Part shown: piece after piece, positions 1 to 64,000 of the stretch
How the letters are laid out: the number at the start of each line of letters is the position of its first letter
Numbering within the stretch: the first letter of the stretch is position 1
IMG/VR virus record: IMGVR_UViG_3300001347_000003
Reading direction: 5' to 3' (one strand)
DNA length: 64,000 nucleotides
Origin: a virus
The notes under the pieces: model-generated
Databases searched by the model: none
Told to the model about the DNA's origin: nothing
The model's input: the letters and a program-made list of their open reading frames with translations, nothing else
Translations under genes and position numbers: made by a program

Positions 1-13
1 CTATATTCGCGTT

Positions 14-208
14 ATGAAAAACAACACGATGATATACACAGAAAGAGAACTGTTTAAGCAAACAGAAGTCGAACATTTAGGTCAAGCCGACCTAATAGTA
101 TTTGATGCCGCTAATCCTCAATGCGAAGGTTACGTCCTATTAGGATGGGATGAAGTAGGGATGTTCACACAAGGCATGAAACAACCGCGTTATAGATTTC
201 AAAAGTAA
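14..208 (+). CDS. Hypothetical early protein (start may be ATG at 29)
   Basis: First ORF after the promoter-like motif; A-rich leader precedes the second ATG. Confidence 0.65.
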   Translation: MKNNTMIYTERELFKQTEVEHLGQADLIVFDAANPQCEGYVLLGWDEVGMFTQGMKQPRYRFQK

Positions 209-213
209 GCAAC

Positions 214-462
214 ATGAAAAACAACAAAATAGATATTTGGAGAGAAAGTCGGTGGGAGAAACGAGCGATAGACGCTTGGTCTTTGCACGAAGATTTAAAA
301 GAATCGGGTGATGACCCTGAATTAGAAATGATGGCAAAGTCATTGCTTGAGAAATGCGAGGCTAAACTAGCAGATTATGCAAGGCTACGACAAATACACG
401 CTAAGACGGTAGCAGACAATTTTATGCTAGGAATACACAAATTAGTAGAAAGCATTAAGTAA
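214..462 (+). CDS. Hypothetical protein
   Basis: 82-aa ORF tightly packed in the early operon. Confidence 0.7.
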   Translation: MKNNKIDIWRESRWEKRAIDAWSLHEDLKESGDDPELEMMAKSLLEKCEAKLADYARLRQIHAKTVADNFMLGIHKLVESIK

Positions 463-701
463 TGACACATTATATAGACGTAAGGGAAGGCACACATTTA
501 GAAGTGTCTTATAATTATTATCGGTCAGTAACATCGAACGATTACGATGTGCCGCCTGACCCTGAAGAATTTGAAATAGAAAAAATAGAGTTAGTCAGCG
601 ATTCAGGCGTTCGCATGGATATAACGAGTTTGACGGAAGACTTGTTAAACGTCTTGCGATGGGATAAAATCAACGAAGAAATCTTTAACCAACATAATTA
701 A
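462..701 (+). CDS. Hypothetical protein
   Basis: TAATG coupling to the upstream gene; acidic 79 aa. Confidence 0.7.
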   Translation: MTHYIDVREGTHLEVSYNYYRSVTSNDYDVPPDPEEFEIEKIELVSDSGVRMDITSLTEDLLNVLRWDKINEEIFNQHN

Positions 702-703
702 AA

Positions 704-1150
704 ATGAGCAAAATTATTCAAATGCAGTCGTGGGGCAAGCCTTGGAAAAATGACCAAGGAGTTGATTGCTTCAATTTCGAAGTGCTGCTAGACGATCAAC
801 GTAGCGCAATTGTAACCGCACAAAGCGAAACACGATGGCAAGTAGGCAACGAATGCGAAGTCTCCAAAGAATGGACAGATAAGCAAGGCAACAAACGTAT
901 GTCACTAAGCAAGCCCAAATCAGAATGGCAAAGCAAAGGAGGTGGGGGTAAGTCTGCTGAAGACCAGGTACGTATTGGCAGACAATGGGCTATCAATACA
1001 TCAATTAACTACTTGCAACTTGTCGTTACGGCCACAGGTCAAATGACACCCGATGAAATTGCTAGGGCAGCACGTATGTTTATTGATATGCGCGATGGCT
1101 TAGATGACTTTAAGTACGACCAAGTAAACAATGATGACCTGCCTTTCTAA
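704..1150 (+). CDS. Probable single-stranded DNA-binding protein
   Basis: Beta-rich N-terminus, Gly-rich linker, acidic C-terminal tail ending NNDDLPF typical of SSBs. Confidence 0.65.
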   Translation: MSKIIQMQSWGKPWKNDQGVDCFNFEVLLDDQRSAIVTAQSETRWQVGNECEVSKEWTDKQGNKRMSLSKPKSEWQSKGGGGKSAEDQVRIGRQWAINTSINYLQLVVTATGQMTPDEIARAARMFIDMRDGLDDFKYDQVNNDDLPF

Positions 1151-1350
1151 TGGGAAAACTAAAGCAAACACTTGAAGACGGGCAGACATTAGAGTATGCA
1201 TACGTACATGAACCAATGCCTGAAGACTTGAAATGGGCGATTGGTCATGCATCTAATTTTTCAAACAGCCCTGAAGAAACAAAGCAGAACGCCTTGTTAT
1301 TGTTACAAACCTTAGACGAACTAAAAAATGACTTTAGAAACTTTTATTAA
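1150..1350 (+). CDS. Hypothetical protein
   Basis: TAATG coupling; 66 aa. Confidence 0.65.
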   Translation: MGKLKQTLEDGQTLEYAYVHEPMPEDLKWAIGHASNFSNSPEETKQNALLLLQTLDELKNDFRNFY

Positions 1351-1558
1351 GATTAAGTTTGGCACACAGAACAAGCTGGGCGAAGCCTTAGAAGTAGGTC
1401 AAAATACCGTGAACAGATGGTATAATAACGATCCTAAAAAATTCTTTACGCACGTACAGCAGCTTGCAAAATGGGGCGATGTACCTGTTGAAGAAGTAGT
1501 AGATATGATTGAACAACGCTGTACGGATGTTCGACACTTACAAGCTGTCCGTAAATGA
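1328..1558 (+). CDS. Cro/XRE-like helix-turn-helix protein
   Basis: FGTQNKLGEALEVGQNTVNRW fits an HTH pattern. Confidence 0.7.
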   Translation: MTLETFIKIKFGTQNKLGEALEVGQNTVNRWYNNDPKKFFTHVQQLAKWGDVPVEEVVDMIEQRCTDVRHLQAVRK

Positions 1559-1700
1559 ATTGCGTTTGCTTAGAAAGCAACTGTATTATCTCCATGCAGA
1601 AATGACTAAGTATAAGCGGCAAATGGTGACTGATGAATTAGCTACAATAAATCAGCGGTTACACGAGTTAACAGGAGAGCATAAATATCTACTCAAATGA
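1509..1700 (+). CDS. Hypothetical helical protein (start uncertain)
   Basis: Fills the gap to the replication gene with an ATGA overlap at 1697-1700. Confidence 0.5.
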   Translation: MNNAVRMFDTYKLSVNELRLLRKQLYYLHAEMTKYKRQMVTDELATINQRLHELTGEHKYLLK

Positions 1701-2341
1701 ACAACAGAGAATTTAAGGGCGTATGGATACCATCGGATTTATATTTAAATCAAGACTTGAATTGGACAACGAAATTAATAATCCTGGAAATTGATAATTT
1801 TAGTCGTAACGGTCTGCCTTGCTTTATAAGTAATGCTCACTTGTGCAGTCACTTACAATGCTCACAGAGTACAGTTGAAAAAGCATTGAAGGCAGCAGAA
1901 GATGCGGGATTTATAACTCGTACACGAGAGATGATTGGAGAGCATACCCGTAGAATTTTACGGATGAATACCGTAATAAATAACGGGCTGAACCCGTCAA
2001 AAACTACGGCTACTACCCGTAAAAAAGTACGACATAATAATACAAGGAAGAATACAATTAACAAACCAATGAAAACAAGCAAGCCTAATACGCAAGAATG
2101 TTATTTGTACTTTGCAGAATTAGGAGTTGAAAATCCTCGCGACGAAGCAGAGGCATTTAAAGATTGGTATGATCAAACTGGATGGACTTTAAAAGGAGGC
2201 AACAAGATAAAAGATTGGAAAGCAACAGCGCGTAATTGGGTGCGCAGACAAAAAAAACAAAGCGATGCAACAGCTACAAAAGGATTCAAGCAAACAAATT
2301 TCAACGCTGAGAACATTAAGTCTTTCGTTACTGAAGGATAG
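1697..2341 (+). CDS. Replication initiator-like protein (N-terminal winged HTH)
   Basis: FKGVWIP...SNAHLCSHLQCSQSTVEKALKAAEDAGFI HTH; C-terminal WYDQTGW...KIKDWKATARNW motif of phage replication proteins. Confidence 0.7.
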   Translation: MNNREFKGVWIPSDLYLNQDLNWTTKLIILEIDNFSRNGLPCFISNAHLCSHLQCSQSTVEKALKAAEDAGFITRTREMIGEHTRRILRMNTVINNGLNPSKTTATTRKKVRHNNTRKNTINKPMKTSKPNTQECYLYFAELGVENPRDEAEAFKDWYDQTGWTLKGGNKIKDWKATARNWVRRQKKQSDATATKGFKQTNFNAENIKSFVTEG

Positions 2342-2849
2342 CAGCATACAACTTAGCCCAACGCAAGCATGGGATGAAGGCACGAACATAAAGCAAGCCT
2401 TAGCCATTGCGCCTGAAATGGTTCGGGGTTGGATTGTGTCTGAGGTAGGGCGAATGATTAAAGAATTGAATTATAAGGTGACGATCGAGAGCGATGAAGA
2501 ATTGATGTTTTGTTGCAGGTCAATTATCGAAGAGCATCCTACTTTGAAGCTAGAAGAAATACGTGTGTGCTTTAACATGATACGCAAAGGCAAATACGGA
2601 AAGATGTTCGAACGCTTAAAGACTCCTGAGATACTGACGTGCTTGCAAACCTACCAGGGCGAAACACGCGCAGAAATTTTAGAGCAACGAGCGAAAAATA
2701 AAAAGCACGAAGCCACAGAAAAGACTGATGAGGTTTTGCAACCTTTAGGCTTAGTTGAATTGTACGACAAGTTGCAAGTAAAAGAACACGTACCAACCAA
2801 AGAAGGCATAGGTACAAGATTAAAAAAGAAAAATAAATGGGACAAATGA
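2265..2849 (+). CDS. Replication-associated protein (possible helicase loader/partner)
   Basis: Follows the initiator; LEEIRVCF...GKYGKMFERL motif recalled from Bacteroidota phage proteins; function inferred. Confidence 0.5.
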   Translation: MQQLQKDSSKQISTLRTLSLSLLKDSSIQLSPTQAWDEGTNIKQALAIAPEMVRGWIVSEVGRMIKELNYKVTIESDEELMFCCRSIIEEHPTLKLEEIRVCFNMIRKGKYGKMFERLKTPEILTCLQTYQGETRAEILEQRAKNKKHEATEKTDEVLQPLGLVELYDKLQVKEHVPTKEGIGTRLKKKNKWDK

Positions 2850-2962
2850 ATGAATTAATAAGCAATTGTTGCGGCGCACCTAAATTTGGAGAATGGGAAA
2901 TATGCGCTGAATGTCTAGAACACACAGACTTTATCGAAGAAGATGATGATCACGAAGAGTAA
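2846..2962 (+). CDS. Small Cys-rich protein, 38 aa (not in ORF track)
   Basis: MNELISNCCGAPKFGEWEICAECLEHTDFIEEDDDHEE; ATGA overlap with the upstream stop. Confidence 0.65.
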   Translation: MNELISNCCGAPKFGEWEICAECLEHTDFIEEDDDHEE

Positions 2963-3350
2963 AGCCAAAGTAAAACTTGACAAGGCTTTAAGCGACTACG
3001 TGAGAAAATCAAACGCAGATGAATTTGGGCGGGCAAATTGTTTTACGTGTACAGCAAGGAAAAATTGGAAGCTATTAGATTGCGGTCATTTTATAACGCG
3101 ATCAAAGATGAGTACCCGTTGGCTATATAAGCCTGAAGAGGGCATGGTCAATATGATGCCCCAATGTAAGCAATGCAATTTGACAGGCGGTCAACAGTAT
3201 TTGTTTGCAAAGAGATTAGACGTAATTTACGGCGAAGGCACAGCAGATAAAATACTGCGCAAGAGCAATGAAACCACAAAATTTAGCATAGCAGAACTAC
3301 AAGAGATGACTGCATACTACAATGACTTGTTTCGAAAACTTCCTGGTTAA
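2943..3350 (+). CDS. NinG/Rap-like HNH-type nuclease
   Basis: CFTC...DCGHFITR...QCKQCN zinc/HNH pattern of the NinG family. Confidence 0.8.
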   Translation: MMITKSKAKVKLDKALSDYVRKSNADEFGRANCFTCTARKNWKLLDCGHFITRSKMSTRWLYKPEEGMVNMMPQCKQCNLTGGQQYLFAKRLDVIYGEGTADKILRKSNETTKFSIAELQEMTAYYNDLFRKLPG

Positions 3351-3828
3351 AGAATACGACACCTTAAAAAGGTATGGTGACCGTTTGGTTGGCGAGGCTT
3401 GGGGACAAGATTTGCTACACGATATGTCGATTACTTTTTTAAAGAAGGGAGATAAACTAGACAAGCTATGCACACGGAAAGAAATGCTGCCTTACATGAA
3501 ACGGGCTATGCGCATTGCTAGTTGGCATGAACACGGCAAGTTTTACAAACAGTACAAAGAGTACGAAAAACGAAAAGCGAATTTAGATGTCGAGCAGGTT
3601 TCGATAAAAGAACACGAAGTAATAGAGTTAGAAAAACAACAACTTGGAACTGTATTCACTTTGCTTGAAGAGATAAATTGGTTCGACAGAGAGATATTTA
3701 AAGCCTATTTTTTACACAGTCACACACTACAAACATTAAGCGATGCCACAGGAATTAACAGACAAACAATCTACAGAAGCATTAGGAAAGCCCAAGCGCA
3801 CATCAAAGCCAAGACGAAAGAAATCTAA
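3322..3828 (+). CDS. Sigma-70/ECF-like transcription factor
   Basis: Region-2-like QDLLHD and C-terminal HTH TLQTLSDATGINRQTIYRSIRKA. Confidence 0.65.
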   Translation: MTCFENFLVKEYDTLKRYGDRLVGEAWGQDLLHDMSITFLKKGDKLDKLCTRKEMLPYMKRAMRIASWHEHGKFYKQYKEYEKRKANLDVEQVSIKEHEVIELEKQQLGTVFTLLEEINWFDREIFKAYFLHSHTLQTLSDATGINRQTIYRSIRKAQAHIKAKTKEI

Positions 3829-4183
3829 AGGCTTAGGCGATGACATTGAAAAGTTTACGGAAGCCACAGGCATTAAAAAAGTCGTGGAGAAAGTATCGGA
3901 AATTACGGGCAAAGACTGCGGATGTAAGAAAAGAAAGGAGTATCTTAATAGAAGGTTTCCCCGTTATGATGGCATGAGCAAAGCCGATCAAAAAATATGG
4001 GTAGATGTATTGAAGCCTAAGTTTCAAGAAGGAGCGACAGTTTCATTGGCTTACCAGGAAACGTTCATTGACGTATACCAACGCACATTTGGAATCCGTT
4101 TGAAAAAAACGAATTGCGGAAAATGCGTATTAGAAAATCTAGAGCAACTAGAAAAGGCATACGCTATTAGCTGCGACAAATGA
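3743..4183 (+). CDS. Conserved phage hypothetical protein with CGC and CGKC motifs
   Basis: GLGDDIEKFTEATGIKK...DCGCKKRKEYLN...NCGKC. Confidence 0.65.
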   Translation: MPQELTDKQSTEALGKPKRTSKPRRKKSKGLGDDIEKFTEATGIKKVVEKVSEITGKDCGCKKRKEYLNRRFPRYDGMSKADQKIWVDVLKPKFQEGATVSLAYQETFIDVYQRTFGIRLKKTNCGKCVLENLEQLEKAYAISCDK

Positions 4184-4545
4184 AGATACTATGTCCTGCT
4201 ATACTTGACGGCTACCAACGCAGAAAGGATCGTAGCGTAAGTTTGCGCTTGCTTACCCAAGAGCAGACGAGCCAAGACCTAATGAACATTGACAGTTTGT
4301 TAGACACATTCGGCATACTGTACTTTAGGGCTGATGATTCGCCTGAAGACAGCGTACCATTTGAAGAGTTAGACAGCATAGAGTTAGACTTGTACGATAA
4401 GAAGAAGACACAGAGCCAAAGGCTACGTGCCGTACTCTACAAGTTGTACAAGCAAGAGGGAGGGGAAGGAGAATTTAAAGACTACTACAAGGTAAAGACA
4501 GAGAAAATAATTGAACATTTTAAAAGCAGATTACAAGATGAGTAA
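4180..4545 (+). CDS. Hypothetical protein
   Basis: ATGA coupling; 121 aa. Confidence 0.7.
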   Translation: MKILCPAILDGYQRRKDRSVSLRLLTQEQTSQDLMNIDSLLDTFGILYFRADDSPEDSVPFEELDSIELDLYDKKKTQSQRLRAVLYKLYKQEGGEGEFKDYYKVKTEKIIEHFKSRLQDE

Positions 4546-4885
4546 AGCATCAATTTTAGCGCACGAAGAAATCAAGCCCAAGAAACTATCTATTGAACAA
4601 CAGATATATTCTTACCTGGAAAACAATGGCGCAACTAGTCTACAGATGATTGAGTTTCATTTGGGACTAAAGAATCAAACAGCGTCAGCAAGACTAAGCG
4701 AGATGCACGACAAAGGCATAGTATGTTTTGATGCCTACGGTTCATATCGGGTGACGCATGATGAAACAGAAAAGAGGGAGGTAGAGTGGCTTCGAATGCG
4801 TGACAAATACGAAAAGTGGAAAAAGCAAGGTGTAAAGAATGGGTGGTTAATTAGTGACTTTGATTCCCGAACCAACAAACAATAG
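4538..4885 (+). CDS. Winged-HTH DNA-binding protein
   Basis: QIYSYLENNG...LGLKNQTASARLSEMHDKG; ATG at 4538 chosen over the track start at 4511. Confidence 0.65.
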   Translation: MSKASILAHEEIKPKKLSIEQQIYSYLENNGATSLQMIEFHLGLKNQTASARLSEMHDKGIVCFDAYGSYRVTHDETEKREVEWLRMRDKYEKWKKQGVKNGWLISDFDSRTNKQ

Positions 4886-4886
4886 A

Positions 4887-5744
4887 ATGAAAACTGTGAC
4901 AAGCGTAAGCGGCGGGCAATCATCAGCATATATAGCGGCAAACTACCCAAGCGATTACTTGGTATTTGCTTTGGTATGCATAGAAGACCGTAAATGCACT
5001 CCAAAGGATGCAAAACTAGTTCAAGCGGTAAGCGATCGAATTGGAAAGGAGTTTATAGCCACGGCAGAAGACGATACTATCCTGCACACAATGTTTGACC
5101 TTGAGCAATATCTAGGCGAGTCCATTGATTGGGTCACAGGAGCTACGTTTGACGAAATCACAAGTGGAAAACACGGGAAAGTCTTACCGAGTCCTTTACG
5201 CAGATACTGTACCGCACTTATGAAGCTGAAACCAATGTTCGAATGGTGGAGAGAAAAAATAAACGAGCCAGTTAAAATGCAGATAGGATTTCGAGCAGGA
5301 GAAGAACGAAGGGCGGCATCTCATTTTAGTAAATGCAATGCAGACGGTCTTTTAGAACAAAAGCATATTGTTGGACAGCACACAAACGGAAACAATAAAT
5401 GGGCGGAAACAGCGTGGCAAAAGCCAGTTTTTCCAATGATACAGGACGGGATTTACCGCGACAAGATAGTTGAGTTTTGGAAAGACAAACCCGTTCGATT
5501 TGCAGAAAAAAATAACTGCGTAGGATGCTTTCACAGAAACCCTATTTTGCTTCGCACTATGTTTGACAAGCACCCAAATAAAATGGAATGGTTTGCAAGT
5601 CAGGAGCGAAACCGTACTTATCCGAACGATATATTTCTAGTAGGGAAAGAGACAACTTACGATCAGATAAAAAAACACAAACTACAGCACGCATTATCTT
5701 TCAAGGATTTCAGCGAATGCGATTCAGGACATTGCGGATTATGA
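4887..5744 (+). CDS. PAPS reductase/PP-loop family protein
   Basis: SVSGGQSS PP-loop, RRYCT, IGFRAGE, NCVGCFH and terminal ECDSGHCGL. Confidence 0.75.
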   Translation: MKTVTSVSGGQSSAYIAANYPSDYLVFALVCIEDRKCTPKDAKLVQAVSDRIGKEFIATAEDDTILHTMFDLEQYLGESIDWVTGATFDEITSGKHGKVLPSPLRRYCTALMKLKPMFEWWREKINEPVKMQIGFRAGEERRAASHFSKCNADGLLEQKHIVGQHTNGNNKWAETAWQKPVFPMIQDGIYRDKIVEFWKDKPVRFAEKNNCVGCFHRNPILLRTMFDKHPNKMEWFASQERNRTYPNDIFLVGKETTYDQIKKHKLQHALSFKDFSECDSGHCGL

Positions 5745-6520
5745 CACATGGATCACTCTTTTCAGGAATTGGAGGCTTTGACCTAGCAGCTGAATGGGCA
5801 GGGTTTACTAATGTCTTTAATTGCGAGTGGGAAGAATTCCCCCAAAAAATCCTCAAATACCATTTTCCCAATGCAGAACAATACGCAGACATACACGACT
5901 TCGACGCAACTAAGTATAATGGACGAATTGACGTTCTCAGCGGAGGTTTCCCATGTCAAGACGCAAGCATCGCTAAACAACACGGAAAAGGCCAAAAAGG
6001 ACTTGAAGGCGACAGAACAGGGTTATGGACAGAAATGGTTCGCGCCATCAAAGAAATACGACCCAAATACGTCGCCGCCGAAAACGTATCGAATATTCTC
6101 AGAACCAACAATGGACGAGATTGGAGAACAATCCTCGGTGAATTGGATGGAATGGGGTACAATGCAGAATGGAGAGTTACAAGAGCGAGCGAAATCGGTG
6201 CCTGCCACCACCGTTCCCGGTGCTACTTGGTTGCTTACCCCAACAGCATCCGACTCAATGAGGGAGAATCTTTCTTCTCCAATGTACTTCAAGAGATACC
6301 GCAGAAGCGCAGGCTCTTTGCCGGAACATCTGCATCGGTTGGGGTTTCGTGGGAAACTGAACCCGTTGTTTCCGGGTTGGATGATGGGCTTCCCCAAGAA
6401 CTGGACGGCATTACCTTTCCAAAGTGGAGAAGAGAATCAATCAAAGCATACGGAAATGCCATAGTGCCACAAGTAGCACATCGTATATTTGAATCTATCA
6501 AAGAGTACGAACACCTGTAA
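5741..6520 (+). CDS. DNA (cytosine-5)-methyltransferase, alpha polypeptide
   Basis: Motif I SLFSGIGG, motif IV GGFPCQ, motif VI ENV, motif VIII HHRSRCY, motif X AYGNAIV; ATGA coupling at 5741-5744. Confidence 0.92.
   Translation: MTHGSLFSGIGGFDLAAEWAGFTNVFNCEWEEFPQKILKYHFPNAEQYADIHDFDATKYNGRIDVLSGGFPCQDASIAKQHGKGQKGLEGDRTGLWTEMVRAIKEIRPKYVAAENVSNILRTNNGRDWRTILGELDGMGYNAEWRVTRASEIGACHHRSRCYLVAYPNSIRLNEGESFFSNVLQEIPQKRRLFAGTSASVGVSWETEPVVSGLDDGLPQELDGITFPKWRRESIKAYGNAIVPQVAHRIFESIKEYEHL
5811..6464 (+). CDS. Putative methyltransferase beta polypeptide, nested in the +1 frame (carries motif IX)
   Basis: 217 stop-free codons inside the MTase gene; WLLTPTASD and GKLNPLFPGWMMGFPKNWT; alternative starts at 5871 and 5919. 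Confidence 0.72.
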   Translation: MSLIASGKNSPKKSSNTIFPMQNNTQTYTTSTQLSIMDELTFSAEVSHVKTQASLNNTEKAKKDLKATEQGYGQKWFAPSKKYDPNTSPPKTYRIFSEPTMDEIGEQSSVNWMEWGTMQNGELQERAKSVPATTVPGATWLLTPTASDSMRENLSSPMYFKRYRRSAGSLPEHLHRLGFRGKLNPLFPGWMMGFPKNWTALPFQSGEENQSKHTEMP

Positions 6521-6540
6521 ATAACAGAAAAAAAACAGAC

Positions 6541-6858
6541 ATGGCTAAGTACGATAAAGGACAATCGGGAAATCCTAATGGAAGACCAAAAGGTGCTAAG
6601 GGCAAAATATCTAGTGAGGCACGGCAATTGTTTGTCCAGGTAATGGAAGGCGAGATGGATAATATTAAAGATTCATTGGGCATCTTGCGTGAGAACAGCG
6701 ACGAGAAATACTTAAAGGCTTTAAGCAGTTTGATGCCATACTTTATGCCTAAGCAAGTAGAAACAGACGTAACCATTTTAGAGGCTATTAAGCCCCCTTC
6801 GTGGTTTGATGAGGTATGGGATAAGACAGACCAAGAAGATGAGAACCAGACTACGTGA
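6541..6858 (+). CDS. terS: Terminase small subunit
   Basis: KGQSGNPNGRPKG N-terminal motif; directly upstream of terL. Confidence 0.75.
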   Translation: MAKYDKGQSGNPNGRPKGAKGKISSEARQLFVQVMEGEMDNIKDSLGILRENSDEKYLKALSSLMPYFMPKQVETDVTILEAIKPPSWFDEVWDKTDQEDENQTT

Positions 6859-8006
6859 AACAGCCTAAAGCGTACTACGATGTAAAGGGAAGCAAGGCGC
6901 GTATCGTTTGCTTGCAAGGAGGGAGCAGAAGTGGCAAGACCTATTCAGTTTTGCATTGCCTGTGCGAATGGTGTTACACGTACCAAAACTCGCAGTTCAC
7001 TATAACTATCATACGCAGAAGTTTTCCTTCGCTTCGTGCTAGTGTGATGCGTGACTTCTTCAACATCATACAAGAGGCAGGGTGGTATCAAGAGAAGCAC
7101 CATAACAAGACAGAGAACACGTACAATCTGTTTGGTAACCTAGTACAATTTATAAGTGCCGATCAGCCCGACAAATTTAGGGGCGCAAAGCACCATTTTG
7201 TTTTTCTCAATGAGTGTACAGAATTGGCAAAGGAGGTTTTTGTCCAAATTTCTATGCGCTGCCTGTATAAAATTTTCATCGACTTTAACCCAAGTGAAGA
7301 GTTCCATTGGATTTATGACACGGTGATACCTAGGGATGACTGCGACTTTTTTAAGTCTACCTACCTAGACAACCCGTTTTTAAACAAGGAGGTAATAGAT
7401 GAGATTGAAAGACTCAAAGACACAGACGAGAATTATTGGAGAATCTATGGACTAGGGGAAAGGGGCATAAGCAAGGAAACTATATTTCAAACGCACGTCT
7501 ACGACGAACTGCCTGAGAACGCAAAGCACATAGCATATGGCTTAGACTTTGGATTTGCTGCTGACCCTGCGGCATTGGTTCGAGTTAGTCAAAGGGGAGA
7601 TGAACTGTACATGGAGGAGTTGATATACAGCGGAGGCTTAACCAACCAAGATTTAGGCGAGAAGTTTAGGACATGGGATATAGGGAGGCATGATGAAATC
7701 ATAGCAGATAGCGCAGAACCAAAAAGCATAACTGAGTTATCGCGCATGAACTTTAACGTGAAGCCTGCGCGTAAGGGAGCAGACAGCATACGCAATGGCA
7801 TTGACATAATGAGAAGGCACAAGCTGTTCATCAAGTCAGACAGCCTAAACTTGCAGAAGGAGTTTAGAAATTACAAGTGGAATACTGATCGTGATGGTCG
7901 TATACTTCCACAACCTAGGGACGCTTGGAATCATGGCATCGACGCTGTGAGATACTGCTGCCTTAACAAACTAGCACACAGAAACCGTTCATACTACATA
8001 AGATGA
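6855..8006 (+). CDS. terL: Terminase large subunit (PBSX-like)
   Basis: Walker A QGGSRSGKT, Walker B FLNEC, nuclease motifs GLDFGF, DSAEP, NHGIDAVRY; GTG start. Confidence 0.95.
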   Translation: MKQPKAYYDVKGSKARIVCLQGGSRSGKTYSVLHCLCEWCYTYQNSQFTITIIRRSFPSLRASVMRDFFNIIQEAGWYQEKHHNKTENTYNLFGNLVQFISADQPDKFRGAKHHFVFLNECTELAKEVFVQISMRCLYKIFIDFNPSEEFHWIYDTVIPRDDCDFFKSTYLDNPFLNKEVIDEIERLKDTDENYWRIYGLGERGISKETIFQTHVYDELPENAKHIAYGLDFGFAADPAALVRVSQRGDELYMEELIYSGGLTNQDLGEKFRTWDIGRHDEIIADSAEPKSITELSRMNFNVKPARKGADSIRNGIDIMRRHKLFIKSDSLNLQKEFRNYKWNTDRDGRILPQPRDAWNHGIDAVRYCCLNKLAHRNRSYYIR

Positions 8007-8629
8007 AAGTAAGCCTACCTGAAGGTTACCACGAAATAACCATAGAGCAATACCAAAACGTTTGGAAAGCATACGAAAAATCTATGAATGCTCACGAGTC
8101 AGTACGACTAGCTATCGAGTGCTTAGGAGGACTAGAGCCTGGTTCGCTAAAAAATGCACAATGGCACGAGATAGAAAAGGCAGGAGAATTACTTGCATGG
8201 TTTATTGCTGACCCTGACGCTTCAACTATGAAGCAACCATTGCAACAGAAGGTTATGCTTGATAACAGATGGTATGGGTTTATTCCTAATTGGACTACGC
8301 TAACAGTAGGAGAATTTGCAGACCTTGATACGTATTGTAACCAAGGGATGTTTGATAATCTGCACGTCATTATGTCCATTCTTTACAGACCAATTGTGCA
8401 TGAACGCCATGATTGTTACGAGATAGAAACATACGTCCCAAGCAAGGAACGAAAGGCAAAAATGCTTAACTTAAAAATGGATGTAGCTATAGGCGCATTG
8501 GTTTTTTTTTGCAACATCGAAAAGGAATTAGCCATCACTATGCAACACTCTTTGAGCAAAAAGGAGCAGACAAAAAAGCTAAAACAATTCACAGTAAATG
8601 GGGCTGGTTCTCAACTATCTACGAACTAG
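8003..8629 (+). CDS. Probable tail assembly chaperone (unshifted product)
   Basis: First gene of the tail block; contains T9 slippery run at 8502-8510. Confidence 0.6.
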   Translation: MKVSLPEGYHEITIEQYQNVWKAYEKSMNAHESVRLAIECLGGLEPGSLKNAQWHEIEKAGELLAWFIADPDASTMKQPLQQKVMLDNRWYGFIPNWTTLTVGEFADLDTYCNQGMFDNLHVIMSILYRPIVHERHDCYEIETYVPSKERKAKMLNLKMDVAIGALVFFCNIEKELAITMQHSLSKKEQTKKLKQFTVNGAGSQLSTN

Positions 8630-8763
8630 CTAAAGGTAACGTGTCAAATATGAATGGGGTAACAGAACTTTATATAGAAGATGTACTGACGTTCCTTTCT
8701 TACGAAAAGGATGTAGCGGTACAAAAAAACATCAAGGTAGATGCAAACAATACAAGACATTAA
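8509..8763 (+). CDS. -1 frame extension of the chaperone (frameshift product C-terminus)
   Basis: Open -1 frame begins at the T9 run; protein-like KWGWFSTIYELAKG...VLTFLSYEKD; no ATG before this segment. Confidence 0.6.
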   Translation: MQHRKGISHHYATLFEQKGADKKAKTIHSKWGWFSTIYELAKGNVSNMNGVTELYIEDVLTFLSYEKDVAVQKNIKVDANNTRH

Positions 8764-9202
8764 CAACGCTTTACAAACGATAGTAGATAACCACGATCAG
8801 CTAAAAAGTTTTCATACGTATACTATCGATACGTTGGACATGGAAAAGTTGAACGTGACTGATTACCCGTTGCTGTATGGACAATGTACTGGAGCGACAA
8901 TGGAAGGCGGGGCTACTGTTTTTACTTTCGAAATCATTGTAGGAGACTTAGTGATTGAAAAACAGCAAGAAGTCATGACTGAGGTTTACACAGAAACGTA
9001 TTTAATCTTGCAAGATGTAGTATCTCAGTTCGTGTTTAACGTTAGTCAAAGCAGCGAAATCTCTAATACTTGGAGTTTTGAATTGCCGTTAAACTGCACA
9101 CCGTTTACAGCCAGGTTTGATAACCTGCTCACAGGGTGGAGTACGCAGTTTGATATTAAGCTGCCTACGCCATTGAATCTCTGTATTGCCCCCTATGACT
9201 AA
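8741..9202 (+). CDS. Probable tail terminator/completion protein
   Basis: 153 aa, YPLLY and beta-rich pattern, position in tail block. Confidence 0.5.
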   Translation: MQTIQDINNALQTIVDNHDQLKSFHTYTIDTLDMEKLNVTDYPLLYGQCTGATMEGGATVFTFEIIVGDLVIEKQQEVMTEVYTETYLILQDVVSQFVFNVSQSSEISNTWSFELPLNCTPFTARFDNLLTGWSTQFDIKLPTPLNLCIAPYD

Positions 9203-9806
9203 GTTAGAAGTGCAAATAAATGTAGGCGAGAATACATACCTGCTGAAGATGCCTAAGTTTTTACGAGCCGTAAACGATTTAGGAGCAAGCGTTGTGTCAA
9301 GAGCAAGAAACATTTTGTCAGAAAAAGACAAGGTAGTTACGGGTGCTTTATCAGATTCGTTAGGCTTTGAAATACTAGAAACATCAACGGGAATTACTTT
9401 GTCTTTTGGTGGTAGCGTCCCTTATTGGGATTTTGTGGAGCAAGGAGTTAAAGGCGCAGCTTCATCAGAAAAAGCACCTGACAGCGAATATCAATTTGGA
9501 AGCGGCACAGGGAAGAAGGGAGCATTGAAGCCTGCTATTAGAAAATGGATAACGGATCGAGGCATAAGTAATCAATCCTGGAGAGATAAGAAAGGAAGGT
9601 TTTTGAGTTACGATGCTATGTCGCAAAGGATAGCAAGAAGCGTTTACTTGACAGGCATTAAGCCAACAGGTTATTACGCACTAGCATTTGACCAAACCGA
9701 AAAACAAGCAGAACGAAAACTAAGCACAGCCTTAACAAACGATTTGCAAGTCTTTTATGATAGCAACTTTGGAAAGGAATACACAATCATTTACAATATC
9801 GGATAA
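9186..9806 (+). CDS. Probable neck/tail completion protein
   Basis: TGALSDSL...YWDFVEQGVKG...GIKPTGYY pattern resembling HK97 gp10-like proteins. Confidence 0.5.
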   Translation: MPPMTKLEVQINVGENTYLLKMPKFLRAVNDLGASVVSRARNILSEKDKVVTGALSDSLGFEILETSTGITLSFGGSVPYWDFVEQGVKGAASSEKAPDSEYQFGSGTGKKGALKPAIRKWITDRGISNQSWRDKKGRFLSYDAMSQRIARSVYLTGIKPTGYYALAFDQTEKQAERKLSTALTNDLQVFYDSNFGKEYTIIYNIG

Positions 9807-11158
9807 TGGCATATAACGTAAATCAGACAAGCACAGGGTTGCGCGGTTCGTATGATGATTTAATCTACGTGGTAGAGGATGACACAAATACAGGAGAGCC
9901 TAAATACAGATATGCTTGCTCTGTAAATGTAGGAGGAGTACCACAAGCTATTCTTCGTCAGCTACCTAACAATGCAGACTGTGCAGTATTTAATCCTCGA
10001 ATTATTGCAGCGCAGTTTGTGAAGCCTGATGAAGACAAATGGTTTTTAGGTCAGTCATTAGGTAATTTACTTAGTACAAACACAAATGCCTTTAAGACTG
10101 TAACAATGCGGTTTGGTTATCAGTACGCAGCTAGTGCTTCACTTGAGCCTGTGCTTACATTGTTACCTGCAACAGATCAAACTGTGGAATTGGTGTCAGG
10201 CAATTTTACCTTACCTACGTCAACGGTAATTGAAACGACAGACAGCGCACAGTACATACCCGACGATTCTAATGCTTTGTTTCTTTCTGATGCGCCATTG
10301 GTAGCAGGCGTATATACAAACTACGTAGTTTACGACACAGGCAAAACGAATTGGGCAGCTTTAGCCTTTATCAATACTTCCGCATCTACTGCAACCTATG
10401 TTAGAATTCGATACTTTAAGAACGCAACTCAATTAAGTACAACTGAAATAGAAAATAGCGTTGCCAATGGAGGTGTGCCACCAAGTACCGTAAGCGCAGA
10501 TACAGAACGCCTACTGTACTTAGGTGTAGGTACAGCGAATTTAAATGGCTATTCAGGTCAATCATCACCAGCTAATCCCGCCAATCAATATTGGACTCAT
10601 TATGAGATTACGCTATTAGACGGATTAGGCGGTAACGCAGTATCAGCTACCTATAGGTTTGAGCGTTTAGACTGCAACAAGTTCCAACAAGCAGGGGAGT
10701 TTTACACGTTGCATTGGTGGAACAGCAAAGGCGGCCTAGACAGTTTAGTGTTCAATGGCAAGTCGCAATTAAGCCAATCAATTAAGCGAACGGAGTATAG
10801 GCAAATTGGAGGCAATAGTTATGATGCAAATGGTCTAGGTGCAACGGCTTACAACAAGTACAGCTACGAAGAAGGCAAGACACAATCAAACATTATAACT
10901 ACTACAACCTTTAGTTTAAGTACGGCGTTTGGGAATCCTGAAGTTCTTAGTCCCTTGATGATGTCGCTAATGAATAGCGAGCGCGTATACATGACAGGCA
11001 GCGATGACTACGGCACGAATTCTACGGGAGCAGATAAAAACAAAGCGGTACGAGTTGCAGTTAGCGACACATCGTTTCAACGCAAGACATCAGTTAGCGA
11101 TGGTTTGACATCGTATCAAGTGCAGGTAGAAATTTCACGATTACGACCAACTAGGTAA
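9806..11158 (+). CDS. Tail structural protein (distal tail/hub-like)
   Basis: 450 aa, Thr/Ser/Asn-rich, coupled to the large tail-tip gene. Confidence 0.55.
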   Translation: MAYNVNQTSTGLRGSYDDLIYVVEDDTNTGEPKYRYACSVNVGGVPQAILRQLPNNADCAVFNPRIIAAQFVKPDEDKWFLGQSLGNLLSTNTNAFKTVTMRFGYQYAASASLEPVLTLLPATDQTVELVSGNFTLPTSTVIETTDSAQYIPDDSNALFLSDAPLVAGVYTNYVVYDTGKTNWAALAFINTSASTATYVRIRYFKNATQLSTTEIENSVANGGVPPSTVSADTERLLYLGVGTANLNGYSGQSSPANPANQYWTHYEITLLDGLGGNAVSATYRFERLDCNKFQQAGEFYTLHWWNSKGGLDSLVFNGKSQLSQSIKRTEYRQIGGNSYDANGLGATAYNKYSYEEGKTQSNIITTTTFSLSTAFGNPEVLSPLMMSLMNSERVYMTGSDDYGTNSTGADKNKAVRVAVSDTSFQRKTSVSDGLTSYQVQVEISRLRPTR

Positions 11159-14100
11159 TGGTACAATTAATAGCTACTTCTCAAGACGGAAGCGACCAGG
11201 TACAATTAGACACGCCTAAAGTACCGATTCAGTTAAACTTTCATTTCCAAGACCTAGCAAATCCCTTTGCTAACCGAACGCCCTACAGCTTCAATTTTAA
11301 GCTGCCTGCTACTCGTGAGAACCTTAAGTTCTTTTCGTACTACTACGACTACAACGTTAGCTTAGGTACGTTTAAAGCAACAAAGCGAACTAACGTAGAT
11401 GTCTACGACAACGGCATTTTGGTAATGTCAGGTATCATGCAACTGTTGAGCGCAACAGAAGACGAGTATACCGTAGTAGTTTTTGAGGAGTTAGCTAAAC
11501 TGTTTGAGACGATTAAAGACTTATCGTGGGAGCAACTGTTTATCACAGAGGCAGGAACGGTAGATACTGATTTAGATCACAGTCTAACGTGGACAAACAT
11601 AATCGACAGTTGGACTCTAACGAATGATGTTACGTCAGGTAACGTAGGAAATGGTGTCATTGTTTATCCTCTCGCTGACTACGGCCTAAACGCAACAAAC
11701 AACGCAAACAACGAAGGAACGAGTACAGGCTTTACATACGCTGGGCCAGGCACGGGTATGGATAACAACAGCAACTATACTCAATCCTTAGCAGCTAAAA
11801 ACTTTAAGCCTGCCATACGTATACAGTACCTAATTAAATACATTTTTGAATACGCAGGCTTTGTATACAACAGCACGTTTTTTGATAGCGCAGACTTTCA
11901 GAAGATTTATATGTTTCTTGCAACGGAAACAGAGCGCGTAAAATCAAGGGCTACATACGGATTTCGTACAGGGCTAACTACTGCTTATGATATACCGATT
12001 GCTCAAGCGGGCATATGGCAAAGCCTTGTGTTCGATTATGAAACGGGTAGTCCCTACTATGACCCTGACGGGCTAGTAACTAACGGAGTATTTACAGCAC
12101 CCTATGACGGTTCGTACCTTTTAGCTACACGCTTATTCGTTAGAACAATTGCAACCACTAGTTCGACTGACTTTACAGTTAGAGTGCGTATGCAAGTAAA
12201 CGGAGGGAATGCCACAAGCTATCCAATTTATTGTGACCCAACGGTAGTAAACACAGTTGATCATCAATACTGGCTAGACCTAAACGCGGGTGATGTGGTT
12301 TCTGTTTCTGCTCTTTCGAACAATTCGTTTGATACAGTACAGATTACATCAGATGTCACTAATGGGCAATCGTTTTTTAACCTCATTAATTTCTCAGGGT
12401 CAGTTGGTTTTGTCGATGTGTCTGCTAATTTTCCAAATAATGTAACCGTCGATAAGTGGTTAAAAGCCATATTCGAAAAGTTTAACTTACGCATGGTTAC
12501 TGATCGAGATTCAGTAGGCACTATATATGTTGAGCCGTGGAATGATTGGTGGGACTCAGGAGAAAAAAAGGATTGGACAAACAAAGTAGACGCAGACAGC
12601 GTAACGATTGAGCCAACGACTAAGTATCAAAAAAAATCAATCACGTTTGCAGACGGCGAAGGCGATGACTTTTTGAATCAATGGTATCAGCACCATAACC
12701 AACGAGTAAAAGGAACGTACATATTTGAGAACGAAGACAATGATTTTTCTACAGGCGAAATGGAAACGAGCGATATTTTCCAGCCTTTACGCAATAGAAA
12801 AATATATACATGGATTCAAAATACAGGTACAAGTCAAGTACCTAACGTGCTTTGTCCTGCTTTTTGGGTTTGGTCTGACGGGAGCAACGGGAGCATTTAC
12901 ATTAAAGAATCTGTAGCTTGTAAGCCTGTGCTTGCGTATTACAACGGATTGCAAAATATAGGCAACGGAGCGACATTTAACTATGGAGGTACAGCGGGTA
13001 CGACCTTTCCATATTTTGCTGAATACAATACATACGGAGTAACTACAGCTACTCAGTCTTTAAGGTGGGGCTATTCTTACCCTGACAATTTAGAAATGCC
13101 TGCGGTAGGAGGATACACAAATAAATATCTGTTTACTACGTACTGGCTACGTATGATGAACGAAATCTATAGTGATCAAAGCCGATTGATGACTGCCAAT
13201 TTTTCGCTGAACGCTACAGATATATATGATTTAAAGTTCAACGATTTCCTGTATATCGAAGGTGCATATTGGAAGCTGCTAAGTTTAAAAAACTTTACGC
13301 TTGACGGGGAGAAGCTATGCTATGCAGAACTAATCAAAGTCATTGATGCACCTGCTGCTAGAATCGATGGTAACTGCGCCTTACAAGTTGACTCATTTAA
13401 TGATGATGGAACGGTCAATTTCATCGATGCTAAAACGGGAGTGTCAGCACCTGCTACTGCTGAATGCTGCACAATAAATGGTTACGTTTGGAGCGAATCA
13501 GCGCAAGAATGTTTTATTTCACCAGGTAACGAAAATGGCGGCGGCGGCACAAATCCAATTGGAACTTACCCTGAACCTATTAGCGGATTTATAAACGCAC
13601 AAACAGGATTGGGTATAGGGACAAACGTTCCTGTGCAGGCTTTTAATTCTACTGAAATATCGGGCGGCACATATAGCTTAGAATTGTTTGCACAAACAAC
13701 GAGTGCTTCAGCAGTTGCAGCTGCAAGTAATCAAGGGCTATCGTTGTTTAATGTAGGCGATGACAGCATAACGTATATCACATACGACATTACGACAATT
13801 GAAGTAGGGGGAGGCAATGGAACGTTAGGAAACACAGCAAACTTTACGGCGCGTACAGCTATAGCTAACACAAGGTCATCAGCCGCAGTAGGTTGTACTC
13901 TACGAACAATAGGCAACCCAACAATTATAAATAATGAGAGTGACGGAGGCACACACAGCACAATCAGCATAGGCATTAATCAGCGATCGGCAGGTGCTAC
14001 AGCTACGTATTCTTTGCAATGCACAGGCCAAGCAAATGTAATTGAGCAATGGTTTATCCGTGCAACAGTACAAGTAGTTCAAATCAATGATGCTGAAGTA

Positions 14101-15852
14101 GTTTTAGAAACGCCTGCTTACTTCAATTTGTCAAGCAATACGGCAATTACTTTAAATGTCAGCCCTACACAAACCTTAGCCTTTAACGGTGGGGGGATTG
14201 CGCCGTCTCCTCCTCCTGCGTTTACGGGATTATTAAACGAGAGTTACGGAAGCGGAGCAGCTGCGGCATATTCTACGCGAAGGCTAAACGGCAACATTAC
14301 CGAGTGCATGGTGATTCGTAGGGCATCTGATTCTACTACTCAAACGATTGGGTTTGACGGTTCAGGAAACATCAACGAGGCAGATATTATTTCGTTCTGC
14401 ACAGGCACAACTTGCACGGTTTATCAATGGCTGGATCAGTCAGAAAACGGGAACACGGCAACAGCGGCGGCGCAAGCTAACGAACCGACGATATACACGG
14501 GCGGGGCGTTGGTGAAGGAGAACGGAAGGGTGGCGATAAACTTCGACGGAAGCGATGACGCTTTATTAACTGGAACTTTTTCTTCAATTGCGCAACCTGT
14601 AACGTGGTATGCGTTAGGAGCGCAAGACTCAGCGAGTACAGGCATTCAGGGTTTTTTTAGAACAGGTACAACCCCACATAGTTACAGCTGGGGAGAAGTA
14701 AATAAATGGGTAAAATTATATGCGGGTACAGGATTAGGCTCTGCATCTGGATTTGAGGTTAGCAGAGGCCCTTTATATCTAAGCACAGCACTAGCGAACG
14801 GCACTTCTTCGTCGATACATTTGAACGGGACACAAGCTGCAACAGGCAACGCGGGAACAAATCCAGTCATCGGAGTATTGGAAATAAGCAGAACGCAAAG
14901 CACTAGATATTGGCACGGAACGCAACAAGAGTTGTTATTGTTCAGCAAATCCACAGACCGCACATCCATCGAATCCAACATCAGCGACTACTTCACCCAA
15001 AACACGCCACTACTCGACACGTATACAGGAGCAGCAGCTTGCTATTCTTTGCGATTGATGCGCACCGCCCACACGGGTGCTTTGATTCGAGTTAGACGCA
15101 GTAGCGACAATACAGAACTTGACATAAATGCGAACGTATTCGGTGAACTCGATACCGTTTCGCTTTTGGACTTCGCAGGTACGGGAGATGCGTTCGTAAA
15201 GGTCTGGTATGATCAAAGCGGAAACAGCAACGACGCGACGCAGACCACGACAGCGAGTCAACCTCAAATCGTTTCAAGCGGTGCGGTAATCGTGGAAAAC
15301 GGGAAGCCTGCGGTTGAGTTTGATGGAAGCAATGATGGTTTAAATAACGCAAGCAATTTAAGAGCTTCGGCAGGCGCGTCTTCGGTTTTTATGATTAAAA
15401 ACATTCCGCAAAAAATCGGGGGAAGTTCAAGCGAACAGCAAAACCCGTTTGCTTTCTATACTGTCCAGCGGCACTTTATGGGCGGCACAACGGATTCATT
15501 TTATGGTCCTCTACAAATTAGCACCAACACAACTACTAACGAATCTATTGAATTTGCAAGTGCAAATTTAAACGGGCAAAGTTTATTCACGAGCATTTGG
15601 GACGGAACGTCTCAACTCTCGAATATCGATGACGTGAGCCTCCATATTGATGGAACACAAGAAGCGCAAACCGCAAGCACCGCGCCCTTGGGAATAACGG
15701 CAAGCGGAACGAATTCTATTGGATATAGACACGATATAAACAGCCAATACGCAGAAGGCACGATTCAAGAGTTGGTAATTTATACCTCCGACCAATCCAC
15801 CAACCGCACGAACATCGAGAGCAACATCAACACCTTCTATTCTATTTACTAA
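11158..15852 (+). CDS. Large tail-tip/host-specificity protein with two tandem C-terminal lectin-like domains
   Basis: 1564 aa; duplicated YSxR...RRxSD...W(L/Y)DQSxNxN...QP/EP...NG(R/K)xAxxFDG domain. Confidence 0.75.
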   Translation: MVQLIATSQDGSDQVQLDTPKVPIQLNFHFQDLANPFANRTPYSFNFKLPATRENLKFFSYYYDYNVSLGTFKATKRTNVDVYDNGILVMSGIMQLLSATEDEYTVVVFEELAKLFETIKDLSWEQLFITEAGTVDTDLDHSLTWTNIIDSWTLTNDVTSGNVGNGVIVYPLADYGLNATNNANNEGTSTGFTYAGPGTGMDNNSNYTQSLAAKNFKPAIRIQYLIKYIFEYAGFVYNSTFFDSADFQKIYMFLATETERVKSRATYGFRTGLTTAYDIPIAQAGIWQSLVFDYETGSPYYDPDGLVTNGVFTAPYDGSYLLATRLFVRTIATTSSTDFTVRVRMQVNGGNATSYPIYCDPTVVNTVDHQYWLDLNAGDVVSVSALSNNSFDTVQITSDVTNGQSFFNLINFSGSVGFVDVSANFPNNVTVDKWLKAIFEKFNLRMVTDRDSVGTIYVEPWNDWWDSGEKKDWTNKVDADSVTIEPTTKYQKKSITFADGEGDDFLNQWYQHHNQRVKGTYIFENEDNDFSTGEMETSDIFQPLRNRKIYTWIQNTGTSQVPNVLCPAFWVWSDGSNGSIYIKESVACKPVLAYYNGLQNIGNGATFNYGGTAGTTFPYFAEYNTYGVTTATQSLRWGYSYPDNLEMPAVGGYTNKYLFTTYWLRMMNEIYSDQSRLMTANFSLNATDIYDLKFNDFLYIEGAYWKLLSLKNFTLDGEKLCYAELIKVIDAPAARIDGNCALQVDSFNDDGTVNFIDAKTGVSAPATAECCTINGYVWSESAQECFISPGNENGGGGTNPIGTYPEPISGFINAQTGLGIGTNVPVQAFNSTEISGGTYSLELFAQTTSASAVAAASNQGLSLFNVGDDSITYITYDITTIEVGGGNGTLGNTANFTARTAIANTRSSAAVGCTLRTIGNPTIINNESDGGTHSTISIGINQRSAGATATYSLQCTGQANVIEQWFIRATVQVVQINDAEVVLETPAYFNLSSNTAITLNVSPTQTLAFNGGGIAPSPPPAFTGLLNESYGSGAAAAYSTRRLNGNITECMVIRRASDSTTQTIGFDGSGNINEADIISFCTGTTCTVYQWLDQSENGNTATAAAQANEPTIYTGGALVKENGRVAINFDGSDDALLTGTFSSIAQPVTWYALGAQDSASTGIQGFFRTGTTPHSYSWGEVNKWVKLYAGTGLGSASGFEVSRGPLYLSTALANGTSSSIHLNGTQAATGNAGTNPVIGVLEISRTQSTRYWHGTQQELLLFSKSTDRTSIESNISDYFTQNTPLLDTYTGAAACYSLRLMRTAHTGALIRVRRSSDNTELDINANVFGELDTVSLLDFAGTGDAFVKVWYDQSGNSNDATQTTTASQPQIVSSGAVIVENGKPAVEFDGSNDGLNNASNLRASAGASSVFMIKNIPQKIGGSSSEQQNPFAFYTVQRHFMGGTTDSFYGPLQISTNTTTNESIEFASANLNGQSLFTSIWDGTSQLSNIDDVSLHIDGTQEAQTASTAPLGITASGTNSIGYRHDINSQYAEGTIQELVIYTSDQSTNRTNIESNINTFYSIY

Positions 15853-16250
15853 TGGACGGCTATATAATCGTACTCCCTGAAGGAACGCTAACAAGCGAAC
15901 ACCGAGCCAAAGCCATAACGCGCGAACTGTACAACATCACCGCGCCGTTGGTCACACAGGAACCGTATCAAAAGGACGGGACGGTATTCGGCGTTATCGA
16001 ACACCCTGACGGCATTCAATTCGCTTTGCAGGTAGACACGGAGTACACTATAGCTGTTAACCCATTGGCTACGCTTGAGAAGCTAGTTACGCTTATGCTT
16101 GAATTAAGTGAGTTAGAAATACGAGAACTTTCTAGTTACGTTTTAAACGCGCAGTCATTCCCGTTTGGGGCTATCATCCCAAGCACTACAACTGTACGTG
16201 ACCAGGCGTATATGATCGAACATGGTTGGTTCCCTGAAAATCCCGAATAA
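15852..16250 (+). CDS. Hypothetical protein, possible receptor-binding protein chaperone
   Basis: TAATG-coupled to the tail-tip gene. Confidence 0.6.
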   Translation: MDGYIIVLPEGTLTSEHRAKAITRELYNITAPLVTQEPYQKDGTVFGVIEHPDGIQFALQVDTEYTIAVNPLATLEKLVTLMLELSELEIRELSSYVLNAQSFPFGAIIPSTTTVRDQAYMIEHGWFPENPE

Positions 16251-16414
16251 TGAAATATTGGATTAACGCGATAGGATATGGTATTCCCTCAGCTATACGT
16301 TTAGCGCAAGACGAAGAGCAAAAGGGAAAAAAAATATGGCTGCATTGGTATGGGCGATACGCCTTAAACGTTAGTGCGCTGAAAAAAATTAACTTAATAC
16401 TGAAGAACCGATGA
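16250..16414 (+). CDS. Small basic protein, 54 aa (not in ORF track)
   Basis: MKYWINAIGYGIPSAIRLAQ...LKNR; overlaps neighbours by TAATG and ATGA. Confidence 0.6.
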   Translation: MKYWINAIGYGIPSAIRLAQDEEQKGKKIWLHWYGRYALNVSALKKINLILKNR

Positions 16415-18288
16415 GCGTAAAAATGGACTTTGACCTAGTTGGTAAAGACAACATTACAGGCCCTGTTGAAAAGGCAACTAAATCATTAGATGAGTTACAG
16501 GAAAAAGCAGAAGAAGCAGGAAAAAAAGTTACAAAGGGTGGTAAGGAAGCTAAAAAAGATTGGGAGGGAGTAGCAGATTTATTTGGGGGTTTGTTGCCTA
16601 GGAGTTTAACCAAAACAATACGGCAATTTAAATCTACTAAGCGATCAATTGGAAGGCTTAGTAAAGGATTCAAAGGTTTAAAAAGTGCTATTGCTTCAAC
16701 AGGAATTGGTTTACTTGTAGTTGCTTTAGGAGAGTTAGTTGCTAATTGGGATAAAATTACAGGAGCAATAACAAGGGCATCAAGTGAAACAGAGGATTTA
16801 GTAGCAGAAAATAAAGAGTTAGTTCAAGCAGCAAAAGACCAACTAAGTTATATAACCGACATTGAAAACATCTTACGGCTGCAAGGAAAAACAGAAGAAG
16901 ACATTTTAGCTTATCGTATGCAGGCTACAGACGAGGCAATCGCAGCGCAAAGAATTATGATTGATTCGTTGAAGCAGCAGCAAGAAGAGCAGGTTAAGGC
17001 CGCAGAGACTTCTGAAAAGGTGGCGCAGGCTATGATTGCTCTGCTGTCATTGCCAATTACTTTTGCTCTTGCTGCTATAGATGACATCACAGGGGCGTTG
17101 GCAGAGCTTGGTTTAATGGATGAAGGAACTGATTATTTGCAAGCATACCTTGATGCGGGAACAAAAGCACTTGGTTTGGACGCAGGGAAAATTGCGGAAG
17201 ACGGACAAGAAGCAATTGATGAAGCAGAAGATCAACTTCAACGTTTAGAAAATACACGCGCAGGCTATCAATTACGAGCAAACAAAAACGAAGCAGACGC
17301 AGAAGCTAAGGCACAAAAAGCACGAGATGATGCGGCTAAGAAAAAAGAAGATAATGCTAAATACTTAGCAGATCGGTTACTTCAGATACAGCAAGATATG
17401 TATCTAGCAATGATTGAGGATGACATAACGCAACAAAAGGAAAGGCGCAGATTGCAGTATGAAGCCGACCAAGCAGAACTAAAAGCCAGGGGTGCAACGT
17501 TGAGTCAGTTGTTAGTTTTAAAGCAACAGTATGATATGGATATTGCGGCTATAGACCAACAAGCACAAGACCAAAAGGACGCTAAAGAAAAAGAGCGTTT
17601 AGACAAAGAAGCACAACTGAGAGAGGAGTTGCGGCAAAAAGATTTGACCGATAGGCAGCTAGAAGAAGAAGCGGCTTTTGCTGAATTTCAAAGAAGAGAA
17701 GAATTAGCAGGCACAAATGACGCTTTGGTACTTGAAGCATTTGAAGCATTTCAAAAACAAAAGGAGGCTATAGCAAAGAAGTATAATGAAAAAGAGATTG
17801 AAGACAACCAAGAGGTAATTGACTTAGAGATTCAAGGCAGACAAGCCTTAGCTAAAGGGGTAATGGGTCTCTTTAAGGAGATGGGAAAGTTAGGCGAACA
17901 AAATAGTGAGCAACAAAAAAGATTAGCAATAGCAGACATTTTGTTAAATCAAGCAATAGCAATGTCTTCTGCAATTAGAGGTGCGCAAGCAGCAGCAGCC
18001 GCAACAGGCCCTGCTGCACCTGTAATGACTCCTATTTTTATGGTACAGATGTTAGGAATGGTTTTAGGTGGTTTTGCAAGTATTAAAGGAGTCTTAGCGC
18101 AAGCAGGGACATCGGGAGGTAGTGTAGGCGGCGGTAGTGGTCAAACACGCTCAGGCTTTGCTACGCAGAACACAGCACCTATGCCTGCACGTTTAGACTC
18201 ACCTGATATGCAAGCCTACGTAGTACAAAGTCAATTAGAAGGGCAAGCAATGCAAGCATCACAATTAGCTTCTAAGACTACCCTTTAA
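16411..18288 (+). CDS. Tape measure protein
   Basis: 625 aa, helical and Ala/Gln/Glu-rich, with hydrophobic segments (GIGLLVVALG; IALLSLPITF). Confidence 0.8.
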   Translation: MSVKMDFDLVGKDNITGPVEKATKSLDELQEKAEEAGKKVTKGGKEAKKDWEGVADLFGGLLPRSLTKTIRQFKSTKRSIGRLSKGFKGLKSAIASTGIGLLVVALGELVANWDKITGAITRASSETEDLVAENKELVQAAKDQLSYITDIENILRLQGKTEEDILAYRMQATDEAIAAQRIMIDSLKQQQEEQVKAAETSEKVAQAMIALLSLPITFALAAIDDITGALAELGLMDEGTDYLQAYLDAGTKALGLDAGKIAEDGQEAIDEAEDQLQRLENTRAGYQLRANKNEADAEAKAQKARDDAAKKKEDNAKYLADRLLQIQQDMYLAMIEDDITQQKERRRLQYEADQAELKARGATLSQLLVLKQQYDMDIAAIDQQAQDQKDAKEKERLDKEAQLREELRQKDLTDRQLEEEAAFAEFQRREELAGTNDALVLEAFEAFQKQKEAIAKKYNEKEIEDNQEVIDLEIQGRQALAKGVMGLFKEMGKLGEQNSEQQKRLAIADILLNQAIAMSSAIRGAQAAAAATGPAAPVMTPIFMVQMLGMVLGGFASIKGVLAQAGTSGGSVGGGSGQTRSGFATQNTAPMPARLDSPDMQAYVVQSQLEGQAMQASQLASKTTL

Positions 18289-18296
18289 TTTTACGG

Positions 18297-18328
18297 GTTG
18301 GTGTTACGGTCTTTTATATGTATATTAT
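18297..18328 (+). promoter_or_regulatory. Putative host-polymerase promoter GTTG-N20-TATATT
   Basis: Same architecture as 29167-29196; resembles the Bacteroidota -33 TTTG / -7 TAnnTTTG consensus. Confidence 0.55.
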
Positions 18329-18345
18329 AGACACAGAACTAAGTC

Positions 18346-18639
18346 ATGAAAAAAACAGAACTAGGTTATAACGGTTGGGCAAATCATGCTACTTGGCTTG
18401 TAGCCGTTTGGGAATACATCGATTTGTTTTCAGAAATTTATTTTGAAAATGGCGATAAGCCTGAAGATGTAAGCGAACGAGATGTTGAAGAAATGTTCTA
18501 CGATTATGTCGATAATGAAATTCCTAGTAGCGGTATTATTTCTGACATGGTAAGTAACGCAACGTCAACAATCGATTGGCGGGAAATTACAGAACACGTT
18601 AAGGATCAATTACAAGATAGGATTCTAGATAATTTCTAA
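18346..18639 (+). CDS. Small acidic protein 1
   Basis: 97 aa; YNGWANHATWLVAVW N-terminal motif recalled from widespread phage hypotheticals. Confidence 0.75.
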   Translation: MKKTELGYNGWANHATWLVAVWEYIDLFSEIYFENGDKPEDVSERDVEEMFYDYVDNEIPSSGIISDMVSNATSTIDWREITEHVKDQLQDRILDNF

Positions 18640-18905
18640 TGAACAAGAATCGTATTGTCATGGATTATTATGAGCAATGGGGCGAAGGCTCTGAAGGCTT
18701 GGCTATGGCAATTAGTAACGTGCGCATGGATGATATAAACGCAGTAGGTCACTTAAATAAGCTGCTGAAAAACGCTGAAGAATACGCATACGATGGTAAC
18801 GTATCTTACGTGGAAGATTTGCTTTATGATGCACACGCTGAGGCTATGCTTACTTCCGATCAAGAATGGATTGAGGCGTTGCTAAACCTTACGGCACAAT
18901 ATTAA
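18639..18905 (+). CDS. Small acidic protein 2
   Basis: 88 aa, TAATG-coupled. Confidence 0.7.
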   Translation: MNKNRIVMDYYEQWGEGSEGLAMAISNVRMDDINAVGHLNKLLKNAEEYAYDGNVSYVEDLLYDAHAEAMLTSDQEWIEALLNLTAQY

Positions 18906-18915
18906 AAACAGAGAT

Positions 18916-19134
18916 ATGAGAACAACAGAACAGATTGCTCAACTATTTGAAAACATGGGTTATGTAATTGATTACGTAGTAGGAAACACCATTGAAGTAG
19001 TAAAGTATGACGGCAGCGATTGGACAGACCGAGAATTGGATATGTTATATGATGAAGCAGGTATGTATGACAGCGTTCGAGTAAGTCAAATTTATAATGA
19101 CCCTAGCGTTGCCCAAGTCGAAGTAGGGGTATAA
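18916..19134 (+). CDS. Small acidic protein 3
   Basis: 72 aa, preceded by AAAAACAGAGAT. Confidence 0.7.
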   Translation: MRTTEQIAQLFENMGYVIDYVVGNTIEVVKYDGSDWTDRELDMLYDEAGMYDSVRVSQIYNDPSVAQVEVGV

Positions 19135-19159
19135 CCCAGTTGACGAAAAGAATTAGGAC

Positions 19160-19414
19160 ATGGAATATGAATTGGAAATAAACGTTTACGGACAGGACGA
19201 AGACCACGTAACACGCGAATTGAAAAAAGACGGTTTCTCTGATAATTGGAGCAACAACAACCCTAACGAATATGGGGTACTGTATTTTTACAACGATGGT
19301 GTATACGGAAATTCAGTAGTTGTCACCTTTGTTCTTGAAGAGTACGAAGACCGTTATATCGATGAACTGATTGACTACTTAGAACGGGATCTGAGATGGG
19401 AGATTGGATATTAA
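19160..19414 (+). CDS. Small acidic protein 4
   Basis: 84 aa; about 21 D+E versus 6 K+R by hand count. Confidence 0.7.
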   Translation: MEYELEINVYGQDEDHVTRELKKDGFSDNWSNNNPNEYGVLYFYNDGVYGNSVVVTFVLEEYEDRYIDELIDYLERDLRWEIGY

Positions 19415-19427
19415 AAACAACAGAGAT

Positions 19428-19667
19428 ATGATTGACGATATAATTTACGAGCTTGAAGGAAATGGATATGATGTTACAGATGAGGGAGGCAATACCTTAT
19501 TTGTGAGTGTGTTGGATACTGTATCGCCAGGGCCAGGAGGCATTTACAACATGATGCCAAATGAAAATATGTTGGACGATATTTACGAAACTGCTTCGAT
19601 GTATGCCGCAGTTAATGTATTTATTGACCGTGGAGCGAGAGGTGTAGTGGTAGAAGTTTTACGCTAA
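19428..19667 (+). CDS. Small acidic protein 5 (paralogue of protein 3)
   Basis: ATG at 19428 follows the repeated leader AAAAACAACAGAGAT; preferred to the TTG at 19404. Confidence 0.7.
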   Translation: MIDDIIYELEGNGYDVTDEGGNTLFVSVLDTVSPGPGGIYNMMPNENMLDDIYETASMYAAVNVFIDRGARGVVVEVLR

Positions 19668-19678
19668 ACAACAGAGAT

Positions 19679-19951
19679 ATGCAGGTTTTAAAAAATTTTT
19701 TAAGCGGTGCAACGCAAAGCGAAGCACTAGGTGTAGTTTATTCTTGTTTGGAAGATGCAAATGCGCATTCTGAAAACAGAAAATTAGAACAAGCATTTGG
19801 GAACATTGATTATTCTTATATGCCCTACGACGCTGCGTCACACGTTACAAGTGCCGTTGGTTACAACATAGACGAAGTAATAGATGAACTAATCGATGCT
19901 TTAGATATGACTGGCTTTAGAGATATAGCTGATTTTTTATCGCAATTTTAA
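19679..19951 (+). CDS. Small acidic protein 6
   Basis: 90 aa, preceded by AAACAACAGAGAT. Confidence 0.7.
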   Translation: MQVLKNFLSGATQSEALGVVYSCLEDANAHSENRKLEQAFGNIDYSYMPYDAASHVTSAVGYNIDEVIDELIDALDMTGFRDIADFLSQF

Positions 19952-19954
19952 AAA

Positions 19955-20866
19955 ATGGAGCGCAAACTTGTTGAACTACTTATCGAAGAAGGTTCGAGTG
20001 CATGGGGCGTAGAGGCAATTAGCCTTGTAAAGTTTCCTGCAATCGAAGAGAACTTTGTTTTCTTTAGCAAGGACGGCAACACACGTGCCATGAGTTTAGC
20101 TGCTGTAGACGAAGACCAGCGTACAGTAGTGGGTGCAGCTTTGATTCCTGACAAACACATTCCTAGGATTGACGAAAATACCGATGAAGAATACGATGTG
20201 TACTTCAGTAAGGAAACAGTCAAATTAGCGAGTGAGTTATTTCTAAAGCAGAACCGAACTAACGACCATACTAAAGAGCATCTTGAAAAAGTAGATGATG
20301 TAAGCGTAGTTGAAAGCTGGATCGTAGAAGACCCTGAACTAGACAAAAGCAAAGTATACGGGTTTTCTGTTCCTGAAGGAACATGGATGGTAAAACTTCA
20401 GGTAGCTAACGATGAAGTTTGGAGCGAGATTAAGGAAGGCAAGCTCCGAGGCTTAAGCATCGAGGGCTATTTCTCAGATAAAGTAGAAGAAATGAGTAAG
20501 TCGCTATCTATGAAAAAAGTATTTAAGAAATTGTGGTTTGCTGTCAAGCGTAAATTTTACCAAGAGGTGACGCTAAGTGAAGGCTTTACGATTGCTACTG
20601 AAGATGAAAATCTTACGGCGGGAAGCGTAGTGTTTAAAATCGACGAAGAAGGATTGCCTGCTGAACTTCCTAACGGTAAGTACACTACTGAAGCAGGCGT
20701 AGAACTAGAAGTTTTTGAAGGCGTATTGACAGAGTACGATAACGAAGTAAAGGCAGTCGAAGATGCAGTCGAAGAAACGGAGATGGAAGTAGTAGAATTA
20801 AATCAGCGTAAGGTCAAGTTCTATACAGCGTACCTAAAGCGTAAATACTACAACACCTACGGATGA
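19955..20866 (+). CDS. Prohead protease (XkdF-like) with acidic C-terminal region
   Basis: VVGAALIPD...VVESWIVED...GTWMV...GKLRGLSIEGYF. Confidence 0.8.
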   Translation: MERKLVELLIEEGSSAWGVEAISLVKFPAIEENFVFFSKDGNTRAMSLAAVDEDQRTVVGAALIPDKHIPRIDENTDEEYDVYFSKETVKLASELFLKQNRTNDHTKEHLEKVDDVSVVESWIVEDPELDKSKVYGFSVPEGTWMVKLQVANDEVWSEIKEGKLRGLSIEGYFSDKVEEMSKSLSMKKVFKKLWFAVKRKFYQEVTLSEGFTIATEDENLTAGSVVFKIDEEGLPAELPNGKYTTEAGVELEVFEGVLTEYDNEVKAVEDAVEETEMEVVELNQRKVKFYTAYLKRKYYNTYG

Positions 20867-21129
20867 ATCCTTTAATCGATAGAATTTGGTCTACTTGGAC
20901 AAACACGAGTCAGGAAGAATTGCTTTTAATGCTACGTGAATTTCGGTTTGACTATTTTTTTGAGGACAGTTTTTTACACGCTTTAGACATTGTCGAAGAA
21001 GCAATTTTAGAGGAGGACTACGAACGAGCAATGATTATTTTTCAGGAGATGAAGCCGTCAGGTATTTTTCTGCCGAGGGACTTTGACTTGTTTATGGAAA
21101 TTTTAGACGAAGCCAATTATGGGTATTAA
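20863..21129 (+). CDS. Small acidic hypothetical protein
   Basis: 88 aa, ATGA-coupled to the protease gene. Confidence 0.65.
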   Translation: MNPLIDRIWSTWTNTSQEELLLMLREFRFDYFFEDSFLHALDIVEEAILEEDYERAMIIFQEMKPSGIFLPRDFDLFMEILDEANYGY

Positions 21130-21151
21130 CAACCAACATATATTTAAAAAA

Positions 21152-21673
21152 ATGCGTAACAGAAAATTCGCAGAAGACGAGGTAGTCGTTGAAGAAGAAA
21201 CTACCGTGACTGAAGAAACCGTGGAAGAAAGCCTCGACTACCACGATCAATTTGTATCAATTTTAGTTGACATGGGGCTGTCAGCAGAACAAGCTGAAGC
21301 TGTGCATACGATGGCTATGGACTTAATCGATGCAGGCGAAGGCGAAGAAATCACAGAAGAAGTGAGTGAAGAAGTAAAAGTCGAGGCTTCACGCCAACGA
21401 CGAAACCGACGAAGCCAACGAGCAGAATTTTCTCGTGGGCGTTCAGCACGACCAGAGCGTCGTGAACTATCCGCTACGGATAAAATGGAACAACGATTGA
21501 ATCGCTTGGAGCGTTCTAACCGTGCTTTGCGTAGTCAGCTACGCGAATTCGGGGCAGCACCTGCTACCCGTGGAGTACGAACTGCGCCAACGCAATTGTC
21601 TCAATCCAAGGTCAAACCAAATCTTAGTGCGCCAACAGCGGCTGCATTGGAGATGATTAATAACTACCGATAA
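21152..21673 (+). CDS. Probable capsid scaffolding protein
   Basis: Directly upstream of the capsid gene; acidic N-half, Arg-rich and coiled-coil C-half; alternative start 21119. Confidence 0.6.
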   Translation: MRNRKFAEDEVVVEEETTVTEETVEESLDYHDQFVSILVDMGLSAEQAEAVHTMAMDLIDAGEGEEITEEVSEEVKVEASRQRRNRRSQRAEFSRGRSARPERRELSATDKMEQRLNRLERSNRALRSQLREFGAAPATRGVRTAPTQLSQSKVKPNLSAPTAAALEMINNYR

Positions 21674-22731
21674 TGCGACATAATTATCCAACAGTACAAA
21701 ATCGTGCAGTACGTAGGCAGTTTAACAACCCTGAAGTTTTACCTAATACTACGTATGCAGGTGTGCTTGCTGCGCCTTTCGTTGCCCCTGCCCTTAAATT
21801 GGCTGACACGTTAAACAAAGGTTTTGTTCGTCAGATTGACGGCATCCAAAACAAAGCCGTTATTTCTAGCTTTTCTTCTGATACAGGAGTAATTCAAGCT
21901 GCGAGTTGCGATTGGTCAGATGGTGATAACATGACACTTGGTGAGCGAGTTTTAGAACTTACCGATCTTGCAGTAATGGAGGCTTTGTGCCGTGGTACTT
22001 TGCTCCCAACGTGGGCAGGTATGACTGGCTCACGGGAAACCATGACAGCAGGTTCTCCTGAGTTTGTAAACTTTAGCCTTGCAACCATTGCAGGCTATGC
22101 AGCCCAAGGCGTAGAGAACGGAATTTGGCAGGGCGGTATGGCCGCAGGTCAAAAAGGTTTTCTTTCTAATGACGGGGTTTTAGATGTAACGGGCTATCAA
22201 GCCTCAATCCTTGGTACACGCTCAGGAGGTGTTGCTATTGTCAATGAAGTTGTAGCAGACGCTGCTTCATTTGCAGGTGCTGCTTCATTTATCGTAGGTG
22301 CAACGGGTGCATTTAATTTGGTTTATCAGAACGCTTTGACAAACTGCCCTGCTATCTTGAACCGTACAGACGTTGCTTACTACTGCTCGCCAAAAACAGC
22401 AGGACAGTATATGCTAGGTCTTGCAATTTCAGGCGCACATCAAGGTGTGAATATGCAGTCTACAGACCAAGCGTTTGATACATTGCAATATCTCGGTATT
22501 CCAATTCACGTATGCCCAGGTATGTTTGATGACATCTTGGTTTTGACGTATGAAGAGAACTTGGTAGTTGGTTCAAACTTGAACACGGATTACACTACAG
22601 CGCAGTACATCGACGCTTGGCAGTATGACGGCTCAGACAACGTTAAAATCGTTATGCGATTTGGAACAGGGATGCAAGTTGGAATTCCTGGTGATGTCGT
22701 AGTTGGTGGAGACACCACACTATTTGCTTAA
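21673..22731 (+). CDS. Major capsid protein
   Basis: 352 aa; TTYAG...ASCDW...TLGERVLE...LCR...W pattern recalled from Bacteroidota phage capsids; follows protease and scaffold. Confidence 0.8.
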   Translation: MRHNYPTVQNRAVRRQFNNPEVLPNTTYAGVLAAPFVAPALKLADTLNKGFVRQIDGIQNKAVISSFSSDTGVIQAASCDWSDGDNMTLGERVLELTDLAVMEALCRGTLLPTWAGMTGSRETMTAGSPEFVNFSLATIAGYAAQGVENGIWQGGMAAGQKGFLSNDGVLDVTGYQASILGTRSGGVAIVNEVVADAASFAGAASFIVGATGAFNLVYQNALTNCPAILNRTDVAYYCSPKTAGQYMLGLAISGAHQGVNMQSTDQAFDTLQYLGIPIHVCPGMFDDILVLTYEENLVVGSNLNTDYTTAQYIDAWQYDGSDNVKIVMRFGTGMQVGIPGDVVVGGDTTLFA

Positions 22732-22741
22732 TAAGTAAAGT

Positions 22742-23281
22742 ATGGCTTGCGATATTTCAAGCGGACGGATAGTCGATTGTAAAGATCAAGTCGGCGGGAT
22801 TAGCCGTGTATACATAGGCAACTATGCAGACATGATTAATAACGCTACGTGGACAGCAGCAACTAACGATACAGTTACTGCTATTGCTGCACAAGATTTT
22901 TATCAATTTGACGTTCGCCCCGAAACGAGTTCTATGACAGTCACTTACGCAAGTGACCCTGCCGCAGGAACTACGTTTTTCGAACAAGCATTATCTCTGA
23001 CATTTCAAAAGCTGGATGCTACAGATATTGCTGATATACGTGCGCTGTGCCAAGGGCGGCCTAACATTTGGGTTGAAGACAACAATTCCAACGTATGGTT
23101 GCTAGGTGCAGAATTTGGATGTAACGTAACAGGGGGCAACCTTGTTACGGGGACATCCTTTGCAGATTTGACGGGTTACACTATTGACTTCTCAGGACGA
23201 GAATCAAACCCTGTTTGGATTGCATCACCAGGTTCGGTGGGTAGTCCATTGAGTGGGGTAACGGGTGTAACTGTAGTATAA
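22742..23281 (+). CDS. Major tail (tube) protein
   Basis: MACDISSGR..DCKDQVGG...FYQFD...GTTFFEQ; cotranscribed with the capsid gene ahead of a terminator. Confidence 0.7.
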   Translation: MACDISSGRIVDCKDQVGGISRVYIGNYADMINNATWTAATNDTVTAIAAQDFYQFDVRPETSSMTVTYASDPAAGTTFFEQALSLTFQKLDATDIADIRALCQGRPNIWVEDNNSNVWLLGAEFGCNVTGGNLVTGTSFADLTGYTIDFSGRESNPVWIASPGSVGSPLSGVTGVTVV

Positions 23282-23295
23282 ATTTGGGTTAGAGG

Positions 23296-23333
23296 AAAGG
23301 GGGGAAGGTTCTGCTTTGCCTTCCCCCTTTTTT
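23296..23333 (+). terminator. Rho-independent terminator
   Basis: GGGGGAAGG (23300-23308) / CCTTCCCCC (23319-23327) stem followed by T6. Confidence 0.85.
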
Positions 23334-23351
23334 GATTACATAAGACAGAAT

Positions 23352-23714
23352 ATGATACAACTTACCAACGATGCAGGTTACCAATCGTTCTATCTAAAGC
23401 TAGATGGATATGACACTACAGCATTAACGAACGTCAGGGTTACAATCGTAAATCAATTGACTGGTAAGTTGACGGCTTTTGGATCGGTTACGCCTACGGC
23501 AGCGAACGGTAGGTATACGACCATTCAAATCGAAATAGCGGCTAGTCCAAAACTTGTTGAAGGTTTGTATTTGTTGACAGTCAAAAATGATGCAAACAAT
23601 GTAACTTACGCTAAACGTCTTGCGTTTGTTTCAAGCACACCTGCCTTTGAAGAATCGACATACACGCCGTATGAAGAAAACGATACAGACGCATACAACG
23701 TATACGCACAATGA
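23352..23714 (+). CDS. Hypothetical virion protein
   Basis: ATG at 23352, downstream of the terminator; ATGA-coupled to the portal gene. Confidence 0.65.
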   Translation: MIQLTNDAGYQSFYLKLDGYDTTALTNVRVTIVNQLTGKLTAFGSVTPTAANGRYTTIQIEIAASPKLVEGLYLLTVKNDANNVTYAKRLAFVSSTPAFEESTYTPYEENDTDAYNVYAQ

Positions 23715-25681
23715 ATAAGCAGAACTTCTCAATTTTACAGTATCAAGCTACTAACGTTCCTCTTTTTCGAGAGAGTCAGAATAAGCTGTGGATTGATATG
23801 GGCGTTGACAATCTATACCCACACTACTTAGAAGAACTTTTTGCTAGTTCAAGTATGCACGGTGCAATCATTAAAGGCGCAAGCGAAATGATTTATGGTG
23901 AAGGCTTGAATGCAATTGGAAAAGATAAACACGTTGACCAATGGCTAAAGGTAAATTCTATTTTTGGCGATGGATCGTGTTTAAAGAAAGCTGCCTTTGA
24001 CCTAAAGCTATACGGTCAATGCTACTTAAATATCATTTGGAGTCAAGACCGAACTACGGTTAGCCGTGTATACCATTTGCCAGCCGCTACTATTCGATGC
24101 GGCATAGCTGACGATGAAGATAATATCCCTTTGTTCTATCATAAAAAGGATTGGGACAAACAGCAAGAAGAGCCTTTAGTCATTCCCGCTTTCAATACCA
24201 ACGATAGAACTGCGCCTTCGCAATGCTTGCATATCAAAATGTATACGCCATTATCGTTTTACTATGGCGCACCCGATTATCAAGCAGGCACAAATTGGGC
24301 GCAAATAGCGTCTGATTTATCCGACTACCATCTTTCCACAATTTCTCAGGGCTTCTTTCCTAGTACCATTATGTCTTTTTTTGGGGGCGTACCAACAGAA
24401 GAAGAACGTGCTGAATTAGAGCGATTAGTTTATAACAAGTTCGGAGGGGCGAACAACGCAGGTAAAATCTTGATGACGTTTAATGACTCACAAGACACAG
24501 CCCCAACTGTTGAAAGTTTTAATATATCCGATGCTCACCAAATCTTTGACTATCTAAGTGAGCAATGCGATAAAAAAGTATTGTCAGCGCATAGGGTAAC
24601 TTCCCCGTTGCTATTTGGTTTGCGCGATACAGGAGGAGGTTTTGGAAACAATGCTGATGAGATGAAAGAGTCGTATGACTTGTTCTATAACACAGTCATT
24701 TTACCTTTCCAACGTCTCTTGCTTGACGGCTTACGTCCAGTCTTTGCAGCGAGTAACGTTACGCTTGAATTGTACTTTACACCTATGAAGCCTGCATCAT
24801 TTGTAGACGTAGATAATTTGTTTAATCCTGTAGCAGCAGGCGATAGTTCAGATAAAGATGCGAGTTATGATGGCGGGCAAATTGGAAGCGCGGTTGATGT
24901 CTTAGTCAAAGTGCAAGAAGGGCTTATTACAGTTGATCAAGCTAAAGTATTCTTAGTGCAGATGTTGCAATTTACACCTGAAGTAGCAGATGCTTTGTTT
25001 AGGGAAGGCGTAGACGCAATCGAAGAAGTACAGAAGGAAGAGGTACAAGAAGAGGCAATTGCAGAAACGCAGTTAAAAAAAAAAGACTCTGAGTTAAAGA
25101 AGCGCATGAGGGCTTTGGACGCAAGGTTGGGCGAAGATTACTATCACGTAAAATCTGAATTGGTAGATGATGATGGGATTGATGAAATGCTACACGCTAA
25201 GAAGCATTTGTTTTATGCTGAATACTCAAACGTAGAAGATGTTTCCGAGTACGATATAATTGGAAAAGATGACTACTTGTTTGCGGTTAGGTATCGATAC
25301 GCAGAAACCGCTACTACGCCTGCACAGAGCAACGAAAGCAGGGACTACTGCGTAGACATGATGGAACTTTCCGATGATGGTGTTATCTATCGTTACGAAG
25401 ACATAGAGGATATGTATTATGAAAATCCTGAATTTAATCACCCTGGCACATCGGGTTTCGACAAGTTCACCCTAAAGGGCGGTATCTATTGCAGGCATGG
25501 ATGGCAAAGGGAAATCTTTATTTACGCTCCTGACGGTGAACCAAAGGAAATGGATATGATAGAAATTGAAGGAAATTGGGATGACGTAATGCGTAGGGTT
25601 GGCAATAACCCTGACGTAGTACAGAAGGGAGAAGAATACATTGCACCAATTGATATGCCTAATAGGGGCGCATATAACTAA
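23711..25681 (+). CDS. Portal protein with long C-terminal extension
   Basis: DNLYPHYL...DLKLYGQCY...GANNAGK...AHRVTSPLLFG portal pattern; C-terminal KGGIYCRHGW domain after an A10 run. Confidence 0.85.
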   Translation: MNKQNFSILQYQATNVPLFRESQNKLWIDMGVDNLYPHYLEELFASSSMHGAIIKGASEMIYGEGLNAIGKDKHVDQWLKVNSIFGDGSCLKKAAFDLKLYGQCYLNIIWSQDRTTVSRVYHLPAATIRCGIADDEDNIPLFYHKKDWDKQQEEPLVIPAFNTNDRTAPSQCLHIKMYTPLSFYYGAPDYQAGTNWAQIASDLSDYHLSTISQGFFPSTIMSFFGGVPTEEERAELERLVYNKFGGANNAGKILMTFNDSQDTAPTVESFNISDAHQIFDYLSEQCDKKVLSAHRVTSPLLFGLRDTGGGFGNNADEMKESYDLFYNTVILPFQRLLLDGLRPVFAASNVTLELYFTPMKPASFVDVDNLFNPVAAGDSSDKDASYDGGQIGSAVDVLVKVQEGLITVDQAKVFLVQMLQFTPEVADALFREGVDAIEEVQKEEVQEEAIAETQLKKKDSELKKRMRALDARLGEDYYHVKSELVDDDGIDEMLHAKKHLFYAEYSNVEDVSEYDIIGKDDYLFAVRYRYAETATTPAQSNESRDYCVDMMELSDDGVIYRYEDIEDMYYENPEFNHPGTSGFDKFTLKGGIYCRHGWQREIFIYAPDGEPKEMDMIEIEGNWDDVMRRVGNNPDVVQKGEEYIAPIDMPNRGAYN

Positions 25682-25686
25682 ACAAC

Positions 25687-26271
25687 ATGGCAACTACACT
25701 ATACATAAGTTCAAGCAAGCTAAAGCGAGATACAGCACTTGGAAGCACGGTTGATGACAACCTCTTGCAGCCTTACATAAAGATTGCACAGGACAGATGG
25801 ATTTTACCTGCTTTAGGTACAGAACTAGAAAACAAAATCAGCGCATTGATTGATGCTGATGAAGTAGCAAATCCTGGTAACGAAGCCTACGCAACGCTTT
25901 TAAACGATTACATACAGCCGTGTTTGGTGCAGCTTGCTTTTACGGAAGTTGCCTATGTAGTGCGTATGAAGTTTGCAAACAATAGCGTAGTAGTAAACGG
26001 ATCAGAACAAGGTTCTGCCGCAAGCCTTACAGACATTAAAGTTATTGTAGAGCAATCAAACGAAATCGGTATGTTTTACCGTCAGCGTATGATTACGTAT
26101 CTTCAGTTTAACAGCGGTTTATTTCCTGAATACACATCAAATACAGGGGCTGACCTTTCACCATCTCAACGCAATTATTTTGGAGGACTCAACGTGTACC
26201 CAAGAATTCCCACAAACAATCAGCTCAAAGCAATTGCAACAGCTTTGGGCATTAGATATTACAACGCGTAA
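25687..26271 (+). CDS. Head-tail adaptor protein
   Basis: Follows the portal; LYIS...VDDNLLQPYIKIAQ...LGTEL pattern. Confidence 0.6.
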   Translation: MATTLYISSSKLKRDTALGSTVDDNLLQPYIKIAQDRWILPALGTELENKISALIDADEVANPGNEAYATLLNDYIQPCLVQLAFTEVAYVVRMKFANNSVVVNGSEQGSAASLTDIKVIVEQSNEIGMFYRQRMITYLQFNSGLFPEYTSNTGADLSPSQRNYFGGLNVYPRIPTNNQLKAIATALGIRYYNA

Positions 26272-26300
26272 TCATTTAAAACTTCAGAAATACTTAAACG

Positions 26301-27710
26301 ATGTCAACCAAAGTAACCGACTTAACGGAGTTAGCGGCAACGCCTAACAGTACAGACGTTTTACACATTGTAGACGTAAGCGATACTTCAGGAGGATCAG
26401 CAGGCACAAGTAAGAAAATTAAGGTAAGCAACCTTTTAACTAGTGGAGGCGCGGTTGATTCTGTCAATGGACAAACGGGTGTAGTAGTTCTTGAGATGAA
26501 TGATATAGATGATGTCAACGCAGCTACACCTGCGGACAATATCGTTTTATCATACGATACGGCTACAAGTAAGTACATAGCCGATACGCGACTAACTACG
26601 CTATACACAGAATTTAGAAATGGTACGGCGGTAAATGTATATGCAGACGGAACAACTGCAACGCAAGGAAGGATTGAGCTAACGGCTACAGGGGCAAATC
26701 TAAAGACAGGCGTAACAGGAATTGACGTCACAGAAACGAGTCCAGGCGATATAGATTTTACTGTAGCTACGGATGCAACGGGTAGCACAACGTTTACTGC
26801 GCTTCACTTAGACGGAACGACAGTTGCAAACGAAGCCAATCTAATTGTTAAGCTAGGATGTTTTTTAGCCATTGAAGGTACAAGCAATGCACAGGCTAAA
26901 TTTCGCAGCACAAATTCAGGCAACACACTTTACAACGTCCCTGCTTCTTCAGGAACTTTAGCTTTAACTAGTGATATTCCAAGCGTACCTGTTGATGATG
27001 TAACAGGCGGTACAGGAATTACAGCTAGTCCAACAACAGGTAACGTAGTTGTTACTTTAGACAACACAGCAGTTACACCAGGTAGTTACACGAGCGCAGA
27101 TATAACAGTAGATGCACAGGGGCGCATTACGGCAGCAGCTAACGGAAGCGGCGGGGGCGGTAGCGGAATTAAATTTTCGACAGCGTTTGGTGGGCGGTGG
27201 GAATTTGCCACAAGTGAAACAGGCGCAACTAAATGGGTAAATTTAGGCGGTTATAACGGCATGAGTTTTTATAATTGGACTAATGGTCAAACGGCAACTT
27301 TGTCTGCTGACCCACCAACGGTTGGTTCATCTACTTTAACTTTAAGTTCATATTTCTACGGTAAATATGGGTGGATCACACCTACGGCAGGAACATTAAA
27401 AATTAACGCAACCTGTAGTTGGGACACAATGACTGCGGGTGGGGCTGGTGAGGTTATGGAATGGCTTTGTTTAAAAGTTCCTGGAACTGAGTTAAACGGG
27501 ACTTTTCAAGGCTCAGTTGCAGGTACTGTTTGTGCTTATGGCTCAGTTACTTGTCCATCAAGCAACCCAAATATTAGCCCAAATTCTCTTGCCATTACAG
27601 GAGGAAGTGTATCGGCAGGCGATGTTATAATGACATTAGCACGTTTTAAAAATGCTACATTTACTTCCACACAATATATTCAAAGTAACGTATCATTTAC
27701 AGTAGAATGA
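26301..27710 (+). CDS. Fibre protein (tail or collar)
   Basis: Thr/Gly/Ser-rich; VDSVNGQTGVV and TPGSYTSADITVDAQGRITAAANG fibre motifs. Confidence 0.7.
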   Translation: MSTKVTDLTELAATPNSTDVLHIVDVSDTSGGSAGTSKKIKVSNLLTSGGAVDSVNGQTGVVVLEMNDIDDVNAATPADNIVLSYDTATSKYIADTRLTTLYTEFRNGTAVNVYADGTTATQGRIELTATGANLKTGVTGIDVTETSPGDIDFTVATDATGSTTFTALHLDGTTVANEANLIVKLGCFLAIEGTSNAQAKFRSTNSGNTLYNVPASSGTLALTSDIPSVPVDDVTGGTGITASPTTGNVVVTLDNTAVTPGSYTSADITVDAQGRITAAANGSGGGGSGIKFSTAFGGRWEFATSETGATKWVNLGGYNGMSFYNWTNGQTATLSADPPTVGSSTLTLSSYFYGKYGWITPTAGTLKINATCSWDTMTAGGAGEVMEWLCLKVPGTELNGTFQGSVAGTVCAYGSVTCPSSNPNISPNSLAITGGSVSAGDVIMTLARFKNATFTSTQYIQSNVSFTVE

Positions 27711-27859
27711 GCAATCACACAAAAACACCTGAACAAATGCACTCTTTGGTAGCTGATATGTTAGCGGCTCAAACAGATGCAGAAAAAATTGTTCTTATTG
27801 AAATATTTTTACAATCGTTTGTAGATGATTTTTACGCCTTTGAAATTGAAGAGCCATGA
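27707..27859 (+). CDS. Small protein, 50 aa (not in ORF track)
   Basis: MSNHTKTPEQMHSLVADML...EIEEP; ATGA overlaps at both ends. Confidence 0.6.
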   Translation: MSNHTKTPEQMHSLVADMLAAQTDAEKIVLIEIFLQSFVDDFYAFEIEEP

Positions 27860-28062
27860 ATTACGAATTGATTAGCGTAGCGGTGGGTGCAGTCGGCGGG
27901 ATAATCGGAACTTATGTGAAGATGGAAAACGAACTGACGAAAGTAAAAAGCCGTTTGATTAGCTTAGAGAAACAAGAAACTAGGGTGCAACAATCCTTGG
28001 ATGTTTTGCTAGAAGGCGTAAACGAAATCAAATTGCTACTCGCTAAAAAAGGAATAGAATGA
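27856..28062 (+). CDS. Small membrane-anchored coiled-coil protein (holin/lysis accessory candidate)
   Basis: Hydrophobic N-terminus LISVAVGAVGGIIGTYV followed by a heptad region. Confidence 0.6.
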   Translation: MNYELISVAVGAVGGIIGTYVKMENELTKVKSRLISLEKQETRVQQSLDVLLEGVNEIKLLLAKKGIE

Positions 28063-28422
28063 ATGCAGATTAAGATGTCTACTCGCTTAGTTGTTTTGAC
28101 TAAAACAAAGGCTTTTAAAATTCCATTGGATCGCAGAGGATGGTTGCAAGGAATAAACGAAGGCAAGGTTTGGAAGGATTACAAAAGAAGCGGTTATCTT
28201 GCTCCGTTGCTTTGGTCGTTCGGTGGGTTTGTTTGTATGCGGAGAATCGCACCTACTAACGAAATACCTTCGCAACTTGTTGCAATGGTTAAAGCTACTA
28301 TTCCCGCTTTTGACATTACTAACTGTGACTTGTACCGTTTAGAAAATTGGGGCGAGTATAGGGGTTCTCGTGTACTTTTAGATTACGGCATCGACGAACG
28401 CATTTCAACAATGTACGCATGA
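28063..28422 (+). CDS. Minimal protein-kinase-like protein
   Basis: AFKIP lysine, NE glutamate, CDLYRLEN catalytic-loop-like, LLDYG DFG-like. Confidence 0.6.
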   Translation: MQIKMSTRLVVLTKTKAFKIPLDRRGWLQGINEGKVWKDYKRSGYLAPLLWSFGGFVCMRRIAPTNEIPSQLVAMVKATIPAFDITNCDLYRLENWGEYRGSRVLLDYGIDERISTMYA

Positions 28423-28508
28423 AACTACGAAGGCAATATGAAGATAGTTTTTACTTGGTAGTCGTAGGGGTAATCGGGTTGCTTTTATCTGTGCTTTATT
28501 TGCTATGA
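28419..28508 (+). CDS. 29-aa single-TM peptide (not in ORF track)
   Basis: MKLRRQYEDSFYLVVVGVIGLLLSVLYLL; ATGA overlaps at both ends. Confidence 0.55.
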   Translation: MKLRRQYEDSFYLVVVGVIGLLLSVLYLL

Positions 28509-28918
28509 GGCAGCTTAAAAAAATTATCTTGCATTGCACGGCTACCAGGGAAGGGCAAGAATTAGACATAACAACCATTGACCATTGGCACAGAAAAAGG
28601 GGATGGTCAGAAATCGGTTATCACTACGTGATTTATGCTAATGGGTTTATAGCAACCGGAAGGGACATAAGAAAAAAAGGTGCGCACGTTAAAGGAGAAA
28701 ATCATGATTCCGTAGGTGTCGCATACGTAGGGGGACTTGATCAAAATTTAGTACCAACAGACACAATGACCATGAAGCAAGAACTAGCTTTTTTGCATTT
28801 AGTAAATTCCTTACGTGTCGTGTTTGGTGAACTATCTGTACATGGACATAATGAGTATTCAAGCAAAGCCTGCCCTAGCTTTAACGTGCAGGAAAAATAT
28901 AAATTCTTAAATAAATAA
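28505..28918 (+). CDS. Endolysin, N-acetylmuramoyl-L-alanine amidase (T7 lysozyme-like)
   Basis: IILHCTAT, IGYHY, GAHVKG, GHNE...KACPSF zinc ligands. Confidence 0.92.
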   Translation: MRQLKKIILHCTATREGQELDITTIDHWHRKRGWSEIGYHYVIYANGFIATGRDIRKKGAHVKGENHDSVGVAYVGGLDQNLVPTDTMTMKQELAFLHLVNSLRVVFGELSVHGHNEYSSKACPSFNVQEKYKFLNK

Positions 28919-28920
28919 AG

Positions 28921-29085
28921 ATGGATTTTCTACTATCGAATTGGAGCGAAATCGCGCTCATTTTAATCACGGCAGGCTCAAGTTATACTGCCTTAACCGA
29001 AACAAAAGCCGACGATAAAATTTTTAATGTTTTGTCACGGATTTTGCAAGCGGTAGTTTTTGGAAAAAACCGAGGCAAGAAGTAA
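28921..29085 (+). CDS. Holin-like small protein, 54 aa (not in ORF track)
   Basis: MDFLLSNWSEIALILITAGSSYTALTETKADDKIFNVLSRILQAVVFGKNRGKK; hydrophobic helices and basic tail, after the endolysin. Confidence 0.55.
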   Translation: MDFLLSNWSEIALILITAGSSYTALTETKADDKIFNVLSRILQAVVFGKNRGKK

Positions 29086-29117
29086 CTTGTAAGCGTATTT
29101 TACGTGTTCTTTCTCTG

Positions 29118-29147
29118 AATCCCTGCCTAACGAGGTGGGGATTTTTT
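29118..29147 (+). terminator. Rho-independent terminator at the end of the late operon
   Basis: AATCCCTGCCT-AACG-AGGTGGGGATT stem (two G-U pairs) followed by a T run. Confidence 0.75.
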
Positions 29148-29166
29148 GTGCCTAAATAATTCAAAT

Positions 29167-29198
29167 GTTGCATTATTGATTACTTTACACTATATTCG
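29167..29198 (+). promoter_or_regulatory. Putative early promoter GTTG-N20-TATATTCG (also reads as TTGCAT-N17-TATATT)
   Basis: Between the terminator and the first early gene; near-match to the Bacteroidota -33/-7 consensus. Confidence 0.6.
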
Positions 29199-29892
29199 CG
29201 TTATGAAAAACAACACGATGATATACACAGAAAGAGAACTGTTTAAGCAAACAGAAGTCGAACATTTAGGTCAAGCCGACCTAATAGTATTTGATGCCGC
29301 TAATCCTCAATGCGAAGGTTACGTCCTATTAGGATGGGATGAAGTAGGGATGTTCACACAAGGCATGAAACAACCGCGTTATAGATTTCAAAAGTAAGCA
29401 ACATGAAAAACAACAAAATAGATATTTGGAGAGAAAGTCGGTGGGAGAAACGAGCGATAGACGCTTGGTCTTTGCACGAAGATTTAAAAGAATCGGGTGA
29501 TGACCCTGAATTAGAAATGATGGCAAAGTCATTGCTTGAGAAATGCGAGGCTAAACTAGCAGATTATGCAAGGCTACGACAAATACACGCTAAGACGGTA
29601 GCAGACAATTTTATGCTAGGAATACACAAATTAGTAGAAAGCATTAAGTAATGACACATTATATAGACGTAAGGGAAGGCACACATTTAGAAGTGTCTTA
29701 TAATTATTATCGGTCAGTAACATCGAACGATTACGATGTGCCGCCTGACCCTGAAGAATTTGAAATAGAAAAAATAGAGTTAGTCAGCGATTCAGGCGTT
29801 CGCATGGATATAACGAGTTTGACGGAAGACTTGTTAAACGTCTTGCGATGGGATAAAATCAACGAAGAAATCTTTAACCAACATAATTAAAA

Positions 29893-30339
29893 ATGAGCAA
29901 AATTATTCAAATGCAGTCGTGGGGCAAGCCTTGGAAAAATGACCAAGGAGTTGATTGCTTCAATTTCGAAGTGCTGCTAGACGATCAACGTAGCGCAATT
30001 GTAACCGCACAAAGCGAAACACGATGGCAAGTAGGCAACGAATGCGAAGTCTCCAAAGAATGGACAGATAAGCAAGGCAACAAACGTATGTCACTAAGCA
30101 AGCCCAAATCAGAATGGCAAAGCAAAGGAGGTGGGGGTAAGTCTGCTGAAGACCAGGTACGTATTGGCAGACAATGGGCTATCAATACATCAATTAACTA
30201 CTTGCAACTTGTCGTTACGGCCACAGGTCAAATGACACCCGATGAAATTGCTAGGGCAGCACGTATGTTTATTGATATGCGCGATGGCTTAGATGACTTT
30301 AAGTACGACCAAGTAAACAATGATGACCTGCCTTTCTAA
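29893..30339 (+). CDS. SSB-like protein (copy 2)
   Basis: Identical to 704-1150. Confidence 0.65.
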   Translation: MSKIIQMQSWGKPWKNDQGVDCFNFEVLLDDQRSAIVTAQSETRWQVGNECEVSKEWTDKQGNKRMSLSKPKSEWQSKGGGGKSAEDQVRIGRQWAINTSINYLQLVVTATGQMTPDEIARAARMFIDMRDGLDDFKYDQVNNDDLPF

Positions 30340-30516
30340 TGGGAAAACTAAAGCAAACACTTGAAGACGGGCAGACATTAGAGTATGCATACGTACATGA
30401 ACCAATGCCTGAAGACTTGAAATGGGCGATTGGTCATGCATCTAATTTTTCAAACAGCCCTGAAGAAACAAAGCAGAACGCCTTGTTATTGTTACAAACC
30501 TTAGACGAACTAAAAA

Positions 30517-30747
30517 ATGACTTTAGAAACTTTTATTAAGATTAAGTTTGGCACACAGAACAAGCTGGGCGAAGCCTTAGAAGTAGGTCAAAATACCGTG
30601 AACAGATGGTATAATAACGATCCTAAAAAATTCTTTACGCACGTACAGCAGCTTGCAAAATGGGGCGATGTACCTGTTGAAGAAGTAGTAGATATGATTG
30701 AACAACGCTGTACGGATGTTCGACACTTACAAGCTGTCCGTAAATGA
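30517..30747 (+). CDS. HTH protein (copy 2)
   Basis: Identical to 1328-1558. Confidence 0.7.
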   Translation: MTLETFIKIKFGTQNKLGEALEVGQNTVNRWYNNDPKKFFTHVQQLAKWGDVPVEEVVDMIEQRCTDVRHLQAVRK

Positions 30748-30885
30748 ATTGCGTTTGCTTAGAAAGCAACTGTATTATCTCCATGCAGAAATGACTAAGT
30801 ATAAGCGGCAAATGGTGACTGATGAATTAGCTACAATAAATCAGCGGTTACACGAGTTAACAGGAGAGCATAAATATCTACTCAA

Positions 30886-31530
30886 ATGAACAACAGAGAA
30901 TTTAAGGGCGTATGGATACCATCGGATTTATATTTAAATCAAGACTTGAATTGGACAACGAAATTAATAATCCTGGAAATTGATAATTTTAGTCGTAACG
31001 GTCTGCCTTGCTTTATAAGTAATGCTCACTTGTGCAGTCACTTACAATGCTCACAGAGTACAGTTGAAAAAGCATTGAAGGCAGCAGAAGATGCGGGATT
31101 TATAACTCGTACACGAGAGATGATTGGAGAGCATACCCGTAGAATTTTACGGATGAATACCGTAATAAATAACGGGCTGAACCCGTCAAAAACTACGGCT
31201 ACTACCCGTAAAAAAGTACGACATAATAATACAAGGAAGAATACAATTAACAAACCAATGAAAACAAGCAAGCCTAATACGCAAGAATGTTATTTGTACT
31301 TTGCAGAATTAGGAGTTGAAAATCCTCGCGACGAAGCAGAGGCATTTAAAGATTGGTATGATCAAACTGGATGGACTTTAAAAGGAGGCAACAAGATAAA
31401 AGATTGGAAAGCAACAGCGCGTAATTGGGTGCGCAGACAAAAAAAACAAAGCGATGCAACAGCTACAAAAGGATTCAAGCAAACAAATTTCAACGCTGAG
31501 AACATTAAGTCTTTCGTTACTGAAGGATAG
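30886..31530 (+). CDS. Replication initiator-like protein (copy 2)
   Basis: Identical to 1697-2341. Confidence 0.7.
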   Translation: MNNREFKGVWIPSDLYLNQDLNWTTKLIILEIDNFSRNGLPCFISNAHLCSHLQCSQSTVEKALKAAEDAGFITRTREMIGEHTRRILRMNTVINNGLNPSKTTATTRKKVRHNNTRKNTINKPMKTSKPNTQECYLYFAELGVENPRDEAEAFKDWYDQTGWTLKGGNKIKDWKATARNWVRRQKKQSDATATKGFKQTNFNAENIKSFVTEG

Positions 31531-32038
31531 CAGCATACAACTTAGCCCAACGCAAGCATGGGATGAAGGCACGAACATAAAGCAAGCCTTAGCCATTGCG
31601 CCTGAAATGGTTCGGGGTTGGATTGTGTCTGAGGTAGGGCGAATGATTAAAGAATTGAATTATAAGGTGACGATCGAGAGCGATGAAGAATTGATGTTTT
31701 GTTGCAGGTCAATTATCGAAGAGCATCCTACTTTGAAGCTAGAAGAAATACGTGTGTGCTTTAACATGATACGCAAAGGCAAATACGGAAAGATGTTCGA
31801 ACGCTTAAAGACTCCTGAGATACTGACGTGCTTGCAAACCTACCAGGGCGAAACACGCGCAGAAATTTTAGAGCAACGAGCGAAAAATAAAAAGCACGAA
31901 GCCACAGAAAAGACTGATGAGGTTTTGCAACCTTTAGGCTTAGTTGAATTGTACGACAAGTTGCAAGTAAAAGAACACGTACCAACCAAAGAAGGCATAG
32001 GTACAAGATTAAAAAAGAAAAATAAATGGGACAAATGA
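31454..32038 (+). CDS. Replication-associated protein (copy 2)
   Basis: Identical to 2265-2849. Confidence 0.5.
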   Translation: MQQLQKDSSKQISTLRTLSLSLLKDSSIQLSPTQAWDEGTNIKQALAIAPEMVRGWIVSEVGRMIKELNYKVTIESDEELMFCCRSIIEEHPTLKLEEIRVCFNMIRKGKYGKMFERLKTPEILTCLQTYQGETRAEILEQRAKNKKHEATEKTDEVLQPLGLVELYDKLQVKEHVPTKEGIGTRLKKKNKWDK

Positions 32039-32131
32039 ATGAATTAATAAGCAATTGTTGCGGCGCACCTAAATTTGGAGAATGGGAAATATGCGCTGAA
32101 TGTCTAGAACACACAGACTTTATCGAAGAAG

Positions 32132-32539
32132 ATGATGATCACGAAGAGTAAAGCCAAAGTAAAACTTGACAAGGCTTTAAGCGACTACGTGAGAAAATCA
32201 AACGCAGATGAATTTGGGCGGGCAAATTGTTTTACGTGTACAGCAAGGAAAAATTGGAAGCTATTAGATTGCGGTCATTTTATAACGCGATCAAAGATGA
32301 GTACCCGTTGGCTATATAAGCCTGAAGAGGGCATGGTCAATATGATGCCCCAATGTAAGCAATGCAATTTGACAGGCGGTCAACAGTATTTGTTTGCAAA
32401 GAGATTAGACGTAATTTACGGCGAAGGCACAGCAGATAAAATACTGCGCAAGAGCAATGAAACCACAAAATTTAGCATAGCAGAACTACAAGAGATGACT
32501 GCATACTACAATGACTTGTTTCGAAAACTTCCTGGTTAA
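32132..32539 (+). CDS. NinG-like nuclease (copy 2)
   Basis: Identical to 2943-3350. Confidence 0.8.
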   Translation: MMITKSKAKVKLDKALSDYVRKSNADEFGRANCFTCTARKNWKLLDCGHFITRSKMSTRWLYKPEEGMVNMMPQCKQCNLTGGQQYLFAKRLDVIYGEGTADKILRKSNETTKFSIAELQEMTAYYNDLFRKLPG

Positions 32540-33017
32540 AGAATACGACACCTTAAAAAGGTATGGTGACCGTTTGGTTGGCGAGGCTTGGGGACAAGAT
32601 TTGCTACACGATATGTCGATTACTTTTTTAAAGAAGGGAGATAAACTAGACAAGCTATGCACACGGAAAGAAATGCTGCCTTACATGAAACGGGCTATGC
32701 GCATTGCTAGTTGGCATGAACACGGCAAGTTTTACAAACAGTACAAAGAGTACGAAAAACGAAAAGCGAATTTAGATGTCGAGCAGGTTTCGATAAAAGA
32801 ACACGAAGTAATAGAGTTAGAAAAACAACAACTTGGAACTGTATTCACTTTGCTTGAAGAGATAAATTGGTTCGACAGAGAGATATTTAAAGCCTATTTT
32901 TTACACAGTCACACACTACAAACATTAAGCGATGCCACAGGAATTAACAGACAAACAATCTACAGAAGCATTAGGAAAGCCCAAGCGCACATCAAAGCCA
33001 AGACGAAAGAAATCTAA
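32511..33017 (+). CDS. Sigma-like factor (copy 2)
   Basis: Identical to 3322-3828. Confidence 0.65.
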   Translation: MTCFENFLVKEYDTLKRYGDRLVGEAWGQDLLHDMSITFLKKGDKLDKLCTRKEMLPYMKRAMRIASWHEHGKFYKQYKEYEKRKANLDVEQVSIKEHEVIELEKQQLGTVFTLLEEINWFDREIFKAYFLHSHTLQTLSDATGINRQTIYRSIRKAQAHIKAKTKEI

Positions 33018-34075
33018 AGGCTTAGGCGATGACATTGAAAAGTTTACGGAAGCCACAGGCATTAAAAAAGTCGTGGAGAAAGTATCGGAAATTACGGGCA
33101 AAGACTGCGGATGTAAGAAAAGAAAGGAGTATCTTAATAGAAGGTTTCCCCGTTATGATGGCATGAGCAAAGCCGATCAAAAAATATGGGTAGATGTATT
33201 GAAGCCTAAGTTTCAAGAAGGAGCGACAGTTTCATTGGCTTACCAGGAAACGTTCATTGACGTATACCAACGCACATTTGGAATCCGTTTGAAAAAAACG
33301 AATTGCGGAAAATGCGTATTAGAAAATCTAGAGCAACTAGAAAAGGCATACGCTATTAGCTGCGACAAATGAAGATACTATGTCCTGCTATACTTGACGG
33401 CTACCAACGCAGAAAGGATCGTAGCGTAAGTTTGCGCTTGCTTACCCAAGAGCAGACGAGCCAAGACCTAATGAACATTGACAGTTTGTTAGACACATTC
33501 GGCATACTGTACTTTAGGGCTGATGATTCGCCTGAAGACAGCGTACCATTTGAAGAGTTAGACAGCATAGAGTTAGACTTGTACGATAAGAAGAAGACAC
33601 AGAGCCAAAGGCTACGTGCCGTACTCTACAAGTTGTACAAGCAAGAGGGAGGGGAAGGAGAATTTAAAGACTACTACAAGGTAAAGACAGAGAAAATAAT
33701 TGAACATTTTAAAAGCAGATTACAAGATGAGTAAAGCATCAATTTTAGCGCACGAAGAAATCAAGCCCAAGAAACTATCTATTGAACAACAGATATATTC
33801 TTACCTGGAAAACAATGGCGCAACTAGTCTACAGATGATTGAGTTTCATTTGGGACTAAAGAATCAAACAGCGTCAGCAAGACTAAGCGAGATGCACGAC
33901 AAAGGCATAGTATGTTTTGATGCCTACGGTTCATATCGGGTGACGCATGATGAAACAGAAAAGAGGGAGGTAGAGTGGCTTCGAATGCGTGACAAATACG
34001 AAAAGTGGAAAAAGCAAGGTGTAAAGAATGGGTGGTTAATTAGTGACTTTGATTCCCGAACCAACAAACAATAGA

Positions 34076-34933
34076 ATGAAAACTGTGACAAGCGTAAGCG
34101 GCGGGCAATCATCAGCATATATAGCGGCAAACTACCCAAGCGATTACTTGGTATTTGCTTTGGTATGCATAGAAGACCGTAAATGCACTCCAAAGGATGC
34201 AAAACTAGTTCAAGCGGTAAGCGATCGAATTGGAAAGGAGTTTATAGCCACGGCAGAAGACGATACTATCCTGCACACAATGTTTGACCTTGAGCAATAT
34301 CTAGGCGAGTCCATTGATTGGGTCACAGGAGCTACGTTTGACGAAATCACAAGTGGAAAACACGGGAAAGTCTTACCGAGTCCTTTACGCAGATACTGTA
34401 CCGCACTTATGAAGCTGAAACCAATGTTCGAATGGTGGAGAGAAAAAATAAACGAGCCAGTTAAAATGCAGATAGGATTTCGAGCAGGAGAAGAACGAAG
34501 GGCGGCATCTCATTTTAGTAAATGCAATGCAGACGGTCTTTTAGAACAAAAGCATATTGTTGGACAGCACACAAACGGAAACAATAAATGGGCGGAAACA
34601 GCGTGGCAAAAGCCAGTTTTTCCAATGATACAGGACGGGATTTACCGCGACAAGATAGTTGAGTTTTGGAAAGACAAACCCGTTCGATTTGCAGAAAAAA
34701 ATAACTGCGTAGGATGCTTTCACAGAAACCCTATTTTGCTTCGCACTATGTTTGACAAGCACCCAAATAAAATGGAATGGTTTGCAAGTCAGGAGCGAAA
34801 CCGTACTTATCCGAACGATATATTTCTAGTAGGGAAAGAGACAACTTACGATCAGATAAAAAAACACAAACTACAGCACGCATTATCTTTCAAGGATTTC
34901 AGCGAATGCGATTCAGGACATTGCGGATTATGA
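34076..34933 (+). CDS. PAPS reductase-like protein (copy 2)
   Basis: Identical to 4887-5744. Confidence 0.75.
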   Translation: MKTVTSVSGGQSSAYIAANYPSDYLVFALVCIEDRKCTPKDAKLVQAVSDRIGKEFIATAEDDTILHTMFDLEQYLGESIDWVTGATFDEITSGKHGKVLPSPLRRYCTALMKLKPMFEWWREKINEPVKMQIGFRAGEERRAASHFSKCNADGLLEQKHIVGQHTNGNNKWAETAWQKPVFPMIQDGIYRDKIVEFWKDKPVRFAEKNNCVGCFHRNPILLRTMFDKHPNKMEWFASQERNRTYPNDIFLVGKETTYDQIKKHKLQHALSFKDFSECDSGHCGL

Positions 34934-35709
34934 CACATGGATCACTCTTTTCAGGAATTGGAGGCTTTGACCTAGCAGCTGAATGGGCAGGGTTTACTAA
35001 TGTCTTTAATTGCGAGTGGGAAGAATTCCCCCAAAAAATCCTCAAATACCATTTTCCCAATGCAGAACAATACGCAGACATACACGACTTCGACGCAACT
35101 AAGTATAATGGACGAATTGACGTTCTCAGCGGAGGTTTCCCATGTCAAGACGCAAGCATCGCTAAACAACACGGAAAAGGCCAAAAAGGACTTGAAGGCG
35201 ACAGAACAGGGTTATGGACAGAAATGGTTCGCGCCATCAAAGAAATACGACCCAAATACGTCGCCGCCGAAAACGTATCGAATATTCTCAGAACCAACAA
35301 TGGACGAGATTGGAGAACAATCCTCGGTGAATTGGATGGAATGGGGTACAATGCAGAATGGAGAGTTACAAGAGCGAGCGAAATCGGTGCCTGCCACCAC
35401 CGTTCCCGGTGCTACTTGGTTGCTTACCCCAACAGCATCCGACTCAATGAGGGAGAATCTTTCTTCTCCAATGTACTTCAAGAGATACCGCAGAAGCGCA
35501 GGCTCTTTGCCGGAACATCTGCATCGGTTGGGGTTTCGTGGGAAACTGAACCCGTTGTTTCCGGGTTGGATGATGGGCTTCCCCAAGAACTGGACGGCAT
35601 TACCTTTCCAAAGTGGAGAAGAGAATCAATCAAAGCATACGGAAATGCCATAGTGCCACAAGTAGCACATCGTATATTTGAATCTATCAAAGAGTACGAA
35701 CACCTGTAA
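34930..35709 (+). CDS. C5 DNA methyltransferase alpha (copy 2)
   Basis: Identical to 5741-6520. Confidence 0.92.
   Translation: MTHGSLFSGIGGFDLAAEWAGFTNVFNCEWEEFPQKILKYHFPNAEQYADIHDFDATKYNGRIDVLSGGFPCQDASIAKQHGKGQKGLEGDRTGLWTEMVRAIKEIRPKYVAAENVSNILRTNNGRDWRTILGELDGMGYNAEWRVTRASEIGACHHRSRCYLVAYPNSIRLNEGESFFSNVLQEIPQKRRLFAGTSASVGVSWETEPVVSGLDDGLPQELDGITFPKWRRESIKAYGNAIVPQVAHRIFESIKEYEHL
35000..35653 (+). CDS. Nested methyltransferase beta polypeptide (copy 2)
   Basis: Identical to 5811-6464. Confidence 0.72.
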   Translation: MSLIASGKNSPKKSSNTIFPMQNNTQTYTTSTQLSIMDELTFSAEVSHVKTQASLNNTEKAKKDLKATEQGYGQKWFAPSKKYDPNTSPPKTYRIFSEPTMDEIGEQSSVNWMEWGTMQNGELQERAKSVPATTVPGATWLLTPTASDSMRENLSSPMYFKRYRRSAGSLPEHLHRLGFRGKLNPLFPGWMMGFPKNWTALPFQSGEENQSKHTEMP

Positions 35710-35729
35710 ATAACAGAAAAAAAACAGAC

Positions 35730-36047
35730 ATGGCTAAGTACGATAAAGGACAATCGGGAAATCCTAATGGAAGACCAAAAGGTGCTAAGGGCAAAATATC
35801 TAGTGAGGCACGGCAATTGTTTGTCCAGGTAATGGAAGGCGAGATGGATAATATTAAAGATTCATTGGGCATCTTGCGTGAGAACAGCGACGAGAAATAC
35901 TTAAAGGCTTTAAGCAGTTTGATGCCATACTTTATGCCTAAGCAAGTAGAAACAGACGTAACCATTTTAGAGGCTATTAAGCCCCCTTCGTGGTTTGATG
36001 AGGTATGGGATAAGACAGACCAAGAAGATGAGAACCAGACTACGTGA
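35730..36047 (+). CDS. terS: Terminase small subunit (copy 2)
   Basis: Identical to 6541-6858. Confidence 0.75.
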   Translation: MAKYDKGQSGNPNGRPKGAKGKISSEARQLFVQVMEGEMDNIKDSLGILRENSDEKYLKALSSLMPYFMPKQVETDVTILEAIKPPSWFDEVWDKTDQEDENQTT

Positions 36048-37195
36048 AACAGCCTAAAGCGTACTACGATGTAAAGGGAAGCAAGGCGCGTATCGTTTGC
36101 TTGCAAGGAGGGAGCAGAAGTGGCAAGACCTATTCAGTTTTGCATTGCCTGTGCGAATGGTGTTACACGTACCAAAACTCGCAGTTCACTATAACTATCA
36201 TACGCAGAAGTTTTCCTTCGCTTCGTGCTAGTGTGATGCGTGACTTCTTCAACATCATACAAGAGGCAGGGTGGTATCAAGAGAAGCACCATAACAAGAC
36301 AGAGAACACGTACAATCTGTTTGGTAACCTAGTACAATTTATAAGTGCCGATCAGCCCGACAAATTTAGGGGCGCAAAGCACCATTTTGTTTTTCTCAAT
36401 GAGTGTACAGAATTGGCAAAGGAGGTTTTTGTCCAAATTTCTATGCGCTGCCTGTATAAAATTTTCATCGACTTTAACCCAAGTGAAGAGTTCCATTGGA
36501 TTTATGACACGGTGATACCTAGGGATGACTGCGACTTTTTTAAGTCTACCTACCTAGACAACCCGTTTTTAAACAAGGAGGTAATAGATGAGATTGAAAG
36601 ACTCAAAGACACAGACGAGAATTATTGGAGAATCTATGGACTAGGGGAAAGGGGCATAAGCAAGGAAACTATATTTCAAACGCACGTCTACGACGAACTG
36701 CCTGAGAACGCAAAGCACATAGCATATGGCTTAGACTTTGGATTTGCTGCTGACCCTGCGGCATTGGTTCGAGTTAGTCAAAGGGGAGATGAACTGTACA
36801 TGGAGGAGTTGATATACAGCGGAGGCTTAACCAACCAAGATTTAGGCGAGAAGTTTAGGACATGGGATATAGGGAGGCATGATGAAATCATAGCAGATAG
36901 CGCAGAACCAAAAAGCATAACTGAGTTATCGCGCATGAACTTTAACGTGAAGCCTGCGCGTAAGGGAGCAGACAGCATACGCAATGGCATTGACATAATG
37001 AGAAGGCACAAGCTGTTCATCAAGTCAGACAGCCTAAACTTGCAGAAGGAGTTTAGAAATTACAAGTGGAATACTGATCGTGATGGTCGTATACTTCCAC
37101 AACCTAGGGACGCTTGGAATCATGGCATCGACGCTGTGAGATACTGCTGCCTTAACAAACTAGCACACAGAAACCGTTCATACTACATAAGATGA
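36044..37195 (+). CDS. terL: Terminase large subunit (copy 2)
   Basis: Identical to 6855-8006. Confidence 0.95.
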   Translation: MKQPKAYYDVKGSKARIVCLQGGSRSGKTYSVLHCLCEWCYTYQNSQFTITIIRRSFPSLRASVMRDFFNIIQEAGWYQEKHHNKTENTYNLFGNLVQFISADQPDKFRGAKHHFVFLNECTELAKEVFVQISMRCLYKIFIDFNPSEEFHWIYDTVIPRDDCDFFKSTYLDNPFLNKEVIDEIERLKDTDENYWRIYGLGERGISKETIFQTHVYDELPENAKHIAYGLDFGFAADPAALVRVSQRGDELYMEELIYSGGLTNQDLGEKFRTWDIGRHDEIIADSAEPKSITELSRMNFNVKPARKGADSIRNGIDIMRRHKLFIKSDSLNLQKEFRNYKWNTDRDGRILPQPRDAWNHGIDAVRYCCLNKLAHRNRSYYIR

Positions 37196-37952
37196 AAGTA
37201 AGCCTACCTGAAGGTTACCACGAAATAACCATAGAGCAATACCAAAACGTTTGGAAAGCATACGAAAAATCTATGAATGCTCACGAGTCAGTACGACTAG
37301 CTATCGAGTGCTTAGGAGGACTAGAGCCTGGTTCGCTAAAAAATGCACAATGGCACGAGATAGAAAAGGCAGGAGAATTACTTGCATGGTTTATTGCTGA
37401 CCCTGACGCTTCAACTATGAAGCAACCATTGCAACAGAAGGTTATGCTTGATAACAGATGGTATGGGTTTATTCCTAATTGGACTACGCTAACAGTAGGA
37501 GAATTTGCAGACCTTGATACGTATTGTAACCAAGGGATGTTTGATAATCTGCACGTCATTATGTCCATTCTTTACAGACCAATTGTGCATGAACGCCATG
37601 ATTGTTACGAGATAGAAACATACGTCCCAAGCAAGGAACGAAAGGCAAAAATGCTTAACTTAAAAATGGATGTAGCTATAGGCGCATTGGTTTTTTTTTG
37701 CAACATCGAAAAGGAATTAGCCATCACTATGCAACACTCTTTGAGCAAAAAGGAGCAGACAAAAAAGCTAAAACAATTCACAGTAAATGGGGCTGGTTCT
37801 CAACTATCTACGAACTAGCTAAAGGTAACGTGTCAAATATGAATGGGGTAACAGAACTTTATATAGAAGATGTACTGACGTTCCTTTCTTACGAAAAGGA
37901 TGTAGCGGTACAAAAAAACATCAAGGTAGATGCAAACAATACAAGACATTAA
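37192..37952 (+). CDS. Tail assembly chaperone with -1 frameshift extension (copy 2)
   Basis: Identical to 8003-8763. Confidence 0.6.
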
Positions 37953-38391
37953 CAACGCTTTACAAACGATAGTAGATAACCACGATCAGCTAAAAAGTTT
38001 TCATACGTATACTATCGATACGTTGGACATGGAAAAGTTGAACGTGACTGATTACCCGTTGCTGTATGGACAATGTACTGGAGCGACAATGGAAGGCGGG
38101 GCTACTGTTTTTACTTTCGAAATCATTGTAGGAGACTTAGTGATTGAAAAACAGCAAGAAGTCATGACTGAGGTTTACACAGAAACGTATTTAATCTTGC
38201 AAGATGTAGTATCTCAGTTCGTGTTTAACGTTAGTCAAAGCAGCGAAATCTCTAATACTTGGAGTTTTGAATTGCCGTTAAACTGCACACCGTTTACAGC
38301 CAGGTTTGATAACCTGCTCACAGGGTGGAGTACGCAGTTTGATATTAAGCTGCCTACGCCATTGAATCTCTGTATTGCCCCCTATGACTAA
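37930..38391 (+). CDS. Tail terminator-like protein (copy 2)
   Basis: Identical to 8741-9202. Confidence 0.5.
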   Translation: MQTIQDINNALQTIVDNHDQLKSFHTYTIDTLDMEKLNVTDYPLLYGQCTGATMEGGATVFTFEIIVGDLVIEKQQEVMTEVYTETYLILQDVVSQFVFNVSQSSEISNTWSFELPLNCTPFTARFDNLLTGWSTQFDIKLPTPLNLCIAPYD

Positions 38392-38995
38392 GTTAGAAGT
38401 GCAAATAAATGTAGGCGAGAATACATACCTGCTGAAGATGCCTAAGTTTTTACGAGCCGTAAACGATTTAGGAGCAAGCGTTGTGTCAAGAGCAAGAAAC
38501 ATTTTGTCAGAAAAAGACAAGGTAGTTACGGGTGCTTTATCAGATTCGTTAGGCTTTGAAATACTAGAAACATCAACGGGAATTACTTTGTCTTTTGGTG
38601 GTAGCGTCCCTTATTGGGATTTTGTGGAGCAAGGAGTTAAAGGCGCAGCTTCATCAGAAAAAGCACCTGACAGCGAATATCAATTTGGAAGCGGCACAGG
38701 GAAGAAGGGAGCATTGAAGCCTGCTATTAGAAAATGGATAACGGATCGAGGCATAAGTAATCAATCCTGGAGAGATAAGAAAGGAAGGTTTTTGAGTTAC
38801 GATGCTATGTCGCAAAGGATAGCAAGAAGCGTTTACTTGACAGGCATTAAGCCAACAGGTTATTACGCACTAGCATTTGACCAAACCGAAAAACAAGCAG
38901 AACGAAAACTAAGCACAGCCTTAACAAACGATTTGCAAGTCTTTTATGATAGCAACTTTGGAAAGGAATACACAATCATTTACAATATCGGATAA
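38375..38995 (+). CDS. Neck/tail completion-like protein (copy 2)
   Basis: Identical to 9186-9806. Confidence 0.5.
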   Translation: MPPMTKLEVQINVGENTYLLKMPKFLRAVNDLGASVVSRARNILSEKDKVVTGALSDSLGFEILETSTGITLSFGGSVPYWDFVEQGVKGAASSEKAPDSEYQFGSGTGKKGALKPAIRKWITDRGISNQSWRDKKGRFLSYDAMSQRIARSVYLTGIKPTGYYALAFDQTEKQAERKLSTALTNDLQVFYDSNFGKEYTIIYNIG

Positions 38996-40347
38996 TGGCA
39001 TATAACGTAAATCAGACAAGCACAGGGTTGCGCGGTTCGTATGATGATTTAATCTACGTGGTAGAGGATGACACAAATACAGGAGAGCCTAAATACAGAT
39101 ATGCTTGCTCTGTAAATGTAGGAGGAGTACCACAAGCTATTCTTCGTCAGCTACCTAACAATGCAGACTGTGCAGTATTTAATCCTCGAATTATTGCAGC
39201 GCAGTTTGTGAAGCCTGATGAAGACAAATGGTTTTTAGGTCAGTCATTAGGTAATTTACTTAGTACAAACACAAATGCCTTTAAGACTGTAACAATGCGG
39301 TTTGGTTATCAGTACGCAGCTAGTGCTTCACTTGAGCCTGTGCTTACATTGTTACCTGCAACAGATCAAACTGTGGAATTGGTGTCAGGCAATTTTACCT
39401 TACCTACGTCAACGGTAATTGAAACGACAGACAGCGCACAGTACATACCCGACGATTCTAATGCTTTGTTTCTTTCTGATGCGCCATTGGTAGCAGGCGT
39501 ATATACAAACTACGTAGTTTACGACACAGGCAAAACGAATTGGGCAGCTTTAGCCTTTATCAATACTTCCGCATCTACTGCAACCTATGTTAGAATTCGA
39601 TACTTTAAGAACGCAACTCAATTAAGTACAACTGAAATAGAAAATAGCGTTGCCAATGGAGGTGTGCCACCAAGTACCGTAAGCGCAGATACAGAACGCC
39701 TACTGTACTTAGGTGTAGGTACAGCGAATTTAAATGGCTATTCAGGTCAATCATCACCAGCTAATCCCGCCAATCAATATTGGACTCATTATGAGATTAC
39801 GCTATTAGACGGATTAGGCGGTAACGCAGTATCAGCTACCTATAGGTTTGAGCGTTTAGACTGCAACAAGTTCCAACAAGCAGGGGAGTTTTACACGTTG
39901 CATTGGTGGAACAGCAAAGGCGGCCTAGACAGTTTAGTGTTCAATGGCAAGTCGCAATTAAGCCAATCAATTAAGCGAACGGAGTATAGGCAAATTGGAG
40001 GCAATAGTTATGATGCAAATGGTCTAGGTGCAACGGCTTACAACAAGTACAGCTACGAAGAAGGCAAGACACAATCAAACATTATAACTACTACAACCTT
40101 TAGTTTAAGTACGGCGTTTGGGAATCCTGAAGTTCTTAGTCCCTTGATGATGTCGCTAATGAATAGCGAGCGCGTATACATGACAGGCAGCGATGACTAC
40201 GGCACGAATTCTACGGGAGCAGATAAAAACAAAGCGGTACGAGTTGCAGTTAGCGACACATCGTTTCAACGCAAGACATCAGTTAGCGATGGTTTGACAT
40301 CGTATCAAGTGCAGGTAGAAATTTCACGATTACGACCAACTAGGTAA
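38995..40347 (+). CDS. Tail structural protein (copy 2)
   Basis: Identical to 9806-11158. Confidence 0.55.
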   Translation: MAYNVNQTSTGLRGSYDDLIYVVEDDTNTGEPKYRYACSVNVGGVPQAILRQLPNNADCAVFNPRIIAAQFVKPDEDKWFLGQSLGNLLSTNTNAFKTVTMRFGYQYAASASLEPVLTLLPATDQTVELVSGNFTLPTSTVIETTDSAQYIPDDSNALFLSDAPLVAGVYTNYVVYDTGKTNWAALAFINTSASTATYVRIRYFKNATQLSTTEIENSVANGGVPPSTVSADTERLLYLGVGTANLNGYSGQSSPANPANQYWTHYEITLLDGLGGNAVSATYRFERLDCNKFQQAGEFYTLHWWNSKGGLDSLVFNGKSQLSQSIKRTEYRQIGGNSYDANGLGATAYNKYSYEEGKTQSNIITTTTFSLSTAFGNPEVLSPLMMSLMNSERVYMTGSDDYGTNSTGADKNKAVRVAVSDTSFQRKTSVSDGLTSYQVQVEISRLRPTR

Positions 40348-43300
40348 TGGTACAATTAATAGCTACTTCTCAAGACGGAAGCGACCAGGTACAATTAGAC
40401 ACGCCTAAAGTACCGATTCAGTTAAACTTTCATTTCCAAGACCTAGCAAATCCCTTTGCTAACCGAACGCCCTACAGCTTCAATTTTAAGCTGCCTGCTA
40501 CTCGTGAGAACCTTAAGTTCTTTTCGTACTACTACGACTACAACGTTAGCTTAGGTACGTTTAAAGCAACAAAGCGAACTAACGTAGATGTCTACGACAA
40601 CGGCATTTTGGTAATGTCAGGTATCATGCAACTGTTGAGCGCAACAGAAGACGAGTATACCGTAGTAGTTTTTGAGGAGTTAGCTAAACTGTTTGAGACG
40701 ATTAAAGACTTATCGTGGGAGCAACTGTTTATCACAGAGGCAGGAACGGTAGATACTGATTTAGATCACAGTCTAACGTGGACAAACATAATCGACAGTT
40801 GGACTCTAACGAATGATGTTACGTCAGGTAACGTAGGAAATGGTGTCATTGTTTATCCTCTCGCTGACTACGGCCTAAACGCAACAAACAACGCAAACAA
40901 CGAAGGAACGAGTACAGGCTTTACATACGCTGGGCCAGGCACGGGTATGGATAACAACAGCAACTATACTCAATCCTTAGCAGCTAAAAACTTTAAGCCT
41001 GCCATACGTATACAGTACCTAATTAAATACATTTTTGAATACGCAGGCTTTGTATACAACAGCACGTTTTTTGATAGCGCAGACTTTCAGAAGATTTATA
41101 TGTTTCTTGCAACGGAAACAGAGCGCGTAAAATCAAGGGCTACATACGGATTTCGTACAGGGCTAACTACTGCTTATGATATACCGATTGCTCAAGCGGG
41201 CATATGGCAAAGCCTTGTGTTCGATTATGAAACGGGTAGTCCCTACTATGACCCTGACGGGCTAGTAACTAACGGAGTATTTACAGCACCCTATGACGGT
41301 TCGTACCTTTTAGCTACACGCTTATTCGTTAGAACAATTGCAACCACTAGTTCGACTGACTTTACAGTTAGAGTGCGTATGCAAGTAAACGGAGGGAATG
41401 CCACAAGCTATCCAATTTATTGTGACCCAACGGTAGTAAACACAGTTGATCATCAATACTGGCTAGACCTAAACGCGGGTGATGTGGTTTCTGTTTCTGC
41501 TCTTTCGAACAATTCGTTTGATACAGTACAGATTACATCAGATGTCACTAATGGGCAATCGTTTTTTAACCTCATTAATTTCTCAGGGTCAGTTGGTTTT
41601 GTCGATGTGTCTGCTAATTTTCCAAATAATGTAACCGTCGATAAGTGGTTAAAAGCCATATTCGAAAAGTTTAACTTACGCATGGTTACTGATCGAGATT
41701 CAGTAGGCACTATATATGTTGAGCCGTGGAATGATTGGTGGGACTCAGGAGAAAAAAAGGATTGGACAAACAAAGTAGACGCAGACAGCGTAACGATTGA
41801 GCCAACGACTAAGTATCAAAAAAAATCAATCACGTTTGCAGACGGCGAAGGCGATGACTTTTTGAATCAATGGTATCAGCACCATAACCAACGAGTAAAA
41901 GGAACGTACATATTTGAGAACGAAGACAATGATTTTTCTACAGGCGAAATGGAAACGAGCGATATTTTCCAGCCTTTACGCAATAGAAAAATATATACAT
42001 GGATTCAAAATACAGGTACAAGTCAAGTACCTAACGTGCTTTGTCCTGCTTTTTGGGTTTGGTCTGACGGGAGCAACGGGAGCATTTACATTAAAGAATC
42101 TGTAGCTTGTAAGCCTGTGCTTGCGTATTACAACGGATTGCAAAATATAGGCAACGGAGCGACATTTAACTATGGAGGTACAGCGGGTACGACCTTTCCA
42201 TATTTTGCTGAATACAATACATACGGAGTAACTACAGCTACTCAGTCTTTAAGGTGGGGCTATTCTTACCCTGACAATTTAGAAATGCCTGCGGTAGGAG
42301 GATACACAAATAAATATCTGTTTACTACGTACTGGCTACGTATGATGAACGAAATCTATAGTGATCAAAGCCGATTGATGACTGCCAATTTTTCGCTGAA
42401 CGCTACAGATATATATGATTTAAAGTTCAACGATTTCCTGTATATCGAAGGTGCATATTGGAAGCTGCTAAGTTTAAAAAACTTTACGCTTGACGGGGAG
42501 AAGCTATGCTATGCAGAACTAATCAAAGTCATTGATGCACCTGCTGCTAGAATCGATGGTAACTGCGCCTTACAAGTTGACTCATTTAATGATGATGGAA
42601 CGGTCAATTTCATCGATGCTAAAACGGGAGTGTCAGCACCTGCTACTGCTGAATGCTGCACAATAAATGGTTACGTTTGGAGCGAATCAGCGCAAGAATG
42701 TTTTATTTCACCAGGTAACGAAAATGGCGGCGGCGGCACAAATCCAATTGGAACTTACCCTGAACCTATTAGCGGATTTATAAACGCACAAACAGGATTG
42801 GGTATAGGGACAAACGTTCCTGTGCAGGCTTTTAATTCTACTGAAATATCGGGCGGCACATATAGCTTAGAATTGTTTGCACAAACAACGAGTGCTTCAG
42901 CAGTTGCAGCTGCAAGTAATCAAGGGCTATCGTTGTTTAATGTAGGCGATGACAGCATAACGTATATCACATACGACATTACGACAATTGAAGTAGGGGG
43001 AGGCAATGGAACGTTAGGAAACACAGCAAACTTTACGGCGCGTACAGCTATAGCTAACACAAGGTCATCAGCCGCAGTAGGTTGTACTCTACGAACAATA
43101 GGCAACCCAACAATTATAAATAATGAGAGTGACGGAGGCACACACAGCACAATCAGCATAGGCATTAATCAGCGATCGGCAGGTGCTACAGCTACGTATT
43201 CTTTGCAATGCACAGGCCAAGCAAATGTAATTGAGCAATGGTTTATCCGTGCAACAGTACAAGTAGTTCAAATCAATGATGCTGAAGTAGTTTTAGAAAC

Positions 43301-45041
43301 GCCTGCTTACTTCAATTTGTCAAGCAATACGGCAATTACTTTAAATGTCAGCCCTACACAAACCTTAGCCTTTAACGGTGGGGGGATTGCGCCGTCTCCT
43401 CCTCCTGCGTTTACGGGATTATTAAACGAGAGTTACGGAAGCGGAGCAGCTGCGGCATATTCTACGCGAAGGCTAAACGGCAACATTACCGAGTGCATGG
43501 TGATTCGTAGGGCATCTGATTCTACTACTCAAACGATTGGGTTTGACGGTTCAGGAAACATCAACGAGGCAGATATTATTTCGTTCTGCACAGGCACAAC
43601 TTGCACGGTTTATCAATGGCTGGATCAGTCAGAAAACGGGAACACGGCAACAGCGGCGGCGCAAGCTAACGAACCGACGATATACACGGGCGGGGCGTTG
43701 GTGAAGGAGAACGGAAGGGTGGCGATAAACTTCGACGGAAGCGATGACGCTTTATTAACTGGAACTTTTTCTTCAATTGCGCAACCTGTAACGTGGTATG
43801 CGTTAGGAGCGCAAGACTCAGCGAGTACAGGCATTCAGGGTTTTTTTAGAACAGGTACAACCCCACATAGTTACAGCTGGGGAGAAGTAAATAAATGGGT
43901 AAAATTATATGCGGGTACAGGATTAGGCTCTGCATCTGGATTTGAGGTTAGCAGAGGCCCTTTATATCTAAGCACAGCACTAGCGAACGGCACTTCTTCG
44001 TCGATACATTTGAACGGGACACAAGCTGCAACAGGCAACGCGGGAACAAATCCAGTCATCGGAGTATTGGAAATAAGCAGAACGCAAAGCACTAGATATT
44101 GGCACGGAACGCAACAAGAGTTGTTATTGTTCAGCAAATCCACAGACCGCACATCCATCGAATCCAACATCAGCGACTACTTCACCCAAAACACGCCACT
44201 ACTCGACACGTATACAGGAGCAGCAGCTTGCTATTCTTTGCGATTGATGCGCACCGCCCACACGGGTGCTTTGATTCGAGTTAGACGCAGTAGCGACAAT
44301 ACAGAACTTGACATAAATGCGAACGTATTCGGTGAACTCGATACCGTTTCGCTTTTGGACTTCGCAGGTACGGGAGATGCGTTCGTAAAGGTCTGGTATG
44401 ATCAAAGCGGAAACAGCAACGACGCGACGCAGACCACGACAGCGAGTCAACCTCAAATCGTTTCAAGCGGTGCGGTAATCGTGGAAAACGGGAAGCCTGC
44501 GGTTGAGTTTGATGGAAGCAATGATGGTTTAAATAACGCAAGCAATTTAAGAGCTTCGGCAGGCGCGTCTTCGGTTTTTATGATTAAAAACATTCCGCAA
44601 AAAATCGGGGGAAGTTCAAGCGAACAGCAAAACCCGTTTGCTTTCTATACTGTCCAGCGGCACTTTATGGGCGGCACAACGGATTCATTTTATGGTCCTC
44701 TACAAATTAGCACCAACACAACTACTAACGAATCTATTGAATTTGCAAGTGCAAATTTAAACGGGCAAAGTTTATTCACGAGCATTTGGGACGGAACGTC
44801 TCAACTCTCGAATATCGATGACGTGAGCCTCCATATTGATGGAACACAAGAAGCGCAAACCGCAAGCACCGCGCCCTTGGGAATAACGGCAAGCGGAACG
44901 AATTCTATTGGATATAGACACGATATAAACAGCCAATACGCAGAAGGCACGATTCAAGAGTTGGTAATTTATACCTCCGACCAATCCACCAACCGCACGA
45001 ACATCGAGAGCAACATCAACACCTTCTATTCTATTTACTAA
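40347..45041 (+). CDS. Tail-tip/host-specificity protein (copy 2)
   Basis: Identical to 11158-15852. Confidence 0.75.
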   Translation: MVQLIATSQDGSDQVQLDTPKVPIQLNFHFQDLANPFANRTPYSFNFKLPATRENLKFFSYYYDYNVSLGTFKATKRTNVDVYDNGILVMSGIMQLLSATEDEYTVVVFEELAKLFETIKDLSWEQLFITEAGTVDTDLDHSLTWTNIIDSWTLTNDVTSGNVGNGVIVYPLADYGLNATNNANNEGTSTGFTYAGPGTGMDNNSNYTQSLAAKNFKPAIRIQYLIKYIFEYAGFVYNSTFFDSADFQKIYMFLATETERVKSRATYGFRTGLTTAYDIPIAQAGIWQSLVFDYETGSPYYDPDGLVTNGVFTAPYDGSYLLATRLFVRTIATTSSTDFTVRVRMQVNGGNATSYPIYCDPTVVNTVDHQYWLDLNAGDVVSVSALSNNSFDTVQITSDVTNGQSFFNLINFSGSVGFVDVSANFPNNVTVDKWLKAIFEKFNLRMVTDRDSVGTIYVEPWNDWWDSGEKKDWTNKVDADSVTIEPTTKYQKKSITFADGEGDDFLNQWYQHHNQRVKGTYIFENEDNDFSTGEMETSDIFQPLRNRKIYTWIQNTGTSQVPNVLCPAFWVWSDGSNGSIYIKESVACKPVLAYYNGLQNIGNGATFNYGGTAGTTFPYFAEYNTYGVTTATQSLRWGYSYPDNLEMPAVGGYTNKYLFTTYWLRMMNEIYSDQSRLMTANFSLNATDIYDLKFNDFLYIEGAYWKLLSLKNFTLDGEKLCYAELIKVIDAPAARIDGNCALQVDSFNDDGTVNFIDAKTGVSAPATAECCTINGYVWSESAQECFISPGNENGGGGTNPIGTYPEPISGFINAQTGLGIGTNVPVQAFNSTEISGGTYSLELFAQTTSASAVAAASNQGLSLFNVGDDSITYITYDITTIEVGGGNGTLGNTANFTARTAIANTRSSAAVGCTLRTIGNPTIINNESDGGTHSTISIGINQRSAGATATYSLQCTGQANVIEQWFIRATVQVVQINDAEVVLETPAYFNLSSNTAITLNVSPTQTLAFNGGGIAPSPPPAFTGLLNESYGSGAAAAYSTRRLNGNITECMVIRRASDSTTQTIGFDGSGNINEADIISFCTGTTCTVYQWLDQSENGNTATAAAQANEPTIYTGGALVKENGRVAINFDGSDDALLTGTFSSIAQPVTWYALGAQDSASTGIQGFFRTGTTPHSYSWGEVNKWVKLYAGTGLGSASGFEVSRGPLYLSTALANGTSSSIHLNGTQAATGNAGTNPVIGVLEISRTQSTRYWHGTQQELLLFSKSTDRTSIESNISDYFTQNTPLLDTYTGAAACYSLRLMRTAHTGALIRVRRSSDNTELDINANVFGELDTVSLLDFAGTGDAFVKVWYDQSGNSNDATQTTTASQPQIVSSGAVIVENGKPAVEFDGSNDGLNNASNLRASAGASSVFMIKNIPQKIGGSSSEQQNPFAFYTVQRHFMGGTTDSFYGPLQISTNTTTNESIEFASANLNGQSLFTSIWDGTSQLSNIDDVSLHIDGTQEAQTASTAPLGITASGTNSIGYRHDINSQYAEGTIQELVIYTSDQSTNRTNIESNINTFYSIY

Positions 45042-45439
45042 TGGACGGCTATATAATCGTACTCCCTGAAGGAACGCTAACAAGCGAACACCGAGCCAAA
45101 GCCATAACGCGCGAACTGTACAACATCACCGCGCCGTTGGTCACACAGGAACCGTATCAAAAGGACGGGACGGTATTCGGCGTTATCGAACACCCTGACG
45201 GCATTCAATTCGCTTTGCAGGTAGACACGGAGTACACTATAGCTGTTAACCCATTGGCTACGCTTGAGAAGCTAGTTACGCTTATGCTTGAATTAAGTGA
45301 GTTAGAAATACGAGAACTTTCTAGTTACGTTTTAAACGCGCAGTCATTCCCGTTTGGGGCTATCATCCCAAGCACTACAACTGTACGTGACCAGGCGTAT
45401 ATGATCGAACATGGTTGGTTCCCTGAAAATCCCGAATAA
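45041..45439 (+). CDS. Hypothetical protein (copy 2)
   Basis: Identical to 15852-16250. Confidence 0.6.
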   Translation: MDGYIIVLPEGTLTSEHRAKAITRELYNITAPLVTQEPYQKDGTVFGVIEHPDGIQFALQVDTEYTIAVNPLATLEKLVTLMLELSELEIRELSSYVLNAQSFPFGAIIPSTTTVRDQAYMIEHGWFPENPE

Positions 45440-45599
45440 TGAAATATTGGATTAACGCGATAGGATATGGTATTCCCTCAGCTATACGTTTAGCGCAAGA
45501 CGAAGAGCAAAAGGGAAAAAAAATATGGCTGCATTGGTATGGGCGATACGCCTTAAACGTTAGTGCGCTGAAAAAAATTAACTTAATACTGAAGAACCG

Positions 45600-47477
45600 A
45601 TGAGCGTAAAAATGGACTTTGACCTAGTTGGTAAAGACAACATTACAGGCCCTGTTGAAAAGGCAACTAAATCATTAGATGAGTTACAGGAAAAAGCAGA
45701 AGAAGCAGGAAAAAAAGTTACAAAGGGTGGTAAGGAAGCTAAAAAAGATTGGGAGGGAGTAGCAGATTTATTTGGGGGTTTGTTGCCTAGGAGTTTAACC
45801 AAAACAATACGGCAATTTAAATCTACTAAGCGATCAATTGGAAGGCTTAGTAAAGGATTCAAAGGTTTAAAAAGTGCTATTGCTTCAACAGGAATTGGTT
45901 TACTTGTAGTTGCTTTAGGAGAGTTAGTTGCTAATTGGGATAAAATTACAGGAGCAATAACAAGGGCATCAAGTGAAACAGAGGATTTAGTAGCAGAAAA
46001 TAAAGAGTTAGTTCAAGCAGCAAAAGACCAACTAAGTTATATAACCGACATTGAAAACATCTTACGGCTGCAAGGAAAAACAGAAGAAGACATTTTAGCT
46101 TATCGTATGCAGGCTACAGACGAGGCAATCGCAGCGCAAAGAATTATGATTGATTCGTTGAAGCAGCAGCAAGAAGAGCAGGTTAAGGCCGCAGAGACTT
46201 CTGAAAAGGTGGCGCAGGCTATGATTGCTCTGCTGTCATTGCCAATTACTTTTGCTCTTGCTGCTATAGATGACATCACAGGGGCGTTGGCAGAGCTTGG
46301 TTTAATGGATGAAGGAACTGATTATTTGCAAGCATACCTTGATGCGGGAACAAAAGCACTTGGTTTGGACGCAGGGAAAATTGCGGAAGACGGACAAGAA
46401 GCAATTGATGAAGCAGAAGATCAACTTCAACGTTTAGAAAATACACGCGCAGGCTATCAATTACGAGCAAACAAAAACGAAGCAGACGCAGAAGCTAAGG
46501 CACAAAAAGCACGAGATGATGCGGCTAAGAAAAAAGAAGATAATGCTAAATACTTAGCAGATCGGTTACTTCAGATACAGCAAGATATGTATCTAGCAAT
46601 GATTGAGGATGACATAACGCAACAAAAGGAAAGGCGCAGATTGCAGTATGAAGCCGACCAAGCAGAACTAAAAGCCAGGGGTGCAACGTTGAGTCAGTTG
46701 TTAGTTTTAAAGCAACAGTATGATATGGATATTGCGGCTATAGACCAACAAGCACAAGACCAAAAGGACGCTAAAGAAAAAGAGCGTTTAGACAAAGAAG
46801 CACAACTGAGAGAGGAGTTGCGGCAAAAAGATTTGACCGATAGGCAGCTAGAAGAAGAAGCGGCTTTTGCTGAATTTCAAAGAAGAGAAGAATTAGCAGG
46901 CACAAATGACGCTTTGGTACTTGAAGCATTTGAAGCATTTCAAAAACAAAAGGAGGCTATAGCAAAGAAGTATAATGAAAAAGAGATTGAAGACAACCAA
47001 GAGGTAATTGACTTAGAGATTCAAGGCAGACAAGCCTTAGCTAAAGGGGTAATGGGTCTCTTTAAGGAGATGGGAAAGTTAGGCGAACAAAATAGTGAGC
47101 AACAAAAAAGATTAGCAATAGCAGACATTTTGTTAAATCAAGCAATAGCAATGTCTTCTGCAATTAGAGGTGCGCAAGCAGCAGCAGCCGCAACAGGCCC
47201 TGCTGCACCTGTAATGACTCCTATTTTTATGGTACAGATGTTAGGAATGGTTTTAGGTGGTTTTGCAAGTATTAAAGGAGTCTTAGCGCAAGCAGGGACA
47301 TCGGGAGGTAGTGTAGGCGGCGGTAGTGGTCAAACACGCTCAGGCTTTGCTACGCAGAACACAGCACCTATGCCTGCACGTTTAGACTCACCTGATATGC
47401 AAGCCTACGTAGTACAAAGTCAATTAGAAGGGCAAGCAATGCAAGCATCACAATTAGCTTCTAAGACTACCCTTTAA
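45600..47477 (+). CDS. Tape measure protein (copy 2)
   Basis: Identical to 16411-18288. Confidence 0.8.
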   Translation: MSVKMDFDLVGKDNITGPVEKATKSLDELQEKAEEAGKKVTKGGKEAKKDWEGVADLFGGLLPRSLTKTIRQFKSTKRSIGRLSKGFKGLKSAIASTGIGLLVVALGELVANWDKITGAITRASSETEDLVAENKELVQAAKDQLSYITDIENILRLQGKTEEDILAYRMQATDEAIAAQRIMIDSLKQQQEEQVKAAETSEKVAQAMIALLSLPITFALAAIDDITGALAELGLMDEGTDYLQAYLDAGTKALGLDAGKIAEDGQEAIDEAEDQLQRLENTRAGYQLRANKNEADAEAKAQKARDDAAKKKEDNAKYLADRLLQIQQDMYLAMIEDDITQQKERRRLQYEADQAELKARGATLSQLLVLKQQYDMDIAAIDQQAQDQKDAKEKERLDKEAQLREELRQKDLTDRQLEEEAAFAEFQRREELAGTNDALVLEAFEAFQKQKEAIAKKYNEKEIEDNQEVIDLEIQGRQALAKGVMGLFKEMGKLGEQNSEQQKRLAIADILLNQAIAMSSAIRGAQAAAAATGPAAPVMTPIFMVQMLGMVLGGFASIKGVLAQAGTSGGSVGGGSGQTRSGFATQNTAPMPARLDSPDMQAYVVQSQLEGQAMQASQLASKTTL

Positions 47478-47534
47478 TTTTACGGGTTGGTGTTACGGTC
47501 TTTTATATGTATATTATAGACACAGAACTAAGTC

Positions 47535-49140
47535 ATGAAAAAAACAGAACTAGGTTATAACGGTTGGGCAAATCATGCTACTTGGCTTGTAGCCGTTTGG
47601 GAATACATCGATTTGTTTTCAGAAATTTATTTTGAAAATGGCGATAAGCCTGAAGATGTAAGCGAACGAGATGTTGAAGAAATGTTCTACGATTATGTCG
47701 ATAATGAAATTCCTAGTAGCGGTATTATTTCTGACATGGTAAGTAACGCAACGTCAACAATCGATTGGCGGGAAATTACAGAACACGTTAAGGATCAATT
47801 ACAAGATAGGATTCTAGATAATTTCTAATGAACAAGAATCGTATTGTCATGGATTATTATGAGCAATGGGGCGAAGGCTCTGAAGGCTTGGCTATGGCAA
47901 TTAGTAACGTGCGCATGGATGATATAAACGCAGTAGGTCACTTAAATAAGCTGCTGAAAAACGCTGAAGAATACGCATACGATGGTAACGTATCTTACGT
48001 GGAAGATTTGCTTTATGATGCACACGCTGAGGCTATGCTTACTTCCGATCAAGAATGGATTGAGGCGTTGCTAAACCTTACGGCACAATATTAAAAACAG
48101 AGATATGAGAACAACAGAACAGATTGCTCAACTATTTGAAAACATGGGTTATGTAATTGATTACGTAGTAGGAAACACCATTGAAGTAGTAAAGTATGAC
48201 GGCAGCGATTGGACAGACCGAGAATTGGATATGTTATATGATGAAGCAGGTATGTATGACAGCGTTCGAGTAAGTCAAATTTATAATGACCCTAGCGTTG
48301 CCCAAGTCGAAGTAGGGGTATAACCCAGTTGACGAAAAGAATTAGGACATGGAATATGAATTGGAAATAAACGTTTACGGACAGGACGAAGACCACGTAA
48401 CACGCGAATTGAAAAAAGACGGTTTCTCTGATAATTGGAGCAACAACAACCCTAACGAATATGGGGTACTGTATTTTTACAACGATGGTGTATACGGAAA
48501 TTCAGTAGTTGTCACCTTTGTTCTTGAAGAGTACGAAGACCGTTATATCGATGAACTGATTGACTACTTAGAACGGGATCTGAGATGGGAGATTGGATAT
48601 TAAAAACAACAGAGATATGATTGACGATATAATTTACGAGCTTGAAGGAAATGGATATGATGTTACAGATGAGGGAGGCAATACCTTATTTGTGAGTGTG
48701 TTGGATACTGTATCGCCAGGGCCAGGAGGCATTTACAACATGATGCCAAATGAAAATATGTTGGACGATATTTACGAAACTGCTTCGATGTATGCCGCAG
48801 TTAATGTATTTATTGACCGTGGAGCGAGAGGTGTAGTGGTAGAAGTTTTACGCTAAACAACAGAGATATGCAGGTTTTAAAAAATTTTTTAAGCGGTGCA
48901 ACGCAAAGCGAAGCACTAGGTGTAGTTTATTCTTGTTTGGAAGATGCAAATGCGCATTCTGAAAACAGAAAATTAGAACAAGCATTTGGGAACATTGATT
49001 ATTCTTATATGCCCTACGACGCTGCGTCACACGTTACAAGTGCCGTTGGTTACAACATAGACGAAGTAATAGATGAACTAATCGATGCTTTAGATATGAC
49101 TGGCTTTAGAGATATAGCTGATTTTTTATCGCAATTTTAA
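47535..49140 (+). other. Cassette of six small acidic ORFs (copy 2)
   Basis: Identical to 18346-19951. Confidence 0.75.
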
Positions 49141-49143
49141 AAA

Positions 49144-50055
49144 ATGGAGCGCAAACTTGTTGAACTACTTATCGAAGAAGGTTCGAGTGCATGGGGCGTA
49201 GAGGCAATTAGCCTTGTAAAGTTTCCTGCAATCGAAGAGAACTTTGTTTTCTTTAGCAAGGACGGCAACACACGTGCCATGAGTTTAGCTGCTGTAGACG
49301 AAGACCAGCGTACAGTAGTGGGTGCAGCTTTGATTCCTGACAAACACATTCCTAGGATTGACGAAAATACCGATGAAGAATACGATGTGTACTTCAGTAA
49401 GGAAACAGTCAAATTAGCGAGTGAGTTATTTCTAAAGCAGAACCGAACTAACGACCATACTAAAGAGCATCTTGAAAAAGTAGATGATGTAAGCGTAGTT
49501 GAAAGCTGGATCGTAGAAGACCCTGAACTAGACAAAAGCAAAGTATACGGGTTTTCTGTTCCTGAAGGAACATGGATGGTAAAACTTCAGGTAGCTAACG
49601 ATGAAGTTTGGAGCGAGATTAAGGAAGGCAAGCTCCGAGGCTTAAGCATCGAGGGCTATTTCTCAGATAAAGTAGAAGAAATGAGTAAGTCGCTATCTAT
49701 GAAAAAAGTATTTAAGAAATTGTGGTTTGCTGTCAAGCGTAAATTTTACCAAGAGGTGACGCTAAGTGAAGGCTTTACGATTGCTACTGAAGATGAAAAT
49801 CTTACGGCGGGAAGCGTAGTGTTTAAAATCGACGAAGAAGGATTGCCTGCTGAACTTCCTAACGGTAAGTACACTACTGAAGCAGGCGTAGAACTAGAAG
49901 TTTTTGAAGGCGTATTGACAGAGTACGATAACGAAGTAAAGGCAGTCGAAGATGCAGTCGAAGAAACGGAGATGGAAGTAGTAGAATTAAATCAGCGTAA
50001 GGTCAAGTTCTATACAGCGTACCTAAAGCGTAAATACTACAACACCTACGGATGA
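49144..50055 (+). CDS. Prohead protease (copy 2)
   Basis: Identical to 19955-20866. Confidence 0.8.
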   Translation: MERKLVELLIEEGSSAWGVEAISLVKFPAIEENFVFFSKDGNTRAMSLAAVDEDQRTVVGAALIPDKHIPRIDENTDEEYDVYFSKETVKLASELFLKQNRTNDHTKEHLEKVDDVSVVESWIVEDPELDKSKVYGFSVPEGTWMVKLQVANDEVWSEIKEGKLRGLSIEGYFSDKVEEMSKSLSMKKVFKKLWFAVKRKFYQEVTLSEGFTIATEDENLTAGSVVFKIDEEGLPAELPNGKYTTEAGVELEVFEGVLTEYDNEVKAVEDAVEETEMEVVELNQRKVKFYTAYLKRKYYNTYG

Positions 50056-50340
50056 ATCCTTTAATCGATAGAATTTGGTCTACTTGGACAAACACGAGTC
50101 AGGAAGAATTGCTTTTAATGCTACGTGAATTTCGGTTTGACTATTTTTTTGAGGACAGTTTTTTACACGCTTTAGACATTGTCGAAGAAGCAATTTTAGA
50201 GGAGGACTACGAACGAGCAATGATTATTTTTCAGGAGATGAAGCCGTCAGGTATTTTTCTGCCGAGGGACTTTGACTTGTTTATGGAAATTTTAGACGAA
50301 GCCAATTATGGGTATTAACAACCAACATATATTTAAAAAA

Positions 50341-50862
50341 ATGCGTAACAGAAAATTCGCAGAAGACGAGGTAGTCGTTGAAGAAGAAACTACCGTGACT
50401 GAAGAAACCGTGGAAGAAAGCCTCGACTACCACGATCAATTTGTATCAATTTTAGTTGACATGGGGCTGTCAGCAGAACAAGCTGAAGCTGTGCATACGA
50501 TGGCTATGGACTTAATCGATGCAGGCGAAGGCGAAGAAATCACAGAAGAAGTGAGTGAAGAAGTAAAAGTCGAGGCTTCACGCCAACGACGAAACCGACG
50601 AAGCCAACGAGCAGAATTTTCTCGTGGGCGTTCAGCACGACCAGAGCGTCGTGAACTATCCGCTACGGATAAAATGGAACAACGATTGAATCGCTTGGAG
50701 CGTTCTAACCGTGCTTTGCGTAGTCAGCTACGCGAATTCGGGGCAGCACCTGCTACCCGTGGAGTACGAACTGCGCCAACGCAATTGTCTCAATCCAAGG
50801 TCAAACCAAATCTTAGTGCGCCAACAGCGGCTGCATTGGAGATGATTAATAACTACCGATAA
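50341..50862 (+). CDS. Scaffolding protein (copy 2)
   Basis: Identical to 21152-21673. Confidence 0.6.
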   Translation: MRNRKFAEDEVVVEEETTVTEETVEESLDYHDQFVSILVDMGLSAEQAEAVHTMAMDLIDAGEGEEITEEVSEEVKVEASRQRRNRRSQRAEFSRGRSARPERRELSATDKMEQRLNRLERSNRALRSQLREFGAAPATRGVRTAPTQLSQSKVKPNLSAPTAAALEMINNYR

Positions 50863-51920
50863 TGCGACATAATTATCCAACAGTACAAAATCGTGCAGTA
50901 CGTAGGCAGTTTAACAACCCTGAAGTTTTACCTAATACTACGTATGCAGGTGTGCTTGCTGCGCCTTTCGTTGCCCCTGCCCTTAAATTGGCTGACACGT
51001 TAAACAAAGGTTTTGTTCGTCAGATTGACGGCATCCAAAACAAAGCCGTTATTTCTAGCTTTTCTTCTGATACAGGAGTAATTCAAGCTGCGAGTTGCGA
51101 TTGGTCAGATGGTGATAACATGACACTTGGTGAGCGAGTTTTAGAACTTACCGATCTTGCAGTAATGGAGGCTTTGTGCCGTGGTACTTTGCTCCCAACG
51201 TGGGCAGGTATGACTGGCTCACGGGAAACCATGACAGCAGGTTCTCCTGAGTTTGTAAACTTTAGCCTTGCAACCATTGCAGGCTATGCAGCCCAAGGCG
51301 TAGAGAACGGAATTTGGCAGGGCGGTATGGCCGCAGGTCAAAAAGGTTTTCTTTCTAATGACGGGGTTTTAGATGTAACGGGCTATCAAGCCTCAATCCT
51401 TGGTACACGCTCAGGAGGTGTTGCTATTGTCAATGAAGTTGTAGCAGACGCTGCTTCATTTGCAGGTGCTGCTTCATTTATCGTAGGTGCAACGGGTGCA
51501 TTTAATTTGGTTTATCAGAACGCTTTGACAAACTGCCCTGCTATCTTGAACCGTACAGACGTTGCTTACTACTGCTCGCCAAAAACAGCAGGACAGTATA
51601 TGCTAGGTCTTGCAATTTCAGGCGCACATCAAGGTGTGAATATGCAGTCTACAGACCAAGCGTTTGATACATTGCAATATCTCGGTATTCCAATTCACGT
51701 ATGCCCAGGTATGTTTGATGACATCTTGGTTTTGACGTATGAAGAGAACTTGGTAGTTGGTTCAAACTTGAACACGGATTACACTACAGCGCAGTACATC
51801 GACGCTTGGCAGTATGACGGCTCAGACAACGTTAAAATCGTTATGCGATTTGGAACAGGGATGCAAGTTGGAATTCCTGGTGATGTCGTAGTTGGTGGAG
51901 ACACCACACTATTTGCTTAA
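50862..51920 (+). CDS. Major capsid protein (copy 2)
   Basis: Identical to 21673-22731. Confidence 0.8.
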   Translation: MRHNYPTVQNRAVRRQFNNPEVLPNTTYAGVLAAPFVAPALKLADTLNKGFVRQIDGIQNKAVISSFSSDTGVIQAASCDWSDGDNMTLGERVLELTDLAVMEALCRGTLLPTWAGMTGSRETMTAGSPEFVNFSLATIAGYAAQGVENGIWQGGMAAGQKGFLSNDGVLDVTGYQASILGTRSGGVAIVNEVVADAASFAGAASFIVGATGAFNLVYQNALTNCPAILNRTDVAYYCSPKTAGQYMLGLAISGAHQGVNMQSTDQAFDTLQYLGIPIHVCPGMFDDILVLTYEENLVVGSNLNTDYTTAQYIDAWQYDGSDNVKIVMRFGTGMQVGIPGDVVVGGDTTLFA

Positions 51921-51930
51921 TAAGTAAAGT

Positions 51931-52470
51931 ATGGCTTGCGATATTTCAAGCGGACGGATAGTCGATTGTAAAGATCAAGTCGGCGGGATTAGCCGTGTAT
52001 ACATAGGCAACTATGCAGACATGATTAATAACGCTACGTGGACAGCAGCAACTAACGATACAGTTACTGCTATTGCTGCACAAGATTTTTATCAATTTGA
52101 CGTTCGCCCCGAAACGAGTTCTATGACAGTCACTTACGCAAGTGACCCTGCCGCAGGAACTACGTTTTTCGAACAAGCATTATCTCTGACATTTCAAAAG
52201 CTGGATGCTACAGATATTGCTGATATACGTGCGCTGTGCCAAGGGCGGCCTAACATTTGGGTTGAAGACAACAATTCCAACGTATGGTTGCTAGGTGCAG
52301 AATTTGGATGTAACGTAACAGGGGGCAACCTTGTTACGGGGACATCCTTTGCAGATTTGACGGGTTACACTATTGACTTCTCAGGACGAGAATCAAACCC
52401 TGTTTGGATTGCATCACCAGGTTCGGTGGGTAGTCCATTGAGTGGGGTAACGGGTGTAACTGTAGTATAA
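51931..52470 (+). CDS. Major tail protein (copy 2)
   Basis: Identical to 22742-23281. Confidence 0.7.
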   Translation: MACDISSGRIVDCKDQVGGISRVYIGNYADMINNATWTAATNDTVTAIAAQDFYQFDVRPETSSMTVTYASDPAAGTTFFEQALSLTFQKLDATDIADIRALCQGRPNIWVEDNNSNVWLLGAEFGCNVTGGNLVTGTSFADLTGYTIDFSGRESNPVWIASPGSVGSPLSGVTGVTVV

Positions 52471-52484
52471 ATTTGGGTTAGAGG

Positions 52485-52522
52485 AAAGGGGGGAAGGTTC
52501 TGCTTTGCCTTCCCCCTTTTTT
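52485..52522 (+). terminator. Rho-independent terminator (copy 2)
   Basis: Identical to 23296-23333. Confidence 0.85.
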
Positions 52523-52899
52523 GATTACATAAGACAGAATATGATACAACTTACCAACGATGCAGGTTACCAATCGTTCTATCTAAAGCTAGATGGATAT
52601 GACACTACAGCATTAACGAACGTCAGGGTTACAATCGTAAATCAATTGACTGGTAAGTTGACGGCTTTTGGATCGGTTACGCCTACGGCAGCGAACGGTA
52701 GGTATACGACCATTCAAATCGAAATAGCGGCTAGTCCAAAACTTGTTGAAGGTTTGTATTTGTTGACAGTCAAAAATGATGCAAACAATGTAACTTACGC
52801 TAAACGTCTTGCGTTTGTTTCAAGCACACCTGCCTTTGAAGAATCGACATACACGCCGTATGAAGAAAACGATACAGACGCATACAACGTATACGCACA

Positions 52900-54870
52900 A
52901 TGAATAAGCAGAACTTCTCAATTTTACAGTATCAAGCTACTAACGTTCCTCTTTTTCGAGAGAGTCAGAATAAGCTGTGGATTGATATGGGCGTTGACAA
53001 TCTATACCCACACTACTTAGAAGAACTTTTTGCTAGTTCAAGTATGCACGGTGCAATCATTAAAGGCGCAAGCGAAATGATTTATGGTGAAGGCTTGAAT
53101 GCAATTGGAAAAGATAAACACGTTGACCAATGGCTAAAGGTAAATTCTATTTTTGGCGATGGATCGTGTTTAAAGAAAGCTGCCTTTGACCTAAAGCTAT
53201 ACGGTCAATGCTACTTAAATATCATTTGGAGTCAAGACCGAACTACGGTTAGCCGTGTATACCATTTGCCAGCCGCTACTATTCGATGCGGCATAGCTGA
53301 CGATGAAGATAATATCCCTTTGTTCTATCATAAAAAGGATTGGGACAAACAGCAAGAAGAGCCTTTAGTCATTCCCGCTTTCAATACCAACGATAGAACT
53401 GCGCCTTCGCAATGCTTGCATATCAAAATGTATACGCCATTATCGTTTTACTATGGCGCACCCGATTATCAAGCAGGCACAAATTGGGCGCAAATAGCGT
53501 CTGATTTATCCGACTACCATCTTTCCACAATTTCTCAGGGCTTCTTTCCTAGTACCATTATGTCTTTTTTTGGGGGCGTACCAACAGAAGAAGAACGTGC
53601 TGAATTAGAGCGATTAGTTTATAACAAGTTCGGAGGGGCGAACAACGCAGGTAAAATCTTGATGACGTTTAATGACTCACAAGACACAGCCCCAACTGTT
53701 GAAAGTTTTAATATATCCGATGCTCACCAAATCTTTGACTATCTAAGTGAGCAATGCGATAAAAAAGTATTGTCAGCGCATAGGGTAACTTCCCCGTTGC
53801 TATTTGGTTTGCGCGATACAGGAGGAGGTTTTGGAAACAATGCTGATGAGATGAAAGAGTCGTATGACTTGTTCTATAACACAGTCATTTTACCTTTCCA
53901 ACGTCTCTTGCTTGACGGCTTACGTCCAGTCTTTGCAGCGAGTAACGTTACGCTTGAATTGTACTTTACACCTATGAAGCCTGCATCATTTGTAGACGTA
54001 GATAATTTGTTTAATCCTGTAGCAGCAGGCGATAGTTCAGATAAAGATGCGAGTTATGATGGCGGGCAAATTGGAAGCGCGGTTGATGTCTTAGTCAAAG
54101 TGCAAGAAGGGCTTATTACAGTTGATCAAGCTAAAGTATTCTTAGTGCAGATGTTGCAATTTACACCTGAAGTAGCAGATGCTTTGTTTAGGGAAGGCGT
54201 AGACGCAATCGAAGAAGTACAGAAGGAAGAGGTACAAGAAGAGGCAATTGCAGAAACGCAGTTAAAAAAAAAAGACTCTGAGTTAAAGAAGCGCATGAGG
54301 GCTTTGGACGCAAGGTTGGGCGAAGATTACTATCACGTAAAATCTGAATTGGTAGATGATGATGGGATTGATGAAATGCTACACGCTAAGAAGCATTTGT
54401 TTTATGCTGAATACTCAAACGTAGAAGATGTTTCCGAGTACGATATAATTGGAAAAGATGACTACTTGTTTGCGGTTAGGTATCGATACGCAGAAACCGC
54501 TACTACGCCTGCACAGAGCAACGAAAGCAGGGACTACTGCGTAGACATGATGGAACTTTCCGATGATGGTGTTATCTATCGTTACGAAGACATAGAGGAT
54601 ATGTATTATGAAAATCCTGAATTTAATCACCCTGGCACATCGGGTTTCGACAAGTTCACCCTAAAGGGCGGTATCTATTGCAGGCATGGATGGCAAAGGG
54701 AAATCTTTATTTACGCTCCTGACGGTGAACCAAAGGAAATGGATATGATAGAAATTGAAGGAAATTGGGATGACGTAATGCGTAGGGTTGGCAATAACCC
54801 TGACGTAGTACAGAAGGGAGAAGAATACATTGCACCAATTGATATGCCTAATAGGGGCGCATATAACTAA
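52900..54870 (+). CDS. Portal protein (copy 2)
   Basis: Identical to 23711-25681. Confidence 0.85.
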   Translation: MNKQNFSILQYQATNVPLFRESQNKLWIDMGVDNLYPHYLEELFASSSMHGAIIKGASEMIYGEGLNAIGKDKHVDQWLKVNSIFGDGSCLKKAAFDLKLYGQCYLNIIWSQDRTTVSRVYHLPAATIRCGIADDEDNIPLFYHKKDWDKQQEEPLVIPAFNTNDRTAPSQCLHIKMYTPLSFYYGAPDYQAGTNWAQIASDLSDYHLSTISQGFFPSTIMSFFGGVPTEEERAELERLVYNKFGGANNAGKILMTFNDSQDTAPTVESFNISDAHQIFDYLSEQCDKKVLSAHRVTSPLLFGLRDTGGGFGNNADEMKESYDLFYNTVILPFQRLLLDGLRPVFAASNVTLELYFTPMKPASFVDVDNLFNPVAAGDSSDKDASYDGGQIGSAVDVLVKVQEGLITVDQAKVFLVQMLQFTPEVADALFREGVDAIEEVQKEEVQEEAIAETQLKKKDSELKKRMRALDARLGEDYYHVKSELVDDDGIDEMLHAKKHLFYAEYSNVEDVSEYDIIGKDDYLFAVRYRYAETATTPAQSNESRDYCVDMMELSDDGVIYRYEDIEDMYYENPEFNHPGTSGFDKFTLKGGIYCRHGWQREIFIYAPDGEPKEMDMIEIEGNWDDVMRRVGNNPDVVQKGEEYIAPIDMPNRGAYN

Positions 54871-54875
54871 ACAAC

Positions 54876-55460
54876 ATGGCAACTACACTATACATAAGTT
54901 CAAGCAAGCTAAAGCGAGATACAGCACTTGGAAGCACGGTTGATGACAACCTCTTGCAGCCTTACATAAAGATTGCACAGGACAGATGGATTTTACCTGC
55001 TTTAGGTACAGAACTAGAAAACAAAATCAGCGCATTGATTGATGCTGATGAAGTAGCAAATCCTGGTAACGAAGCCTACGCAACGCTTTTAAACGATTAC
55101 ATACAGCCGTGTTTGGTGCAGCTTGCTTTTACGGAAGTTGCCTATGTAGTGCGTATGAAGTTTGCAAACAATAGCGTAGTAGTAAACGGATCAGAACAAG
55201 GTTCTGCCGCAAGCCTTACAGACATTAAAGTTATTGTAGAGCAATCAAACGAAATCGGTATGTTTTACCGTCAGCGTATGATTACGTATCTTCAGTTTAA
55301 CAGCGGTTTATTTCCTGAATACACATCAAATACAGGGGCTGACCTTTCACCATCTCAACGCAATTATTTTGGAGGACTCAACGTGTACCCAAGAATTCCC
55401 ACAAACAATCAGCTCAAAGCAATTGCAACAGCTTTGGGCATTAGATATTACAACGCGTAA
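54876..55460 (+). CDS. Head-tail adaptor (copy 2)
   Basis: Identical to 25687-26271. Confidence 0.6.
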   Translation: MATTLYISSSKLKRDTALGSTVDDNLLQPYIKIAQDRWILPALGTELENKISALIDADEVANPGNEAYATLLNDYIQPCLVQLAFTEVAYVVRMKFANNSVVVNGSEQGSAASLTDIKVIVEQSNEIGMFYRQRMITYLQFNSGLFPEYTSNTGADLSPSQRNYFGGLNVYPRIPTNNQLKAIATALGIRYYNA

Positions 55461-55489
55461 TCATTTAAAACTTCAGAAATACTTAAACG

Positions 55490-56899
55490 ATGTCAACCAA
55501 AGTAACCGACTTAACGGAGTTAGCGGCAACGCCTAACAGTACAGACGTTTTACACATTGTAGACGTAAGCGATACTTCAGGAGGATCAGCAGGCACAAGT
55601 AAGAAAATTAAGGTAAGCAACCTTTTAACTAGTGGAGGCGCGGTTGATTCTGTCAATGGACAAACGGGTGTAGTAGTTCTTGAGATGAATGATATAGATG
55701 ATGTCAACGCAGCTACACCTGCGGACAATATCGTTTTATCATACGATACGGCTACAAGTAAGTACATAGCCGATACGCGACTAACTACGCTATACACAGA
55801 ATTTAGAAATGGTACGGCGGTAAATGTATATGCAGACGGAACAACTGCAACGCAAGGAAGGATTGAGCTAACGGCTACAGGGGCAAATCTAAAGACAGGC
55901 GTAACAGGAATTGACGTCACAGAAACGAGTCCAGGCGATATAGATTTTACTGTAGCTACGGATGCAACGGGTAGCACAACGTTTACTGCGCTTCACTTAG
56001 ACGGAACGACAGTTGCAAACGAAGCCAATCTAATTGTTAAGCTAGGATGTTTTTTAGCCATTGAAGGTACAAGCAATGCACAGGCTAAATTTCGCAGCAC
56101 AAATTCAGGCAACACACTTTACAACGTCCCTGCTTCTTCAGGAACTTTAGCTTTAACTAGTGATATTCCAAGCGTACCTGTTGATGATGTAACAGGCGGT
56201 ACAGGAATTACAGCTAGTCCAACAACAGGTAACGTAGTTGTTACTTTAGACAACACAGCAGTTACACCAGGTAGTTACACGAGCGCAGATATAACAGTAG
56301 ATGCACAGGGGCGCATTACGGCAGCAGCTAACGGAAGCGGCGGGGGCGGTAGCGGAATTAAATTTTCGACAGCGTTTGGTGGGCGGTGGGAATTTGCCAC
56401 AAGTGAAACAGGCGCAACTAAATGGGTAAATTTAGGCGGTTATAACGGCATGAGTTTTTATAATTGGACTAATGGTCAAACGGCAACTTTGTCTGCTGAC
56501 CCACCAACGGTTGGTTCATCTACTTTAACTTTAAGTTCATATTTCTACGGTAAATATGGGTGGATCACACCTACGGCAGGAACATTAAAAATTAACGCAA
56601 CCTGTAGTTGGGACACAATGACTGCGGGTGGGGCTGGTGAGGTTATGGAATGGCTTTGTTTAAAAGTTCCTGGAACTGAGTTAAACGGGACTTTTCAAGG
56701 CTCAGTTGCAGGTACTGTTTGTGCTTATGGCTCAGTTACTTGTCCATCAAGCAACCCAAATATTAGCCCAAATTCTCTTGCCATTACAGGAGGAAGTGTA
56801 TCGGCAGGCGATGTTATAATGACATTAGCACGTTTTAAAAATGCTACATTTACTTCCACACAATATATTCAAAGTAACGTATCATTTACAGTAGAATGA
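55490..56899 (+). CDS. Fibre protein (copy 2)
   Basis: Identical to 26301-27710. Confidence 0.7.
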   Translation: MSTKVTDLTELAATPNSTDVLHIVDVSDTSGGSAGTSKKIKVSNLLTSGGAVDSVNGQTGVVVLEMNDIDDVNAATPADNIVLSYDTATSKYIADTRLTTLYTEFRNGTAVNVYADGTTATQGRIELTATGANLKTGVTGIDVTETSPGDIDFTVATDATGSTTFTALHLDGTTVANEANLIVKLGCFLAIEGTSNAQAKFRSTNSGNTLYNVPASSGTLALTSDIPSVPVDDVTGGTGITASPTTGNVVVTLDNTAVTPGSYTSADITVDAQGRITAAANGSGGGGSGIKFSTAFGGRWEFATSETGATKWVNLGGYNGMSFYNWTNGQTATLSADPPTVGSSTLTLSSYFYGKYGWITPTAGTLKINATCSWDTMTAGGAGEVMEWLCLKVPGTELNGTFQGSVAGTVCAYGSVTCPSSNPNISPNSLAITGGSVSAGDVIMTLARFKNATFTSTQYIQSNVSFTVE

Positions 56900-57251
56900 G
56901 CAATCACACAAAAACACCTGAACAAATGCACTCTTTGGTAGCTGATATGTTAGCGGCTCAAACAGATGCAGAAAAAATTGTTCTTATTGAAATATTTTTA
57001 CAATCGTTTGTAGATGATTTTTACGCCTTTGAAATTGAAGAGCCATGAATTACGAATTGATTAGCGTAGCGGTGGGTGCAGTCGGCGGGATAATCGGAAC
57101 TTATGTGAAGATGGAAAACGAACTGACGAAAGTAAAAAGCCGTTTGATTAGCTTAGAGAAACAAGAAACTAGGGTGCAACAATCCTTGGATGTTTTGCTA
57201 GAAGGCGTAAACGAAATCAAATTGCTACTCGCTAAAAAAGGAATAGAATGA

Positions 57252-57611
57252 ATGCAGATTAAGATGTCTACTCGCTTAGTTGTTTTGACTAAAACAAAGG
57301 CTTTTAAAATTCCATTGGATCGCAGAGGATGGTTGCAAGGAATAAACGAAGGCAAGGTTTGGAAGGATTACAAAAGAAGCGGTTATCTTGCTCCGTTGCT
57401 TTGGTCGTTCGGTGGGTTTGTTTGTATGCGGAGAATCGCACCTACTAACGAAATACCTTCGCAACTTGTTGCAATGGTTAAAGCTACTATTCCCGCTTTT
57501 GACATTACTAACTGTGACTTGTACCGTTTAGAAAATTGGGGCGAGTATAGGGGTTCTCGTGTACTTTTAGATTACGGCATCGACGAACGCATTTCAACAA
57601 TGTACGCATGA
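57252..57611 (+). CDS. Minimal kinase-like protein (copy 2)
   Basis: Identical to 28063-28422. Confidence 0.6.
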   Translation: MQIKMSTRLVVLTKTKAFKIPLDRRGWLQGINEGKVWKDYKRSGYLAPLLWSFGGFVCMRRIAPTNEIPSQLVAMVKATIPAFDITNCDLYRLENWGEYRGSRVLLDYGIDERISTMYA

Positions 57612-57693
57612 AACTACGAAGGCAATATGAAGATAGTTTTTACTTGGTAGTCGTAGGGGTAATCGGGTTGCTTTTATCTGTGCTTTATTTGCT

Positions 57694-58107
57694 ATGAGGC
57701 AGCTTAAAAAAATTATCTTGCATTGCACGGCTACCAGGGAAGGGCAAGAATTAGACATAACAACCATTGACCATTGGCACAGAAAAAGGGGATGGTCAGA
57801 AATCGGTTATCACTACGTGATTTATGCTAATGGGTTTATAGCAACCGGAAGGGACATAAGAAAAAAAGGTGCGCACGTTAAAGGAGAAAATCATGATTCC
57901 GTAGGTGTCGCATACGTAGGGGGACTTGATCAAAATTTAGTACCAACAGACACAATGACCATGAAGCAAGAACTAGCTTTTTTGCATTTAGTAAATTCCT
58001 TACGTGTCGTGTTTGGTGAACTATCTGTACATGGACATAATGAGTATTCAAGCAAAGCCTGCCCTAGCTTTAACGTGCAGGAAAAATATAAATTCTTAAA
58101 TAAATAA
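57694..58107 (+). CDS. Amidase endolysin (copy 2)
   Basis: Identical to 28505-28918. Confidence 0.92.
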   Translation: MRQLKKIILHCTATREGQELDITTIDHWHRKRGWSEIGYHYVIYANGFIATGRDIRKKGAHVKGENHDSVGVAYVGGLDQNLVPTDTMTMKQELAFLHLVNSLRVVFGELSVHGHNEYSSKACPSFNVQEKYKFLNK

Positions 58108-58306
58108 AGATGGATTTTCTACTATCGAATTGGAGCGAAATCGCGCTCATTTTAATCACGGCAGGCTCAAGTTATACTGCCTTAACCGAAACAAAAGCCG
58201 ACGATAAAATTTTTAATGTTTTGTCACGGATTTTGCAAGCGGTAGTTTTTGGAAAAAACCGAGGCAAGAAGTAACTTGTAAGCGTATTTTACGTGTTCTT
58301 TCTCTG

Positions 58307-58336
58307 AATCCCTGCCTAACGAGGTGGGGATTTTTT
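58307..58336 (+). terminator. Terminator (copy 2)
   Basis: Identical to 29118-29147. Confidence 0.75.
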
Positions 58337-59081
58337 GTGCCTAAATAATTCAAATGTTGCATTATTGATTACTTTACACTATATTCGCGTTATGAAAAAC
58401 AACACGATGATATACACAGAAAGAGAACTGTTTAAGCAAACAGAAGTCGAACATTTAGGTCAAGCCGACCTAATAGTATTTGATGCCGCTAATCCTCAAT
58501 GCGAAGGTTACGTCCTATTAGGATGGGATGAAGTAGGGATGTTCACACAAGGCATGAAACAACCGCGTTATAGATTTCAAAAGTAAGCAACATGAAAAAC
58601 AACAAAATAGATATTTGGAGAGAAAGTCGGTGGGAGAAACGAGCGATAGACGCTTGGTCTTTGCACGAAGATTTAAAAGAATCGGGTGATGACCCTGAAT
58701 TAGAAATGATGGCAAAGTCATTGCTTGAGAAATGCGAGGCTAAACTAGCAGATTATGCAAGGCTACGACAAATACACGCTAAGACGGTAGCAGACAATTT
58801 TATGCTAGGAATACACAAATTAGTAGAAAGCATTAAGTAATGACACATTATATAGACGTAAGGGAAGGCACACATTTAGAAGTGTCTTATAATTATTATC
58901 GGTCAGTAACATCGAACGATTACGATGTGCCGCCTGACCCTGAAGAATTTGAAATAGAAAAAATAGAGTTAGTCAGCGATTCAGGCGTTCGCATGGATAT
59001 AACGAGTTTGACGGAAGACTTGTTAAACGTCTTGCGATGGGATAAAATCAACGAAGAAATCTTTAACCAACATAATTAAAA

Positions 59082-59528
59082 ATGAGCAAAATTATTCAAA
59101 TGCAGTCGTGGGGCAAGCCTTGGAAAAATGACCAAGGAGTTGATTGCTTCAATTTCGAAGTGCTGCTAGACGATCAACGTAGCGCAATTGTAACCGCACA
59201 AAGCGAAACACGATGGCAAGTAGGCAACGAATGCGAAGTCTCCAAAGAATGGACAGATAAGCAAGGCAACAAACGTATGTCACTAAGCAAGCCCAAATCA
59301 GAATGGCAAAGCAAAGGAGGTGGGGGTAAGTCTGCTGAAGACCAGGTACGTATTGGCAGACAATGGGCTATCAATACATCAATTAACTACTTGCAACTTG
59401 TCGTTACGGCCACAGGTCAAATGACACCCGATGAAATTGCTAGGGCAGCACGTATGTTTATTGATATGCGCGATGGCTTAGATGACTTTAAGTACGACCA
59501 AGTAAACAATGATGACCTGCCTTTCTAA
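59082..59528 (+). CDS. SSB-like protein (copy 3)
   Basis: Identical to 704-1150. Confidence 0.65.
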   Translation: MSKIIQMQSWGKPWKNDQGVDCFNFEVLLDDQRSAIVTAQSETRWQVGNECEVSKEWTDKQGNKRMSLSKPKSEWQSKGGGGKSAEDQVRIGRQWAINTSINYLQLVVTATGQMTPDEIARAARMFIDMRDGLDDFKYDQVNNDDLPF

Positions 59529-60074
59529 TGGGAAAACTAAAGCAAACACTTGAAGACGGGCAGACATTAGAGTATGCATACGTACATGAACCAATGCCTG
59601 AAGACTTGAAATGGGCGATTGGTCATGCATCTAATTTTTCAAACAGCCCTGAAGAAACAAAGCAGAACGCCTTGTTATTGTTACAAACCTTAGACGAACT
59701 AAAAAATGACTTTAGAAACTTTTATTAAGATTAAGTTTGGCACACAGAACAAGCTGGGCGAAGCCTTAGAAGTAGGTCAAAATACCGTGAACAGATGGTA
59801 TAATAACGATCCTAAAAAATTCTTTACGCACGTACAGCAGCTTGCAAAATGGGGCGATGTACCTGTTGAAGAAGTAGTAGATATGATTGAACAACGCTGT
59901 ACGGATGTTCGACACTTACAAGCTGTCCGTAAATGAATTGCGTTTGCTTAGAAAGCAACTGTATTATCTCCATGCAGAAATGACTAAGTATAAGCGGCAA
60001 ATGGTGACTGATGAATTAGCTACAATAAATCAGCGGTTACACGAGTTAACAGGAGAGCATAAATATCTACTCAA

Positions 60075-60719
60075 ATGAACAACAGAGAATTTAAGGGCGT
60101 ATGGATACCATCGGATTTATATTTAAATCAAGACTTGAATTGGACAACGAAATTAATAATCCTGGAAATTGATAATTTTAGTCGTAACGGTCTGCCTTGC
60201 TTTATAAGTAATGCTCACTTGTGCAGTCACTTACAATGCTCACAGAGTACAGTTGAAAAAGCATTGAAGGCAGCAGAAGATGCGGGATTTATAACTCGTA
60301 CACGAGAGATGATTGGAGAGCATACCCGTAGAATTTTACGGATGAATACCGTAATAAATAACGGGCTGAACCCGTCAAAAACTACGGCTACTACCCGTAA
60401 AAAAGTACGACATAATAATACAAGGAAGAATACAATTAACAAACCAATGAAAACAAGCAAGCCTAATACGCAAGAATGTTATTTGTACTTTGCAGAATTA
60501 GGAGTTGAAAATCCTCGCGACGAAGCAGAGGCATTTAAAGATTGGTATGATCAAACTGGATGGACTTTAAAAGGAGGCAACAAGATAAAAGATTGGAAAG
60601 CAACAGCGCGTAATTGGGTGCGCAGACAAAAAAAACAAAGCGATGCAACAGCTACAAAAGGATTCAAGCAAACAAATTTCAACGCTGAGAACATTAAGTC
60701 TTTCGTTACTGAAGGATAG
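60075..60719 (+). CDS. Replication initiator-like protein (copy 3)
   Basis: Identical to 1697-2341. Confidence 0.7.
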   Translation: MNNREFKGVWIPSDLYLNQDLNWTTKLIILEIDNFSRNGLPCFISNAHLCSHLQCSQSTVEKALKAAEDAGFITRTREMIGEHTRRILRMNTVINNGLNPSKTTATTRKKVRHNNTRKNTINKPMKTSKPNTQECYLYFAELGVENPRDEAEAFKDWYDQTGWTLKGGNKIKDWKATARNWVRRQKKQSDATATKGFKQTNFNAENIKSFVTEG

Positions 60720-61320
60720 CAGCATACAACTTAGCCCAACGCAAGCATGGGATGAAGGCACGAACATAAAGCAAGCCTTAGCCATTGCGCCTGAAATGGT
60801 TCGGGGTTGGATTGTGTCTGAGGTAGGGCGAATGATTAAAGAATTGAATTATAAGGTGACGATCGAGAGCGATGAAGAATTGATGTTTTGTTGCAGGTCA
60901 ATTATCGAAGAGCATCCTACTTTGAAGCTAGAAGAAATACGTGTGTGCTTTAACATGATACGCAAAGGCAAATACGGAAAGATGTTCGAACGCTTAAAGA
61001 CTCCTGAGATACTGACGTGCTTGCAAACCTACCAGGGCGAAACACGCGCAGAAATTTTAGAGCAACGAGCGAAAAATAAAAAGCACGAAGCCACAGAAAA
61101 GACTGATGAGGTTTTGCAACCTTTAGGCTTAGTTGAATTGTACGACAAGTTGCAAGTAAAAGAACACGTACCAACCAAAGAAGGCATAGGTACAAGATTA
61201 AAAAAGAAAAATAAATGGGACAAATGAATGAATTAATAAGCAATTGTTGCGGCGCACCTAAATTTGGAGAATGGGAAATATGCGCTGAATGTCTAGAACA
61301 CACAGACTTTATCGAAGAAG

Positions 61321-61728
61321 ATGATGATCACGAAGAGTAAAGCCAAAGTAAAACTTGACAAGGCTTTAAGCGACTACGTGAGAAAATCAAACGCAGATGA
61401 ATTTGGGCGGGCAAATTGTTTTACGTGTACAGCAAGGAAAAATTGGAAGCTATTAGATTGCGGTCATTTTATAACGCGATCAAAGATGAGTACCCGTTGG
61501 CTATATAAGCCTGAAGAGGGCATGGTCAATATGATGCCCCAATGTAAGCAATGCAATTTGACAGGCGGTCAACAGTATTTGTTTGCAAAGAGATTAGACG
61601 TAATTTACGGCGAAGGCACAGCAGATAAAATACTGCGCAAGAGCAATGAAACCACAAAATTTAGCATAGCAGAACTACAAGAGATGACTGCATACTACAA
61701 TGACTTGTTTCGAAAACTTCCTGGTTAA
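61321..61728 (+). CDS. NinG-like nuclease (copy 3)
   Basis: Identical to 2943-3350. Confidence 0.8.
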   Translation: MMITKSKAKVKLDKALSDYVRKSNADEFGRANCFTCTARKNWKLLDCGHFITRSKMSTRWLYKPEEGMVNMMPQCKQCNLTGGQQYLFAKRLDVIYGEGTADKILRKSNETTKFSIAELQEMTAYYNDLFRKLPG

Positions 61729-62206
61729 AGAATACGACACCTTAAAAAGGTATGGTGACCGTTTGGTTGGCGAGGCTTGGGGACAAGATTTGCTACACGA
61801 TATGTCGATTACTTTTTTAAAGAAGGGAGATAAACTAGACAAGCTATGCACACGGAAAGAAATGCTGCCTTACATGAAACGGGCTATGCGCATTGCTAGT
61901 TGGCATGAACACGGCAAGTTTTACAAACAGTACAAAGAGTACGAAAAACGAAAAGCGAATTTAGATGTCGAGCAGGTTTCGATAAAAGAACACGAAGTAA
62001 TAGAGTTAGAAAAACAACAACTTGGAACTGTATTCACTTTGCTTGAAGAGATAAATTGGTTCGACAGAGAGATATTTAAAGCCTATTTTTTACACAGTCA
62101 CACACTACAAACATTAAGCGATGCCACAGGAATTAACAGACAAACAATCTACAGAAGCATTAGGAAAGCCCAAGCGCACATCAAAGCCAAGACGAAAGAA
62201 ATCTAA
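61700..62206 (+). CDS. Sigma-like factor (copy 3)
   Basis: Identical to 3322-3828. Confidence 0.65.
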   Translation: MTCFENFLVKEYDTLKRYGDRLVGEAWGQDLLHDMSITFLKKGDKLDKLCTRKEMLPYMKRAMRIASWHEHGKFYKQYKEYEKRKANLDVEQVSIKEHEVIELEKQQLGTVFTLLEEINWFDREIFKAYFLHSHTLQTLSDATGINRQTIYRSIRKAQAHIKAKTKEI

Positions 62207-63264
62207 AGGCTTAGGCGATGACATTGAAAAGTTTACGGAAGCCACAGGCATTAAAAAAGTCGTGGAGAAAGTATCGGAAATTACGGGCAAAGACTGCGGA
62301 TGTAAGAAAAGAAAGGAGTATCTTAATAGAAGGTTTCCCCGTTATGATGGCATGAGCAAAGCCGATCAAAAAATATGGGTAGATGTATTGAAGCCTAAGT
62401 TTCAAGAAGGAGCGACAGTTTCATTGGCTTACCAGGAAACGTTCATTGACGTATACCAACGCACATTTGGAATCCGTTTGAAAAAAACGAATTGCGGAAA
62501 ATGCGTATTAGAAAATCTAGAGCAACTAGAAAAGGCATACGCTATTAGCTGCGACAAATGAAGATACTATGTCCTGCTATACTTGACGGCTACCAACGCA
62601 GAAAGGATCGTAGCGTAAGTTTGCGCTTGCTTACCCAAGAGCAGACGAGCCAAGACCTAATGAACATTGACAGTTTGTTAGACACATTCGGCATACTGTA
62701 CTTTAGGGCTGATGATTCGCCTGAAGACAGCGTACCATTTGAAGAGTTAGACAGCATAGAGTTAGACTTGTACGATAAGAAGAAGACACAGAGCCAAAGG
62801 CTACGTGCCGTACTCTACAAGTTGTACAAGCAAGAGGGAGGGGAAGGAGAATTTAAAGACTACTACAAGGTAAAGACAGAGAAAATAATTGAACATTTTA
62901 AAAGCAGATTACAAGATGAGTAAAGCATCAATTTTAGCGCACGAAGAAATCAAGCCCAAGAAACTATCTATTGAACAACAGATATATTCTTACCTGGAAA
63001 ACAATGGCGCAACTAGTCTACAGATGATTGAGTTTCATTTGGGACTAAAGAATCAAACAGCGTCAGCAAGACTAAGCGAGATGCACGACAAAGGCATAGT
63101 ATGTTTTGATGCCTACGGTTCATATCGGGTGACGCATGATGAAACAGAAAAGAGGGAGGTAGAGTGGCTTCGAATGCGTGACAAATACGAAAAGTGGAAA
63201 AAGCAAGGTGTAAAGAATGGGTGGTTAATTAGTGACTTTGATTCCCGAACCAACAAACAATAGA

Positions 63265-64000
63265 ATGAAAACTGTGACAAGCGTAAGCGGCGGGCAATCA
63301 TCAGCATATATAGCGGCAAACTACCCAAGCGATTACTTGGTATTTGCTTTGGTATGCATAGAAGACCGTAAATGCACTCCAAAGGATGCAAAACTAGTTC
63401 AAGCGGTAAGCGATCGAATTGGAAAGGAGTTTATAGCCACGGCAGAAGACGATACTATCCTGCACACAATGTTTGACCTTGAGCAATATCTAGGCGAGTC
63501 CATTGATTGGGTCACAGGAGCTACGTTTGACGAAATCACAAGTGGAAAACACGGGAAAGTCTTACCGAGTCCTTTACGCAGATACTGTACCGCACTTATG
63601 AAGCTGAAACCAATGTTCGAATGGTGGAGAGAAAAAATAAACGAGCCAGTTAAAATGCAGATAGGATTTCGAGCAGGAGAAGAACGAAGGGCGGCATCTC
63701 ATTTTAGTAAATGCAATGCAGACGGTCTTTTAGAACAAAAGCATATTGTTGGACAGCACACAAACGGAAACAATAAATGGGCGGAAACAGCGTGGCAAAA
63801 GCCAGTTTTTCCAATGATACAGGACGGGATTTACCGCGACAAGATAGTTGAGTTTTGGAAAGACAAACCCGTTCGATTTGCAGAAAAAAATAACTGCGTA
63901 GGATGCTTTCACAGAAACCCTATTTTGCTTCGCACTATGTTTGACAAGCACCCAAATAAAATGGAATGGTTTGCAAGTCAGGAGCGAAACCGTACTTATC
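63265..64000 (+). CDS. PAPS reductase-like protein (copy 3, truncated by the window end)
   Basis: Identical to 4887-5622. Confidence 0.7.
   Translation, partial: MKTVTSVSGGQSSAYIAANYPSDYLVFALVCIEDRKCTPKDAKLVQAVSDRIGKEFIATAEDDTILHTMFDLEQYLGESIDWVTGATFDEITSGKHGKVLPSPLRRYCTALMKLKPMFEWWREKINEPVKMQIGFRAGEERRAASHFSKCNADGLLEQKHIVGQHTNGNNKWAETAWQKPVFPMIQDGIYRDKIVEFWKDKPVRFAEKNNCVGCFHRNPILLRTMFDKHPNKMEWFASQERNRTY

Follow-up and report, generated by a model that had tools for sequence, protein, structure and literature searches.

The DNA analysed is a 64,000 nt stretch of a marine phage, IMG/VR virus record IMGVR_UViG_3300001347_000003 (hereafter the window, to which all positions refer). At positions 5741–6520, two frames of the same strand are open: frame 0, encoding the chain designated alpha, and the +1 frame nested in it, which is stop-free over 225 codons (217 when counted from ATG 5811) and contains the candidate beta gene. 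Features were localized as follows; the positions reported in the initial annotation for frame 0 with its motifs I, IV, VI, VIII and X, and for the +1 ORF with WLLTPTASD and the motif IX-like segment, proved exact to the base.

5741–6520, + strand: alpha gene, frame 0 (ATG 5741, TAA 6518–6520, 259 aa), predicted large catalytic and AdoMet-binding domain with motifs I–VIII and X
5756–5776, + strand: alpha motif I (LFSGIGG)
5945–5959, + strand: alpha motif IV (GFPCQ, catalytic Cys), invariant in alignment A3
6080–6088, + strand: alpha motif VI (ENV)
6206–6226, + strand: alpha motif VIII (HHRSRCY)
6281–6430, + strand: linker of alpha joining motif VIII to motif X (residues ~181–230), translated, modelled as disordered
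6446–6466, + strand: alpha motif X (AYGNAIV), GNA core invariant in A3, with the beta stop inside
5811–6464, + strand: longest nested +1-frame ORF (ATG 5811, stop 6462–6464, 217 codons and a stop), within which the beta gene lies
5871–6464, + strand: likeliest coding sequence of beta (197 aa), with its ATG 25 codons ahead of motif IV
6144–6176, + strand: beta WMEWGTMQNGE, first part of beta placed confidently on alpha (interface residues 89–101 of beta)
6228–6254, + strand: beta WLLTPTASD, an (L)LPTPxAxD module and putative target-recognition element, in the predicted interface
6351–6407, + strand: beta motif IX (GKLNPLFPGWMMGFPKNWT), pattern LNP..GWMMGFP..WT, in the predicted interface

Alpha matched PF00145 (E 1.5e-48, 166 bits at a cut-off of 22, profile positions 2–178 of 324), TIGR00675 (E 3.3e-41, 142 bits at a cut-off of 100.65, profile positions 3–168 of 329) and, over its full length, phrog_363 (1.8e-68), and the hallmarks of C5 methyltransferases, motifs I (FxGxG), IV (PCQ), VI (ENV) and VIII (R.R), are all present in this one chain. 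Frame 0 had been described as lacking a recognisable motif IX, and so it does, because the Pfam and NCBIfam matches cover only the N-terminal part of the profiles and end at positions 178 and 168, respectively. Between motifs VIII and X, both the target-recognition region and motif IX are absent from the alpha chain, and motif IX was found in the +1 frame only. The alpha profile was matched to M.HhaI at 4e-45 (chain residues 9–318). Modelled alone with AF2 (pLDDT 81, pTM 0.80), alpha adopted the large domain fold with a disordered VIII–X linker (block pLDDT 37–63) and was devoid of any folded small domain. No restriction partner adjoins the gene, and in Porphyromonas phage024a the place upstream of alpha is taken by a gene unrelated to that of the window.

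When the synonymous codons of alpha were shuffled, 4 of 5000 shuffles gave a +1 open stretch of at least 225 codons; the openness of the +2 frame equalled that of the shuffles. Homologous loci were collected from marine, gut, Mycobacterium, Porphyromonas and Bacteroides phages (85 loci, many of them mutually related, so that pooled p-values overstate independence). Stops inside the +1 span of homologues were sought as evidence against a nested gene and occurred in none of the 85 loci, in which the +1 frame was open over 130–381 codons; the +2 frame contained 4–39 stops there. Conservation in frames 0, +1 and +2 amounted to 0.45, 0.23 and 0.22 between motifs I and IV and to 0.22, 0.26 and 0.19 between motifs VIII and X, where the +1 frame was above frame 0 in 75% of pairs. 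Compared with its close relative L085, the window had 0.16–0.24 substitutions per site in the flanks, 0.09 between motifs IV and VIII and 0.04 between VIII and X. In four other close pairs, alpha-synonymous change per codon was 0.132 in the flanks versus 0.025 between VIII and X (p 7e-7), where alpha nonsynonymous change (0.095) was above synonymous change. The suppression of synonymous change expected for the overlap was thereby borne out, at about 5-fold for frame 0 between motifs VIII and X (p about 1e-6). Variable positions shifted from the alpha wobble position in IV–VIII to the beta wobble position in VIII–X, among relatives as well as natural marine variants, and of 12 listed natural variants in 6194–6296, 7 leave beta unchanged and 3 leave alpha unchanged. 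As a protein, the alpha linker evolves faster than the overlapping beta frame.

If the +1 ORF were an untranslated shadow of alpha motifs and codon usage, which is extremely improbable, two observations would fit: the alpha segments GGFPCQDIS and GYDAEW read EDSPARTS and (S)GMM.SG in the +1 frame, and between motifs IV and VIII conservation in the +1 frame is barely above that in the +2 frame (0.50, 0.30 and 0.26 for frames 0, +1 and +2). A shadow is contradicted by +1 conservation that is strongest where alpha is least conserved, by the 5-fold synonymous suppression and the move of variation to the +1 wobble, by an openness far above that of synonymous shuffles, by the enrichment of a start codon (see below) and by repeats of the LPTPxAxD module that were found in the +1 reading only. 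The openness of the +1 frame exceeds chance, and both frames are kept open under purifying selection. Of the roughly 650 nt of dual-coding constraint initially proposed, the overlap is indeed kept open, but the constraint is not even: it is strong in both frames at ~6135–6464 only, and upstream of this the +1 frame is open yet weakly constrained in sequence.

Protein similarity in the +1 reading extends across phyla: using tblastn, the +1 frame was recovered from Mycobacterium phages in the same frame, at the same loci and offset (Zerg: 32% identity, E 7e-12), and beta matched phrog_1008 in two stretches (2.9e-13). No family was recognised by Pfam or NCBIfam in beta of the window or in 75 homologues. 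The structural match of the nested ORF to motif IX that had been called for was found, albeit a weak one: against solved proteins, the beta profile aligned with M.HhaI chains at motif IX (residues 266–297, E 0.3), its sole other match being an unrelated chain (E 1.5). Throughout the 75 betas, motif IX retains M172 without exception and G173, P175 and T179 almost without exception, and T123 of WLLTPTASD is nearly invariant in alignment A2. Motif IX of beta lies at the canonical spacing before motif X. Alone, beta was predicted by AF2 to be disordered (pLDDT 56, pTM 0.20) except for the motif IX helix, its best-modelled part. The LPTPxAxD module is present in one copy here and in up to ~10 in the long betas of relatives; betas with ~10 repeats form coherent proteins inside an alpha frame open over ~710 codons. 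Of the sampled words of the window, 44% recur in the nearest virus record (G001), where beta is longer. A megablast search with 8 kb of the window found no match among GenBank phages. Beta had been put forward as the supplier of motif IX, and it does carry this motif; it seems, in addition, to bear the whole small domain, that is, the target-recognition part together with motif IX and not motif IX alone.

Alpha was co-folded with the nested product, as had been suggested, and the complex passed its controls with a score of 0.86 in three runs, compared with 0.00 for the best of 3 controls. Of 80 solved complexes, 58 attained this mark, as did 2 of 110 mismatched pairs (figures that apply only approximately, since own alignments were used). 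In the model, beta residues 89–132 and 162–185 face alpha motif I and alpha residues 117–158 and 218–244, which docks beta at the position of the small domain; its first ~88 residues, weakly constrained in sequence, were not placed confidently on alpha. The pass may in part reflect the likeness of alpha plus beta to solved monomeric methyltransferases, in which case it would indicate likeness and not binding.

Beta could also be translated and conserved and still lie outside the enzyme, as a regulator or with another overprinted function, alpha being active alone. Such a role, which would agree with the predicted disorder of isolated beta, with the lack of a matching family model and with a weak DDGLP..LD in the alpha linker that HMMER aligned to motif IX of M.HhaI, is very unlikely. 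It would leave alpha without the folded small domain that solved C5 enzymes need for major-groove binding (PMC3404938), and the motif IX pattern, which makes up the invariant core of beta, is canonically spaced before motif X. The model docks beta at the small-domain site. The DDGLP of alpha is, moreover, the same DNA as MMGFP of beta in its less conserved reading.

For the start of beta, ATG 5811, 5871 and 5919 had been proposed as candidates. A +1 ATG located –30 to –9 codons from motif IV was present at 83 of 85 loci versus 25.5 expected, with a +1 stop just upstream of the conserved ATG at many loci, and this favours 5871; ATGs 5811 and 5919 are missing in the close relatives L085 and L086. 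Judged by its fit to homologues, 5871 is probably the start. Upstream of the conserved ATG, A/T was enriched (0.659 versus 0.615, p 5e-7, pooled over related loci). No Shine-Dalgarno sequence precedes any of the candidate starts in the window, and among relatives one was found before beta at 12 of 75 loci, no convincing excess over the 6.9 expected. Before alpha, too, a Shine-Dalgarno sequence is missing in most of these phages. Contigs from RNA libraries matched positions 5711–6409 exactly, a match that is uninformative on transcription, strand, ends and frame.

Along the DNA, the segments follow each other as motifs I–VIII (frame 0), recognition part and motif IX (+1) and motif X (frame 0). 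Since beta ends exactly at the start of alpha motif X, this order is colinear with monomeric M.HhaI. Exact colinearity with a monomeric enzyme, and a beta stop lying within motif X, would likewise suit a single polypeptide made by recoding, in which ribosomes, having read motifs I–VIII in frame 0, pass into the +1 frame to read the recognition part and motif IX, perhaps returning for motif X, the nested ORF then being an exon-like segment rather than a separate gene. Contigs L021, L090 and L091, with frames swapped by one base, are open fusions of the N-terminal part of alpha to the C-terminal part of beta, as recoding would have them. They were rejected as natural single-chain forms: each is missing motif VIII and/or X from its fused frame, and the swaps have the look of homopolymer errors or decay, L090 having a G11 run and L091 a motif X that is degenerate. 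Recoding is highly improbable: two shifts would be required to include motif X, and no conserved slippery site was noticed (no systematic search). Nor would recoding have any need of a frame 0 that is open throughout VIII–X, over up to ~500 codons in L092, or of a +1 frame that is open ~90 codons upstream of the required shift point and carries a conserved ATG there. The two chains of M.EcoHK31I work from separate plasmids (PMC2836561).

The locus likely encodes a two-chain C5 cytosine methyltransferase of the M.EcoHK31I type in two frames of one DNA stretch, a reading that rests on sequence comparison and structure modelling. The alpha/beta enzyme proposed initially is supported in these terms by the conserved +1 frame, the synonymous suppression and the model with its controls. 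Frame 0 would give alpha, the large AdoMet-binding and catalytic domain, with motifs I–VIII, an unstructured linker of ~55 residues and motif X. From the +1 frame, beta (~197 aa if started at 5871) would be made, probably by initiating internally on the same mRNA, independently of a Shine-Dalgarno sequence. Its poorly constrained N-terminal leader would lie over alpha motifs IV–VIII, followed by a small domain comprising WGTMQNG, the TPTASD module and motif IX, and beta would dock onto alpha and complete the DNA-binding cleft. We infer translation of beta, formation of the heterodimer, the assignment of the target-reading chain and an origin by frame split of a monomeric ancestor.

M.EcoHK31I, from E. 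coli HK31 with the target YGGCCR, is a C5 methyltransferase made of two polypeptides (Lee, Kam and Shaw 1995, cited after PMC2836561 and PMC3404938). Its beta lies wholly inside the alpha gene in another frame and bears motif IX, as the initial annotation had stated, and both chains are needed (PMC2836561, PMC3404938). Its target-recognition domain is assigned there to alpha, by prediction only (PMC2836561, PMC3404938), and the N-terminal region of its beta, for which several internal ATGs are usable, is reported to matter for association (PMC2836561). The likeness to the present locus, drawn from the published description and not from sequence, consists in an alpha that bears motifs I–VIII as well as X, plus a nested beta with motif IX. 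In contrast to M.EcoHK31I, the conserved recognition-like modules are found here in beta, alpha has a fast-evolving linker, modelled as disordered, in its VIII–X region, and the gene belongs to a phage and adjoins no restriction partner. When beta was searched against plasmids by tblastn, 4 matches were obtained in cyanobacterial and Bacteroides records, none of them from E. coli.

The genes of M.AquI lie side by side and are not nested. M.AquI (CYCGRG) is a two-subunit C5 methyltransferase whose beta comprises motifs IX and X and half of the variable region (PMC3404938); it shares with the present locus a natural split in the variable region and a small subunit with motif IX, but here motif X is on alpha (6446–6466) and beta is fully nested, stopping at 6464. 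With the solved monomeric enzymes M.HhaI and M.HaeIII, the locus has in common the segment order and the spacing from motif IX to X, whereas here two chains would come from two frames and the recognition part is without detectable similarity to M.HhaI. The clusters phrog_363 (alpha) and phrog_1008 (beta-like), annotation clusters and not characterised systems, are both labelled DNA methyltransferase, with no statement found that they are encoded in one stretch of DNA. In a full-text literature search, the nested layout was described for no system beyond M.EcoHK31I; papers on overlapping genes that mention methyltransferases were discarded, as they concern the tymovirus replicase.

The beta profile matched 44,451 cluster representatives. 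It is conceivable, at somewhat less than even chances, that a very large clade of C5 methyltransferases from phages and prophages has the nested split as its standard layout, which would then be no peculiarity of a single E. coli enzyme. In such a clade, a monomeric gene would have been split by a pair of frame changes, the small domain would always come from the +1 frame, and the VIII–X region of alpha would serve merely as a translated spacer of up to ~500 codons, linking motif X with the core. Changes in specificity would then come about as beta gains and loses LPTPxAxD modules, of which there is 1 here and ~10 elsewhere, and multispecific enzymes would be possible.

Standard annotation had been expected to drop beta, and in the four GenBank phage records examined alpha alone is annotated; in metagenome catalogues, beta is at times the frame that the gene caller retains, in place of alpha. 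As pipelines keep one frame, such enzymes appear without a recognition domain. If the enzyme has two chains, expression of alpha alone, or prediction of the target from alpha, would fail. In dsDNA phages and bacteria, long gene overlaps on a single strand are rare, and claims of them are frequently disputed. In the present case, two parts of one enzyme would be encoded in ~600 nt (up to 1.8 kb in relatives), with clear signs of selection on both frames. The layout has been shown experimentally for M.EcoHK31I only and, as far as the comparison of loci indicates, is conserved here in every related phage gene examined. The family would provide thousands of natural cases for the study of two proteins sharing one sequence. 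Split methyltransferases are already used for targeted methylation, and the family may represent a natural split-methyltransferase scaffold of that kind (PMC2836561).

The frame-0 C5 cytosine methyltransferase gene (alpha) and the gene nested in its +1 frame (beta) were re-read in the window, and the coordinates of alpha, its five motifs (LFSGIGG, GFPCQ, ENV, HHRSRCY and AYGNAIV) and the +1 segments reported in the initial annotation proved exact:

5741-6520, frame 0: alpha ORF, ATG to TAA, 259 aa
5811-6464, +1 frame: longest ATG-started ORF, 217 codons
6228-6254, +1 frame: beta segment WLLTPTASD
6351-6407, +1 frame: beta motif IX-like segment GKLNPLFPGWMMGFPKNWT

The stop-free +1 stretch comprised 225 codons. 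Frame-0 matches to Pfam PF00145 (profile positions 2-178 of 324) and TIGR00675 (3-168 of 329) ended at motif VIII, in line with the reported lack of a recognisable motif IX in this frame.

Among 5000 synonymous-codon shuffles of alpha, the +1 frame stayed open for ≥225 codons in 4 (shuffle mean 88), and the +2 frame resembled its own shuffles. The predicted conservation of the +1 frame in homologous phage genes was found throughout the 85 genes compared (the window, 80 viral loci that align with alpha and 4 GenBank phage loci): it was open in every one, over 130-381 codons, starting before motif IV (after it in 4 loci) and ending just before motif X, and the +2 frame carried 4-39 stops per locus. 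Using tblastn, the nested product matched Mycobacterium cluster-F phages (Zerg, SG4, Che9d and others; 32% identity, E 7e-12) within annotated methyltransferase genes, at the same +1 offset as in the window. As anticipated for standard annotation, none of the four GenBank phage records examined listed the nested ORF. At E ≤0.001 the beta profile matched 44,451 cluster representatives, with 27,869 at ≤1e-10 and 7,280 at ≤1e-30; the +1 frame is thus very often called as a gene, yet left nameless. At L086 (1494-2258), a close relative with both frames intact, the metagenome gene caller retained beta (1501-2196) and discarded alpha; by coding score, the +1 frame is thus no worse than frame 0.

Some of the +1 similarity merely shadows alpha motifs (GGFPCQDIS read as EDSPARTS, GYDAEW as GMM.SG), and the gene was therefore divided into regions. 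Mean pairwise identity in frames 0, +1 and +2 was 0.45, 0.23 and 0.22 for motifs I-IV, 0.50, 0.30 and 0.26 for IV-VIII, and 0.22, 0.26 and 0.19 for VIII-X, where +1 identity exceeded that of frame 0 in 75% of pairs. Between the window and its close relatives L085 and L086, substitutions per site amounted to 0.16-0.32 in the non-overlapped flanks, 0.09-0.18 in IV-VIII and 0.04-0.17 in VIII-X. Alpha-synonymous change was suppressed in VIII-X relative to the flanks, as had been proposed, both for the window against L085 (p 8.5e-7) and in four independent close pairs (0.025 vs 0.132 per codon, p 7e-7), in which nonsynonymous alpha change in VIII-X (0.095) exceeded synonymous. In the flanks and IV-VIII, variable sites coincided with alpha wobble positions, whereas in VIII-X they coincided with those of beta. 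The same switch was seen in natural variants of marine runs: at 5953-6007, 6 of the 8 listed differences were alpha-silent, and at 6194-6296, 8 of the 12 listed lay at beta third codon positions, with 7 beta-silent and 3 alpha-silent. Taken together, identity, substitution and wobble data indicate that VIII-X is read mainly for beta and IV-VIII mainly for alpha, and the dual-coding constraint claimed for about 650 nt is uneven.

An ATG located 30 to 9 codons upstream of motif IV, with the +1 frame open to this motif, occurred in 83 of 85 loci (25.5 expected from synonymous shuffles), and in many loci a +1 stop just upstream fixes the N-terminus. This ATG is 5871 in the window, which is probably the beta start by sequence conservation; of the other two starts considered, 5811 and 5919, neither was conserved in L085 or L086. 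No Shine-Dalgarno signal was detected upstream of ATG 5871, and the alpha start likewise lacks one in most of these phages. The 20 nt before the beta ATG had an A/T fraction of 0.659, against 0.615 required by the alpha protein sequence (p 5e-7).

Modelling of alpha with 75 homologues gave a confident large domain (pLDDT 81, pTM 0.80), with scores of 37-63 in the region separating motifs VIII and X (residues 181-230); its profile matched monomeric M.HhaI (4e-45, chain residues 9-318). Beta modelled alone was disordered except for a short helix at motif IX, and had no Pfam or NCBIfam match. Searched against the whole PDB, a profile of 75 betas returned 11 M.HhaI sequences and one unrelated chain (hemocyanin, E 1.5); the M.HhaI matches fell on motif IX (residues 266-297) and were weak (E 0.3). 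In the beta alignment, M172 was invariant and G173, P175, T179 (MGFP..WT) and T123 (TPTA) nearly so. Motif IX does lie on beta, as first supposed, though beta seems to make up the whole small domain. Long betas carry up to ~10 copies of an LPTPxAxD module. At L092 (781-3000), a homologous locus, a 610-aa beta with ~10 such modules sits within an alpha frame open for ~710 codons, of which ~500 between motifs VIII and X resemble a meaningless spacer, and 53 stops occur in the third frame. Both frames must therefore be kept open, that of alpha so that motif X is reached and that of beta in its own right.

Three co-folding runs of alpha with beta (5871-6461) gave a score of 0.86 (best of 3 controls, 0.00), which supports predicted binding. 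Benchmarks for the score mark were 58 passes among 80 solved complexes and 2 among 110 mismatched pairs, counts that are only rough because own alignments were supplied. Some of the score may stem from resemblance to monomeric enzymes, itself the point of comparison. The confident interface involved beta residues 89-132 (WGTMQNG, WLLTPTASD) and 162-185 (motif IX, WTALPFQ), and alpha motif I, residues 117-158 and 218-244 including motif X. The N-terminal ~88 residues of beta were weakly constrained and unplaced; in the E. coli two-polypeptide enzyme M.EcoHK31I, beta truncated at its N-terminus associates less strongly (PMC2836561).

Several relatives showed displaced frames. At L090 (1618-1650), a related two-frame methyltransferase, a run of 11 G marks the exact point at which the called ORF passes from the alpha to the beta frame, a junction common to three distinct database proteins (P0105, P0108, P0109); the run represents a homopolymer sequencing error or else a tract prone to slippage, switching the enzyme off. 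In L091 (1201-1884) and P0017 (Bacteroides salyersiae), the window's own subtype is found as a broken copy: the frame shifts downstream of motif IV, so that the N-terminal part of alpha continues into beta, and the displaced-frame motif X has degenerated (HAYGNSMCPQ). The NCBI annotation is limited to a hypothetical protein of 126 aa, the C-terminal part of beta, and the copy is probably a decaying prophage gene. L021 (1500-2200), the IMG/VR locus of highest identity to alpha (58%), changes frame by one base immediately before motif VIII, so that alpha I-VII runs into the recognition part and motif IX of beta, with motifs VIII-X remaining in a third frame; either an assembly error or a pseudogene accounts for this arrangement.

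The locus lies in a phage neighbourhood, with a NinG-like gene upstream and a DUF5681 protein and large terminase subunit downstream, and no restriction gene adjoins it in the window. An upstream 296-aa ORF (4854-5744; PP-loop-like SGGQSS motif, no Pfam match) overlaps the alpha start with its stop (ATGA 5741-5744) and shares 27% identity (pairwise E 9e-8) with a PF01507 PAPS_reduct protein of L091, whose gene likewise directly precedes a related methyltransferase gene, so that a second lineage has the pairing too. A 1564-aa ORF (11158-15852) was noted downstream of the terminase and portal region. The stretch was present in marine metagenomes of at least 10 studies, possible source samples excluded, and identical contigs from two metatranscriptome libraries cover 5711-6409, which is compatible with expression of the gene.

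In M.EcoHK31I, alpha carries motifs I-VIII and X together with the predicted recognition domain, beta supplies motif IX and is encoded wholly within another frame of alpha, and both chains are required (PMC2836561, PMC3404938). The window locus matches this architecture in layout, but its recognition part appears to lie on beta; two-subunit M.AquI differs in having motif X on the small subunit. The M.EcoHK31I-like alpha/beta enzyme first proposed for this phage is thus supported, with the small domain, the start at 5871 and the uneven constraint as amendments. We consider it likely that the locus makes a two-chain C5 methyltransferase. No description of the nested layout beyond M.EcoHK31I was found in full-text literature searches, and the window locus is a fresh example of an architecture already known but barely documented.

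Follow-up and report, generated by a model that had tools for sequence, protein, structure and literature searches.

A hypervariable array of small acidic genes beside the prohead protease gene of marine siphophages and its possible role in counter-defence

Six small acidic genes at the boundary of the tail and head blocks

We analysed a 64,000-nt stretch of viral DNA (IMG/VR record IMGVR_UViG_3300001347_000003; hereafter the window), which holds 2.19 tandem copies of one 29,189-bp phage genome, so that all features described here repeat at +29,189. Between a tape-measure-like gene and a prohead protease gene, six consecutive small ORFs (o1 to o6) are tightly packed on the + strand and encode proteins of 72-97 aa, as an earlier reading of the sequence alone had proposed. 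That reading had placed them in the middle of the morphogenesis genes; they do lie inside the virion-gene region, but at the boundary between the tail block, which ends with the tape-measure-like gene, and the head block of protease, scaffold, capsid and portal genes. The left conserved flank (tape-measure-like gene, 16411..18288, + strand, 625 aa) matches phrog_1538 (4.6e-9) and phrog_24676 (6.4e-8) and has homologues in 74 related loci. The right conserved flank, around which the variable region described below pivots, is an XkdF-type prohead protease (19955..20866, + strand, 303 aa) that matches Peptidase_S78_2/XkdF (1.1e-17) and phrog_3017, a head maturation protease; in relatives this protease is the fusion partner of array genes. 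Between protease and scaffold lies o7 (20863..21129, + strand, 88 aa), an acidic and conserved core gene that does not belong to the exchangeable genes, with homologues in 34 loci and a dN/dS of 0.03.

The charge counts that had been made by hand proved exact, with 21 D+E against 6 K+R in the ORF at 19160 and 14 against 4 in the ORF at 18916. All six array proteins have a pI of 4.05-4.18 and a net charge of -12 to -18 per 100 aa, and together with the products of 462-701 and 20863-21129 they are the most acidic proteins of a genome whose early-region proteins are mostly basic. Since the core gene o7 is equally acidic, acidity says little about function. Scaffolding proteins, too, are usually acidic. 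A foreign origin was not argued from base composition, the difference between cassettes and genome (38.5% vs 41.9% GC) being too small.

The first gene, o1 (18346..18639, + strand, 97 aa, pI 4.10), is the most conserved member of the array and occurs mostly in slot one. It very likely belongs to DUF7249, a family without known function: its own score against PF23907 (3.3e-4, 22 bits) is below the gathering cut-off of 27, but its 95%-identical cluster representative and three further homologues carry PF23907 in precomputed annotation, and 10 of 10 checked matches of an o1-family profile score 28.6-45.9 bits for it. This profile retrieves 3079 representative clusters. The gene also matches phrog_871 (9.4e-7) and shows a dN/dS of 0.06 against the related locus L014. 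An AF2 model predicts a helical protein of four helices (pLDDT 74) which found no match with E <= 0.001 in the PDB and AFDB clusters, and the literature searched contained nothing on DUF7249. The second gene, o2 (18639..18905, + strand, 88 aa, pI 4.18), starts within the stop of o1 (TAATG) and has no known family; its homologues, with 51-67% identity, sit directly after the protease in two relatives (L091, L112).

For o3 (18916..19134, + strand, 72 aa, pI 4.05; dN/dS 0.11-0.39) AF2 predicts a permuted ferredoxin-like domain of alpha-beta-beta-alpha-beta-beta topology (pLDDT 93, pTM 0.79). Its best structural matches (Z 6.5-7.2) are all generic: HAD cap domains, periplasmic domains of type II secretion GspL/M and a circular permutant of S6. 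Searches of the PDB, PDB-wide VIA-align and BFVD returned generic two-layer alpha/beta proteins (Z <= 7.2) and unnamed phage proteins, with no named anti-defence protein among the matches listed. The next gene, o4 (19160..19414, + strand, 84 aa), is an orphan, with no homologue in 146 related loci and only two near-identical clusters among 5.8 billion proteins; the ESM Atlas model (pTM 0.91) predicts a ferredoxin-like fold with TM 0.65-0.68 to FDX-ACB domains. As judged by a common profile-clustering family and a pairwise BLASTP E of 0.007, o5 (19428..19667, + strand, 79 aa) is a distant paralogue of o3, and it would share the permuted ferredoxin-like fold. The ORF list starts o5 at TTG 19404 (87 aa, 19404-19667), a reading that translates the linker described below; the start is almost certainly ATG 19428, because that ATG sits directly behind the conserved linker. 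The last gene, o6 (19679..19951, + strand, 90 aa, pI 4.05), has no known family, forms a nine-member family in relatives and evolves fast (dN/dS 1.14 vs L131, 0.30 vs L094); ESM Atlas gave neither a model nor a usable match for it.

These ORFs are real genes, with o1 and o3 under purifying selection and confident folds for o3 and o4. None of the six matches a protein with a known function: against Pfam and PHROGs the only matches were DUF7249 and phrog_871, both for o1, and the structure searches gave generic folds.

The nearest isolates are the Nonlabens phages P12024S and P12024L, in which only protease and portal match (30-37% identity). Neither the region nor the capsid protein, searched by megablast and tblastn, had a match in cultured phages. 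A relative with a 74% identical capsid protein is present in a Flavobacteriaceae MAG. The array described here is the local content of an accessory region in a clade of ~27-30 kb marine siphophages that probably infect Flavobacteriaceae.

Gene turnover and the linker at gene junctions

The content of the array is highly variable across relatives, and the block is one case of a hypervariable accessory hotspot that extends on both sides of the protease gene. From 0 to 11 genes stand before the protease and up to ~12 after it; the protease-to-capsid interval holds 1-14 ORFs, of which the core is o7 plus scaffold here and a single gene in cassette-free relatives. In distant relatives without any cassette the tape-measure gene abuts the protease gene. 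We found more than 80 families in the hotspot, nearly all of 50-100 aa and strongly acidic. Among 84 family representatives only two matched Pfam, both with domains of unknown function. One cassette family matches DUF3846 (2.3e-13), for which the literature searched held one incidental mention; of ten long candidates that were tested as the matching member, none matched.

The turnover proceeds gene by gene. A relative with a 99-100% identical protease (L001) has o1, o2, o3 and o6 but four different genes where the window has o4 and o5, and its homology with the window stops at 19134, the stop of o3, and restarts at 19665, where a linker starts. Only o3 is shared with L002, the sole common block inside the array being 18913-19134, and only o1 with L014, in which homology stops at 18643 and restarts at 19955. 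Cassettes are therefore exchanged as exact ORF units, with breakpoints at ORF edges. They also change sides: in L148, whose protease is only 53% identical, a homologue of o4 (87% identical) lies after the protease.

The genes are joined in a fixed format, TAA-ACAACAGAGAT-ATG, in which an 11-nt linker separates stop and start. The repeated junction motif noticed in the sequence-only reading is real: each genome copy carries 3 sites, where 0.12 would be expected in the whole window, and none of 100 shuffles reaches the count. On the + strand the copies are TAAAAACAGAGATATG, with two mismatches, between o2 and o3 (18903..18918), the exact AAACAACAGAGATATG between o4 and o5 (19415..19430) and the canonical TAAACAACAGAGATATG between o5 and o6 (19665..19681); the junction before o4 (19135..19159, + strand) is atypical, with 25 nt and no linker. 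Junctions within arrays otherwise measure 11-13 nt, conservation of the linker ends sharply at the T of TAA, and a sister clade uses the variant TAAAACAACTTAAAG-ATG. The linker is found upstream of 62 of 111 small acidic ORFs vs 7 of 146 other ORFs (Fisher p 6e-21, for loci that are not independent). Used as a search key, one exact 17-mer found 66 viral contigs in IMG/VR, where up to 7 copies follow one another at gene-length intervals. The 187 unique proteins encoded behind a linker have a median length of 79 aa and a net charge that lies below -8 per 100 aa in 86% of them and is positive in 1%, and fall into 79 BLAST families or 84 profile families, 39 of them singletons.

The position of the breakpoints leads us to infer that the linker is a recombination site, and gain, loss and permutation of cassettes would proceed through recombination at the TAA-ACAACAGAGAT-ATG joint; it could also owe its conservation solely to a role in translation or regulation. 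Shine-Dalgarno sequences are missing from Bacteroidetes mRNAs (PMC6847099), and the joint may serve in addition as an A-rich re-initiation site without Shine-Dalgarno, suited to a Bacteroidota host. Comparable motifs are known from the hyperplastic regions of T4-type phages, where the PeSL combines an early promoter with a stem-loop terminator (PMC2839356; PMC4122927). As in our array, a short conserved intergenic motif separates orphan genes that are non-essential, and it marks the ends of insertions, deletions and replacements between close relatives. However, each PeSL gene is its own transcription unit, while the linker here has 11 nt and neither promoter nor hairpin, which suggests one polycistronic and translationally coupled message. 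A PeSL-like mechanism was rejected, as no sigma-70-like promoter plus stem-loop terminator lies between the genes: the promoter-like calls inside the array (19405-19432 and 19444-19472) are both in coding sequence, and the only + strand terminator call is weak and falls inside o4 at 19260. Integron cassettes were also discarded, for the 11-nt linker has no imperfect inverted repeat and there is neither an attC site nor an integrase; the PHROG scans, in which no integrase appeared, covered the larger proteins of the phage, with about ten smaller ORFs outside them. The linker would represent a very simple natural cassette system, working without integrase and without a promoter or terminator unit.

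Counter-defence and delivery by the capsid

In ~20 related loci the hotspot contains ArdA (237-244 aa, net charge -18 per 100 aa), which matches PF07275 with 1.9e-9 and 38.8 bits (cut-off 27) and phrog_2059 with 1.6e-9. In one of them (L002) ArdA stands in slot one and, like o1, comes after the intergenic element described below, and in L148 the o4 homologue stands two genes downstream of it. ArdA proteins are DNA mimics of conjugative elements, and this resident, similar in its extreme acidity to the six proteins of the window, supports a counter-defence reading of the hotspot. The window proteins differ in being single domains of 72-97 aa, and they are not homologues: none of the six ORFs matched the ArdA profile (PF07275) at E up to 1, and tblastn of the relatives' ArdA against the window gave nothing below E 9. 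The relatives' ArdA also had no phmmer match in PDB sequences. As the phage of the window has no ArdA, the functional call for its array is guilt by association.

Two known arrangements resemble the hotspot. Phage accessory regions cluster variable anti-defence genes, and Ocr and ArdA have a pI of about 4 (bioRxiv 10.1101/2023.04.06.535777, which also mentions IpII). Here we likewise found hypervariable content between conserved flanks, a known counter-defence resident (ArdA) among many genes of unknown function, and proteins of similar pI; in contrast with that concept, which comes from enterobacterial phages, our hotspot flanks the protease, has a dedicated linker and shows recurrent protease fusions. 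In the Mu-like Pseudomonas aeruginosa phages JBD30, D3112 and their relatives, a mix-and-match anti-CRISPR locus lies directly upstream of the protease/scaffold gene (PMC3993853). Both loci consist of small, unrelated and swappable genes at a fixed site of the head block upstream of protease/scaffold, behind a conserved upstream sequence, and vary in content between near-identical phages. The array of the window differs in lacking a downstream helix-turn-helix aca gene, no helix-turn-helix or DNA-binding family being found in it nor among the 84 family representatives, and in having essentially no basic proteins. Moreover, Pfam and PHROGs, the general libraries scanned, gave no named family for any member, and the arrays reach 11-14 genes, are uniformly acidic and carry the fixed 11-nt linker. 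The host is here probably Flavobacteriaceae, and the resident ArdA acts on type I restriction, not on CRISPR.

Gene-by-gene swapping at a fixed joint and the frequent company of ArdA make it most likely that the block is a fast-changing and almost wholly uncharacterised counter-defence arsenal. We favour, with modest confidence, an explanation in which a hypervariable accessory array beside the protease encodes defence-blocking binders or decoys, is reshuffled at the linker and is transcribed with the head operon. Each cassette would yield one small, stably folded and strongly acidic domain, which most likely blocks a host protein by binding it stoichiometrically or by serving as a decoy. Among possible targets, DNA-directed defence enzymes, which are also those of the DNA mimic ArdA in the same hotspot, would be the most probable. 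One point against this explanation is that counter-defence proteins are usually needed early, while the layout suggests co-expression with the late head genes. Marine Flavobacteriia have a major part in the degradation of algal organic matter; the ways in which their phages evade immunity are almost wholly uncharted. The hotspot offers more than 80 compact families, for many of which folds are predicted with confidence. They stand out by the guilt-by-association logic that also gave the anti-CRISPRs, with ArdA as an internal positive control.

The T4 internal proteins (IPI*, IPII, IPIII) and P1 Dar are anti-restriction proteins that are packaged in the capsid and injected, and those of T4 carry an N-terminal capsid-targeting sequence that the prohead protease cuts. 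The cassette proteins might similarly be cargo, made with the head proteins, brought into the procapsid as associates of the prohead protease or as fusions to it and ejected with the DNA, and would then act in the next cell before phage gene expression. This reading, which we hold to be possible but rather unlikely, overlaps with the counter-defence one and differs from it in the place and time of action; the anti-defence proteins and internal capsid proteins that the sequence-only reading had offered as alternatives may be one, namely anti-defence proteins that the capsid delivers. Delivery gains some support from in-frame fusions in which ArdA or a member of three further hotspot families is attached to the C-terminal end of the protease. 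A protease-ArdA fusion of 544 aa (Peptidase_S78_2 6.4e-17; ArdA 35.8 bits, cut-off 27) recurs in L095 and L097, two independent assemblies that share 99.96% identity over 8.3 kb. In other contigs the protease is joined to a domain 77% identical to a free-standing cassette (L122), to one 58% identical to another cassette family (L143) and, in a TARA contig, to DUF7249, the family of o1. Nevertheless, three of the four fusions are each known from one contig and could reflect indels where gene ends overlap, and the L143 fusion reads through a linker (LNNEDM).

The position of the genes points the same way, as the hotspot always adjoins the protease gene, on either side, and cassettes behind the protease, among them ArdA, have starts and stops that overlap with the protease and o7 genes. 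That an anti-restriction protein should be co-expressed late is also easiest to understand if it is pre-loaded. Like the T4 internal proteins, these are polymorphic small proteins tied to the prohead protease and core, for which an anti-restriction role would explain late synthesis; unlike them, they share no N-terminal motif, and the link consists of gene adjacency and C-terminal protease fusion. A common N-terminal targeting motif was sought in 84 family representatives, and relative entropy per column over residues 2-15 was at most 0.37 bits, equal to the random maximum, for a measure that captures N-terminal positional signals only. It also speaks against cargo that incoming DNA should drive out strongly acidic proteins, as it does scaffolds, and that HK97-type proteases digest themselves. 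In its broadest form, to which we give the same low credence, this reading would have restriction and other defences disarmed before expression starts by dozens of interchangeable small acidic proteins that include ArdA, with the linker as a plug-and-play joint. The protease fusions make capsid pre-loading of anti-restriction proteins in siphophages a directly testable idea.

Transcription of the array and a purely structural role

Between the tape-measure-like gene and o1 lies an intergenic element of 57 nt (18289..18345, + strand) with an AT-rich box, TATATGTATATTATAG, which is a candidate promoter or regulatory site of the head operon. Its core, ACxGG..TATAT..GTAxATT, is conserved across 13 relatives. 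The sequence-only reading had seen here the separate promoter of an early-expressed cassette, and an early host-takeover or anti-defence operon with its own promoter at ~18297-18326 has points in its favour: the gap before o1 is a rare real gap in the late region and contains TTGGTG-N17-TATATT, a similar GTTG-N20-TATATT stands at 29167, where a terminator-like hairpin precedes it and the first small genes follow, and DUF7249 genes of other phages lie in early or recombination regions. We consider such an operon improbable. The GTTG-N20-TATATT pair at 18297 and 29167 is within chance, since 7 of 100 shuffles match it as often, and the scan for sigma-70 promoters gave no + strand site in 18289..18345, although this consensus would not serve a Bacteroidota host in any case. 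A sigma-70 promoter at 18297 was rejected on these grounds, and a TATATAG-type box as a general late-promoter motif was dropped as well, with 3 seen per genome against 3.8 expected.

The element and the linker in relatives also speak against such an operon. The core of the element is kept in L012, where the protease comes directly next, and in L013, where a single non-acidic ORF does, so that a dedicated early promoter for the cassettes is not supported. No terminator-like site was called at the junction of o6 and the protease, which are 3 nt apart. In many relatives the start of the protease gene is itself preceded by the cassette linker, and a DNA contig variant with the linker immediately before 19955 exists in the population. 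The element without cassettes, the linker before the protease and the overlaps of cassettes with the protease and o7 genes make the array look like the 5' part of the head operon. The array appears to be transcribed together with that operon, starting from the conserved element that follows the tape-measure gene, which would leave the cassettes without a private early promoter. Two metatranscriptome runs contain 100%-identical contigs over 18645-18881, 19265-19616 and 19487-19705, as well as such contigs that span the o6/protease junction (19763-20016 and 19778-20043); all are read as presence only, not for starts, strand or timing, and DNA carry-over is possible. In addition, 16 marine DNA runs contain at least 83% of the words sampled from the array.

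Morphogenetic helpers or structural accessories with no anti-defence role (scaffold-like chaperones, decoration or charge-balancing internal peptides) would suit the position within the virion-gene region, an acidity like that of scaffolds and of the core protein o7, and a 273-aa hotspot member that occupies the conserved o7-scaffold slot in some lineages and weakly resembles virion proteins (ESM Atlas model poor, pTM 0.39), but we find them very improbable, given that more than 80 unrelated families occupy one position, that phages whose proteases are 92-100% identical differ in content, that relatives with the same capsid genes go without the whole array and that ArdA is among the residents. 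The comparison across relatives supports an array that is accessory and not a set of stoichiometric structural parts.

The acidic gene block and its setting

The window holds 2.19 head-to-tail copies of one phage genome of 29,189 bp (41.9% GC), in which every gene lies on the + strand. Gene order starts with small early genes, a replication initiator, a NinG/Rap nuclease, a PAPS-reductase-like protein and a C5 methyltransferase, followed by the large terminase subunit. The tail block closes with a 1564-aa fibre-like protein and a 625-aa tape-measure-like protein (16411-18288, +), and the head block comprises an XkdF-type prohead protease (19955-20866, +), o7 (20863-21129; 88 aa, acidic), a scaffold-like protein, the major capsid protein and the portal. 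Between the tape-measure-like and protease genes lie six small + strand ORFs, o1 (18346-18639), o2 (18639-18905), o3 (18916-19134), o4 (19160-19414), o5 (19428-19667) and o6 (19679-19951), and this gene order places the block at the boundary of the tail and head modules. All six had been proposed by the sequence-only reading and are present at these positions; its hand charge counts (21 D+E versus 6 K+R in o4, 14 versus 4 in o3) were exact. Their net charge, from -12 to -18 per 100 residues, is the most extreme of the genome, while early-region proteins are basic for the most part. The repeated junction motif is also real: copies of AAACAACAGAGATATG stand at 19415, at 19666 and, with two mismatches, at 18903, against an expectation of 0.12 matches in the whole window. 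We placed the start of o5 at ATG 19428 (79 aa) because of the position of the linker, the short conserved stretch between one stop and the next ATG; the candidate TTG 19404 was rejected, being translated linker (IKNNRDM).

The closest isolates are Nonlabens phages, and a Flavobacteriaceae MAG contains a relative with a capsid protein of 74% identity. At least 83% of the sampled words of the array were present in 16 marine DNA runs, and the 24 runs listed for array words span 14 studies from 2014 to 2025.

Cassette exchange and the linker

Protease searches recovered 80 related loci from IMG/VR, which differ in their cassettes, as we call the single small ORFs of this hotspot. In L001, whose protease is 99-100% identical, o1, o2, o3 and o6 are kept and four other genes replace o4 and o5; o3 is the sole common member in L002 (protease identity 92%), and o1 in L003 and L014 (93%). 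In the 21 distinct loci that carry all three markers, the array 5' of the protease varies from 0 to 11 ORFs and the protease-to-capsid-gene stretch from 1 to 14, of which two (o7 and scaffold) are core in close relatives of the window and one in cassette-free relatives. More distant relatives (protease identity 44-56%) have zero cassettes, the tape-measure stop abutting the protease start. The state of these relatives therefore identifies the array as a clade-specific acquisition, a hotspot located to either side of the protease gene. o7, kept in 34 loci with a dN/dS of 0.03, belongs to the core and is no cassette.

The nucleotide alignment of the window with L001 breaks off at 19134, where the o3 stop codon ends, and resumes at 19665, where the o5-o6 linker begins; with L014 it breaks off at 18643 and resumes at 19955, and with L002 the sole common piece within the array is 18913-19134, that is, o3. 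These alignments indicate that cassettes move as exact ORF units. o4 has zero relatives in 146 loci, and a set of 5.8 billion proteins contains just two near-identical clusters; an 87% identical homologue lies 3' of the protease in phage L148, whose protease is just 53% identical (order: protease, 94 aa, the antirestriction protein ArdA, 74 aa, o4, 98, 82, 76, o7, scaffold).

In the clade of the window, TAA-ACAACAGAGAT-ATG stands in front of nearly every pre-protease cassette. Core genes lack it, with the exception of the protease start, which is linker-preceded in many phages. With <=2 mismatches allowed, 62 of 111 small acidic ORFs in 12 genomes have the linker in front of them, against 7 of the 146 remaining ORFs (Fisher p 6e-21, a descriptive value, the loci being related), and an exact 17-mer search of IMG/VR returned 66 stretches, many with 3-7 copies spaced 165-300 nt. 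Its conservation has a sharp edge at the T of the upstream stop codon, with TAA at -14 in 139 of 160 upstream regions. A marine-metagenome DNA contig, a population variant, carries the linker immediately before 19955, and we infer that the linker would act as a recombination joint. Being A-rich, lacking a GGAGG-type Shine-Dalgarno core and lying just 11 nt past the stop codon, it resembles a re-initiation site as well, one for a Bacteroidetes-type host, whose mRNAs lack Shine-Dalgarno sequences (PMC6847099).

A sister clade (L008-L011; e.g. L008:5000-5992) has a related but different linker, TAAAACAACTTAAAG-ATG; in this clade cassettes are mostly found 3' of the protease as overlapping genes, where the linker is unused. 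In 44 of 84 cassette families the protein ends in Y, I or F (0.63 bits versus a random maximum of 0.37), which fits the weakly conserved codon before the TAA of the linker (TAC, ATT, TTC) and may stem either from the fold or from a linker that extends further. A mildly acidic family of 268-278 aa (L002:4157-4978, L014:4036-4857, L006:3714-4532, L112:7387-8223, L109:4764-5576) is a linker-flanked pre-protease cassette in some phages and takes a fixed o7-scaffold slot in others; it has no copy in the window and no Pfam match, and its poor Atlas model bears a faint likeness to virion proteins.

Cassette proteins and a putative counter-defence role

The 187 unique proteins behind the linker have a median of 79 aa and a net charge below -8 per 100 aa in 86% of cases (positive in 1%), and group into 79 families by BLAST or 84 by profile, with 39 singletons. 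o1 alone scores 22 bits against DUF7249 (PF23907), under the cut-off of 27, which its homologues and profile matches exceed; by these profiles o1 is very likely a member of that family, whose profile search gave 3079 representative clusters. Its predicted model has four helices and no structural match in PDB or AFDB clusters. o3 and o5 are distant paralogues; the o3 model (pLDDT 93) is alpha-beta-beta-alpha-beta-beta, a permuted ferredoxin-like domain with generic structural matches (Z <= 7.2). The Atlas model of o4 is confidently ferredoxin-like (pTM 0.91), and the biggest cassette profile cluster (37 members) has the same beta-alpha-beta-beta-alpha-beta pattern, judged by eye only. o2 and o6 gave zero matches in Pfam and PHROGs, and o6 also none in ESM Atlas. 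dN/dS was 0.06 for o1, 0.11-0.39 for o3 and, depending on the partner, 1.14 or 0.30 for o6. The higher o6 value (19679-19951 against L131:6715-6984, 79% identical, dS 0.12) points to relaxed or positive selection from one pair of 90 codons. The six ORFs encode real, folded proteins, some of them fast-evolving.

In four unrelated phage contigs (L154-L157) DUF7249 genes adjoin a PD-(D/E)XK / DUF3799 exonuclease in early or recombination regions, one of them also with a UDG nearby. This neighbourhood resembles lambda gam-bet-exo, an analogy that makes an anti-nuclease role a lead, nothing more.

ArdA is the sole hotspot resident of known function. This protein of relatives (237-244 aa, net charge -18 per 100 aa) matches PF07275 at 38.8 bits (cut-off 27) and the anti-restriction family phrog_2059 at 1.6e-9, and its homologues are found in the hotspot of ~20 loci; in L002 it occupies the first slot, downstream of the intergenic element that o1 also follows in the window. 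Phage accessory regions cluster counter-defence genes (bioRxiv 10.1101/2023.04.06.535777), and we count the block among them on four grounds taken together: its content turns over between near-identical phages, a single site hosts more than 80 families unrelated to each other, the proteins are uniformly small, acidic and single-domain, and some members show relaxed or positive selection. That the array serves counter-defence or host interaction and is expressed together with the head operon is, in our judgement, somewhat on the probable side. Of the earlier interpretation, the accessory counter-defence array is retained and the dedicated early promoter is not. The closest layout is that of Mu-like Pseudomonas phages, whose mix-and-match anti-CRISPR locus lies immediately upstream of the protease/scaffold gene (PMC3993853), likewise before a protease gene and with mixed content. 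Unlike that locus, this hotspot has no aca-type regulator, far longer arrays, a dedicated linker and ArdA as known resident; its unusual traits are the linker-joined cassette architecture and the protease fusions.

Protease fusions and expression of the array

Hotspot proteins recur fused in frame to the C-terminus of the prohead protease. Protease-ArdA is one 544-aa ORF with a clean domain junction, found in two independent assemblies (L095:16-1650, -, and L097:11777-13411) that are 99.96% identical over 8.3 kb; both domains score over Pfam cut-offs (Peptidase_S78_2 6.4e-17; ArdA 35.8 bits, cut-off 27), and a short linker replaces the usual basic C-terminal tail of the protease. Three further fusions, each with a different hotspot family, come from one contig each, so that indel artefacts are possible: a K28-like cassette domain 77% identical to a free-standing one (L122:10344-11546), a c139/c071-like family at 58% identity, read through a mutated linker, LNNEDM (L143:12532-13764), and DUF7249, the o1 family, in a TARA contig (L153:931-2136, P0011).

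Prohead proteases are built into procapsids, and counter-defence proteins might be pre-loaded in the capsid and then injected, as T4 IPI* is. This reading is kept alive by these fusions, by the hotspot's invariable adjacency to the protease gene, and by the late production of an anti-restriction protein, which would otherwise be hard to explain. However, three of the fusions are based on single contigs, residues 2-15 of 84 family representatives share no common N-terminal targeting motif, and strongly acidic proteins are expected to be expelled by incoming DNA; we consider capsid delivery rather unlikely.

As for timing, the array is most likely the 5' part of the head operon. The sequence-only reading proposed that it might be expressed early, from its own GTTG-N20-TATATT promoter. 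Such sites exist at 18297 and 29167, but at chance level (equalled in 7 of 100 shuffles), and a sigma-70 scan made no + strand promoter call at 18297. The conserved part of a 57-nt element 3' of the tape-measure gene is present in 13 of 13 aligned relatives; L012 (protease directly next) and L013 (a single non-acidic ORF next) both keep it, and it is therefore a feature of the module boundary and not of the cassettes. No terminator-like site was found at the array end, the sole + strand call in the array being weak and inside o4, at 19260; the gap from o6 to the protease is 3 nt, and post-protease cassettes overlap adjacent genes. RNA-library contigs cross the o6/protease junction, which is evidence of presence only. 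With a cassette-independent boundary element, no end terminator and a 3-nt gap, early expression is unsupported and a dedicated early operon improbable. Purely morphogenetic roles, for genes of which distant relatives carry none, are more improbable still.

The long + strand gene series closes at 29100-29200 with a terminator-like hairpin and a T-run behind it (AATCCCTGCC...GGGGATTTTTT); after the hairpin, TTGCAT-N17-TATATT (29168-29196) is a plausible candidate early promoter, and the region is likely the start and end of transcription on the circular map. At 19946-19957 the o6 stop is in frame with the protease start, one codon apart (TTT TAA AAA ATG), within an A/T run (TTTTAAAAAATG), and stop read-through would yield a hypothetical o6-protease fusion. 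L015:5995-7332 (also L128) encodes a 445-aa protease with ~130 aa extra behind the catalytic domain (NAKRALEW...GWGSCGT...), a segment without Pfam match that is partly common to L007.

Follow-up and report, generated by a model that had tools for sequence, protein, structure and literature searches.

A phage protein family predicted to keep the catalytic half of a protein-kinase-like domain and to end shortly after its DYG motif

We describe a 119-residue phage protein that is best read as a stand-alone "half-kinase": a protein-kinase-like (PKL) domain that comprises the ATP-binding and catalytic half of the fold, has nothing after the Mg-binding Asp-Tyr-Gly (DYG) motif, and would serve as an active, autonomous accessory phosphotransferase. 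We put the probability of this reading at roughly 70%. The assignment draws on the open reading frame itself, its homologues, an AlphaFold2 model, fold matches, and dN/dS values, and the chain is made up of a kinase N-lobe, one helix, a catalytic loop, DYG, and a 10-residue tail.

Results

Genomic setting of the mini-kinase gene

The DNA analyzed here (the window) is a 64-kb stretch with a GC content of 41.9%. It consists of 2.19 exact, concatenated copies of a 29,189-bp genome, with 0 mismatches over 34,811 positions at that period, and the gene of interest therefore occurs twice. The open reading frame was confirmed at 28063–28422 on the + strand, and the second copy is located at 57252–57611 on the same strand. 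The + strand carries nearly all long open reading frames of the window, and PHROG matches across it point to the genome of a small tailed phage. These include a portal (23711–25681), a replication initiator (30886), NinG/Rap (32132), a PAPS-reductase-like gene followed by a C5 methyltransferase (34043–35709), a large terminase (36044), a 1,564-aa virion protein, a tape-measure-like protein, and a prohead protease.

The mini-kinase gene is the fourth-from-last gene in the late block. The local order consists of a fibre-like 469-aa gene, a 50-aa gene, a 68-aa holin-like gene, the mini-kinase, an Amidase_2 endolysin, and a gene for a 54-aa protein, which agrees with the initial annotation in placing the 119-aa protein between a membrane protein and the endolysin. 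The upstream protein (27856–28062, +) was assigned as holin/XhlA-like from PHROG matching and hydropathy; it has one N-terminal hydrophobic segment and a coiled coil, with a weak match to the holin family phrog_1296 (E 1.6e-3) and a weak match to XhlA. Downstream are the N-acetylmuramoyl-L-alanine amidase endolysin (28505–28918, +; PF01510, E 3e-9; phrog_822, E 5e-49) and the open reading frame for the 54-aa protein, which has a hydrophobic N-terminal segment by hydropathy (28921–29085, +). The ATG of the mini-kinase directly follows the TGA of the holin-like gene, and the two are probably co-translated. Scans for promoters and terminators around the mini-kinase, using a sigma-70 consensus that is unsuited to Bacteroidota, revealed nothing above chance. 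The mini-kinase itself has no clear membrane segment (best 19-residue hydropathy window, 1.06) and matched no lysis family in the PHROG scan.

A codon comparison with six relatives, for which synonymous sites are unsaturated, yielded dN/dS values of 0.03–0.16. The 119-aa gene is a real gene under purifying selection.

Retention of the catalytic residues

Five kinase-type motifs had been read from the sequence in the initial annotation and all five were found in place, namely S6-T-R-L-V-V-L12, A17-F-K19-I-P21, I31-N-E33, C88-D89-L-Y-R-L-E-N95, and L105-L-D107-Y-G109. The kinase assignment had been staked on the catalytic residues being kept in homologues, and they are: K19, E33, D89, N95, and D107 are invariant across 38 homologues of 45–99% identity. 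In the same alignment, S6, R8, V10, P21, R25, G26, Q29, G30, N32, W37, L46, G55, L90, W96, G97, L105, Y108, G109, and Y118 are also invariant. Because the motifs are invariant in these 38 close homologues and strongly kept in 121 distant full-length relatives, they are not chance occurrences.

The first motif, S6-T-R8-L-V10-V-L (28078–28098, +), corresponds to a remnant of the Gly-rich loop together with strand β2, and R8 is found in 108 of the 121 distant relatives. K19, the VAIK-type lysine of β3 (28117–28119, +), lies within a predicted strand (residues 16–21), is present in every one of the 121 relatives, and aligns to the β3 Lys in the Y-A-I-K of TTK. The helix-C glutamate, E33 (28159–28161, +), is located within a predicted helix (residues 24–43), is kept in 115/121 relatives, and aligns to the N-E-I of TTK. 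D107-Y-G109 (28381–28389, +), the DFG equivalent that provides the Mg-binding Asp, aligns to the DFG of TTK, and of its three positions the D is kept in 115 of the 121, the Y in 118, and the G in 112.

The catalytic loop, C88-D89-L-Y-R-L-E-N95-W-G97 (28324–28353, +), was assigned from conservation and from the alignment to the TTK catalytic loop. In the branch to which the 119-aa protein belongs, the Asp-to-Asn spacing is one residue above the canonical D-x4-N, as had been noted from the sequence; the HMM alignment with TTK matches Asn to Asn and DYG to DFG and leaves the Asp one position off. D89 is found in 94/121 full-length relatives, and in 8 more the Asp is shifted one column later (~102 in total). 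N95 is found in 93, being Ser (14), Gln (6), or His (5) in about one fifth of the relatives, and G97 is found in 118. Some relatives have the canonical D+5 spacing, including D-I-K-x-x-N, which is of the Ser/Thr-kinase type, D-M-H-P-G-N, which is of the APH type, and D-x-H-x-x-N. A conserved Lys at D+2 of the catalytic loop is absent. The GxGxxG of the Gly-rich loop is lacking as well: the 119-aa protein begins M-Q-I-K-M-S-T-R-L-V, with no glycine there. Longer relatives contain G-x-G-S-S-R-x-V, which aligned to the G-S-G-G-S-S-K-V of TTK.

Profile searches lead to protein kinases

A word-seeded search identified 40 proteins of 117–140 aa and 45–99% identity, none of which has a Pfam domain or an informative name. 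In IMG/VR, at least 108 loci encode relatives of the mini-kinase. An exhaustive profile search of 1.84 billion representatives returned 201 proteins at E ≤1e-3. A few of these are spurious, among them P0074 (a 1,619-aa repeat protein) and P0097 (another repeat protein), and these two were left out of our counts.

Scanned alone, the 119-aa protein has no Pfam match at E ≤1, and the PHROG scan returned only phrog_4301 (unknown function, E 5e-9) and a weak match to phrog_21931. Searches of Pfam and the PDB were unproductive with the 119-aa protein as well as with the 38-member profile; the highest-ranking PDB matches, designed ankyrin proteins at E 0.16, were rejected as chance matches to L-L-x-Y-G. 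Kinases were reached only by the wider profile of 120 relatives, which matched TTK/Mps1 among the PDB sequences at E 3e-5. This alignment is in register throughout, pairing the Gly-loop, the β3 Lys, the helix-C N-E, the V-M-E hinge, the catalytic-loop Asn, and DYG on DFG. Weaker matches of the same profile are SteC (N-lobe, E 2.4e-4), APH(2'')-Id, and other Ser/Thr kinases. Single members match the kinase-like Pfam families ABC1, YrbL, and Kinase-PolyVal, each time below threshold. A Pfam scan of ten longer relatives found no kinase family, and a scan of ten relatives with canonical D+5 spacing found one weak ABC1 match only. The nearest named ESM Atlas clusters are T7 kinase (0.91), Kinase-PolyVal (PF18762 cluster, 0.90), and YrbL, all of which are PKL, and the BFVD provided 19 viral structural matches at E ≤1e-3, a few of them auto-named "protein kinase domain". 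Our literature search found no paper on the mini-kinase family; the described kinases that lack a C-lobe or come from phages and that we met there are Kinase-PolyVal and T7K. The family belongs to no Pfam family and only to a PHROG of unknown function. Its kind is already known, in that phage PKL enzymes and even a PKL domain lacking the C-lobe have been described.

The predicted fold

An AlphaFold2 model built on the 38-sequence alignment had a pLDDT of 87.3 and a pTM of 0.78. It consists of strands at residues 2–5, 8–12, 16–21 (with K19), 49–53, 56–60, 96–99, and 102–105, and helices at 24–43 (with E33), 70–79, and 112–115. In order, these correspond to β1-β2-β3-αC-β4-β5, a hinge, one helix, the catalytic loop, β7-β8, the DFG equivalent, and a short helix.

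A PKL-like predicted structure was the other point on which the kinase assignment had been made to depend, and the top structural matches are indeed protein-kinase-like. Foldseek against the PDB returned Lpg2603, PRPK/Bud32, Rio2, TTK, APH(2''), Ark1, and NleH2 with a best E of 5e-3, which is modest when taken alone, and the sole non-PKL fold was SAICAR synthetase. A VIA-align scan of 48,161 chains gave Rio2 (Z 8.7), ULK4 (8.5), Ark1 (8.4), and Rio1 (8.2) among 213 chains at Z ≥5, and the top 50 are all kinases except for two entries of the SAICAR-synthetase type. SAICAR synthetase, with Z values of 7.5–8.3, is a fold with a related core. On a second look, the best structural match was ACVR1, with a Z of 9.1 and 113/119 residues aligned, and the best matches (Z 8.7–9.1) aligned 107–113 residues at an rmsd of about 3. 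Ark1 is the shortest protein among the best matches (Z 8.4–8.5, rmsd 2.8, 105 residues aligned, TM 0.63). In TTK, the model spans residues 528–669, from β1 to just past DFG. The tool cautions that Z values of 7–8 are common for unrelated models, and values of 8–9 are modest alone; the case for the fold is therefore made from the uniformity of the match list together with the sequence profile, and not from Z alone. The predicted fold, the profile homology to true kinases, and the conservation of the catalytic residues together bear out the earlier description of a kinase-like core without Gly-rich-loop glycines and without most of the C-lobe.

The family ends shortly after DYG

To our knowledge, a helical subdomain after DFG is retained by all characterised protein-kinase-like enzymes. 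This subdomain anchors the catalytic spines and docks the substrate, with αF being the anchor of the hydrophobic spine. The 119-aa protein has no αF and therefore may not be catalytically competent alone. We did not find the C-terminal helical subdomain, αF included, in the mini-kinase family: measured over 173 family proteins, the stretch that follows DYG is 11 residues long at the median and 50 at most, and a single residue follows DYG in the members from the T4-like coliphage ECP52 and from an Erwinia jumbo phage. For comparison, the 20 PKL families surveyed by Kannan et al. 2007 have about 100 residues after DFG, including αF (PMC1821047).

Family members are mostly 110–190 aa long. Relatives of 250–300 aa are extended at the N-terminus and have a helical insertion that separates the hinge from the catalytic loop, and they too stop soon after DYG. 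The model of one such relative, of 278 aa, has a pLDDT of 75.5 and a kinase fold that matched only kinases (best E 5.6e-4). A few relatives are tandem arrays of two to five such domains, a hint that pairing of two copies may make up for the missing lobe.

Two ways in which the missing subdomain might be explained away were considered and rejected. A split gene with the C-lobe encoded next door does not fit, since the downstream genes vary between loci and the next gene here is the amidase. Nor does a truncated remnant of a longer kinase, given the uniform lengths, the low dN/dS, and the fact that no family member has a long tail.

Distribution and gene context

Relatives are found in Flavobacterium phages of the genus Elemovirus (42% identity, 62 records), in T4-like, rV5-like, and jumbo coliphages isolated on E. 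coli K-12, the jumbo phages including PBECO4 and 121Q, and also in Erwinia, Aeromonas, Ralstonia, Pseudomonas, Klebsiella, and other phages. The Escherichia phages ECP52 and PaulHMueller, for instance, each encode a homologue of 126 aa. Almost all relatives are annotated as "hypothetical protein", with an occasional "serine/threonine kinase". When ~185,000 bacterial and archaeal species genomes were searched, the 119-aa protein found no relative and a 12-sequence alignment found one, on a 2,152-bp contig of a Flavobacterium metagenome-assembled genome. With this single relative, the family appears essentially phage-only and uncommon in prophages, which suggests that it resides in lytic phages more than in prophages. 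The Flavobacterium relative also supports a flavobacterial host.

Gene order was surveyed in those 70 of 80 fetched IMG/VR loci where a simple gene caller recovered the mini-kinase. The layout of holin-like gene, kinase, amidase, and 54-aa gene is found only in the closest clade, and co-location with lysis genes is confined to close relatives (≥74% identity), plus a few at 50–57% that are located beside the 54-aa membrane protein. Elsewhere, the mini-kinase follows a metallophosphoesterase (5 loci), ribonucleotide reductase, Gam-like, Mom-like, methyltransferase, or tape-measure gene, and it lies ahead of the large terminase in 10 loci and ahead of a primase/helicase in further ones. In the Flavobacterium phage elemoA, the relative follows a primase/helicase, with a metallophosphoesterase within 1 kb, and in a T4-like coliphage it is near the internal head protein gene ipI. 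As the initial annotation proposed checking, we asked whether homologues are linked to lysis genes; beyond the close clade they are not, and no PHROG family occurs more than 3 times among the 124 non-redundant neighbours of the 70 loci. Because gene contexts vary in this way, the lysis linkage is a trait of the lineage of the 119-aa protein and not of the family.

Discussion

Since the catalytic residues are near-invariant and under strong selection, the 119-aa protein is, from its sequence, probably an active ATP-dependent phosphotransferase. In the mechanism that we propose, the PKL domain would retain an N-lobe of five strands plus helix C, a single helix that replaces αD/αE, the catalytic loop, β7-β8, and DYG. 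ATP would be bound between the N-lobe sheet and the catalytic loop, with the K19-E33 pair positioning the α and β phosphates and with S6 and R8 of the shortened β1-β2 loop taking the place of the missing Gly-rich clamp. Metal ions would be held by D107 and N95, and D89 would act as the base for transfer of the γ-phosphate to a hydroxyl group. With no C-terminal subdomain for docking, the substrate must be held otherwise; this may be through the exposed, strongly basic surface (median pI 9.7), through self-association, or by the substrate itself.

The shifting position of the gene among phage genomes is our reason for regarding it as an autonomous accessory gene with a part in manipulating the host or countering its defences, one that would move between module borders in different phages. 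Its late position in the lysis cassette of this roughly 29-kb flavobacterial-type phage would then be happenstance, with late expression. Most likely, the mini-kinase modifies a host (or phage) target during infection and does not act in lysis as such; a role in counter-defence is possible. The matches to eukaryotic-like protein kinase profiles and the relatives with a D-x-K-x-x-N loop lead us to favour a protein substrate.

The alternative that differs from this only in the class of substrate is a kinase for a non-protein polyanion. By analogy with the Ark1, Rio, APH, and Kdo kinases, this could be RNA/tRNA, a nucleotide, or a sugar or lipid of the envelope. Such a substrate would suit the high charge of the family (a median pI of 9.7 and a net charge of +8 in the 38 close homologues, and a pI >8.5 in 67% of the short distant relatives), the presence of the RNA kinase Ark1 among the best structural matches, and a neighbourhood that includes metallophosphoesterases (5 loci), nucleotide kinases, and ribonucleotide reductase. 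However, the best sequence-profile matches are eukaryotic-type protein kinases, relatives have the Ser/Thr-kinase-type loop, Ark1, Rio, ACVR1, and TTK score within 1 Z unit of one another in the structural comparison, and none of the neighbours is conserved; we consider a polyanion kinase rather unlikely. That the mini-kinase is instead a non-catalytic ATP-binding protein, i.e., a pseudokinase serving as a scaffold, switch, or decoy, appears more doubtful still. The absence of the C-lobe, αF helix, and activation segment would be readily explained, as would the missing Gly-rich-loop glycine and irregular catalytic loop of the 119-aa protein. Pseudokinases typically lack at least one of the Lys, the catalytic-loop Asp, and the Asp of DFG, whereas here K19 (121/121), D107 (115/121), and D89 (~102/121) are retained under strong purifying selection. 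The near-invariance of the K/E/D/N/D set thus makes the degenerate pseudokinase that was raised at the outset unlikely.

A function in tuning lysis timing had also been put forward; the moment of lysis would then be set by phosphorylation of the holin-like protein, the endolysin, or an envelope target. The location of the gene, flanked by the holin-like gene and the amidase and starting right at the holin stop, is what would be expected of such a regulator. Within three genes of the mini-kinase in related loci there is a holin-like gene in 7, an amidase in 6, and the 54-aa membrane protein in 8, and one relative of 60% identity follows an endolysin-like gene. These lysis-linked loci share descent, however, and so do not count as independent cases. 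Most of the 70 loci have the gene elsewhere, beside terminase (10 loci), primase/helicase, Gam-like, methyltransferase, Mom-like, ribonucleotide reductase, or tape-measure genes; amidases account for only 3 of the 124 non-redundant neighbours; and the relatives in elemoA and the T4-like coliphage are placed beside a primase/helicase and ipI, respectively. With lysis genes nearby only in the close clade, the proposal that the protein tunes lysis timing finds little footing, and we regard it as improbable. Least probable is that the mini-kinase is a stand-alone member of Kinase-PolyVal (PF18762), the C-lobe-less kinases of polyvalent proteins in Bacteroidetes (pro)phages. Both lack the C-terminal subdomain, stand-alone versions of Kinase-PolyVal occur in Bacteroidetes (PMC5512222), one of the 120 relatives touches PF18762 at E 0.007, and the ESM Atlas feature score is 0.90. 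Against membership, the Pfam scan of the 119-aa protein was empty, and hhalign of two family profiles against 12 true PF18762 domains gave probabilities of 1.3% and 0.7% (E 0.04 and 0.08). These 12 were aligned from the domains fetched from 16 of 401 Bacteroidota genomes. The motifs also differ (G-A-E-Q vs S-T-R, D-L-H-D-E-N vs C-D-L-x4-N-W-G, and I-D-T-V vs D-Y-G), and PF18762 domains are acidic (pI about 4.6) whereas the mini-kinase family has a median pI of 9.7.

Kinase-PolyVal is nonetheless the closest parallel in architecture. Described by Iyer, Burroughs, Anand, de Souza, and Aravind in 2017 as a kinase domain of mobile elements without a C-terminal subdomain (PMC5512222), it has lost that subdomain and kept the residues for ATP binding and phosphotransfer, ends 10–15 residues past its DFG equivalent, and includes stand-alone forms in Bacteroidota. 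It differs in length (about 160 positions vs 118) and in distribution, being present in 16/401 Bacteroidota genomes, while the mini-kinase family is present in one of ~185,000 species genomes, on a 2-kb contig. PF18762 has a conserved Glu ahead of strand 2; by motif order only, the glutamate of G-A-E-Q, which is invariant in the PF18762 alignment, can be matched to the S-T-R8 stretch. PF18762 also has a conserved Gln in the last N-lobe strand; the mini-kinase position 59, in strand β5, is Met in the 119-aa protein, and the close homologues are divided about equally between Met and Gln there. As judged from these comparisons, the two families share an architecture and no detectable ancestry beyond the superfamily, and mobile-element kinases may have lost the C-lobe on two or more occasions.

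Other known kinases resemble the mini-kinase in part. TTK/Mps1 and ACVR1 provide the profile match over β1 to DFG (E 3e-5) and the best structural Z (9.1), but they have about 100 or more residues after DFG (the activation segment, APE, and αF to αI), GxGxxG, and D-x4-N spacing, whereas the mini-kinase has none of the post-DFG parts. Ark1 (PDB 8yv5, 173 aa; ArkI, PMC9095486), Rio1/Rio2, and Bud32/PRPK are compact kinases with a reduced C-lobe that match at Z 7.8–8.7 and an rmsd of 2.6–3.6 over 102–111 residues; in these, however, helices remain after the DFG equivalent (Ark1 continues to residue 173, and only 3–121 align), and there is no sequence-level match. The type III effector "minimal kinases" NleH/OspG and SteC also have reduced folds, with NleH2 (4o96) matching in Foldseek at E 0.07 and SteC matching by N-lobe profile at E 2.4e-4. 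These matches are weak and partial, and the proteins are longer, keep helices after DFG, and are bacterial effectors directed against eukaryotic hosts. The T7 gp0.7 kinase (T7K; PHROG 2828, PF27024) is, like the mini-kinase, a phage-encoded PKL enzyme and forms its nearest named ESM Atlas cluster (0.91); it acts on many host proteins and counters defences (PMC13645617). The PHROG and Pfam scans of the 119-aa protein gave no match to PHROG 2828 or to the Pfam family of T7K, and T7K differs in that DPV replaces DFG and in having a C-terminal shut-off domain (PMC13645617).

At least a few hundred phage proteins dispense with the post-DFG subdomain while every catalytic residue is under strong selection. 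The family is large, and the location of the 119-aa gene among lysis genes is a local accident and not a family trait. If active, mini-kinases would define the minimal catalytic unit of the protein-kinase fold and would raise the question of how the substrate is recognized. A bolder extension, which we hold tentatively and at somewhat less than even odds, is that members of 117–126 residues are fully active and are the smallest protein-kinase-fold phosphotransferases known, forming a common, so far unrecognised phage class of host-modifying or counter-defence enzyme that extends from flavobacterial podovirus-sized phages to T4-like and jumbo coliphages. In that case, everything after DFG, including the αF scaffold, would be dispensable for catalysis. 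The phage kinase T7K was recently shown to disarm bacterial defences broadly (PMC13645617), and a second widespread, structurally distinct phage kinase family is thus worth testing.

Genomic context of the mini-kinase gene

The window comprises 2.19 exactly concatenated copies of a 29,189-bp genome, with 0 mismatches at this period, and all features of 1-34811 therefore recur 29,189 bases on. Nearly all long ORFs in the window (1-64000) are carried on the + strand. Most genes in the block containing the mini-kinase abut or overlap, whereas the stop of the mini-kinase and the start of the downstream endolysin gene (28505-28918, +) are separated by an 82-base gap (28423-28504). A scan of this gap for promoters and terminators returned no site above chance, with the sigma-70 consensus being ill-suited to Bacteroidota. 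A gene pair lying shortly before the terminase gene (34043-35709, with its other copy at 4854-6520) consists of a PAPS-reductase-like gene and a C5 DNA methyltransferase gene, the first overlapping the start of the second.

In a subset of phage loci, the mini-kinase lies near a gene for a calcineurin-like metallophosphoesterase. This gene directly precedes the mini-kinase in five IMG/VR loci (e.g., L016:3093-3794 and L018:4071-4919) and is located within ∼1 kb downstream of it in Flavobacterium phage elemoA (L001:5425-6126). The proximity could reflect a kinase/phosphoesterase pairing. However, the arrangement is not general among the loci, and shared ancestry alone may account for the adjacency.

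Relatives of the mini-kinase

One branch of the family, found in ∼98 phage records, includes a 126-aa member from the T4-like coliphage ECP52 (L002:2977-3354) and a 124-aa member from the Erwinia jumbo phage pEp_SNUABM_52 (L003:2968-3339). Both have the canonical D-x4-N spacing in the catalytic loop, and both end one residue after DYG, the DFG equivalent of the family. Some phages of this branch were isolated on E. coli K-12, and in a few of the records the gene is labeled a Ser/Thr kinase.

The 201 family-profile matches are a slight overestimate, since the repeat-rich proteins P0074 (1,619 aa) and P0097 (550 aa) owe their scores to repeats of short motifs (e.g., V-D-L-Y-K-E-H-P-W-G) and are probably spurious. 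The metagenomic protein P0038 (140 aa) agrees with the window protein at residues 1-24 and again at ∼50-94, and departs from it between these stretches and after the second. It looks like a close relative damaged by frameshifts or assembly errors.

Four metagenomic proteins, P0049 (923 aa), P0067 (638 aa), P0070 (491 aa), and P0083 (454 aa), consist of the C-lobe-less kinase domain repeated in tandem two to five times, with G-x-G-S-S-R, Lys, Q-N-x-x-E, and D-Y-G present in every copy. This tandem organization hints that C-lobe-less kinase domains may act as dimers or arrays.
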